From: a virus | Lineage: Duplodnaviria > Heunggongvirae > Uroviricota > Caudoviricetes | IMG/VR virus record: IMGVR_UViG_2660238548_000019 | Length of the DNA: 6,532 nucleotides | Strand: one strand, 5' to 3' | Shown: positions 1 to 6,532 of the stretch, piece after piece | Position numbering within the stretch: the first letter of the stretch is position 1 | Layout: every line of letters starts with the position of its first letter | Position numbers and translations under genes: made by a program | The notes under the pieces: model-generated | Told to the model about the DNA's origin: nothing | Database searches by the model: none | What the model saw: only the letters and a program-made list of their open reading frames with translations

Positions 1-56
1 CCGCACAGGGGGATTCACCATGCAGAAGTGTTTTTAATAAACAGCAAACAAAAAAA

Positions 57-224
57 TCAAGCATTATGCAGGCTGTTTCTTTTTATCACCGGCCACAGCA
101 ATACCACAATGCCGCAGACCAGCACCCCATCCGCCAGCACCGACATGATTCTGGTGGTGAAATCCACCATCACCACCAGAAACAGCAGGAGTGCAGCCAC
201 AGCCAGGCGCAGTTTTACCGTCAC
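57..224 (-). CDS. hypothetical small hydrophobic protein (55 aa), translationally coupled to the upstream TerB-like gene
   Basis: Not in the ORF track (below its size cutoff). GTG start at 224-222 overlaps the TerB-like stop (GTGA). GGAGA lies 7 nt upstream. Translation MTVKLRLAVAALLLFLVVMVDFTTRIMSVLADGVLVCGIVVLLWPVIKRNSLHNA has two hydrophobic stretches. TGA at 59-57. It shares this region with track ORF 64..351 in another frame; neither is proven. Confidence 0.3.
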   Translation of the reverse strand: MTVKLRLAVAALLLFLVVMVDFTTRIMSVLADGVLVCGIVVLLWPVIKRNSLHNA

Positions 225-652
225 AGGTGATTCTCCAGACGAAGACCCAGAACACCGGCAATCTCTTCCAGCACCTTGCGCTCTTCCGGCTCAATTTCGC
301 CGTCTGCCTCCGCAATGGCCACCGCCACATCCAGCACATCTTCCGCTTCACGCGTATCGTGTTTCACATCCTCAATCTCGCGTAACGCGGCACGACGACC
401 AATTTTAAAATTGGTATCCAGCTGACCGATAATGGTTGCGCTAATCGCATTAATTTCCGAGGTAAACGCAGACAACGCAGGCTGATTACGTAAGACCTGT
501 TCGATCTTCGCTTTCTCGGATGCCTCGCATTCACCATCTGCATAGGCCACCAGGTATGCAGCGTTAATCACCGCCTGTGCCAGATCGCGTTTCTCAAACT
601 TTTTAATTTCCGCTGCCGCTCTGCGGGTTTTCTTTTTGAAGATTCCAAACAT
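221..652 (-). CDS. TerB-like (tellurite-resistance TerB domain family) protein, 143 aa
   Basis: Track ORF 221..724; I place the start at the internal ATG 652-650 (MFGIFKKK...) because AAGGA sits about 7 nt upstream. Helical acidic sequence with ...AYADGECEASEKAKIEQ... and ...IAEADGEIEPEERKVLEEIAGVLGL, which matches my recollection of TerB-domain proteins. Confidence 0.65.
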   Translation of the reverse strand: MFGIFKKKTRRAAAEIKKFEKRDLAQAVINAAYLVAYADGECEASEKAKIEQVLRNQPALSAFTSEINAISATIIGQLDTNFKIGRRAALREIEDVKHDTREAEDVLDVAVAIAEADGEIEPEERKVLEEIAGVLGLRLENHL

Positions 653-784
653 CGTGACGTTCCTTTGGGTGGGTGAGCCAACGCCCGGGAGCGATCTGCC
701 CACAGAGAAAGTCACACTGACCACTCCGTAAGCTCACCCCCGAAAGGCTCTGTGGTTGATATGCGCCGGGCGTGGCGCAGATAC

Positions 785-808
785 AAAAAAGGCCCGCCGA
801 AGCGAGCC
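785..808 (-). terminator. intrinsic terminator after the tRNA cluster
   Basis: Minus strand: stem GGCTCGC / GCGGGCC (one G-U) with a TTCG loop (plus 791-808), followed by T6 (plus A6 at 785-790), immediately 3' of the last tRNA. Confidence 0.55.
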
Positions 809-821
809 TGGAAAATAAGTG

Positions 822-898
822 TGGCGCGTTGTAGTGGAGTCTAACCACTGACCGATTGCTTAGAAGGCAATTGCTCTGTCCGGCTGAGCTAACAACAC
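822..898 (-). tRNA. tRNA-Arg, anticodon UCU (reads AGA)
   Basis: Hand-folded cloverleaf on the minus strand: 7-bp acceptor stem (one U-G), D stem GCTC/GAGC, anticodon stem ATTGC/GCAAT with loop CTTCTAA, T stem AGTGG/CCACT, discriminator G and encoded CCA. The T-loop TTAGACT is atypical. Confidence 0.75.
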
Positions 899-911
899 AG
901 TGTGCAGATAA

Positions 912-988
912 TGGACCGCCATCGAGGACTCGAACCCCGCGCAACCAGCTTCGAAGGCTGACGCTCTATCCCGATGAGCTAATGGCGG
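912..988 (-). tRNA. tRNA-Arg, anticodon UCG (reads CGA)
   Basis: Hand-folded cloverleaf: acceptor CCGCCAT/ATGGCGG, D stem GCTC/GAGC, anticodon loop CTTCGAA, T arm CGGGG-TTCGAGT-CCTCG, encoded CCA. Confidence 0.75.
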
Positions 989-995
989 TATGTGA

Positions 996-1071
996 TGGTG
1001 GCCCTTGCTGGATTTGAACCAGCGACCTGGCGATTATGAGTCGCTCGCTCTCACCACTGAGCTAAAGGGCC
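996..1071 (-). tRNA. tRNA with anticodon CAU, most likely tRNA-Ile2 (lysidine type, reads AUA); elongator Met not excluded
   Basis: Reverse complement GGCCCTTTAGCTCAGTGGTGAGAGCGAGCGACTCATAATCGCCAGGTCGCTGGTTCAAATCCAGCAAGGGCCACCA folds as a cloverleaf and closely resembles E. coli tRNA-Ile2 as I recall it. Together with the two Arg tRNAs it matches the ileZ-argN-argO trio of lambdoid and Stx-type phages. Confidence 0.85.
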
Positions 1072-1111
1072 GGGCGCAGGATAATAACGGTACGTAACTA
1101 ATTCTGCAATA

Positions 1112-1306
1112 TCATCCGTTCTGACTGACTACATTCTGAACTTCCCTGACCGTCTGCTCAAAACGCCCGCTCTCCAGCTCAACGCCAATTGCACGACGCC
1201 CCAGCGCCATTGCTGCTTTGACGCTACGGACATAAAAAAGCCAGCCACTGGGGGAGGCTGGCAAACTCGTAGAGCAAAATGCTGTTACGCAAACTTCGTT
1301 ACAGGG
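1112..1306 (-). pseudogene. possible 3' remnant of a DNA methyltransferase gene (C-terminal motif only)
   Basis: A minus-strand frame open from 1306 to TGA 1114-1112 ends ...SVKAAMALGRRAIGVELESGRFEQTVREVQNVVSQNG. The AAxxLGRRxIGxE stretch resembles the region just after the GSGTT AdoMet motif of amino-methyltransferases, but no GSGTT precedes it. Resemblance to methyltransferases stops near the hairpin at 1234-1262. Confidence 0.25.
1234..1262 (-). terminator. candidate intrinsic terminator (or junction hairpin)
   Basis: Minus strand: stem GCCAGCC / GGCTGGC (plus 1240-1246 and 1256-1262) with a 9-nt loop, followed by T6 (plus A6 at 1234-1239). Confidence 0.45.
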
Positions 1307-1437
1307 TTATCCTGCAATACTTAAAATACACAATATTTAGAAAACTAATAGTGCCATATGCGATTTTTAAGATTTTGTTATTAATTGCTGTCGCACCTTT
1401 CTAAGGGGGGCAGGGTAACCCACAGAATTCCGGATAC

Positions 1438-1461
1438 AAAAAACCCGCGCATCGGCGGGTT
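1438..1461 (-). terminator. intrinsic terminator downstream of the specificity gene
   Basis: Minus strand reads AACCCGC-CGATGC-GCGGGTT followed by a T-run (plus A6 at 1438-1443), about 65 nt past the stop of the 1527..2621 gene. Confidence 0.55.
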
Positions 1462-1526
1462 AAGCAGCGTGGCAATGTAACCATTCTTATCATGATATGA
1501 GGATTTTTACGATTGTAAAATGTTTT

Positions 1527-2621
1527 TTAACTGACACCAGAATCATCATAACCGCGACTTGTTATAGCTTGCCTGTATGCGTTCATTTTGCGTTCTGCGT
1601 ACTGGACAACATCTTTAATGACAAGCTTATGAACAACTGAAATAAGGTCATTTATATAACAAAAGTCAGGTGACTTATTTTTCACTGGCAACCAAATAAC
1701 ATCGTTCTTAATTTTTCTATTACTAACACTATCCCCCCATGAATATTTATGTGAAATAGACCTATAAATACATGAAATAATGCCCAAATAAGCAAACTTT
1801 GTCCTTCCATCCTCATTGTTAACATAGAGTCGCAAATTATGACTGTCGTTTGAAAAAAAGTCTCGCTCCTGATAAGTTACAACGAATGTCTTACCACCAA
1901 TAAAAATACAGTTCCCTTTTTCCAAGAGTGAGTCATCATAGGCGATATAAGAACTAACAGAGTTATTATCACGGCTAGCACAAAGATAAGGAACATCCCC
2001 ACTATTTTCTATGATGTCTCTAGACAATATGTTTCCTGTATTGCACACTGAGAATAACTCAGTAACAGGAAAGCCTGAAAATTCAATATTTTTAAAATGC
2101 TCCAGGATAAGATAATCTTTTTCCGTTAGTTGGTAATCACTCAGCCCAGCAGCTATCAGGTATGCTTCCAGCTCTTCTATATGGGCCGCTTCCAGCTCTT
2201 CTATATAATTATCCATAAAAAACCAGTCAATTTCATTATTTTTCACTGGTAATGAGATGAAATATTCTCCATCTCTGAGTTTGGAACTCGATAACTGTTG
2301 ACCATAATTAAAACGCCCCTTTAAAGCTTTATTAATCATACTGGCAACATACAGTCCGCGCTTTGCATTAAAGTCGGACTTACTTGATTTTAATGTAAGA
2401 ACATGCACCTTCATTTCTACGCTGGCACAATAAGGATGATAAAAAGCATCTCCAAAAAAATTAACGCTTATAAAATTTTCATAATGCCTTGCATCATCCA
2501 TAAACTCGGTATCAAACTCTCCGATGATACCGTTTTGATCGCTCTTTGCTGAAACACGTTTGATTTTGCCTGGTTTTAATCTTCCTGAGGAGATAAGCGA
2601 GCCTGTGCTCACATAGAACAA
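1527..2621 (-). CDS. specificity subunit with two target-recognition domains (HsdS-like; comparable to BcgI B subunit)
   Basis: Track ORF starts at TTG 2621 with AGGA 8 nt upstream. The protein has an internal duplication typical of two-TRD specificity subunits: TRD starts VEWGEFRIGDLFYVSTGSLI versus IEFSGFPVTELFSVCNTGNIL, and TRD ends SKLRDGEYFISLPVKNNEIDWFF versus SNRKIKNDVIWLPVKNKSPDFCY. The first TRD-start motif lies upstream of the TTG in the same frame (open back to TGA 2705-2703) with no ATG/GTG/TTG, so the true N-terminus is unresolved. Confidence 0.6.
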   Translation of the reverse strand: MFYVSTGSLISSGRLKPGKIKRVSAKSDQNGIIGEFDTEFMDDARHYENFISVNFFGDAFYHPYCASVEMKVHVLTLKSSKSDFNAKRGLYVASMINKALKGRFNYGQQLSSSKLRDGEYFISLPVKNNEIDWFFMDNYIEELEAAHIEELEAYLIAAGLSDYQLTEKDYLILEHFKNIEFSGFPVTELFSVCNTGNILSRDIIENSGDVPYLCASRDNNSVSSYIAYDDSLLEKGNCIFIGGKTFVVTYQERDFFSNDSHNLRLYVNNEDGRTKFAYLGIISCIYRSISHKYSWGDSVSNRKIKNDVIWLPVKNKSPDFCYINDLISVVHKLVIKDVVQYAERKMNAYRQAITSRGYDDSGVS

Positions 2622-2640
2622 ATCGCCAATCCTGAACTCT

Positions 2641-2690
2641 CCCCACTCAACGCTTCTTAATTTATCGCTGAGCGGGGAATTTACTTTCCC
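2641..2690 (-). promoter_or_regulatory. candidate programmed -1 ribosomal frameshift cassette (slippery heptamer, spacer, hairpin) at the junction of the two R-M genes
   Basis: In the frame of the large gene the last codons are GCG GGA AAG TAA, giving heptamer G_GGA_AAG (minus 2690-2684, X_XXY_YYZ pattern) directly before the stop. A 6-nt spacer (TAAATT) is followed by a hairpin with 12-bp stem CCCCGCTCAGCG / CGTTGAGTGGGG (two G-U pairs, 13-nt loop; plus 2641-2677). The -1 frame after the slip reads GTA AAT TCC CCG..., which is the specificity-gene frame. Confidence 0.35.
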
Positions 2691-4642
2691 GCAAAATTGT
2701 TTTCACCTTGTTTTTTCAGTAATTGCGAGACCTCCCATGCAAGGTAATCACCTACCGTCTTTTTGAAATCCTCCAGCGTTGGCCTAGCATCTACTGGCCT
2801 GGTCTGATTCCAGTCCTCACCACTATCAGGATCGATTGTTCCCTCAAAATATTCATCCTCCGTAAAGATATTAAGGCAACCTTTCCCGAAGTGAACCAGA
2901 TCCACAACCTCCTGATAACGCTCTTTTGCACGATCGGCATCAACAAGATTGTTTCTTGCCTTTTTGCGATTAGAGCGAGCGTAGCCGTCATTGGAAAAGT
3001 CGATAAACTTAACAGCCTGTTTCGCGTTATGCGGAATTTTTACCTGAAAAACGTAAATGTACGTCTGAACGCTTGATTTACCAATAAACAGATCCGCAGG
3101 CATTTTGATGCTTGCCAGCAAGGTATTTTCCTTGAGTATTTTTTTGTTGTACTCCGTAGCCTTTCCTGTGCCAGCTGAACTCTGGATAATCACTGCAGCA
3201 TAGCCTTTATCCATCATCGACAGCGCCTTCTGCACGAAAATCATGCCGTTACCTTTAGCTGAATACGGAGGATTGAGAATAAATGCGTCCGCAGGGAATT
3301 TTTCTCCTGTTTTCCCAAATCCATACTTGCCGTCAAAATCGGCCAGCGAGTCTTTATTGAGGATATTCGAGCTACCATCCCCCATCAAAATCATATTCAG
3401 GATGGCCAGCATATAAATACTGGATAACACCTCAAGGCCAAGAAGCTGTTCAGCCTTGATTTGCGCTTCCTTAAGTTGTAGTTCGTTCGGTGAGTGAATA
3501 TTTTCTCTGGCGTCAATGAGCATTTCATTCATTGCAGCCACAAGCAATCCCGCAGAACCTGTAGCAAAATCCCACACATAGGAATCTTTGTTTACTCTGG
3601 CGAGTCGTGCCAGCAATGTGGCAACATAAGGTGGTGTCAGAACGACGTCATTGAGCTTGTCCTGCGTAAATCCAAGCCAGCGATACATCTCATTAAACAG
3701 TTTGCCCGTAAAATCGGTGGTCAGTCCAATTTTGTAATACTCCCCAAGATCATCAACAACTTTAACAAACACGCGCTTTAACTGGCTTTCACCGTTGACT
3801 GGTTTGTTAATGTTTTCAGTCCACAGCGTATTTTGCAACGAGCGCAAAATCATTTCTCTTTTTGTTTCAGGAACAGCTTTCAGCCTTAAAAAATTCCTTA
3901 TTTTCCTGAAAATAATATCACCATCACGCAAGTCCTCCTCCGTTGAAGAGGTCAGTTCTTTTTTATCCAGCGGTGCTAACTTTCCCGGAATCCCCAACGT
4001 TGCAATAACGGTAGCCACAACAAGGTAAACACGATCACTTTCACCAAGCCCCTTTTCATTCTGGTAAATATCGTTATTCAGACGGGAAAGTCGCGTGTCT
4101 ATCTCTTCCTCTTTGCTGGCCTTGATTTTTTCCAGTTCTTCGGGAGGAAGATTAAGCAGCTTTATCTTGTTGAGAAATCCATCAACATTTTTATCAGCAA
4201 GGAACGATAAGTCGGTGAATTCACCAACCTTCTGTCCGGCTCCTAAATTATTCTTTGATACGTACCACACGCCGATTTCATGATGCAGTTCGCCTGTACC
4301 ATCATCGCGCCAGCCGGTCATACCAATAGCAATAATATCAGGGTAATTGGTGAACTGAAGAAGTGCGTTGGCATAATGGACTGCGCCATTCACCGCGTAT
4401 CCATTAATATTTTTAAAATTCCATTCTTTTCTGGCATCTTTGTTCTCAATAATACCGTTGCTGCCAAGTCTGATAAGCCTGTCCTTGTAGCCTTTATACT
4501 CGATGAGAACGGGATACTGCTTGCCGTATTTGTCCTTAACAAGGAGTTTTACGTCGGGACGATTACCGCCTGCGCCGCCATTTTTCGAAAAATAAGCGTC
4601 CAGTGCGTTATCGATCTCTCCGTTAAGTGATGCATTCTGCAA
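2681..4642 (-). CDS. restriction-modification polypeptide: N-terminal PD-(D/E)xK nuclease-like region plus gamma-class N6-adenine DNA methyltransferase (Type IIB BcgI-A-like); 5' end probably extends through the heptamer repeat to ATG 4881 after a frame restoration
   Basis: Track ORF of 653 aa starting at TTG 4642. Motifs read in the translation: RPD (aa 28-30) then EYK (aa 48-50), a PD-x17-ExK spacing; VVLTPPYVATLL (motif X) then WDFATGSAG (motif I) then FILNPPYS (motif IV), the gamma-class order. Size and two-gene layout match my recollection of BcgI (A about 637 aa, B about 341 aa). The frame stays open upstream of 4642 through the whole repeat as plausible protein (...TSSKSRKSVKSVEPEITELANSWLKSYRLDYK) with no in-frame start, until a stop at 4888-4886. 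Confidence 0.6.
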   Translation of the reverse strand: MQNASLNGEIDNALDAYFSKNGGAGGNRPDVKLLVKDKYGKQYPVLIEYKGYKDRLIRLGSNGIIENKDARKEWNFKNINGYAVNGAVHYANALLQFTNYPDIIAIGMTGWRDDGTGELHHEIGVWYVSKNNLGAGQKVGEFTDLSFLADKNVDGFLNKIKLLNLPPEELEKIKASKEEEIDTRLSRLNNDIYQNEKGLGESDRVYLVVATVIATLGIPGKLAPLDKKELTSSTEEDLRDGDIIFRKIRNFLRLKAVPETKREMILRSLQNTLWTENINKPVNGESQLKRVFVKVVDDLGEYYKIGLTTDFTGKLFNEMYRWLGFTQDKLNDVVLTPPYVATLLARLARVNKDSYVWDFATGSAGLLVAAMNEMLIDARENIHSPNELQLKEAQIKAEQLLGLEVLSSIYMLAILNMILMGDGSSNILNKDSLADFDGKYGFGKTGEKFPADAFILNPPYSAKGNGMIFVQKALSMMDKGYAAVIIQSSAGTGKATEYNKKILKENTLLASIKMPADLFIGKSSVQTYIYVFQVKIPHNAKQAVKFIDFSNDGYARSNRKKARNNLVDADRAKERYQEVVDLVHFGKGCLNIFTEDEYFEGTIDPDSGEDWNQTRPVDARPTLEDFKKTVGDYLAWEVSQLLKKQGENNFAGK

Positions 4643-4732
4643 CTTGTAATCAAGCCTGTAAGATTTAAGCCATGAGTTCGCCAGTTCGGTAATTTCCGGC
4701 TCAACAGATTTTACAGACTTTCTTGATTTACT

Positions 4733-4872
4733 GCTGGTCGCTGGTCGCTGGTCGCTGGTCGCTGGTCGCTGGTCGCTGGTCGCTGGTCGCTGGTCGCTGG
4801 TCGCTGGTCGCTGGTCGCTGGTCGCTGGTCGCTGGTCGCTGGTCGCTGGTCGCTGGTCGCTGGTCGCTGGTC
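4733..4872. repeat. perfect tandem heptanucleotide repeat (GCTGGTC)x20 (140 bp); GACCAGC on the coding strand
   Basis: Counted directly: 20 uninterrupted 7-bp units from 4733 to 4872. Because 7 is not a multiple of 3, all three frames translate the same heptad (TSDQRPA) with no stop codons. Confidence 0.97.
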
Positions 4873-5055
4873 TGGCAGCATAAAATCATCCTTTTATGAA
4901 AATCAACGTTTTTTGAGCACTCGCACACAAAAAATTACCGCATTGGTTGCAACGACAACCTTCATTTTGCGGAGCATATGACAAATAAAGTACGGGTGCG
5001 TTGAGGATGCCAGACACATCAGAGGTGGCGGGAGATTACTCCCCTGCCTGGTCTC

Positions 5056-5211
5056 TTACTTCTCAGATTCGTAGTCTACGAAGACAGCGACCTCCGTCTG
5101 GCCGGTTCGGATTCGTACCTCGCAGAAGTCTTTCCTCGTTACCAGTGCTATCACTACGACGGTAATACAGATGACGATCAGGGCGATTAACATCGCCTTT
5201 TGCTGCTTCAT
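5056..5211 (-). CDS. hok: Hok/Gef-family type I toxin (51 aa)
   Basis: Not in the ORF track. ATG 5211-5209, TAA 5058-5056. Translation MKQQKAMLIALIVICITVVVIALVTRKDFCEVRIRTGQTEVAVFVDYESEK is a classic Hok/Gef/RelF-like sequence. The leader just upstream reads AGGCAAGGAGAAGTAGGCTATG, like the hok leader of plasmid R1 as I recall it. Confidence 0.85.
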   Translation of the reverse strand: MKQQKAMLIALIVICITVVVIALVTRKDFCEVRIRTGQTEVAVFVDYESEK

Positions 5212-5214
5212 AGC

Positions 5215-5268
5215 CTACTTCTCCTTGCCTTTCGGCACGTAAGAGGCTAACCTAAGTTTGTAAGTCAT
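5215..5268 (-). CDS. mok-like leader ORF (17 aa) ending 3 nt before the hok start
   Basis: ATG 5268-5266 to TAG 5217-5215, translation MTYKLRLASLRAEGKEK. Its position matches the mok/hok coupling arrangement, but it is much shorter than R1 mok. Confidence 0.35.
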   Translation of the reverse strand: MTYKLRLASYVPKGKEK

Positions 5269-5386
5269 AGATTTGGCCTCAGATTAATGTTAAGCGTCCT
5301 GCAAGACGCGTAATGTTAACTGGGGCTTTTCTCTGTCTGCCTTACGGCTGCATGCCCGAGGCAGACAGCCTCAAGCACCCGCAGCT

Positions 5387-5414
5387 ATTCTACAGTAAAA
5401 ACTCGCGCTTTCAA
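5387..5414 (-). promoter_or_regulatory. sigma70-type promoter, most likely for the hok mRNA; -35 overlaps the Q stop codon
   Basis: Minus strand: -35 TTGAAA (5414-5409), 16-nt spacer, -10 TAGAAT (5392-5387), putative start near 5380 at GGGTGCTTGAGGCTGTCTGCCTC, which resembles the 5' end of R1 hok mRNA. A 9-bp stem hairpin (5333-5368) follows. Confidence 0.45.
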
Positions 5415-5836
5415 TTTCCCGCACGTCCGGCAAACTGACTGGCCTGTGATCCTGATGGTTCACGCTCAACGTACCTGTCCATTTCCAGCTTTACTCCCTG
5501 CATGATCAACATCCCCTCAATAACACCTTCTGCTTTTTGCAGTACCCGCCCGGCCCAGCAATCAGAGCGCCCATGCTTACGGCCCAGTGACATAAGCGTC
5601 ATCCCGAACACATAATAATCATACAGAAAATCATGCAAATCGCTGTTATTGACGTTCAGTTGCGCCATGCAATTGCTGATAATCAGCGCATCGTCATCGG
5701 TACACTGAGGCCGTGATTTAACCTTTGACGGGATCAGCCCCTTAAATCCGGCGGCAATGGGCGACCAGCTCACATCCTCATGATTATTGGCCACCCATGC
5801 GCCCCAGCGTTCAAGCACCTGCTGAATATCACGCAT
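5411..5836 (-). CDS. Q: late-gene antiterminator Q (phage 82/21-type, QuuD-like)
   Basis: Track ORF 5411..5920; I start it at the internal ATG 5836-5834 ([24 protein letters not shown]...), which overlaps the ninH stop in an ATGCGTGA arrangement. The N-terminal sequence matches my recollection of DLP12 QuuD-type Q proteins. Confidence 0.8.
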
Positions 5837-6029
5837 CAGAGTCTTTCCCCTTATCCCATCCACGGTGAACCATAAGGACACCGTTGACGACGGCGTGCCG
5901 TTTGCCTTCTTTATCGCCAATATATTTTCTGACCGTGTTGCGACTACAGTTCAGTATTCTGGCTACCTCGGTCTGATTTTCATATGCCTCAACGAGCATG
6001 TCAGGAATGGTTTTTACTGTGAACGTCAT
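5829..6029 (-). CDS. ninH: NinH
   Basis: 66 aa, [42 protein letters not shown]..., close to lambda NinH as I recall it. Its start overlaps the ninG stop (ATGA). Confidence 0.8.
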
Positions 6030-6406
6030 GCGGCCTCACTTCTGCTGTTTCGCAGGTCTTTAAGTTTCTGCTGATACTTCGCCTTGATGGCCCTGCACTC
6101 TTCGACAGTCCAGCGATGGCGGTTATGGTTTGATTCGATTTCGTCTACTGCTTCCTGCCCGATGCGGCTAATCAGTTCGACGCGATACGGAACGAGATTT
6201 CCGCTTTTGTGCTGGTTGCACACCACGCATTGCTTGTGAATATTGCGTTCATCAAATCGGAGTTGAGGTGCCGCAGCAGTTGTCCGGTAATGTCCGGCAT
6301 CCCACTGAGCAGACGTGAGCGTTCCGCACGAGATACATGGTAAGTCGCGGTCTCTTTCTCTGACGAAGGCGTTTACGGCTTGTTGGGCTTGTTTAATCCA
6401 GTAACT
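6026..6406 (-). pseudogene. ninG: ninG (rap) 5'-truncated by an IS insertion; only the C-terminal part remains
   Basis: From [43 protein letters not shown]... to the end matches the C-terminal part of lambda NinG as I recall it. The first 16 residues of the track ORF ([16 protein letters not shown]) are read out of the IS end and are not NinG. Confidence 0.75.
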
Positions 6407-6532
6407 GAGGTAGCCTGAGTTTAACGGACACTCCTTCCTGAAATAGAATGGCATCAGAAGGAGCTAATAATGAGCAGAAAAACCCAACGTTACTCTAAAG
6501 AGTTCAAAGCCGAAGCTGTCAGAACGGTTCTT
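6406..6532 (+). mobile_element. left end of an IS3-family insertion sequence (continues beyond the window)
   Basis: Sequence from about 6406 (TGAGGTAGCCTGAGTTTAACGGACAC...) runs into an OrfA start with GAAGGAG RBS. The boundary is placed where NinG homology stops; the exact end is uncertain by a few bases. It may be IS600-like, but that name is from memory only. Confidence 0.6.
6470..6532 (+). CDS. IS3-family transposase OrfA, N-terminal 21 codons (partial)
   Basis: ATG 6470 preceded by AGGAG; translation MSRKTQRYSKEFKAEAVRTVL is a typical start of an IS3-family OrfA helix-turn-helix protein. Confidence 0.7.
   Translation, partial: MSRKTQRYSKEFKAEAVRTVL

Follow-up and report, generated by a model that had tools for sequence, protein, structure and literature searches.

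Type IIB restriction-modification (R-M) enzymes of the BcgI/BsaXI family, of composition (RM)2S, carry an N-terminal PD-(D/E)xK nuclease and an N6-adenine methyltransferase (NPPY) within one polypeptide, together with an adjacently encoded HsdS-like subunit that has two recognition domains, and they operate without HsdR (PMC3592470, PMC3592466, PMC11997821). On/off switching of R-M genes by repeat slippage within the coding region has been described for Type III mod and for Type I hsdM and hsdS (PMC7383803, PMC5909438); the words Escherichia, heptanucleotide and prophage are all absent from PMC7383803. Phase variation driven by SSRs is uncommon in E. coli, and the only other example found in this analysis was neuO of prophage CUS-3, a gene with a heptanucleotide repeat in its 5' coding region whose ON state requires a number of repeats (n) divisible by 3 (PMC13001214). 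Two further relatives of the locus are the hokD-type hok/sok cassettes of chromosomes and prophages and the lambdoid phage 933W. In the latter, the -35 element of the late promoter pR' directly follows the Q stop codon, and the stx genes come after pR', tR' and the tRNAs.

The window analysed here is a stretch of 6,532 nucleotides (IMG/VR record IMGVR_UViG_2660238548_000019), and all features given with coordinates below lie on its minus strand. The original prediction described a foreign cargo block of hok and R-M genes between Q and the phage tRNAs, at the position where stx sits in related phages. We consider it probable that the prophage is a 933W-like lambdoid whose antitermination module has taken up the block as a composite accessory cassette, giving the order Q, cargo, pR'-qut-tR', and that the RM gene of the block is phase-switched. 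A literature search found no description of a hok plus RM-S module between Q and pR', and the comparative paper on pR' (PMC6266700) leaves hok and methyltransferase genes unmentioned.

Position and limits of the inserted block

The insertion junctions were located by comparison with phage 933W. Two stretches of homology were obtained, 6410-5459 at 87% and 1534-774 at 92% identity, which lie ~30 nt apart in 933W; relative to this phage, the inserted segment is window 1535-5458 (~3.9 kb). The limits first proposed, 1436-5410, were therefore displaced, as the DNA homology with this insert-free phage breaks at 5459 and 1534. The insert stands in for the last ~16 codons of Q (5458-5411). Among 5,426 complete E. 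coli genomes, none was found at megablast sensitivity to have an empty site next to the window's Q allele, so the junctions rest on 933W, which is 87-92% identical. The mosaic blocks common to the relatives begin at the start of Q (5836) and reach to just past tR' (1436) or to the second terminator (~1230), and homology with PhiR12_3-type relatives stops at 1436, immediately beyond tR'.

The antiterminator Q (5411..5836, 141 aa; Pfam Phage_antitermQ 5e-48) shares 70% amino acid identity with 933W Q. The divergence begins past ...RYVERE, and the last ~16 codons are non-homologous. This Q allele occurs in just 33 genomes, 29 of which also carry the module. At the other end of the block, the homologue of 933W pR' (TTTACA-16-TATCAT, a 10/12 consensus match) is located at 1492..1519 and starts seven bases beyond the stop codon of the specificity gene S. 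A pR'-like motif stands at a constant distance from the S stop in all relatives checked, including E7-1N7 and Salmonella. The qut core ACATTGCC (1471..1478) is identical to the element annotated in 933W; pR' and qut are labelled putative in the 933W record, and their assignment in the window is by homology. The first intrinsic terminator past pR' is tR' (1438..1461; 1461-1442 in the terminator scan), which folds as a hairpin, and a second intrinsic terminator of the 933W backbone lies at 1234..1262 (fold -14.5 kcal/mol, z = -3.3). The 933W annotation includes terminators identical to each of the two. The original prediction had placed these two terminators correctly and had taken them to flank the block, which they do not, because both are on the same, downstream side. 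The scan gave no minus-strand terminator between 5410 and 1461.

All annotated 933W regulatory elements map downstream of the cargo and S. Given that pR', qut, tR', the second terminator and the tRNA promoter pT (1081..1109, mapping to 933W pT) are all found there, the block lies between Q and pR'. It is not at the stx position, since stx is downstream of pR' and the block upstream of it; strain 2013C-3033 presents the order Q, hok, repeat, RM, S, pR', stxA1c/stxB1c. The late promoter, for which the original prediction considered a site just after Q or one in 1263-1435, is at neither of these and is likewise placed by homology at 1519-1492. A methylase gene remnant (C-terminal 50 aa) is present at 1112..1264 and is annotated in relatives as an incomplete site-specific DNA methyltransferase. 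Its truncation by the insertion was considered and rejected, as the remnant lies inside the 92% homology and is 933W backbone, not cargo.

Base composition was calculated in 300-nt windows. The mean GC content was 41.0% across 1527-4642 against 51.8% in the flanks (sd 2.4, minimum 48.3%), with zero overlap between the RM-S and flank windows (Mann-Whitney p = 1e-9). S (1527-2621) has 36.2% GC and the RM ORF (2681-4642) 43.6%. In relative L001 (18.8 kb), the RM-S stretch averages 41.2% and the remaining prophage 50.3%. The AT-rich character proposed for 1500-4700 is therefore real for RM and S; the repeat tract has 71% GC, and the hok cassette (4986-5393) has 51% and is thus not compositionally foreign. 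The interval 1263-1534 is AT-rich (37.6-38.4% GC) yet is conserved 933W backbone at 92% identity, and the AT-rich edge and the insertion junction are at different positions.

The RM gene was detected in 30 of the 5,426 complete E. coli genomes, and RM-S at high identity in one of 50,697 phage records, whereas the flanking nin, Q-type and tRNA sequences had matches in 4,981 genomes. This rarity, together with the GC difference, supports the proposal of horizontally acquired accessory cargo and speaks against conserved core content at this site. Carriers of the module include pathogenic lineages (O111:H8, Stx1c strains and aEPEC E110019).

A two-gene restriction-modification system and a hok/sok cassette

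The RM gene encodes a fusion protein of an N-terminal PD-(D/E)xK nuclease and an N6-adenine methyltransferase (2681..4732; PADLOC, Pfam), and its frame is open up to 4885. The PADLOC profile REase_MTase_IIG matched over its full length (3.4e-232, residues 10-675), and Pfam returned N6_Mtase at 5e-21 and a weak VRR_NUC match at 9e-4. Residues D60, E78, K80 and N487-P-P-Y490 are invariant in 17 homologues. The adjacent gene (1527..2621) encodes the specificity subunit S, in which Pfam recognises Methylase_S over two stretches (1e-19) and PADLOC Specificity_II (9e-21). S has two target-recognition domains, and its gene contains a central repeat of 2 x 24 nt at about 2164-2206. Of the 21 instances surveyed, 15 have an intact S of 361 aa; the first recognition domain is swapped in E7-1N7, and NCBI often marks S as partial. 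Both R-M genes of the original prediction were thus confirmed. The two genes also occur as a conserved pair in Neisseria, in Salmonella and in viral contigs, and in the Neisseria locus they stand alone between two housekeeping genes, rluD-like and hisS.

The combination of a nuclease and a gamma-class N6-adenine methyltransferase in one polypeptide, an adjacent HsdS-like subunit with two recognition domains and the lack of a separate HsdR or Res points to a BcgI-like Type IIB restriction-modification system. No HsdR-like ORF was found in the block, the minus strand between Q and pR' having no further long ORF. The record of phage PhiR12_3 names the RM product BcgI alpha chain-like. A Type I assignment, following the NCBI label 'HsdM family', was rejected: TIGR00497 (hsdM) scored 36 bits against a cut-off of 242.75, HsdR is lacking, and the N-terminal nuclease domain of RM is absent from HsdM. 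The NCBIfam search produced sub-threshold hsdM and MADS matches only, and a PDB sequence search with the RM protein and a 17-sequence profile produced no matches. An AlphaFold model of RM built from a shallow alignment was poor (pLDDT 57.9). Foldseek searches with it recovered an HsdM-like methylase core and long, loose alignments to BsaXI and BpuSI, BsaXI ranking 11 (E 3.7e-6, TM 0.22) behind HsdM subunits; the comparison with the BsaXI fold is weak because of the poor model (pLDDT 58).

Hok/sok cassettes are recognised by a Hok/Gef ORF accompanied by a conserved regulatory leader RNA, and both were observed here, confirming the predicted hok. The hokD-type type I toxin-antitoxin cassette spans 4986..5393 (Rfam RF01794, 118.4 bits against a gathering score of 59), and its hok ORF (5056..5211) encodes an intact 51-aa Hok (Pfam HOK_GEF 7e-22); hok is frameshifted in a few relatives. 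A promoter for the hok mRNA (TTGAAA-16-TAGAAT, a 10/12 consensus match) is located at 5387..5414, its -35 overlapping the Q stop, and the Rfam leader model begins at 5380. This site was assigned to hok because its -10, GTAGAAT, opens the block conserved among hokD cassettes from four unrelated contexts. A hairpin after hok was rejected as a terminator, as a U-tract is missing and its fold is no more stable than that of shuffled sequence (z = -0.1).

The cassette and the R-M pair are linked in each of the 30 genomes. The block nevertheless appears to be a composite of a hok/sok cassette and a two-gene BcgI-like system, because hokD loci ~90% identical to the cassette occur in 4,691 genomes, against 30 for RM, with discrete homology limits at 5393 and 4986, and because in relative L036 hok is missing and RM-S alone stands between Q and pR'.

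The heptamer repeat and predicted phase variation

A perfect heptanucleotide repeat, (GACCAGC) x 20, occupies 4733..4872 in the 5' coding region of RM. Two start codons in different frames precede it within 4879..4888, namely ATG-A (4888-4886) and ATG-B (4881-4879). AAGGA lies 7 nt upstream of ATG-B, and translation of RM is predicted to start at ATG-B (4881), upstream of the tract. ON-phase database proteins begin MLPDQRPATS... (ATG-B) or MILCCQTSDQ... (ATG-A), while repeat-free homologues begin ~30 aa upstream of the TTG at 4642. RM is commonly mis-started at this internal TTG (the NCBI start) and labelled HsdM, and the repeat is miscalled as a spurious opposite-strand 'YXWGXW repeat-containing protein'. 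In a comparison of ~110 nt upstream of the RM start between the window and the E7-1N7 allele, nothing convincing was found as a sigma-70 promoter.

When n is divisible by 3, ATG-B is in frame with RM; when n mod 3 = 1, the poorly placed ATG-A is in frame. With n = 20 neither ATG is in frame, so the window copy is predicted to read OFF, a call that is uncertain as the count of 20 may reflect a short-read assembly collapse. Other short viral contigs have 9-19 repeats.

Tract lengths over the relatives range from 3 to 99 repeats and occupy all three frames. Among 21 instances with 16-99 repeats, 10 were OFF, seven were in frame with ATG-A and four with ATG-B. Whole-unit differences were observed between strains that share a study or a serotype, namely among G1/2, G6/7 and G8 (91, 83 and 99 repeats), among three O111:H8 strains (56, 83 and 58) and between UCPROB-001 and UCPROB-002 (76 and 83). 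The alleles form a series from no repeat through a proto-repeat (L036) and three in-frame repeats (L032, L048) to long tracts. In the short-tract alleles L032 and L048 it is ATG-B that reads in frame; ATG-A is missing from L048 and L036. Ribosome-binding site, ATG and tract are arranged alike in the window and in the E7-1N7 allele, which are 81% identical. A perfect repeat whose unit is not a multiple of three thus lies between the start codon and the conserved ORF body, the frame is open throughout, and related strains differ by whole units in several frames. These observations point to a gene that is switched by slipped-strand gain or loss of 7-nt units.

Alternative readings and comparison with known systems

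As first proposed, the block would be a late-operon moron at the stx position, its R-M genes driven by Q from a late promoter just after Q or in 1263-1435, with the phage tRNAs supplying rare codons. The accessory distribution and deviant composition suit a moron, and the strong promoter-like site (10/12) at 5414-5387 overlaps the Q stop where 933W has the -35 of pR'; this site is, however, the hok promoter, with a spacer unlike that of 933W pR'. The homologues of pR', qut and tR' (1519-1438) come after S in the window and in all relatives, leaving the block upstream of them, and stx1c lies downstream of the module in 2013C-3033. For hok an own promoter is present, none was recognised for RM, and there is no terminator before tR'. 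The tRNAs adjoining the cargo, tRNA-Ile2(CAU) (996..1071), tRNA-Arg(UCG) (912..988) and tRNA-Arg(UCU) (822..898), were identified by ARAGORN and Rfam and correspond to 933W ileZ, argN and argO; two of them read AGA/AGG and ATA. Cargo use of these codons is well above typical E. coli usage, and the codons AGG AAA ATA AGG, quoted in the original prediction, are indeed in frame in the RM ORF (...FRKIRNF...). The cargo is nevertheless not significantly enriched over the flanking phage genes, whether in AGA+AGG (21.0 versus 18.3 per 1000, p = 0.85) or in ATA (11.5 versus 2.0 per 1000, p = 0.07), and codons for tRNA-Arg(UCG) are rare in it (3.8 per 1000). 933W has the same three tRNAs but not the cargo; conversely, the module stands in a locus devoid of tRNAs in at least three relatives (2013C-3033, 2015C-3121 and phage PhiR12_3), and just 11 of the 30 module-carrying matches reach into the tRNA region. 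The link between tRNAs and cargo appears to be incidental, and a late-operon moron is very improbable.

It is also unlikely, though less so, that the R-M genes are a decaying passenger in which the repeat is a neutral inactivating expansion, or that the internal TTG at 4642 is the sole start of the enzyme, which then could not be switched. The 10 of 21 instances out of frame with both ATGs would agree with this, as would the imperfect units in some tracts, the frameshifted hok copies, the annotated TTG start and the S genes marked partial. Decay is disfavoured by the 653-aa ORF body, which is intact at 99.8-100% identity in 20 genomes, and by the intact S genes, because long-silenced genes would not remain so clean. 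The occurrence of all three frames, the whole-unit differences within a study or serotype and the arrangement kept between alleles only 81% identical argue in the same direction, and repeat-free homologues conserve the first ~30 residues, which TTG initiation would remove. Least probable of all is a phasevarion, in which the main role of the methyltransferase would be phase-variable epigenetic control of host or prophage genes and restriction would come second. An SSR-switched methyltransferase resembles the phasevarions surveyed in PMC7383803 and PMC5909438, and the module is found in pathogenic lineages; the invariant nuclease motif D60/E78/K80 argues that restriction is retained, and Type I methylation in E. 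coli is reported to be without effect on gene regulation (PMC8287963), which also disfavours this reading.

The phase-switched composite cassette between Q and pR' is therefore the reading that we prefer, and the block is predicted to be defence-type cargo at an unusual site. The hok/sok unit has a promoter of its own. Expression independent of Q is expected, because the block reads in the same direction as the early rightward operon and no intrinsic terminator is predicted before tR'. Transcription would start from the block's own promoters in the lysogen and would be supplemented by readthrough from pR after induction, while tR' and the second terminator would prevent it from reaching the tRNA, late and lysis genes. 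In the ON state, unmethylated DNA entering the cell would be restricted by the enzyme, so that the lysogen would be shielded from other phages, and hok/sok would stabilise the element. Since Q and qut must presumably travel together, cargo between them would move with exchanges of the antitermination module.

If correct, heptamer-switched restriction (up to 99 repeats) in lambdoid prophages, including Stx1c-carrying ones, would be the second prophage-borne example, and populations would be mixed in their barriers to phage and DNA uptake and in their methylation. Cargo between Q and its promoter would further indicate that late control does not extend to every accessory gene near Q, and the site matters for predicting co-expression with Shiga toxin after induction. 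A bolder extension, which we regard as quite unlikely, is that the Q-pR' gap is a previously unrecognised lambdoid cargo site, locked between Q and its DNA target, insulated by tR' from the late genes and transcribed along with the early ones, in which the enzyme, controlled by a heptamer tract of unusual length, could go beyond defence of the lysogen: an OFF-to-ON switch could cut the unmethylated chromosome and trigger SOS and induction in a random subpopulation. In Stx relatives, restriction switching would then be linked to phage and toxin release.

The comparison with known systems places the locus as follows. With 933W it shares ninG-ninH-Q at 87% identity and, at 92% and in the same order, pR', qut, tR', the second terminator, the methylase remnant, pT, ileZ-argN-argO and the next terminator; it differs in the 3.9 kb of cargo between Q and pR', in the replaced Q C-terminus and in a TerB-family gene at the stx position. 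The hok cassette resembles chromosomal and prophage hokD in its intact Hok and conserved leader RNA and is ~90% identical to lambdoid prophage cassettes, but those of other prophages lie in the nin region upstream of Q, whereas this one lies downstream of Q. The RM-S pair has the gene architecture of BcgI and BsaXI described above; unlike them, it is prophage-borne, and it is without a sequence match to solved structures. Its Neisseria homologues are without the 5' heptamer repeat. As in Type III mod and Type I hsdM and hsdS, switching would operate by slippage of a coding-region repeat, but the switched gene here, in E. coli, combines nuclease and methylase in one Type IIB protein, and the repeat is a heptamer whose tract is up to 693 bp long. 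The closest parallel is neuO of CUS-3, which is also E. coli prophage cargo with a 5' coding heptamer repeat and a mixture of ON and OFF states among complete genomes (PMC13001214). It differs in encoding a K1 capsule O-acetyltransferase, in its unit (AAGACTC) and in its range of 3-53 repeats against 3-99 for RM; CUS-3 is not a 933W-like lambdoid prophage and carries neuO at another location, and the RM gene has a second ATG in another frame.

Position and composition of the cargo block

All phage genes in the window are encoded on the minus strand, with ninG' (6454-6026), ninH (6029-5829) and Q (5836-5411) placed ahead of hok (5211-5056), a heptamer repeat (4872-4733), the fused nuclease-methylase gene RM (4642-2681, 653 aa as annotated from a TTG) and the specificity subunit gene S (2621-1527, 364 aa). 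These are followed by a 50-aa methylase remnant (1264-1112), tRNA-Ile2(CAU), tRNA-Arg(UCG) and tRNA-Arg(UCU), in that order (1071-822), and a TerB-family gene (724-221; Pfam TerB, 3e-16). Homology to the Stx phage 933W was found at 6410-5459 (87%) and 1534-774 (92%). As these two stretches are ~30 nt apart in 933W, the extra segment in the window is 1535-5458 (3,924 bp). It starts within Q, whose final ~16 codons are unlike the 933W Q, which reads ...ERELPGGRTSVFYQRKK.

Every regulatory element annotated in 933W maps in the window downstream of S, on the minus strand. The late promoter pR' (TTTACA-16-TATCAT, 1519-1492), the tRNA promoter pT (1109-1081) and the post-tRNA terminator (808-785) map from the 933W record, while the Q site qut (1478-1471) and the second terminator (1262-1234) are identical to 933W, as is the mapped part (1459-1438) of the first terminator tR' (1461-1438). 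The original prediction had placed both of the latter terminators correctly. In 933W the pR' -35 directly follows the Q stop codon, whereas the window has 3.9 kb inserted between Q and pR'. With pR', qut and tR' all downstream of S, the cargo lies between Q and pR' and not at the stx position as had been proposed, and its suggested Q-dependence is left unsupported. A strong promoter-like site overlapping the Q stop (5414-5387, minus strand) has the -10 GTAGAAT, the first conserved block in hokD-type cassettes from four unrelated contexts; since the Rfam hok/sok leader model also starts at 5380, this site is the predicted hok promoter.

The block had been described by eye as AT-rich, and the sliding-window calculation bore this out. 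The GC content was 36.2% for S and 43.6% for the RM ORF, compared with 50-53% for the flanks; in 300-nt windows, RM-S averaged 41.0% vs 51.8% for the flanks, with disjoint ranges (p = 1e-9), and an 18.8 kb relative repeated the contrast (41.2% vs 50.3%). However, the junctions cannot be read from composition, because the AT-rich 1263-1534 interval (38% GC) is conserved Stx-phage backbone, and the hok cassette and heptamer repeat reach 51% and 71% GC, respectively.

Further features were observed towards the window ends. The TerB-family gene (221-724) occupies the 933W stx position, past the tRNAs and their terminator. A small minus-strand ORF lies next to it (57-224). In relatives, the TerB-family gene is followed by genes for DUF3927 and a nanS-like esterase. 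The sRNA STnc100 gave a partial Rfam match at 1-52, cut by the window end (33.5 bits, below the gathering score of 47), and a complete copy is located downstream of a tRNA in the IMG/VR contig L036. At the ninG end, ~126 nt (6407-6532) align neither to the closest relatives nor to 933W, which is a mosaic junction within ninG; the ninG ORF has 142 aa in the window vs 201 aa in relatives.

The restriction-modification system and its repeat tract

The entire RM protein aligned with the PADLOC profile for Type IIG RM fusions (3e-232), and S matched the 'Type II specificity subunit'. Pfam detected N6_Mtase and a weak VRR_NUC nuclease match in RM, as well as two Methylase_S stretches in S. The PD...ExK residues (D60, E78, K80) and NPPY were invariant across 17 homologues, and no HsdR was present at the locus. 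Judged from sequence, RM and S have the BcgI/BsaXI architecture (PMC3592470, PMC11997821), and the PhiR12_3 phage record likewise names its RM protein BcgI alpha chain-like. The RM structure model was poor and therefore gave no structural confirmation. An HsdM identity for RM was rejected, as the hsdM equivalog model scored 36 bits against a cut-off of 242.75. Neisseria homologues (72% identity) form a stand-alone two-gene locus flanked by housekeeping genes.

At the ancestral N-terminus of S (2621-2702, minus strand), the ORF lacks any ATG, GTG or TTG codon. The conserved SVEWGEFRIGD (Neisseria counterpart MLEAVEWGEFLIGD) is encoded in the S frame upstream of TTG 2621, the first possible start, and the frame is open back to 2702, overlapping the RM gene end. 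At the centre of S (about 2164-2206), a 24-nt repeat occurs twice (IEELEAAH IEELEAYL), and the S allele of E7-1N7 has three central copies together with a different first recognition domain. The copy number of central repeats in Type I S subunits sets the target-site spacer length.

The RM frame is open across the heptamer tract, up to 4885. The N-terminus of repeat-free RM homologues (MTQASKKSNKSIEPNIADLANGWLKSY...) lies ~30 residues ahead of the annotated TTG start, and E. coli RM proteins in databases begin MLPDQRPATSDQRPATS.... Two start codons in different frames precede the repeat, namely ATG-A (4888) and ATG-B (4881), the latter with AAGGA 7 nt upstream. ATG-B is in frame with RM when the repeat number n is divisible by 3, and ATG-A when n mod 3 = 1. 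At the n = 20 of the window neither is in frame, so this copy is predicted to be OFF, a tentative call because assembly may have collapsed a longer tract to 20 repeats (140 nt). The tract ranged from 16 to 99 units in 21 instances (10 OFF, seven in the ATG-A frame and four in the ATG-B frame), with whole-unit differences within the same study or serotype (91/83/99, 56/83/58, 76/83). Such switching has an E. coli precedent in neuO of prophage CUS-3 (PMC13001214).

Viral contigs carry short alleles of the tract. A 3-repeat allele has ATG-B in frame, with ACG replacing ATG-A in one contig, and a proto-repeat allele (GACCAAC GACCAGC AACCAGC) has ATA in place of ATG-A; ATG-B is thus the probable ancestral RM start. 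In relatives further removed (60-72% identity, GC 24-41%), the repeat, Q, hok and pR' were all absent.

A tract of exactly 83 repeats (581 nt) turned up repeatedly, in several strains of separate studies (PhiR12_3, G6/7, O111:H8 7-32 and UCPROB-002; loci L009, L011, L014, L022 and others). This length may be favoured, the strains may share ancestry, or assembly may have produced the coincidence. In 2015C-3121, the tract contains a long stretch of C that resembles an artefact of long-read sequencing. The repeat also produces spurious ORFs on both strands (4711-4928), and for the opposite-strand one the NCBI annotation of relatives gives 'YXWGXW repeat-containing protein' or 'hypothetical protein'. 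In L036, whose RM is 87% identical, the heptamer of the RM gene is not expanded; this contig carries an in-frame octanucleotide repeat (GCGGACTC) x 7 in mid-S (L036 5509-5564), where slippage would truncate S past the first recognition domain.

Distribution and make-up of the mobile unit

The reading of the block as cargo was supported by its rarity. Among 5,426 complete E. coli genomes, 30 had the RM gene, chromosomal in every case, and a search of 50,697 phage records gave a single high-identity match to RM-S (PhiR12_3, from ECOR13). No more than 33 genomes have the Q allele of the window, and the module is present in 29 of them. Blocks common to the relatives begin at the Q start codon (5836) and end shortly after either tR' (1436) or the second terminator (~1230), with a variable nin region upstream and variable content downstream. 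After pR', some relatives have the tRNAs and TerB gene like the window, strain 2013C-3033 has stxA1c/stxB1c, PhiR12_3 has a nanS-like esterase directly and Salmonella has lysis genes. Downstream of the S stop, a pR'-like motif was seen in all cases examined, among them Salmonella, the E7-1N7 allele (81% identical) and 16 viral contigs. These shared limits, variable surroundings and constant motif point to Q, cargo, pR' and tR' as the mobile unit.

The cargo block is itself composite. Its hok cassette (5393-4986) shares ~90% identity with the hokD loci of 4,691 genomes, which usually lie in the nin region, ahead of Q, and the Q-to-pR' interval of L036 contains RM-S and no hok. E7-1N7 has two extra genes between Q and hok (L005 2363-3827, opposite strand, 182 and 309 aa), which gave no Pfam or PADLOC match and are additional cargo of the same gap. 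In L036, RM-S-pR' is bracketed by a 146-nt direct repeat (2314-2459 and 6310-6455, 79% identical) containing tRNA-like sequence and the 5' portion of STnc100, which hints at the module's route into the late leader region.

Expression of the cargo and relation to known systems

The original prediction had also suggested that the phage tRNAs support cargo expression, which the codon counts did not sustain. AGA+AGG occurred at 21.0 per 1000 in the cargo vs 18.3 in flanking phage genes (p = 0.85) and ATA at 11.5 vs 2.0 (p = 0.07). AGR made up 50% of Arg codons in the cargo and 24% in the flanks, and the cargo had few CGA+CGG codons, those read by tRNA-Arg(UCG) (3.8 per 1000). Given that the tRNAs belong to the 933W backbone, with their own promoter, and are missing from three module-carrying loci, any benefit to the cargo is incidental.

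The cargo has the same orientation as the early operon, and the terminator scan found no minus-strand terminator from Q to tR'. This arrangement suggests transcription from the hok promoter and a putative RM promoter in the lysogen, and through pR readthrough after induction, with tR' and the second terminator insulating the late genes. Incoming DNA that is unmethylated would be restricted in ON cells, and phase switching would distribute the cost and the risk across the population. The original prediction was largely right in its observation. No description of the module was found in the searched literature; it combines known kinds of system, namely Type IIB restriction-modification, SSR phase variation and prophage cargo.

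Follow-up and report, generated by a model that had tools for sequence, protein, structure and literature searches.

A BcgI-like restriction-modification system with a heptanucleotide repeat tract as probable cargo of a lambdoid Escherichia coli prophage

The window analyzed here, a stretch of 6,532 nucleotides from a virus (IMGVR_UViG_2660238548_000019), belongs to a lambdoid prophage of Escherichia coli. Between its antiterminator gene Q and its late promoter pR', this prophage likely carries an inserted cargo that consists of a Type IIB (BcgI-like) restriction-modification (R-M) system and a hok/sok module. The nuclease and the gamma-class N6-adenine methyltransferase are predicted, from motifs and models, to form one polypeptide (RM), and a gene just downstream encodes a separate HsdS-like protein with two TRDs (S). 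We propose that a heptanucleotide repeat tract at the 5' end of the RM gene serves as a contingency switch of its reading frame. The enzyme class is already known; its repeat-gated prophage version appears to be unreported.

All features listed in a preliminary description of the window were recovered on the minus strand in the ORF list (Table 1). This description had placed the R-M genes between Q and the tRNAs, which is true but too loose: the cassette, in the order hok/sok, RM, S, sits between Q and an H-19B-type pR'/tR' region, upstream of the late promoter. The window Q is 73% identical to that of H-19B, and in pairwise alignment the homology to the H-19B-type late region begins at the stop codon of S. 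An origin of the R-M region as acquired cargo is suggested because its low G+C content (34-45% over positions 1400-4600, against ~51% in the flanks) fits. The upstream end of the cargo is formed by the hok/mok/sok cassette, which accompanies the R-M genes and is 91% identical at the DNA level to hokW/mokW/sokW of phage 933W. Apart from RM and S, the interval from Q to the tRNAs codes only for this module and the remnant of a truncated DNA methyltransferase. The first tRNA is Met(CAT) according to ARAGORN and tRNA-Ile in RefSeq.

Table 1. Features of the window, in the order of transcription.
Feature	Position	Strand	Evidence and remarks
Antiterminator Q	5411..5839	-	Pfam Phage_antitermQ, E 9e-48; RefSeq annotation of identical loci; upstream cargo boundary
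hok/mok/sok type I toxin-antitoxin cassette	4986..5393 (hok CDS 5056-5211)	-	Pfam HOK_GEF; Rfam sok, 118 bits
Start region	4879..4893	-	ATG1 4879-4881; AAGGA 4889-4893, 7 nt upstream of ATG1; ATG2 4887-4889
(CAGCGAC)n simple sequence repeat, 19-20 perfect units	4733-4872	-	TRF period 7, 20.0 copies, 100% matches
RM body, 683 codons and stop	2681..4732	-	Predicted nuclease domain, helical linker, gamma-class N6-adenine methyltransferase; start must lie upstream, past the repeat
Predicted PD-(D/E)xK nuclease domain, residues 1-195	4148..4732	-	N-terminal; E11 in helix 1
Methyltransferase motifs, gamma-class order	3263..3637	-	TPPY 3626-3637 (motif X region); DFATGSAG 3548-3571 (motif I, AdoMet binding); NPPY 3263-3274 (motif IV)
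RNA hairpin, 13 bp	2641..2678	-	RNA fold; directly after the RM stop, before the S start candidates
S gene, 364 codons from TTG 2621	1527..2621	-	Pfam Methylase_S, two stretches; PADLOC Specificity_II
24-bp in-frame direct repeat IEELEAAH / IEELEAY	2164..2204	-	Sequence and alignment; central helix of S
Late promoter pR', TTTACA-16-TATCAT	1492-1519	-	Consensus scan; megablast to Stx-phage Q/pR' regions; H-19B annotation
Terminator tR'	1442-1461	-	H-19B-type; pR'/tR' region 1442..1519 is the downstream cargo boundary
Phage DNA methyltransferase 3' remnant, without N-terminus	1112..1264	-	ORF; RefSeq pseudogene in identical loci
tRNA trio	822..1071	-	ARAGORN Met(CAT), Arg(TCG), Arg(TCT); Rfam; RefSeq

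With residues numbered from position 4732, the nuclease motif of RM reads GGNRPD-x17-IEYKG (P59-D60 at 4553-4558, with D60 at 4553-4555; E78 at 4499-4501; K80 at 4493-4495). It precedes methyltransferase motifs X, I and IV in the same chain, just as the preliminary description had located them. In the 42 relatives assessed, down to 29% identity, D60, E78 and K80 are either invariant or conserved to at least 90%, and T366, P367, D388, G392, N487 and P489 are invariant in the RM alignment A1. Homology searches, which had been suggested there as a check, bear out the assignment: the REBASE-derived PADLOC models for nuclease-methyltransferase fusions match RM (PDLC03616 end to end with E 3e-232, the 637-position PDLC03602 with E 1e-44), as does Pfam N6_Mtase, and the small gene matches Specificity and Methylase_S models. 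The RM profile also matches HsdM structures. In an AF2 model (pLDDT 87.7), only one long helix follows the methyltransferase domain before the chain ends; Foldseek relates this model to HsdM, BsaXI RM, DrdV and BpuSI, and the whole-chain and domain models together match the nuclease domains of BsaXI RM, HsdR, BpuSI and DrdV. RM orthologues of ~70% identity occur in more than 260 species, and a phage record in the database already carries the gene label 'BcgI alpha chain-like', which is an annotator's name for the gene and not evidence of homology by itself.

The reading of S as a two-TRD specificity protein holds as well. In addition to the two Methylase_S stretches, it matches the PADLOC 'Type II specificity subunit' models, and its profile matches the Type I specificity protein MG438 HsdS (1ydx). 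Its predicted layout (alignment A3) comprises a variable TRD1, a central helix, a TRD2 that is conserved family-wide, and a C-terminal helix. The direct repeat in the central helix ranges from one to four units among near-identical E. coli alleles (proteins P0135, P0123, P0124 and P0121; locus counts). No ATG precedes the conserved WGEFRIGDLF segment, which itself lies in frame upstream of TTG 2621, and S may therefore be poorly translated. An AGGA stands 8 nt upstream of this TTG, annotators use alternative starts, and the natural relatives P0169 and P0170 begin even further in. The hairpin between the two genes has a folding energy of -25 kcal/mol (z -5.0), and none of 200 shuffled sequences was equally stable.

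Family models, catalytic residues, folds and the S subunit thus all agree with the Type IIB assignment made in the preliminary description. Like BcgI and BsaXI, the window system appears to combine an N-terminal PD-(D/E)xK nuclease with a gamma-class N6-adenine methyltransferase in RM and to employ a separate two-TRD S without a translocase; its genes of 653-683 and 364 codons come close to the 637 and 341 positions of the matched PADLOC models. As the preliminary description had noted, the ORF list contains no separate helicase or HsdR gene between Q and the tRNAs; Pfam finds none there, and the annotations of 16 related loci show none either, a search that spans the window and these loci; a partner may be encoded elsewhere in the genome. 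The similarity to BsaXI RM is low: the RM model aligns with it over 676 columns at a TM score of only 0.39, with 16% identity and a profile E-value of 1e-7 confined to the methyltransferase core, and at the sequence level the window methyltransferase is nearer to Type I HsdM. BsaXI was the characterized member used for the sequence and structure comparisons. Unlike BcgI and BsaXI, the window RM has a 5' repeat tract and a prophage location.

Two other classes were considered and ruled out. A Type I R-M system would require HsdR, which the cassette lacks, and the 'HsdM family' protein has its own nuclease domain; with 36 bits, RM falls below the NCBIfam hsdM cutoff of 243. Single-chain Type IIG/IIL enzymes (MmeI, BpuSI, DrdV) do not fit either, as specificity is encoded on a separate gene and RM bears no C-terminal TRD.

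The preliminary description had hinted that a reading frame needs restoring, without naming a cause. The frameshift in RM is real and stems from a perfect 7-bp tandem repeat, whose unit is not a multiple of three and which separates the start codons from the conserved N-terminus; to us, this tract is the most interesting part of the locus. No stop codon interrupts any of its three frames, and it is translated as (SDQRPAT)n. The large ORF called from TTG spans 2681-4642, and its frame stays open upstream to 4732 and beyond, through the repeat, with no in-frame ATG, GTG or TTG between the repeat and 4642. RM orthologues start with MTQASKKSNKSIEPNIADLANGW..., and this beginning can be aligned with residues 1-30 of the window. 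E11 is invariant in the alignments and located in the modeled helix 1 (pLDDT 96-98). Judged by the reading frames, translation of RM can only begin at the ATGs upstream of the tract. ATG2 lies 8 nt upstream of ATG1 in a different frame, and the Shine-Dalgarno sequence abuts it. Both are used as starts among deposited proteins: public sequences beginning with MLPDQRPATSDQ... (P0006, P0009) and with MILCCQTSDQRPAT... (P0010) are fused in frame to the RM body. By direct translation, both ATGs of the window are out of frame with the RM body (OFF); adding one unit would bring ATG1 into frame, and removing one would do so for ATG2. As all long-read copies have 30-120 units, the 19-20 units of the window, and with them its exact frame, may stem from a short-read assembly that collapsed the repeat.

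These long-read copies come from 16 complete genomes or phages. Direct translation puts three of the 16 in frame with ATG1, six with ATG2 and seven with neither, so that nine carry full-length RM ORFs of 761-966 codons; a long-read consensus may miscount units by one, which alters single frame calls and not the spread of copy numbers. As ATG2 lacks a properly spaced Shine-Dalgarno sequence, six of the nine in-frame loci may not be truly ON. Near-identical O111:H8 isolates have 55, 82 and 57 units, and strains G6/7 and G8 have 82 and 98. G8, JNEC-KY173 and strain 48 are among the naturally in-frame strains, and G6/7 is an out-of-frame sibling. Alleles that are 85-98% identical retain the start region and the tract, both of which are also implied in Salmonella; none of the 80 best orthologue loci has the tract. 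A perfect non-triplet repeat, copy numbers that differ among close strains, and alleles both in and out of frame are among the features by which contingency loci are recognized. A drifting tract free of selection would likewise be expected to leave roughly one third of loci in each frame state.

We envisage the following mode of action, with the switching inferred from copy-number spread and frames, and restriction and methylation from BcgI and BsaXI. Slipped-strand gain or loss of 7-bp units would shift the frame of RM and toggle it between ON (from ATG1, with its good Shine-Dalgarno sequence), possibly weak ON (from ATG2) and OFF, and in-frame products would bear (SDQRPAT)n at the N-terminus as a tail of ~70-280 residues. 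By analogy, two RM subunits and one S subunit would read a bipartite site and methylate one adenine per half-site, which would protect host and prophage DNA, and unmodified sites on incoming DNA would be excised by cuts on both sides. BcgI-type methyltransferases modify both strands (PMC3874165). Since the window copy is OFF and its tract presumably switchable, a lysogen population would be a mix of restricting, modifying cells and non-restricting ones. How the phage protects itself, a concern of the preliminary description, is in principle answered by the enzyme's own methyltransferase; the concern remains for cells that go from OFF to ON.

Rather than a switchable enzyme, the locus might be a decaying, non-functional remnant, in which RM is frameshifted, S lacks a start and the repeat is a selfish or neutral microsatellite without regulatory role. 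We consider this unlikely. It would account for the out-of-frame window and seven of the 16 complete copies, the missing canonical start before the conserved N-terminus of S, the fragmentation of S by RefSeq in some identical loci, an IS1 under the match in one genome, and the silence of related systems in Helicobacter pylori and gonococci. However, every copy examined keeps both frames uninterrupted through their 683 and 364 codons, the catalytic motifs are preserved, nine of the 16 loci have full-length ORFs, and the start region is conserved in diverged alleles. The sole lesion is the tract length, which is reversible, and for S, the AGGA before TTG 2621 and the internal starts of P0169 and P0170 offer a way out.

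Least probable, in our view, is that the true product is the 653-residue protein from TTG 4642, with the repeat in a 5' leader or promoter, where it tunes expression by spacing or does nothing. Promoter repeat tracts are a known mode of phase variation, and the NCBI pipeline calls this TTG in every RefSeq copy (WP_001178557.1). Yet such a start would delete 30 codons that form helix 1 with its invariant glutamate and whose translation is conserved in the N-termini of orthologues from other phyla; moreover, no Shine-Dalgarno sequence precedes the TTG, while a well-spaced AAGGA-ATG stands just upstream of a tract that is open in all frames. It also seems very improbable that the system is mainly a switchable epigenetic regulator (phasevarion) or a phage-side device that marks progeny DNA or attacks rival prophages on induction, instead of a host defense. 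As part of the early rightward transcription unit, with Q upstream and pR' downstream of it, the cassette could be expressed on induction; against this, the nuclease motif is intact and conserved, when pure regulators often lose restriction, and in E. coli, three Type I systems that do not switch had no regulatory effect (PMC8287963).

Among known systems, Hpy99XXII (JHP1364/JHP1365) and HP1471/HP1472 of H. pylori and NgoAVIII of Neisseria gonorrhoeae are BcgI-like and share the two-gene layout. The H. pylori S subunit P0175 is ~48% identical to the window S, with both TRD types in common; its orthology to HP1471/JHP1364 is only putative. In the H. pylori systems, too, the S gene follows the RM stop without an obvious start, and they are prone to phase variation, although through a poly-G in S and not a heptanucleotide tract in RM; relatives with the same S start defect were inactive until engineered (PMC3936762). 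NgoAVIII gives no detectable methylation in gonococci, and N. gonorrhoeae is absent from the 80 best loci. All these systems are chromosomal, in contrast to the prophage cargo of the window.

The closest precedent for the repeat-gated prophage version is neuO of prophage CUS-3, the E. coli K1 capsule O-acetyltransferase gene. It is likewise prophage cargo with a 5' heptanucleotide repeat, whose copy number sets ON or OFF and which is translated as an N-terminal heptad tail; complete genomes have 3-53 units, and some two thirds of them are OFF (PMC13001214). It differs in its unit (AAGACTC as opposed to CAGCGAC) and in encoding an acetyltransferase instead of an R-M enzyme, and the window-type tract, unlike that of neuO, reaches 120 units and may have a third state via the second ATG. 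Tracts of 50-120 units far exceed the needs of a switch, which hints at another or additional role. In Type I and Type III phasevarions, a simple sequence repeat (SSR) within an R-M gene similarly switches methylation and restriction (PMC7383803, PMC5909438), as it does, according to the account in PMC13076061 of Anjum et al. (2016), in the Type IIG enzyme Cj0031 of Campylobacter jejuni. Compared with all of these, the window system is Type IIB with a separate S, resides in a prophage and has a much longer tract. The words Escherichia, Type IIB and Type IIG do not occur in the text of a survey of Type I phasevarions. SSR-switched R-M loci of this kind are rare in enterobacteria.

More tentatively, and with some doubt, one might see here a contingency locus of E. 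coli and Salmonella lambdoid prophages, in which a giant heptanucleotide tract sets a Type IIB enzyme to strong ON, weak ON or OFF, the tail tunes its activity and the S repeat shifts the spacer. If so, it would be the first Type IIB system known to be gated by a repeat, and in E. coli only the second prophage gene known to be switched by an SSR. With its 70-280 residues, the (SDQRPAT)n tail would additionally modulate the nuclease or the methyltransferase, much as repeat length modulates NeuO, and the 24-bp repeat would shift the spacer of the recognized site. As tract and S repeat are both variable, the prophage would thus diversify restriction in its on/off state and its target, varying both whether and what lysogens restrict. 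EcoR124I and EcoR124II provide a parallel, as a short in-frame repeat in the central region of S varies between these near-identical alleles; the change in repeat number alters the spacer of their bipartite site. Their unit measures 4 residues compared with 8 in the window S (one to four units), and the enzyme class differs.

The large gene encodes a nuclease and a methyltransferase in a single chain. For analysis, the RM protein was translated from position 4732, at which the reading frame remains open; it contains RPD-x17-EYK, TPPY, DFATGSAG and NPPY, all where the preliminary description had located them. It is matched from end to end by PDLC03616, a REBASE-derived nuclease-methyltransferase model of PADLOC (E 3e-232), and also by a second PADLOC model of this kind with 637 positions (E 1e-44). 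Pfam recognizes only N6_Mtase, together with a sub-threshold VRR_NUC match at the N-terminus, and the score against the NCBIfam hsdM model falls far under the cutoff. An exhaustive HMMER search yielded 279 cluster representatives of the family at E ≤ 1e-30. When 42 full-length relatives with identities as low as 29% are aligned, P59, D60, E78 and K80 prove conserved to at least 90%, and the residues for AdoMet binding and those of NPPY show no variation.

Single-sequence searches of the PDB sequences with the RM and S proteins gave no match, so that profiles and structure models were needed. For an AlphaFold model of RM, built from the alignment of the 42 relatives (mean pLDDT 87.7), Foldseek retrieved from the PDB Type I HsdM across the methyltransferase part and, over 676 columns (E 8e-14), the RM chain of BsaXI, a Type IIB enzyme; DrdV, BpuSI, LlaBIII and MmeI came after BsaXI. 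The fold of the nuclease domain is matched by BpuSI (7.4), EcoR124I HsdR (6.1) and DrdV (6.0), as well as by Hjc resolvases, Cas4 and FokI. Taken together with the conserved residues, these matches identify the N-terminal domain as a restriction-endonuclease fold with an intact catalytic triad. A reading of the locus as a Type I system that lacks its HsdR was rejected, as the M-like protein has a nuclease domain of its own. The PADLOC models, conserved residues and fold matches thus bear out the proposed combination of nuclease and methyltransferase in one chain with a separate S-like subunit, and the ORFs of the window confirm that no helicase or HsdR-like gene lies between Q and the tRNAs. 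This layout is the BcgI/BsaXI architecture (PMC3874165; PMC11997821), and the phage record PhiR12_3, from ECOR13, annotates the same gene as 'BcgI alpha chain-like'. The enzyme class and family are already known and modelled in defence-system databases.

The RM body is preceded by a perfect 7-bp repeat of 20.0 copies, (CAGCGAC)n in the sense of the gene. None of its three frames contains a stop codon, and the translated peptide is (SDQRPAT)n. RefSeq places the start of every copy of the gene at TTG 4642. The 30 codons upstream of this TTG align to true orthologue N-termini, such as that of Neisseria flavescens, which starts MTQASKKSNKSIEPNIADLANGW.... They encode the first helix of the nuclease domain (helix 1, pLDDT 96-98), in which the invariant E11 lies. 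Since these codons are conserved, and since the RM frame offers no ATG, GTG or TTG in the stretch from the tract to TTG 4642, the start must lie upstream of the tract; the automatic annotation mis-starts the gene. Two ATGs are found there in different frames. Neither is in frame with the RM body in the window, where translation stops after 56 codons from ATG1 and after 53 from ATG2. One additional unit would link ATG1 to the body, and one unit fewer would link ATG2. Judged from the sequence, the frameshift in the window is best read as a repeat-gated start.

We compared the loci of 15 complete E. coli genomes and one complete phage genome and translated each from both ATGs. Their tracts have 88, 82, 63, 55, 82, 57, 81, 49, 17+47, 82, 98, 78, 65, 30, 63 and 120 units, and differ even between close relatives: O111:H8 isolates have 55, 82 and 57 units, and strain G6/7 has 82 where G8 has 98. 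All three frame states occur. The body is in frame with ATG1 in three of the 16 loci (full-length, 840-966 codons) and with ATG2 in six (full-length, 761-880 codons), while the remaining seven are out of frame and yield a truncated product. Both starts are also used in deposited RM proteins, P0006 and P0009 beginning with MLPDQRPATSDQ... and P0010 with MILCCQTSDQRPAT.... RM alleles that are 85-98% identical keep the start region and the tract; in one of them, ATG2 is lost. In two loci, the tract is split into blocks, namely in E. coli E110019 (17+47 units) and in the IMG/VR locus L021 (55+25+20 units). Such interruptions could stabilize the tract or lock its phase.

Beyond these alleles, a scan in which each species was represented by a single genome revealed 267 loci encoding RM relatives. 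In the best 80 of them, RM shares about 70% identity with the query; these loci belong to Clostridia, Bacteroidota, Spirochaetes, Campylobacterota, Melainabacteria and several classes of proteobacteria. All of these best 80 lack a repeat at the 5' end of RM, and the tract appears, on this comparison, to be a local innovation. One of the 80 has a G10 run inside its S gene, resembling the poly-G described in S of the H. pylori BcgI-like systems HP1471/2 and JHP1364/5; JHP1364/5 is Hpy99XXII, with the recognition sequence TCAN6TRG (PMC3936762). With relatives in more than 260 species of very distant phyla, this R-M family is unusually uniform and widely transferred; TRD2 of S is almost unchanged among the compared loci L041-L120.

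The smaller gene encodes a duplicated-TRD specificity protein, as had been recognized from its sequence. It has two Methylase_S stretches (Pfam), matches 'Type II specificity subunit' models of PADLOC, one with 341 positions, and as a profile matches the Type I specificity protein MG438. In an alignment of 20 relatives, TRD1 varies and is followed by a central helix; TRD2 is strikingly conserved family-wide, and a C-terminal helix comes last. The conserved TRD2, and the TGA/TCA half-sites known from NgoAVIII and Hpy99XXII, offer no more than a first hint at the recognition sequence. The 24-bp repeat in the central helix is present in 1, 2, 3 or 4 units among otherwise near-identical E. coli alleles, and its number also varies in Yersinia and Microcystis relatives; by analogy to EcoR124I/II, this could change the spacer in the recognized site.

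The start of S varies among annotators (ATT 2630, TTG 2621 or GTG 2612). Upstream of TTG 2621, its frame reads ...SPLSDKLRSVEWGEFRIGDLF and matches the ATG-initiated N-termini of the S relatives P0225 and P0175, the latter from H. pylori; the window sequence contains no canonical start ahead of this segment. AGGA stands 8 nt ahead of TTG 2621, and the natural relatives P0169 and P0170, which share its TRD1 type, have starts lying further inside. S is probably translated from TTG 2621. The hairpin at the RM/S junction covers the segment that encodes the start of S in relatives, has GGGGAG in its 3' arm and may couple or limit S translation. The untranslated S of a BcgI-like system in H. pylori is a real caution for the S gene of the window (PMC3936762).

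All relevant genes of the window are on the minus strand. Positions 1421-1534 are ~90% identical to a Stx-phage segment spanning the end of Q and the sequence after it. Alignment with H-19B reveals a promoter-like TTTACA-16-TATCAT and a hairpin-plus-T-run terminator, in H-19B located just downstream of Q, which we take to be the pR'/tR' arrangement of that phage. The homology to H-19B starts at the S stop codon; the resident Q shares 73% identity with H-19B Q but differs from it in the C-terminal tail (last ~15 codons). From these comparisons and that with 933W, it follows that the cargo, placed initially between Q and the tRNAs, consists of hok/sok, RM and S and is inserted more narrowly between Q and pR', which is why pR'/tR' lies ~3.9 kb downstream of Q. 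G+C is 34-45% over 1400-4600 versus about 51% in the flanks, which fits horizontal acquisition. The cargo lies upstream of the late promoter, within the early rightward unit; for a promoter of its own, a consensus scan between hok and ATG1 gave no convincing candidate. In 933W, hok/sok is at the opposite end of the genome, and here it accompanies the R-M genes.

Features of the locus, in minus-strand order
Feature	Position	Strand	Remarks
NinG and NinH		-	first in order, ahead of Q
Antiterminator Q	5411-5839	-	Pfam E 9e-48
hok/sok cassette	4986-5393	-	between Q and repeat; complete hok/mok/sok, 91% identical to hokW/mokW/sokW of 933W; Rfam sok match inside
ATG2	4887-4889	-	other frame than ATG1; Shine-Dalgarno sequence abuts
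ATG1	4879-4881	-	AAGGA 7 nt upstream
Tandem repeat (tract)	4733-4872	-	downstream of hok/sok
RM body	2681-4732	-	large ORF, after tract
13-bp RNA hairpin	2641-2678	-	directly after RM stop, before S start candidates; -25 kcal/mol, z -5.0
S	1527-2621	-	smaller ORF, after RM
24-bp in-frame direct repeat in S	2164-2204	-	encodes IEELEAAH, central helix between TRDs
Presumed pR'/tR'	1442-1519		
Truncated DNA methyltransferase remnant	1112-1264	-	
Three tRNAs	822-1071	-	
TerB-family gene		-	last in order, after tRNAs

By analogy to BcgI and BsaXI, RM and S would assemble as (RM)2S, methylate both half-sites and cleave unmodified DNA on both sides, and slipped-strand switching would occur at useful rates, as in neuO and other contingency loci. 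The predicted (SDQRPAT)n tail has 70-280 residues. The locus raises the question of how a cell survives when a Type IIB nuclease is switched on over an unmethylated chromosome; BcgI methylates hemimethylated DNA best (PMC3592466; PMC6789123).

For an R-M moron, it is nothing unusual to be located in a prophage. In the literature, we found neither a heptanucleotide-gated Type IIB system nor, in a prophage of E. coli, any R-M system switched by an SSR, nor, in that on the repeat unit and peptide, BcgI phase variation, E. coli methylomes and phasevarion surveys, a paper describing this locus. The O111:H- methylome paper concerns a different Type IIG enzyme (PMC6602927), and a phage contingency-locus preprint covers T-even phages only. 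The tract may conceivably be among the MLVA loci published for EHEC. The nearest precedent for mechanism and prophage setting is neuO of CUS-3, and that for the enzyme family the poly-G S genes of H. pylori. E. coli is usually considered poor in repeat-driven contingency loci, with neuO as the textbook exception. A second such locus, if true, would mean that temperate phages hedge the immunity of their lysogens. By analogy, it would gate a restriction enzyme making double-strand breaks. The locus is situated at the regulatory core of Stx-type lambdoid prophages, and methylome differences among otherwise clonal EHEC/EPEC isolates may trace to it.

The tract also affects deposited data. Hundreds of 'partial' proteins stop there (841 in the cluster of the RM protein P0001), IMG/VR contigs terminate within it, and the first base of a Salmonella prophage contig lies exactly at its distal edge. 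As short-read assemblies break or collapse at the tract, the 19-20 units of the window may be an underestimate. On the opposite strand, automatic annotation adds a spurious repeat protein: window 4723-4899 (+) and its RefSeq equivalents are called 'YXWGXW repeat-containing protein' or 'hypothetical protein', with an ORF length that follows the copy number. We rejected these ORFs as genes, as they exist solely because the tract is open in all frames. Next to the cargo, a phage gene for a site-specific DNA methyltransferase survives only as its 3' end, the resident orphan methylase being truncated in this lineage. The tRNA trio, which includes two tRNA-Arg genes, is an arrangement found beside Q in Stx-type phages; its member at 996-1071 is tRNA-Met (anticodon CAT) according to ARAGORN, whereas RefSeq lists the identical gene as tRNA-Ile.

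Follow-up and report, generated by a model that had tools for sequence, protein, structure and literature searches.

A candidate dnaX-like -1 frameshift cassette joining restriction-methylase and specificity genes in a prophage and its relatives

How is a DNA-specificity module translated when its reading frame overlaps the end of the preceding gene and has no start codon near its beginning? This question is raised by the junction of a restriction-methylase (RM) gene and a DNA-specificity (S) gene in the window, i.e. the whole stretch of 6,532 nucleotides of viral DNA analysed here. Both genes are prophage-borne, and all features of the junction lie on the minus strand (Table 1). The initial annotation had proposed that RM and S are fused by programmed -1 ribosomal frameshifting, with a clipped S protein or an inactivating mutation as alternatives. 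Based on the window and its relatives, we consider the junction very probably a programmed -1 frameshift cassette of the dnaX kind, which would yield both RM and an RM-S fusion.

Table 1. Positions of the features discussed in the text, numbered from the first letter of the window.
Feature	Position	Strand	Remarks
Perfect heptanucleotide repeat (GACCAGC)x20	4733..4872	-	just 3' of ATG 4881; TRF 20.0 copies, 100% matches
RM gene	2681..4881	-	encodes N-terminal PD..EYK nuclease motif and gamma-class N6-adenine methyltransferase
Internal Shine-Dalgarno (SD)-like AGGUGA, candidate 5' stimulator	2703..2708	-	12 nt 5' of heptamer
Slippery heptamer G_GGA_AAG	2684..2690	-	X_XXY_YYZ in correct 0-frame phase: codons GGA 2689-2687, AAG 2686-2684
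0-frame stop TAA	2681..2683	-	adjoins heptamer; terminates RM-only product
Putative stimulatory stem-loop	2640..2678	-	5' arm 2678-2666, 13-nt loop 2665-2653, 3' arm 2652-2640
S coding sequence after predicted -1 shift, two-TRD	1527..2684	-	first new codon GTA 2684-2682, stop 1529-1527, 385 aa
Earliest canonical S-frame starts	2610..2621	-	TTG 2621-2619, GTG 2612-2610; both within conserved TRD-start motif GDLFYV

The mechanically called RM ORF covers 4642..2681 (653 aa from TTG), and the native ATG at 4881 is out of frame within the window. The RM protein matched Pfam N6_Mtase (E = 4e-21), and a weak match to VRR_NUC was below the cut-off of that profile. In alignment A1 the residues P29, D30, E48 and K50 (P29-D30...E48-Y49-K50) as well as DFATGSAG and NPPY were invariant, and a single RM polypeptide appears to combine a PD-(D/E)XK nuclease motif with an N6-adenine methyltransferase, as in Type IIB systems. 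At the level of the fold, weak matches to HsdM proteins and BsaXI RM were obtained with a low-confidence model (pLDDT 60.8), and no PDB chain with detectable sequence similarity to the system was found. Pfam Methylase_S matched S in two stretches, and the second-TRD motif IEFSGFPVTELF, described earlier as paralleling the TRD-start motif, was found, which is consistent with the two-TRD specificity module of a Type IIB system. The family median length of S is 374 aa, compared to 385 aa here.

As read in the initial annotation, the RM ORF ends with GCG GGA AAG TAA, that is, with an in-phase heptamer followed immediately by the stop. The site is of a type that is expected to be shift-prone in the host. 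In E. coli assays GGGAAAG gave 0.28% frameshifting without a stimulator, 3.8% with the IS911 stimulators and 43% with the IS3 pseudoknot, and GGGAAAA gave 0.12%, 0.51% and 17% in the same conditions (PMC4066793 supplement). According to the published literature, V_VV.A_AA.R is the motif class with the highest efficiency in E. coli and G_GG.A_AA.G ranks among the three best motifs. In the related loci the Gly codon is always GGA, its third position carrying 2.0 bits; for the third position one codon earlier, which is always G, or A where the heptamer is A_AAA_AAA, the value was 1.71 bits.

The 12-bp hairpin reported 6 nt past the heptamer was recovered as well, with the arms CCCCGCUCAGCG (2677-2666) and CGUUGAGUGGGG (2652-2641) pairing over 12 bp including two G-U pairs; in ViennaRNA the helix grew to 13 bp by U2678-A2640, leaving a spacer of 5 nt. 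The predicted energy was -23.3 kcal/mol (z = -6.8) and none of 200 dinucleotide shuffles folded equally well. Across 77 split loci the hairpin had a mean of -19.6 kcal/mol, and the spacer was 4-6 nt in 69 of them. In 65 sequences the 11-12-bp helix had 97.3% of cells paired, versus 34-48% in slid controls. Compensatory changes were seen at 5 of the 12 helix pairs, exemplified by pair 21-43 (UA 29, CG 22, UG 11, GC 2, mismatch 1), and the observed covariation score was reached by 0 of 500 shuffles. Synonymous sites carried 1.4-2.0 bits within the hairpin arms and 0.03-0.6 bits in loop or flanking sequence, but as the 3' arm encodes a conserved V-E/K-W-G, the conservation of the hairpin is partly at the protein level. 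The position of the structure, in the range of 5-9 nt downstream, and its covariation point to a stimulatory role.

Upstream of the heptamer, the last three bases of AGGUGA form the TGA (2705-2703) that closes the -1 frame, and the predicted anti-SD duplex in the window has -6.9 kcal/mol. When the region -24..-5 relative to the heptamer was searched in the 77 loci for complementarity of -6 kcal/mol or stronger, it was detected in 62% of the loci versus 6% of control windows, in a comparison that is uncorrected for phylogeny and confounded by the conservation of an acidic linker (E-D-D) in the same region. Hosts from phyla in which SD sequences are rarely used would not be expected to respond to this element.

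The S frame is -1 relative to RM and open from 2702, and, in agreement with the initial annotation, it contains no ATG, GTG or TTG over 27 codons until TTG 2621. The downstream ORF overlaps the slippery site and seems to have no start of its own there. As S is without a dependable start codon, it is most likely produced mainly or only as an extension of RM. The predicted RM-S product would be 1038 aa long if counted from TTG 4642 and 1120 aa long if translated from ATG 4881 in a version with 21 repeats (see below), with the junction ...FAGK-VNSPLSDKLRSVEWGEF... and the junction peptide ...NNFAGKVNSPLSDK....

Comparison with homologs, suggested in the initial annotation as a check, showed that heptamer and hairpin are conserved, and homologs with fused frames were found. 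Eighty relatives with 70-73% identity were drawn from genome contigs of many phyla; the family occurs in Proteobacteria, Firmicutes, Bacteroidota, Campylobacterota, Spirochaetes and candidate phyla, and on phages. All but one of the 80 loci were split, with RM ending in G_GGA_AAR or A_AAA_AAR at the stop or one codon before it. GGGAAAR and the stop formed the RM 3' end in 74 loci and AAAAAAA and the stop in four, and in L040 and L043 GGGAAAG is followed by one codon and TAA, with a 6-nt spacer retained. For 71 of 74 tallied split loci, and for 6 of 8 further loci, the heptamer stood directly before the stop; the stop was found one codon past it in L003, L005, L040, L043 and L097. In the variant heptamers A_AAA_AAA and A_AAA_AAG slipperiness is preserved although the encoded residues are altered, and enterobacterial variants whose S leader differs have an in-phase A_AAA_AAG and a hairpin of their own. 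Across the split relatives S was in the -1 frame, save for the decayed copy L011. The leader (I/V)(D/N)xxLNxKLxxV(E/K)WGE(F/Y) was conserved at the protein level, and in 39 of the 77 loci no ATG, GTG or TTG was found upstream of its conserved Trp. The arrangement is far beyond chance since it recurs in about 80 loci, but because the loci share ancestry these counts overstate the number of independent events. Phylogenetic conservation together with the reduced synonymous variation suggests that the site itself is under selection.

In-frame homologs of 850-1080 aa spanned 80-99% of the conceptual RM-S fusion, aligned without gaps over the junction and were colinear with the predicted product. 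Three of them (P0022, P0047 and P0025) showed 53-68% identity to the trans-frame product and shared its domain order. In the locus L086 the run is longer than in the split genes by a single A, and the gene codes for precisely the predicted fusion. Diverged in-frame genes had neither the heptamer nor the hairpin, the structures predicted there ranging from -1.7 to -9.7 kcal/mol, compared to the mean given above for split loci.

The proposed frameshift is thus strongly supported by the conservation of heptamer, stop, spacer and hairpin across phyla and by the compensatory changes, and further by the frozen synonymous sites, the start-less S in about half of the loci and the colinear fused homologs. 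The cassette would consist of AGGUGA 12 nt upstream, G_GGA_AAG, and a 13-bp stem-loop past a 5-nt spacer, with the 0-frame stop adjoining the heptamer. Translation without a shift would end at this stop and yield the RM polypeptide (nuclease and methyltransferase), whereas ribosomes slipping one base back, from GGA-AAG to GGG-AAA, would continue with GTA AAT TCC... and produce a single RM-S chain. The elements, their phase, conservation and covariation, the missing starts and the colinearity were observed, and the slipping and its efficiency are inferred. RM and RM-S made from one mRNA could together give the (RM)2S composition of Type IIB enzymes, and it is plausible that the frameshift ratio sets the subunit stoichiometry.

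It could be argued that S is a separate and N-terminally shorter subunit translated from TTG 2621 or GTG 2612, and that heptamer and hairpin are incidental. GTG 2612 is indeed the start called by PGAP in an identical genome, BcgI and BsaXI possess separate S subunits, and AGGA is located 8 nt 5' of TTG 2621, so that some clipped S may be formed. However, the Leu codon at this position was not kept as TTG among relatives (0.55-0.7 bits). In the extended S ORF, residues 18-179 matched positions 2-167 of the Methylase_S profile, indicating that the S domain starts 10 codons 5' of the first canonical start, and in 39 of 77 loci the conserved leader lies upstream of any start. The frozen synonymous sites, the covariation and the heptamer swaps would also be left unexplained. 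Clipped S from TTG 2621 is therefore an unlikely main route, and we regard a separate subunit as improbable. Slightly less probable still is termination-reinitiation (translational coupling) at a codon overlapping the RM stop, with the hairpin blocking independent initiation. The overlapping -1-frame codon is always AUA, GUA or AUG (GUA in the window, AUA in most loci), seven loci have an ATG overlapping TGA (ATGA), and translation of the EcoKI genes hsdM and hsdS, which share 1 nt, is coupled (PMC3510504). The A/G alternation of this codon, however, is merely the Z position of the heptamer, GGGAAAR is not required for coupling, and neither the block change from G_GG to A_AA nor the spacer retained where the stop moves (L040 and L043) is explained. 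The SD-like element, 10-15 nt upstream, is too distant for the overlap codon, and GUA and AUA are inefficient start codons in bacteria. Given ATGA in the seven loci and sporadic starts near the leader in about 30, S may nevertheless also be initiated independently or by coupling, alongside frameshifting.

The initial annotation also raised the possibility that RM and S were once a single fused gene, inactivated by a frameshift mutation; the locus would then be a decaying pseudogene. Fused in-frame homologs do exist, L086 is one A away from the split genes, and both L011 and the S gene of NZ_CP148357 are clearly decayed. This explanation is nevertheless very unlikely, as 79 of the 80 loci, from many phyla, show the -1 arrangement, 64 of the 70 complete loci retain an intact S of no fewer than 330 aa, the TRDs have diversified, and the signal is under selection at the nucleotide level. 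Equally unlikely is a change of frame by RNA polymerase slippage (transcriptional realignment) in place of the ribosome. Runs of 7-8 A (AAAAAAA or AAAAAAAG) are found in L031, L064, L070, L077, L003, L005 and L097, but a run of only 3-4 A, as in the dominant GGGAAAR, is too short to let the polymerase slip appreciably, and it is the ribosome on which the conserved hairpin, 5-6 nt downstream, and the candidate SD-like element upstream would act as stimulators.

Returning to the proposed frameshift, few ribosomes would reach the site in the state of the genome represented by the window. Because of the 20 copies of GACCAGC the RM start is out of frame, and the gene is phase-OFF; in a simulation it was ON with 18, 21 or 24 copies. 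In other strains 64 and 89 copies were found, short ON-frame versions also exist, and the ON-frame RM proteins start with MLPDQRPATS(DQRPATS)n. A 5' coding repeat with a unit that is not a multiple of three and with strain-variable copy numbers identifies RM as a phase-variable R-M gene and (GACCAGC)n as its phase-variation tract. Switching at this tract would silence the RM and RM-S activities together.

The cassette resembles that of E. coli dnaX (tau/gamma), with which it shares a heptamer of the V_VVA_AAG class, a stem-loop 5-6 nt downstream and an SD-like element about 10 nt upstream, the last a candidate stimulator at the RM/S junction (see PMC5009743). As predicted for RM and RM-S, one dnaX mRNA gives two products with a common N-terminus in a set ratio. 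In dnaX the shifted ribosome soon stops and the frameshift product is shorter, whereas at the RM/S junction the shift would add 385 codons with the whole specificity module, and the 0-frame stop abuts the heptamer. The heptamer of lambda gpG is identical to that in the window (cluster G_GGA_AAG_4, PMC4066793), and IS3 and IS911 (orfA-orfB) use A_AAA_AAG and a downstream structure to produce a longer fusion carrying a new functional domain. The RM/S site differs from the lambda G/GT tail-assembly chaperone and IS3 sites in belonging to a restriction-modification gene family and in being conserved, within a gene of cellular defence, from phylum to phylum; as found, its signal consists of a hairpin and an SD-like element rather than a pseudoknot of the IS3 type.

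With BcgI and BsaXI the system has in common an RM with nuclease motif and gamma-class N6A methyltransferase and a two-TRD S module. BsaXI is composed of (RM)2S and BcgI of A2B, and these two RM per S are what RM and RM-S would reproduce. Unlike in these enzymes, S in the window is not encoded as an independent gene with a dedicated start codon. Type IIB enzymes of the AloI/CjeI type are single-chain RMS enzymes encoded in one reading frame, whereas the gene in the window would additionally yield free RM. In EcoKI, M and S are likewise in adjacent frames and the C terminus of M is close to the N terminus of S; to our knowledge, a slippery heptamer or hairpin has never been described for it. 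An artificial EcoKI M-S fusion was active only with additional free M (PMC3510504), but that fusion was engineered and EcoKI S possesses its own AUG.

In the literature searched we found no report of programmed frameshifting in restriction systems, and this case would be a first for restriction-modification and would join the few frameshifts with deep conservation in non-mobile bacterial genes. If confirmed, it would add a deeply conserved and readily assayed bacterial -1 frameshift to those of IS elements, phage tail genes and dnaX, with about 80 natural variants of the signal already available. Annotation pipelines start S at an arbitrary internal TTG or GTG or label it partial, and REBASE-style predictions of subunit composition would need revision for this family. 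We give somewhat better than even chances to the broader view that a widely transferred Type IIB-like R-M family expresses its specificity module only via a conserved dnaX-like -1 frameshift, with a fixed RM:RM-S ratio and an (RM)2S-equivalent assembly, and with a stacked repeat switch in the enterobacterial prophage copies. Frameshifting would be a simple route to two RM per S in a Type IIB-like enzyme from a single transcript, and would explain why no S would be made in a free form that could misdirect methylation. One change in repeat number would, in the enterobacterial prophage copies, silence the nuclease, methylase and specificity module together. For pathogenic E. coli prophages, frameshift and repeat switch would imply all-or-none phase-variable restriction and methylation, with a bearing on phage resistance, gene flow and possible epigenetic phase variation.

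The initial annotation had proposed a programmed -1 ribosomal frameshift between the nuclease and N6-adenine methyltransferase gene (RM) and the two-TRD DNA-specificity gene directly after it (S). The features on which that proposal was built could all be recovered: the heptamer G_GGA_AAG at the end of RM fits the X_XXY_YYZ pattern in the correct phase and is abutted by the 0-frame RM stop, S occupies the -1 frame without an ATG, GTG or TTG before TTG 2621, and the two hairpin arms do pair, with ViennaRNA lengthening the helix to 13 bp. The hairpin has a predicted energy of -23.3 kcal/mol (z = -6.8), and none of 200 shuffled sequences folded as well. As no U-run follows it, the possibility that it is a transcription terminator was rejected. 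The junction matched no Rfam family. The large gene was likewise confirmed to encode an RM fusion polypeptide, since the P-D...E-Y-K nuclease-type motif, DFATGSAG and NPPY are all present and invariant, in addition to a Pfam N6_Mtase domain. In the extended S ORF the Pfam domain Methylase_S covers residues 18-179 and begins 10 codons before TTG 2621.

Features of the RM/S region and its surroundings in the window.
Feature	Position	Strand	Remarks
Three tRNA genes	825-1071	minus	Arg, Arg, Ile per PGAP; downstream of S
Methyltransferase remnant, 114 nt	about 1112-1225		'site-specific DNA-methyltransferase', N-terminus missing; adjoins the tRNAs
S-frame ORF	open from 2702 to 1527	minus	-1 relative to RM; begins after TGA 2705-2703
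Hairpin, 13 bp	2678-2666 with 2652-2640	minus	ViennaRNA; 13-nt loop, 5-nt spacer
Slippery heptamer G_GGA_AAG	2690-2684	minus	correct X_XXY_YYZ phase
SD-like AGGUGA	12 nt upstream of heptamer	minus	window sequence
RM ORF, 653 codons	4642..2681	minus	ends GCG GGA AAG TAA
Perfect heptanucleotide repeat (GACCAGC)x20	4733-4872	minus	5' coding region of RM
PGAP ORF opposite the repeat	4723-4899	plus	'YXWGXW repeat-containing protein' or 'hypothetical protein'
hok/sok type I toxin-antitoxin module	5056-5211 and 5206-5380	minus	just upstream of RM, between RM and antiterminator Q

RM matched Pfam N6_Mtase at 4e-21, and Foldseek returned many HsdM structures. Sequence searches of the PDB (phmmer, hmmsearch) with RM, S and the family profile gave no match even at E = 10, which may reflect a limitation of the search rather than a true absence, and NCBIfam gave sub-threshold matches only (hsdM and MAD2). 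An AlphaFold2 model of RM from a 15-sequence alignment was poor (pLDDT 60.8, pTM 0.40); with this model Foldseek matched HsdM proteins and the BsaXI RM protein, a likeness that is weakly suggestive.

A scan across bacteria with one genome per species found at least 504 stretches of the family, and 80 loci with RM proteins 70-73% identical were compared. These span Proteobacteria, Firmicutes, Bacteroidota, Campylobacterota, Spirochaetes, Gracilibacteria and Saccharibacteria, and 79 of them are split exactly like the window. The homolog comparison proposed initially thus found the -1 split, a slippery heptamer and a stop in 79/80 loci, with the hairpin kept through compensatory changes. The heptamer is GGGAAAA or GGGAAAG followed immediately by TAG, TAA or TGA in 74 loci and AAAAAAA plus a stop in four; in two others (L040 and L043) GGGAAAG is followed by one codon, TAA and then directly the hairpin, so that a 6-nt spacer between heptamer and hairpin is kept. 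In every one of these loci S lies in the -1 frame, except for a decayed copy (L011), which carries extra indels in the leader and the hairpin. Decay was also seen in NZ_CP148357 (L001, 3127-4239), where a 1-nt deletion in comparison to the window splits S into two pieces. The full signal was present between a 0-frame RM ORF and a -1-frame S ORF in six IMG/VR viral contigs. Diverged enterobacterial versions from E. coli and Salmonella, with RM about 85-90% identical and a different first TRD, differ in junction sequence and share its logic: RM ends in GAA AAA AAG TTG TAA, GAA AAA AAG CAG TAA or AAA AAA AAG CAG TAG, with A_AAA_AAG in phase at every one, S once more lies in the -1 frame and lacks a usable start, and another hairpin (CUCCCG.../...CGGGAG) lies downstream.

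Information content was profiled over 77 loci, and the sites of the signal were far more conserved than third codon positions upstream of it (about 0-0.7 bits). The base before the Gly codon (G, or A when the heptamer is A_AAA_AAA) reached 1.71 bits, the third base of the Gly codon (GGA throughout) 2.0 bits and the synonymous sites in the hairpin arms (NCC, CCA/TCA, GTT, GAG/AAG) 1.4-2.0 bits, compared to 0.03-0.6 bits at the third positions of the loop and of the flank downstream. Heptamer variants show a block change from G_GG to A_AA, which turns LGK into LKK in the protein and keeps the slipperiness. The mean hairpin energy was -19.6 ± 2.7 kcal/mol (77 loci), with a heptamer-hairpin spacer of 4-6 nt in 69/77 loci. 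For covariation an ungapped alignment of 65 loci was used, in which the 12-pair helix was 97.3% paired versus 34-48% with slid partner columns. Compensatory changes were found in five helix pairs (39 cells; the observed score was reached by none of 500 shuffles), for example at pair 21-43 with UA 29, CG 22, UG 11, GC 2 and one mismatch, and RNAalifold independently predicted the same helix. The synonymous-site and covariation evidence led to the rejection of protein-level conservation alone as the explanation of heptamer and hairpin. Upstream, anti-SD complementarity of -6 kcal/mol or lower within -24 to -5 of the heptamer was detected in 62% of the loci versus 6% of same-gene control windows, a comparison that ignores kinship and overlaps a conserved acidic linker. 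The SD-like AGGUGA in the window matches the dnaX layout, although confounded with this linker, and would be a possible third element of the signal.

The start of S was considered in the same loci. From the preceding stop to the conserved Trp of the leader, with consensus (I/V)(D/N)xxLNxKLxxV(E/K)WGE(F/Y), the S frame contains neither ATG nor GTG nor TTG in 39/77 loci. An ATG overlapping TGA occurs in seven loci and the rest have scattered, non-conserved start codons, while the S frame is at least 330 aa long in 64/70 complete loci. Judged from these sequences, S is without a dependable start, yet it is maintained. S might be initiated at TTG 2621, the start that annotators use in the window; this codon specifies a Leu for which TTG is not conserved across the loci. 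PGAP starts S at GTG 2612 or, in prophage copies, splits it into pieces. S might alternatively be made by reinitiation at the GUA, AUA or AUG codon overlapping the RM stop, the split might be a pseudogenisation, or the frame might be changed by slippage of the RNA polymerase. Each of these four explanations leaves several of the comparative observations unexplained, and the most economical reading of the sequences is a programmed -1 ribosomal frameshift, next to which minor independent initiation of S may occur.

Searches with the conceptual 1038-aa frameshift product (RM-S) returned many single-chain homologs that align gap-free through the junction. Those of 1040-1080 aa, including proteins of Campylobacter concisus and C. 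showae, showed 52-57% identity at 99% coverage, and others of 850-896 aa consist of RM plus one TRD (58-68% identity). In the single-chain protein P0025 the junction reads EEMGK followed by VLTPLNEKLKNVEWGEFRIGDLF, versus NNFAGK followed by VNSPLSDKLRSVEWGEFRIGDLF in the window. Its gene (L086; ATG GGA AAA GTA) retains the hairpin, and its GGGAAA(A)G run is longer by a single A than in split genes, so that it encodes exactly the predicted product; this reflects either a natural fusion of very recent origin or, the contig being metagenomic, an error in sequencing the homopolymer. Five diverged in-frame genes (L047, L087, L089, L090 and L100) have no heptamer and no stable hairpin (-1.7 to -9.7 kcal/mol), which indicates that the signal is specific to split genes. 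The in-frame Campylobacter gene L100 has A_AAA_AAG in phase at codons 666-668, within the conserved ILKK motif, and two codons further on the -1 frame is closed by a stop. This was considered as a mirror-image, dnaX-like site at which a slip would give RM alone, and was rejected as probably fortuitous, since no structure was detected downstream (z = +1.3).

A lambdoid, Stx-phage-like prophage matching the window is present in 20-odd complete E. coli genomes, and phage PhiR12_3 matches as well. The RM/S system, whose genes PGAP names 'HsdM family methyltransferase' and 'restriction endonuclease subunit S', is flanked by Q/hok-sok on one side and a tRNA Ile-Arg-Arg cluster on the other. The hok/sok module was recognized by Rfam (sok, 118 bits) and PGAP (Hok/Gef family protein), and the tRNA genes are typical of Stx-like prophage late regions. 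The native start of RM is ATG 4881, followed by the repeat tract. In simulations the ATG frame stopped after 56 codons with 20 copies, leaving RM OFF, and was open with 18, 21 or 24 copies (RM of 728, 735 or 742 aa). Copy numbers of 64 and 89 occur in other E. coli strains, and there are proteins in the ON frame that start with MLPDQRPATS(DQRPATS)n. Together these observations indicate that the system is phase-variable and OFF in the window sequence. Searches of openly accessible literature, together with a published survey of Type I repeat tracts, gave no description of the tract. The ORF opposite the repeat (in the related locus L002 at 4824-5390) is probably spurious and created by the repeat, as its length tracks the repeat number. 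As S depends on translation of RM, a single repeat switch would turn off all three activities at once.

Under programmed frameshifting, ribosomes staying in frame would stop and yield RM, and those that shift would yield RM-S. V_VV.A_AA.R is the most efficient motif class in E. coli (also PMC5009743). In published E. coli assays, frameshifting at GGGAAAG was 0.28% for the heptamer by itself and rose to 3.8% with the IS911 stimulators and to 43% with the IS3 pseudoknot; the corresponding figures for GGGAAAA were 0.12%, 0.51% and 17% (PMC4066793 supplement). Frameshifting in an R-M gene was not reported in the full-text searches, for which subscription literature and REBASE notes were outside the scope, or in the Atkins 2016 review, the GeneTack survey, the Sharma 2014 enterobacterial clusters and a 2025 frameshifting preprint. 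The mechanism is of a known kind; within that scope, a family-wide frameshift by which an RM enzyme gains its specificity module appears to be undescribed. BsaXI is (RM)2S and BcgI is A2B, and an engineered EcoKI M-S fusion was active only with extra free M (PMC3510504). RM together with RM-S would reproduce this known 2:1 architecture, which by analogy we infer may be its purpose.

Follow-up and report, generated by a model that had tools for sequence, protein, structure and literature searches.

The window, the whole stretch of 6,532 nucleotides analyzed here, comes from a Caudoviricetes virus record (IMG/VR IMGVR_UViG_2660238548_000019), and the genes listed next all lie on its minus strand. 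The gene ninG (6026-6454; placed by gene order) is followed by the gene of antiterminator Q (5411-5920; Pfam), a sok/mok RNA region (5206-5380; Rfam RF01794, 118 bits) and the hok toxin gene (5056-5211; NCBIfam). A heptanucleotide array and the gene of a restriction-modification (R-M) enzyme (together 4881-2681) come directly after hok, followed by the gene of a specificity (S) subunit (1527-2621), a tRNA region with tRNA-Met(CAT), tRNA-Arg(TCG) and tRNA-Arg(TCT) (1071-822), and a TerB-family gene (724-221; Pfam). hok with its sok/mok region, the enzyme gene and the S gene belong to one insert that separates Q from the remainder of the prophage; in related prophages that lack the insert (H31-H36), Q leads directly to the TerB region. 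This cassette is located after Q and hok in lambdoid prophages, and in CP027328 and CP027323 the next called genes, about 0.5 kb downstream of it, are stxA and stxB. The locus is also present, with 83 copies of the repeat, in PhiR12_3, an inducible-phage record from ECOR13. The only sigma-70-like site found in a promoter scan, TTGAAA-16-TAGAAT (5414-5387), lies at the end of Q and is a consensus match only; the scan gave no such site between hok and the ATG codons described below.

The body of the enzyme (2681-4642; Pfam, PADLOC and RefSeq) is a fused nuclease-methyltransferase with a PD...EYK motif, an N6_Mtase domain and an NPPY motif. RefSeq places its start at the TTG codon at position 4642 (TTG4642), which gives WP_001178557.1 with 653 residues. 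Translation from the end of the array gives 683 residues, of which residues 10-675 match the PADLOC profile REase_MTase_IIG (E=3.4e-232); the same translation matches Pfam N6_Mtase (E=5e-21) and, weakly and at the N-terminus, VRR_NUC. The motifs RPD...IEYK, of the PD-(D/E)XK type, and LNPPYS are visible in it. One polypeptide carries an N-terminal PD-(D/E)XK nuclease and a gamma-type N6-adenine methyltransferase (NPPY), as in BcgI-like enzymes. The adjacent S subunit (364 residues) matches Pfam Methylase_S in two stretches and PADLOC Specificity_II, so that two target-recognition domains are present beside the enzyme, again as in BcgI-like systems, and no HsdR-like ORF was found in the window or in the corresponding Neisseria locus. 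The depositors of PhiR12_3 labeled the enzyme 'BcgI alpha chain-like'. The gene organization is that of a predicted BcgI-type (Type IIB) A + S R-M system.

An assignment to Type I HsdM, suggested by the RefSeq name 'HsdM family', was rejected: the score against TIGR00497 is 36 bits versus a cutoff of 242.75, the nuclease is fused and hsdR is missing. The name is a superfamily label only, because the equivalog score falls below the cutoff and hsdR is absent. Gene callers disagree on the length of the S gene, and the possibility that it is split or variable was considered and discarded; the disagreement reflects only the choice of start codon, and the frame is intact in 11 of the 11 loci compared. 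A sequence search of the PDB gave no match. AlphaFold2, run on an alignment of 20 sequences, gave a model of low quality (mean pLDDT 58, pTM 0.39); it contains a predicted N-terminal helix at residues 14-24, to which we give no weight.

Tandem Repeats Finder identified one array in the window, at 4733-4872, with a period of 7, 20.0 copies, 100% matches and a score of 280. The unit is GCTGGTC on the plus strand and GACCAGC on the coding minus strand, where the array reads (GACCAGC)20. A probe of three units matched 18 times in the window versus 0.00 expected from 200 dinucleotide-preserving shuffles. All six frames of the GACCAGC unit are free of stop codons, and the array peptide is the cyclic heptapeptide QRPATSD in every frame. 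On the minus strand, the sequence 5' of the array ends ...CATAAAAGGATGATTTTATGCTGCCA. Two ATG codons precede the array in different frames. The likely main start, ATG1 (ATG4881; 4879-4881), reads MLPD(QRPATSD)n and has a Shine-Dalgarno-like element, AAAGGA (4889-4894), that was read from the sequence and has a putative function only; the distance from its GG to ATG1 is 8 nt, and one base of the element is shared with the second ATG. This second codon, ATG2 (ATG4889; 4887-4889), reads MILCCQTSD... and has no properly spaced Shine-Dalgarno sequence.

With 20 copies, neither ATG is in frame with the enzyme, and both reads stop just past the array (4711-4730): that from ATG1 at a TAA at 4713-4711 (product 56 aa) and that from ATG2 at a TAA at 4730-4728 (53 aa). 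The enzyme frame has a TGA at 4888-4886 and is then open from 4885 across the array to its stop at 2681-2683, with TTG4642 as the only ATG, GTG or TTG ahead of the enzyme body. A pure repeat whose unit length is not a multiple of three separates the two ATGs from the enzyme N-terminus at 4732. When the array was edited in silico to 15-25 copies, the full enzyme was read from ATG1 at 18, 21 or 24 copies (3n) and from ATG2 at 19, 22 or 25 copies (3n+1), and from neither at 17, 20 or 23. Copy number toggles the frame between full-length and truncated products in these edits as well as in natural variants with 13-120 copies, among which each of the two ATGs is found joined to the enzyme.

The first-pass annotation had described twenty perfect GCTGGTC units between the ATGs and the R-M body, ATG4881 with a Shine-Dalgarno 8 nt upstream and a frame ending at 4713-4711, ATG4889 exiting in the frame of the ORF 4728..4928, and the R-M frame as the third, open through the repeat. 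All of these features are present in the sequence, and its copy-number arithmetic (18 or 21 copies for ATG4881, 19 or 22 for ATG4889, neither at 20) proved exact. It had also called the switch OFF; this stands for the sequence as given and rests on one assembled copy number. As assembled, the window with its 20 copies is in the OFF state. The span that was then assigned to the repeat, 4733-4889, comprises the array plus both ATG codons.

Translation of the thirty codons between the array and TTG4642 (4643-4732; SKSRKSVKSVEPEITELANSWLKSYRLDYK) requires a start upstream of the array. These codons are conserved, as seen in homologue N-termini, invariant columns, dN/dS and a PADLOC profile that aligns from residue 10. 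A search of 5.8 billion proteins returned repeat-free full-length homologues at about 72% identity. Those from Neisseria flavescens, Providencia alcalifaciens and a Methylophilaceae MAG begin MTQASKKSNKSIEPNIADLANGWLKSY... (MTQASKKSNKSIEPNIADLANGWLKSYKLDYRLEQ...), MARLQSVEPNIADLANGW... (MARLQSVEPNIADLANGWLKSY...) and MAQSIEPNIADLANGW..., respectively, and another, unnamed homologue begins MNSQQPTAKSQKAVKSVEPDVADLANGW..., while the window reads SKSRKSVKSVEPEITELANSWLKSYRLDYKLQ... directly after the array. The repeat-free proteins begin 3-13 residues before a conserved SVEP motif, near the position at which the array ends. The gene in Neisseria starts at a plain ATG, contains no simple sequence repeat (SSR) and is flanked by housekeeping genes. 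In an alignment of 20 sequences, N19, W21, L22, L27, Y29 and L31 are invariant. L31 is encoded by the TTG4642 codon, the equivalent of which is CTG in a sister E. coli allele (allele B). TTG4642 is an invariant internal leucine and a CTG in the sister allele, and the true start must therefore be sought upstream of the array. For allele B, RefSeq has either a PGAP call of 569 aa that drops the PD...EYK nuclease motif or, where the array is in frame, as in strain 04-00955, a 739-aa protein read through the array. Other database proteins begin MLPDQRPATSD... or MILCCQTSDQRPATSD.... Judged from these comparisons, the conserved enzyme begins about where the array ends, TTG4642 is not its natural start, and the only candidates for it are the two ATGs upstream of the array.

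Related loci were compared in 21 of the 29 complete E. coli genomes that carry the locus, in ten further loci reached through an exact-protein index, in one phage record and in 24 viral-contig loci. Across about 45 related E. coli loci, the array varies from 9 to 120 copies beside near-identical flanks. The uninterrupted tracts have 9, 13, 16, 19, 20 (window), 23, 30, 31, 34, 38 or 47 copies at the short end and 56, 58, 64, 65, 69, 72, 76, 79, 83, 89, 99 or 120 at the long end. When the loci were grouped into haplotypes by 400 bp of flank on each side (800 bp in total), one haplotype comprised ten genomes with nine array lengths (31-83), a second had 65, 83, 83, about 93 and 99 copies, a third had 19, 23 and 30, and the window's own haplotype had 20 and 89. 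The closest relative of the window overall (L029) has 38 copies versus 20; the two sequences differ at 1 base over the 4872 bp that comprise the array and everything downstream of it, and at 10 over the 1678 bp on its upstream side. From this pair and the haplotype comparisons it follows that array length changes far faster than point substitution. Copy number is thus polymorphic among close relatives with otherwise identical sequence. The window's 20 units (140 bp) are among the lowest of its own allele family (13-99).

Frame states could be assigned in 30 loci, with 13 OFF, 10 ON from ATG2 and 7 ON from ATG1, and all natural variants obey the frame rule. Among genomes with the same specificity gene, G8 has 99 copies (ON from ATG1) and G6/7 has 83 (OFF), and 2013C-3250 has 64 (ON from ATG2) and O111:H8 7-32 9A has 83 (OFF). 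A roughly uniform distribution of frames is also expected under neutral drift of copy number. None of the related loci examined lacks ATG1, which is present in a third allele with 88-93% identity as well, and ATG2 is mutated to ATA in two loci (L021 and L046). Five long tracts (L012, L015, L016, L017 and L026) contain single-base indels, possibly errors of long-read sequencing, which makes the ON/OFF assignment of long arrays uncertain. Four records from different hosts share a count of 83 copies, with flanks 0-1 SNP apart. Such recurrence is surprising for a very unstable tract, and recent spread of the phage is one possibility. Many short-read and viral contigs end inside the array, and a Salmonella contig starts ...ACCAGC, inside a GACCAGC unit, directly upstream of the enzyme orthologue. 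UCPROB-001/002 were considered as resequenced Symbioflor G8 and G6/7 for a within-strain comparison and were set aside, as the hok proteins differ. In a scan of GTDB genomes for five units of GACCAGC, a Planctomycetota MAG and Marichromatium bheemlicum dominate among the matches listed.

No locus examined has lost the 683-codon enzyme frame. For the whole gene, compared among alleles as far as Salmonella, dN/dS is 0.05-0.20, and for the first 31 codons after the array it is 0.10-0.30. By these measures the enzyme gene is under purifying selection and is not a pseudogene; the low dN/dS and intact frames indicate that the gene downstream of the repeat is kept functional by selection.

We consider it probable that the array is a slipped-strand contingency switch, located three to four codons into a prophage-borne BcgI-like R-M gene. 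The 7-nt unit moves the frame by one position for each unit gained or lost. Copy number would change with high frequency through replication slippage or unequal recombination; loops of 7 nt should evade the MutS-dependent repair of E. coli. Populations of lysogens would then be mixtures of three states. With 3n copies, the enzyme would be made from ATG1, probably strongly given the well-spaced Shine-Dalgarno; with 3n+1 copies, it would be made from ATG2, probably weakly, as this start has no spaced Shine-Dalgarno; and with 3n+2 copies, only a QRPATSD peptide of 50-200 aa would be expected. The nuclease and the methyltransferase would switch together because one polypeptide carries both. In the ON forms, a (QRPATSD)n tail of roughly 20-280 residues would precede the enzyme, and in-frame steps of three units would alter only the length of this tail. 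The first-pass annotation had proposed slipped-strand phase variation, and sequence-level tests of start position, copy-number variation, frame rule and purifying selection support that proposal. Among the observations it had named as speaking for a different reading are a repeat invariant among homologous loci and translation that normally begins at TTG4642. The repeat is not invariant, as homologous loci have 9 to 120 copies between near-identical flanks, and the starts of the repeat-free homologues, the invariant residues and the CTG of the sister allele argue against initiation at TTG4642.

A different account of the locus would have the array as a neutral variable-number tandem repeat in an untranslated leader, with the enzyme made from TTG4642 and copy number without effect on expression. 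PGAP does start WP_001178557.1 (653 aa) at this codon in most genomes, and the loci are spread about evenly over the three frame classes, the pattern that neutral drift would give. We nevertheless find this decidedly improbable: TTG4642 is an invariant internal leucine that is CTG in allele B, where the 569-aa fallback of PGAP removes the PD...EYK motif; in Neisseria, Providencia and the Methylophilaceae MAG, conservation extends over the 30 codons that precede it, and these codons have a dN/dS of 0.1-0.3; and the PADLOC profile aligns from residue 10. Translational coupling is unlikely as well, with the out-of-frame reads stopping 69-86 nt before TTG4642. About 40% of loci are out of frame, which is what one would see if the enzyme gene were a decaying pseudogene invaded by a runaway microsatellite, but the 683-codon frame is intact in all examined loci, dN/dS remains at 0.05-0.20 up to Salmonella and the S gene is intact in 11 of 11 loci, and such decay seems very improbable. 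The plus-strand ORF that crosses the array, annotated by RefSeq in many genomes as a 'YXWGXW repeat-containing protein', can hardly be a real gene. Its length simply tracks copy number, any array of the GACCAGC unit is open in all six frames, the 58-aa version in the window has no NCBIfam match, its names are inconsistent (hypothetical, YXWGXW, an EmrB/QacA note), and it lies antisense to a conserved coding frame.

It is also unlikely that the variable (QRPATSD)n tail is itself functional, for example as a length-tuned disordered linker for assembly or activity, with the frameshifts as a by-product. Arrays reach 120 units (280 aa), far beyond the need of an on/off switch, and BcgI activity reportedly needs self-association of the A subunit (PMC3592470), which a tail beside the nuclease domain could influence. 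A 7-nt unit is a poor design for length tuning, however, since two in three single-unit changes break the frame; homologues work without any tail, and the peptide shows no family match or conservation beyond the DNA repeat. A further alternative accepts the switch as real and concerns the 20 copies in the window, which could be an assembly product of a collapsed or mis-bridged repeat, so that the OFF state would be uninformative on the source strain. Near-identical long-read loci carry 31-99 copies and the two genomes closest to the window 38 and 89; the 653-aa protein is indexed mostly on contigs of 2-10 kb, many viral contigs end in the array, and among contigs derived from short reads the counts 9 and 19 turn up repeatedly, values that collapse at k=63 or k=127 would presumably leave. 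At k=127, the usual value, collapse would give 133 bp, though, and the window has 140 bp; reads of 250-300 nt can span 140 bp, and genuine short arrays occur in complete genomes (13, 16, 19, 23 and 30 copies). An assembly product is therefore doubtful in our judgment, while retaining an appreciable chance of being correct.

The slipped-strand contingency switch that we favor has counterparts in several known systems. Repeat-driven switching of R-M genes is a well-known mechanism, found in Type III mod, Type I hsdM and hsdS, and Type IIG Cj0031; the Type I repeat switches have been documented (PMC7383803, PMC2651432). In Campylobacter jejuni, cj0031c encodes a phase-variable Type IIG R-M enzyme, for which switching between ON and OFF is reported to have altered both methylation and the restriction of phage (Anjum et al. 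2016, PMC4889913). The two systems are alike in having nuclease and methyltransferase on one chain and a frameshift switch through an intragenic SSR. The cj0031c repeat is reportedly a poly-G tract in a chromosomal gene that has no separate specificity subunit. The present locus differs in its 7-nt unit, in the 9-120 copies after the start codon, in its A + S organization and in its location on lambdoid prophages.

Type III mod phasevarions are known from Haemophilus, Neisseria and Moraxella (survey PMC5909438). Like the present locus, they have non-triplet repeats in many copies within the 5' portion of the ORF, a repeated peptide when these are in frame and random ON/OFF switching of a methyltransferase. 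Their units are 4-5 nt long and usually number fewer than about 40 copies. In contrast to the present locus, only Mod is switched directly, and the carriers are host-adapted mucosal pathogens rather than phages of Enterobacteriaceae. The Type I switch in Haemophilus influenzae hsdM is a (GACGA)n repeat (PMC2651432). It is likewise intragenic, with a unit that is not a multiple of three, and truncates an R-M methyltransferase gene, but the system is Type I with a separate HsdR and the repeat has 1-4 units. In lic1A/lic2A-type loci of H. influenzae, which are LPS biosynthesis genes with a tetranucleotide CAAT unit, the repeat is preceded by start codons in two frames. The present locus is similar in having two ATGs in different frames and two productive frames out of three, potentially a strong and a weak one given the Shine-Dalgarno spacing. 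Heptanucleotide repeats are known from hmw1A/hmw2A of H. influenzae, where 13-38 copies vary between strains (PMC2651432). The unit length and the double-digit copy numbers are shared, whereas the hmw repeats lie in promoters and grade transcription and the array described here lies in coding sequence and would act on the frame. The Type IIB enzyme BcgI is reported to have an A polypeptide with one nuclease and one methyltransferase center and a B subunit that recognizes DNA (Smith et al. 2013, PMC3592470). The predicted likeness to BcgI consists of the A + S gene organization, the PADLOC type IIG and Specificity_II matches and the note of the PhiR12_3 depositors. We know of no report of BcgI as phase-variable, or of an N-terminal repeat in it.

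What is new here is the host, the carrier and the array size. Textbook phase variation in E. coli operates by DNA inversion (fim) or Dam methylation (pap, Ag43). In the literature searched, we found no description of a repeat-driven R-M switch in E. coli or Salmonella, of a repeat switch on lambdoid or Stx prophages, or of a repeat switch on a BcgI-type enzyme or with a heptanucleotide unit reaching 120 copies. Escherichia is not mentioned in the main text of a survey of Type I SSRs (PMC7383803), and a term search of two recent reviews gave no mention of repeat-driven R-M switching in E. coli. The locus might conceivably be a Japanese EHEC MLVA marker (EHC/EH111 series); the open MLVA paper does not include unit sequences.

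The array is a ready-made and very polymorphic marker, and it breaks short-read assemblies. RefSeq misannotates the locus, in that the start of the enzyme is set too far into the gene and a spurious 'YXWGXW' gene is called antisense to it. The cassette occupies the late-operon 'moron' position of Stx phages, beside the toxin genes. In EPEC, STEC and commensals, the switch is a candidate cause of differences between strains and clones in methylome, phage susceptibility and DNA uptake. More tentatively, and as a combined proposal that we consider rather unlikely to hold in full, lambdoid phages of E. coli, including Stx-converting phages with the cassette between Q and stxAB, may carry a bet-hedging R-M system of their own, such that lysogen populations are a shifting mix of strong-ON, weak-ON and OFF cells. 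If true, this would diversify superinfection immunity and the methylation of released phage, and host gene expression might possibly be changed too, as in a phage-borne phasevarion in EPEC and STEC. Additionally, a change from OFF to ON of a nuclease that cuts on both sides, in an unmethylated cell, could cause self-restriction and SOS induction, and such self-restriction could trigger spontaneous induction of the prophage, and of Stx, in a subpopulation.

The N-terminus of the repeat-free homologue P0029 (MNSQQPTAKSQKAVKSVEPD), which was compared with window positions 4733–4760, contains the segment QQPTAKS, similar to the array unit QRPATS(D). This likeness at the peptide level hints at an origin of the array through amplification of a native N-terminal segment.

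Four records that differ in host and country, namely O111:H8 7-32 9A, UCPROB-002, Symbioflor G6/7 and phage PhiR12_3 of ECOR13 (L007, L010, L013 and L177), share a count of exactly 83 copies of the unit, and their flanks are 0–1 SNP apart. The recurrence of this number is unexpected in a hypervariable tract. In long arrays from some complete genomes (L012, L015, L016, L017 and L026), single-base deletions, for example GACAGC or GACCGC, shift the frame. Such deletions may genuinely interrupt the arrays or may be consensus errors of long-read sequencing.

An ORF that crosses the array on the plus strand (window 4723–4899; L001–L021) simply varies in length with the copy number. It is apparently an artefact, since the unit is free of stop codons in all six frames. 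RefSeq/PGAP names this ORF a "YXWGXW repeat-containing protein" or a hypothetical protein, and the PhiR12_3 record notes the array-spanning plus-strand ORF as an EmrB/QacA transporter. The enzyme start is mis-set in RefSeq/PGAP, at either a TTG (653 aa) or a GTG (569 aa).

The same heptamer is also found away from the restriction-modification (R-M) locus. A scan of genome contigs identified, among the matches listed (L057–L136), at least about 65 dispersed loci with five or more GACCAGC units in the Planctomycetota MAG JALHRW01 and at least seven in Marichromatium bheemlicum, and these loci are unrelated to the R-M locus. Another type of array occurs in three metagenomic viral contigs (L033, 8316–8400; L038, 5154–5217; L044, 194–264), with the layout ATTCTTTTTATGTGTGGGCGAAGC, followed by (GACCAGC)9–12 and then (ACCAGC)n. 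These arrays are apparently intergenic, with no R-M gene near them.

An orthologue with 85% identity is found in Salmonella (L178, AAIXRA010000034, 1–4541), where it adjoins ICE-type conjugation genes (RAQPRD, DUF3262, DUF2976 and DUF3487), not phage genes. Both Salmonella contigs (L178 and L022) begin at the array position, which suggests that the repeat breaks their assemblies too.

Within the window, the stretch between the antiterminator gene Q and the array holds a type I toxin-antitoxin module, hok/sok/mok, in complete form (5056–5380, minus strand; Rfam RF01794, 118 bits, with a Hok family match). This module and the R-M cassette seem to have entered as one insertion. The specificity gene is followed downstream by tRNA genes for Met-CAT, Arg-TCG and Arg-TCT (822–1071, minus strand), a trio that resembles the one upstream of stx in Stx phages. 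Two STEC genomes carry stx genes beside the cassette (L025, CP027328, 5022–7870; L030, CP027323, 5022–7870); in both, stxA (RIP domain) and stxB (SLT_beta) are the next called genes, ~0.5 kb downstream of the enzyme-specificity cassette. This places the switch inside an Stx prophage, with the antiterminator Q on one side and the toxin genes on the other.

Follow-up and report, generated by a model that had tools for sequence, protein, structure and literature searches.

The window, that is, the whole 6,532-nucleotide stretch of phage DNA that was analysed, contains a hok toxin gene at positions 5056–5211 of the minus strand. The gene comprises 51 codons for a peptide of 51 residues and is preceded by a Shine-Dalgarno sequence, AAGGAG, at 5226–5221. 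The reading frame matches the Pfam family HOK_GEF (PF01848) over profile positions 1–42 of 42, with an E-value of 7.1e-22 and a score of 77 bits (cut-off 22). The peptide is identical to HokW at 47 of 51 residues, the four substitutions all being conservative and hydrophobic, and to the Hok protein of R1 at 21 of 51. At the DNA level, positions 4986–5393 are 91–93% identical by BLAST to the mokW/hokW/sokW region of 933W, of VT2-Sakai (Sp5) and of dozens more Stx phages, and the 933W record annotates the matching block as mokW, hokW and sokW. A sequence-only reading had proposed a Hok-family toxin gene of 51 codons at 5056–5211, and the Pfam match, the Rfam match described below and the hokW homology all bear this out. 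The same reading held that the gene had been missed by the open-reading-frame track. It does lie below the size cut-off of that track, but it is already annotated as a coding sequence elsewhere, as “Hok/Gef family protein” in the RefSeq copies and as “host killer protein” in phage PhiR12_3. In the RefSeq and GenBank copies, sok and the regulatory elements are left unannotated. Modules of this kind are abundant: among 5426 complete E. coli genomes, 4691 carry hok-like sequences of approximately 90% identity, at 10,515 places in all, and their usual site is the nin region of lambdoid prophages.

The hok promoter lies at 5387–5414 on the minus strand. It consists of a -35 hexamer, TTGAAA (5414–5409), a 16-nucleotide spacer and a -10 hexamer, TAGAAT (5392–5387), which together match the consensus at 10 of 12 positions. 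The -35 hexamer overlaps the TGA stop codon of Q (5413–5411), so the consensus scan upholds the promoter in the place where it had been proposed. This was the only sigma-70-like site that the scan found in 4600–5500, where shuffled sequences average 0.5. The -10 hexamer is kept in six of seven hok modules, the plasmid copy L013 having TACAAT. Similarity to other hok loci ends just upstream of the -10, and the TTGAAA region is restricted to loci in which hok adjoins Q; there it is kept in both of the clades described below, including the one of 90% identity.

The full-length hok mRNA is predicted to span 4990–5380 of the minus strand. Both of its ends are placed by homology, with the start at approximately G5380, where the Rfam model match begins, and the 3′ end just past the fold-back inhibition (fbi) element; homology to hokW stops at 4986. 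The covariance-model search that had been suggested with the original proposal returned a match to RF01794 covering 5206–5380 on the minus strand and model positions 1–157 of 157, with 118.4 bits (gathering score 59) and an E-value of 2.5e-27. Although it is named “sok”, this family sits on the strand of the hok mRNA, where it extends from the tac element, GGGUGCUUGAGG, to the hok AUG; the true Sok RNA is the complement of an internal part of the match. The tac element (5369–5380, minus strand) is 5′-terminal and is invariant in all seven aligned hok modules. It is followed by the 5′ stem-loop of the leader (5333–5368, minus strand), which is given both by the Rfam structure alignment and by the fold, and which carries a compensatory G-C to A-U change between the window and 933W. 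The fbi element, CCUCAACGCACCC, lies at 4994–5006 of the minus strand and is conserved in all of the modules aligned.

In the minimum-free-energy fold, tac (5380–5369) pairs with fbi (5006–4994) through 12 base pairs with one bulged C, and the fold of 4990–5380 as a whole has an energy of -152.5 kcal/mol (z = -5.97). No covariation could be counted in the tac–fbi pairing, both elements being conserved in all seven modules. The hok-like leader with a 5′ hairpin, which had been seen from the sequence by eye, thus agrees with the RF01794 match and with the fold. Past hok, a generic promoter and terminator scan called no terminator on the minus strand. A candidate hairpin, CCGCA...UGCGG followed by six U residues, lies at approximately 4972–4929; its z-score against shuffled sequences is -1.19, and that of its equivalent in the related locus L019 is +0.59.

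Upstream of hok is a mok reading frame at 5215–5268 of the minus strand, as had been proposed. It begins at an ATG (5268–5266) behind the Shine-Dalgarno sequence GAGG (5280–5277), shares its start position with mokW of 933W, and ends after 17 codons at a TAG (5217–5215) that precedes the hok ATG (5211) by 3 nucleotides. The mok genes of R1 and 933W are in frame with hok and extend it by 18–19 codons at the N terminus. This in-frame overlap of approximately 70 codons is absent here, due to a CAG-to-TAG change. The TAG is confined to the clade of 99% identity to which the window belongs, and all other modules examined have CAG; the TAG is a derived change. Coupling of mok to hok translation would still plausibly be expected, given that the stop lies 3 nucleotides from the hok AUG and that the hok Shine-Dalgarno sequence (5226–5221) lies inside mok; the TAG could also weaken hok translation instead of preserving the coupling.

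The antisense RNA is predicted on the plus strand. Its promoter, at 5225–5253, comprises a -35 hexamer, TTGCCT (5225–5230), a 17-nucleotide spacer and a -10 hexamer, TAACCT (5248–5253), which agrees with the consensus at 3 of 6 positions only. The generic scan of 4600–5500 did not call this promoter, and it was therefore placed by identity to the hokW locus: 933W has the same 29-nucleotide block, letter for letter, its end lying 6 nucleotides ahead of the annotated start of sokW, and so do 12 further loci. In addition, the -10 coincides with the bases replaced by the “pro-less” primers YO-421/422 of Takada et al. (2021; PMC8621323). Sok itself, with coordinates transferred from the sokW annotation of 933W (window position = L001 position + 3485), is predicted to be a 71-nucleotide RNA at 5260–5330, with a 5′ tail (5260–5274), a terminator hairpin (5275–5327) and a U run. 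It folds into this 15-nucleotide 5′ tail and a long hairpin with -27.8 kcal/mol (z = -4.67). The predicted RNA is complementary to the mok Shine-Dalgarno sequence (5280–5277) and AUG, both of which fall inside the stretch 5260–5330; this is the classical Sok target. The sequence-only reading had expected Sok on the plus strand at about 5230–5330 and had left its promoter and terminator unplaced. These can now be assigned, by homology and folding, to 5225–5253 and to the hairpin 5275–5327 with its U run, which refines the RNA to 5260–5330.

The most diverged part of the module is the Sok 5′ tail and mok start (5255–5282), with 64% identity to 933W versus 94–98% in the neighbouring segments. Given this figure, cross-recognition with the 933W system may be reduced, and such divergence is what one would predict for co-resident hok/sok copies that avoid cross-talk. 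Each element proposed in the sequence-only reading was recovered at its given coordinates or a few bases away. Overall, the agreement of the elements and their homology goes far beyond what chance would produce.

The gene on the other side of the hok promoter is that for the antiterminator Q, at 5411–5836 of the minus strand. It encodes 141 amino acids from an MRDIQQ start, matches the Pfam family Phage_antitermQ (E = 8.8e-48) and is 70% identical to the 144-residue Q of the 933W-like Stx2 phage Min27, that is, to the Q933 type. The similarity breaks abruptly after ...DRYVERE at residue 126. The last 15 codons (5458–5414) and the stop codon (5413–5411) are supplied by an inserted cassette, and the BLAST breakpoint is at 5459. 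BLAST alignment further showed that window positions 5459–6410 are collinear with ninG-ninH-Q of Stx phages, and that positions 774–1534 align in the same way with the stretch from the end of their Q coding sequence through pR′ and tR′ to a methyltransferase remnant and the tRNAs. No more than approximately 30 nucleotides separate the two blocks in Stx phages. As delimited by this collinearity, the stretch 1535–5458 was inserted into a Q933-family gene, at its 3′ end.

The block at 774–1534 is 92% identical to the sequence directly downstream of Q in Stx phages, and it holds a late promoter, a StxS-like RNA and a terminator, in the order pR′, StxS and tR′, at 1234–1519 of the minus strand. The promoter is read as TTTACA (1519–1514), a 16-nucleotide spacer and TATCAT (1497–1492), and it comes directly after the stop codon of the specificity subunit described below. 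Conservation extends beyond pR′ as far as the terminator, GCCAGCC...GGCTGGCTTTTTT, the end of which is near 1234. In the mapping by Sy et al. (2020; PMC7547250), the pR′ start lay upstream of the tR′ 3′ end by 258 nucleotides, and counting back the same distance here puts the start at approximately 1485. The same study described StxS as encoded directly downstream of the 144-residue type of Q, also in some non-toxigenic phages. The StxS-like region gave no match to Rfam, even with E-values up to 1 allowed.

A pR′ and its qut site are absent directly after the Q stop codon; the pR′ block is 3.9 kb away, versus a few nucleotides in Stx phages. A small-word BLAST of 4600–5480 against the sequences downstream of Q in BP-4795, Min27, 434 and PhiR55_1 gave no significant pR′/qut homologue, the sole match being 17 nucleotides inside the coding end of Q. 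The window has both a Q933-family protein and the conserved pR′–tR′ sequence, and pR′ is displaced 3.9 kb downstream, not replaced. The idea that hok has replaced pR′, or doubles as it, was considered and rejected, there being no pR′-like sequence beside hok and an intact pR′ at 1519–1234. The remark in the sequence-only reading that the locus occupies the usual site of the Q-dependent late promoter was accurate, and the intact pR′/tR′ at 1519–1234 shows where that promoter is now found. The hok/sok module holds the late-promoter position because it is the Q-proximal end of the 3.9-kb insertion in Q. Since the cassette lies upstream of pR′ and inside the end of Q, it would be outside Q control and in the path of antiterminated pR transcription. 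Such transcription would be sense for hok and head-on to the sok promoter.

The inserted cassette (1535–5458, minus strand) is composed of hok/sok, a tract of GACCAGC heptamers, a restriction-modification (RM) gene and a specificity subunit gene. Downstream of hok, the order is a 107-nucleotide spacer, a Shine-Dalgarno sequence with an ATG at 4881, the tract (20 copies, 4733–4872, minus strand), the RM gene and the specificity gene. The BcgI-like RM gene (2681–4642, minus strand; 653 codons) has an N6_Mtase domain and an N-terminal PD...EYK motif, and in the PhiR12_3 record the large RM gene is labelled BcgI-alpha-like. The specificity subunit gene (1527–2621, minus strand) has a Methylase_S domain. 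A distant BLAST search with the spacer and tract (4640–4995) found relatives among phages in PhiR12_3 only, and the 107-nucleotide spacer between hok and the tract is without known relatives other than cassette copies. A literature search for the origin of phage PhiR12_3, which could have told whether phages with this arrangement are viable, found no paper.

The RM gene is present in 30 of the 5426 E. coli genomes, and the order hok, tract, RM gene and specificity gene is kept in all 30. In 29 of these genomes the Q–hok junction is present as well, in two clades that are 99% and 90% identical. In the thirtieth, L019, the RM gene is 81% identical and lies in another prophage context, where the order is hok, spacer, ATG, (GACCAGC)64, RM gene and specificity gene, and the part homologous to the window begins with the hok +1 position. 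As L019 keeps the order at 81% identity in a different prophage, hok/sok travels with the RM cassette. The hok gene is intact in 10 of 14 related cassettes, L019 included. The other four have a broken hok, through two events that arose independently: L017 has a nonsense codon, and L007, L015 and L016 share a 1-nucleotide insertion. Selection on the toxin at the Q–hok position is thus not strict. As a separate observation, some strains have stx1c next to the hok–RM cassette.

The tract has the features of a switch. Across the copies it ranges from 20 to approximately 120 GACCAGC units. Upstream, the reading frame of the RM gene stays free of stop codons across the entire tract but contains no start codon in this part; read from the ATG at 4881, the tract encodes (DQRPATS)n. 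Loci that are more than 99.8% identical show all three exit phases, with 20 to 89 units. In one of these, L021, the frame from the ATG through the tract runs straight into the RM gene, and three loci of the L007 type are also in phase, with reading frames of 889–966 residues. The window is out of phase, the frame from the ATG at 4881 stopping at 4713–4711. The 24 codons that separate the tract from the annotated TTG start differ from those of L019 by 7 synonymous and 5 non-synonymous changes; by this measure they are conserved as protein. In addition, neither L019 nor L007 has an in-frame start codon after the tract, so that translation must start at the ATG before it. The start of the RM gene is probably the ATG at 4881 when the tract is in phase, and the tract looks like a phase-variation (contingency) switch for the RM gene. 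To our knowledge, simple-sequence contingency loci are uncommon in E. coli, and the tract is a more unusual feature than hok/sok itself.

Very probably, then, what lies here is a hok/mok/sok type I module with all of its parts, which belongs to the hokW/hokD subfamily of lambdoid prophages and is located at the Q-proximal end of a cassette that recombined into a Q933-family gene. The identity, anatomy and homology of the module and the boundaries of the insertion are shown by the results given above. HokW-sokW, at 92% identity, and hok/sok of R1 serve as the models for where the transcripts end, for toxicity and for the physiological role. On these models, the constitutive promoter at 5387–5414 would produce a hok mRNA of approximately 390 nucleotides, and pairing of tac with fbi would hold the full-length mRNA translationally inert. 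Slow 3′ trimming would be expected to expose the mok translation-initiation region. Here, Sok, made on the plus strand (5260–5330) from its own promoter in the mok/hok junction, would pair with the mok Shine-Dalgarno sequence and AUG, blocking translation of mok and, in turn, the coupled translation of Hok, the 51-residue inner-membrane protein. Once the unstable Sok is no longer replenished, Hok would be made and the membrane would be depolarised.

The local variant of this scheme would lie in the mok stop codon 3 nucleotides before the hok AUG, with coupling occurring by termination and re-initiation, not by in-frame read-through from Mok into Hok. The recombination of the cassette into the last codons of Q gave Q a new 15-residue tail and moved pR′, StxS and tR′ 3.9 kb downstream. 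As for function, stabilisation of the cassette or prophage and an aid to lysis after induction, as reported for hokW-sokW, are candidate roles, and the module may have either or both.

How much of this module is still at work is a matter on which other readings can be entertained. Pedersen and Gerdes are said to have concluded in 1999 that most chromosomal hok loci of E. coli K-12 are silent relics, and the module in the window could likewise be a family-typical sequence with no killing or regulation left. The two independent hok-inactivating mutations among 14 related cassettes are in line with such decay, as is the TAG that shortens mok in the clade of the window, and with approximately 10,500 hok-like places in 4691 genomes many copies are likely redundant. 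Every element in the window is nevertheless intact, including both promoters, tac, fbi, the mok start, the hok Shine-Dalgarno sequence and the hok reading frame, the peptide differs from the toxic HokW by four conservative hydrophobic substitutions only, and hok is intact in 10 of 14 cassettes, including the diverged L019; we consider a relic improbable. Far less credible still, and disfavoured, is a hok promoter region that acts as a Q-dependent late promoter, that is, as a replacement pR′/qut. Its appeal is one of position, with a start 30 nucleotides past the Q stop codon where pR′ normally lies. The region has no significant BLAST similarity to the sequences downstream of Q in BP-4795, Min27, 434 and PhiR55_1, the 92%-identical 933W-type pR′–StxS–tR′ block lies at 1519–1234, and the -10 and transcribed region are common to hok loci without an adjacent Q.

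A further reading is compatible with a complete type I module and adds a role to it. Here, the hok promoter and leader would transcribe the tract–RM operon in lysogens, and the module would add addiction when the RM genes are phase-OFF. This coupling is suggested by the order hok, tract, RM gene and specificity gene, kept in all 30 genomes with the RM gene, including L019, and by the hok promoter being the sole minus-strand sigma-70-like site in 4600–5500. The scan found no canonical terminator between hok and the ATG at 4881, and the hairpin terminator that follows fbi in hokD-type loci is missing here. The linkage may, however, be no more than a sign of shared ancestry, or of recombination in which the ubiquitous hok module offers portable homology, and there is a weak terminator-like hairpin with six U residues at approximately 4972–4929, the fold of which is not significant (z = -1.19). 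On balance, we rate the coupling as unlikely, while keeping it as a tentative addition. The most extended version, which we offer as speculation of low probability, makes hok/sok a built-in 5′ part of a mobile BcgI-like RM cassette that is switched by its repeats, in place of an addiction module that stands by itself, serving lysogen transcription, retention in the phase-OFF state and lysis triggered by induction. The hok promoter would drive transcription in the lysogenic state into the heptamer tract and RM operon, and hok/sok would keep the cassette stable while the RM system is phase-OFF and unable to enforce its own retention. As the module sits between Q and pR′ in the same orientation as pR transcription, antiterminated early transcription would, upon induction, run head-on into the sok promoter, Sok would be depleted, and Hok would speed lysis.

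Taken alone, the hok/sok module is one more well-formed member of a very large family, the closest relative of which, hokW-sokW, is already characterised. What the analysis adds is an explanation of the split between Q and pR′, a distinctive mok stop variant in one clade, and the finding that hok/sok is tied to an RM cassette that appears phase-variable. The architecture of the prophage is clarified, with Q and its late promoter split by a 3.9-kb cassette in the end of Q, and this phage, which has no stx genes, has kept pR′ and a StxS-type small RNA. What deserves further study is the conserved linkage of hok/sok to an RM gene behind a heptamer tract of 20 to 120 copies. Switchable restriction carried by a prophage would affect the traffic of phages and plasmids in pathogenic lineages.

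Among known systems, the module is most similar to hokW-mokW-sokW of 933W and Sp5, with 91–93% DNA identity over 4986–5393 and 47 of 51 Hok residues shared. Takada et al. (2021; PMC8621323) showed that HokW arrests growth, that sokW expressed from its own promoter neutralises HokW and requires its -10 to do so, and that, with hokW-sokW, induced Sp5 lysogens lyse earlier and release twice as many phages. The 933W locus differs in being found close to the right-hand end of its genome, at 58.4 kb of 61.7 kb, whereas that of the window is beside Q. Its MokW is a 70-residue in-frame extension of HokW, compared to the 17 codons of mok here, and its hok -35 is the poor hexamer TTTGCG in place of TTGAAA with 16-nucleotide spacing. 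Loci of the hokD (relF) type in the lambdoid nin region are approximately 90% identical over the whole module and are found in most E. coli genomes. They lie upstream of DUF968/rusA genes, while the window module follows Q; they have a canonical hairpin terminator directly past fbi, which the window lacks, and they are without the linked RM cassette that the window module has. The hok/mok/sok (parB) locus of R1 has the same order of tac, 5′ hairpin, Sok-terminator complement, mok Shine-Dalgarno sequence and AUG, sok promoter, hok Shine-Dalgarno sequence, hok and fbi, and its sok promoter, TTGCGC-17-TATCCT, occupies the same place at the mok/hok junction. In contrast, the 70 codons of mok in R1 extend in frame through hok, the locus is plasmid-borne with a role in post-segregational killing, and its Hok shares 21 of 51 residues with that of the window.

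The cassette can also be compared with the late cargo (“morons” such as stx and tRNAs) of Stx phages. Both lie in one and the same genomic neighbourhood, that of Q, pR′–StxS–tR′, the ileZ-argN-argO tRNAs and then cargo before a nanS-p esterase and holin. In Stx phages the cargo is downstream of pR′/tR′ and Q-dependent, whereas the cassette in the window is upstream of pR′ and inside the end of Q. For the heptamer tract, the counterpart is neuO, the repeat tract of which sits in the 5′ coding region. In prophage CUS-3 of E. coli K1, neuO is a phage-borne phase-variable gene associated with heptanucleotide repeats (PMC13001214), as is predicted for the gene behind the window tract; the repeat unit and the gene differ, those in the window being GACCAGC and a BcgI-like RM gene.

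The GACCAGC tract of the cassette comprises 20 copies of the heptamer (4733-4872, minus strand) and lies between a Shine-Dalgarno sequence with an ATG at 4881 and the BcgI-like restriction-modification (RM) gene, which is read on the same strand from a TTG start at 4642 and spans 4642-2681. In the window, the RM frame is open across the whole tract and lacks a start codon of its own until this TTG. The tract is here out of phase with the RM gene, and the region from the ATG through the tract to a stop codon occupies 4711-4881 (minus strand). In related loci the number of units ranges from 20 to about 120, and all three phases are found among copies that are more than 99.8% identical. In 4 of 14 loci, the tract and the RM gene share a frame, and the resulting fusion ORF reaches up to 966 aa. 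This arrangement resembles a phase-variation switch, built on a simple-sequence repeat, that would act on a prophage RM system.

The hok frameshift and an in-phase tract coincide in the same three loci, L007, L015 and L016, which are cassette copies with a 90%-identical Q allele and which have in common the variant tract end GACCGTAAATC. As these three loci share ancestry, the association does not permit statistical assessment. On the opposite, plus strand, a protein is annotated over the heptamer tract in RefSeq and GenBank, where it is called either "hypothetical" or "YXWGXW repeat-containing" (for example, at 7847-8506 of L009 and 4512-5006 of L017, two further cassette loci). In the record of PhiR12_3, a phage carrying the cassette, the plus-strand tract protein is named an EmrB/QacA transporter. 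Because the length of this protein tracks that of the tract, the repeat has probably given rise to a spurious annotation here.

The specificity (S) subunit gene varies as well. Its middle (window 2206-2727) is unconserved relative to the cassette copies L007, L014 and L017 and to L019, a locus with an 81%-identical RM gene in another prophage context, whereas the cassettes are otherwise 94-97% identical. In addition, the annotated S proteins are of unequal lengths, with split or truncated versions in some genomes. Together, these sequence differences suggest the exchange of target-recognition domains, which would give the subunits differing specificities.

The cassette also supplies the end of Q. 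Here, the 18-residue C-terminal tail of the Q933 type, LPGGRTSVFYQRKK (read from the DNA of the Stx2 phage Min27), is replaced by 15 residues encoded by the inserted cassette, the last of the protein (5411-5458, minus strand). This stretch is weakly similar to the sequence that precedes hokW in 933W. At the other end, the late promoter block begins directly 3' of the S-subunit gene's stop codon, and is intact. It consists of a 933W-type pR' (TTTACA-16-TATCAT, start at about 1485), after which come a StxS-like small-RNA region and tR' (1234-1519, minus strand), and the surrounding block, 774-1534, shares 92% identity with Stx phages.

Despite this Stx-phage-like block, the window contains no stx genes. 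In L014 (E. coli 2013C-3033), stx1c follows immediately downstream of the Q-hok-tract-RM-S cassette, so that the cassette is also present in a Shiga-toxin-converting prophage. At the window's edge, positions 1-52 give a partial, sub-threshold match to the STnc100 sRNA family (33.5 bits; gathering score, 47), which is interrupted by the window end. Three tRNA genes (825-1071, minus strand), which RefSeq copies list as one Ile and two Arg and which are preceded by a DNA methyltransferase gene remnant, make up the ileZ-argN-argO set that is usual in Stx phages. The slot that stx genes occupy in those phages is filled in the window by a TerB-family ORF (221-724, minus strand; Pfam E=6.8e-16).
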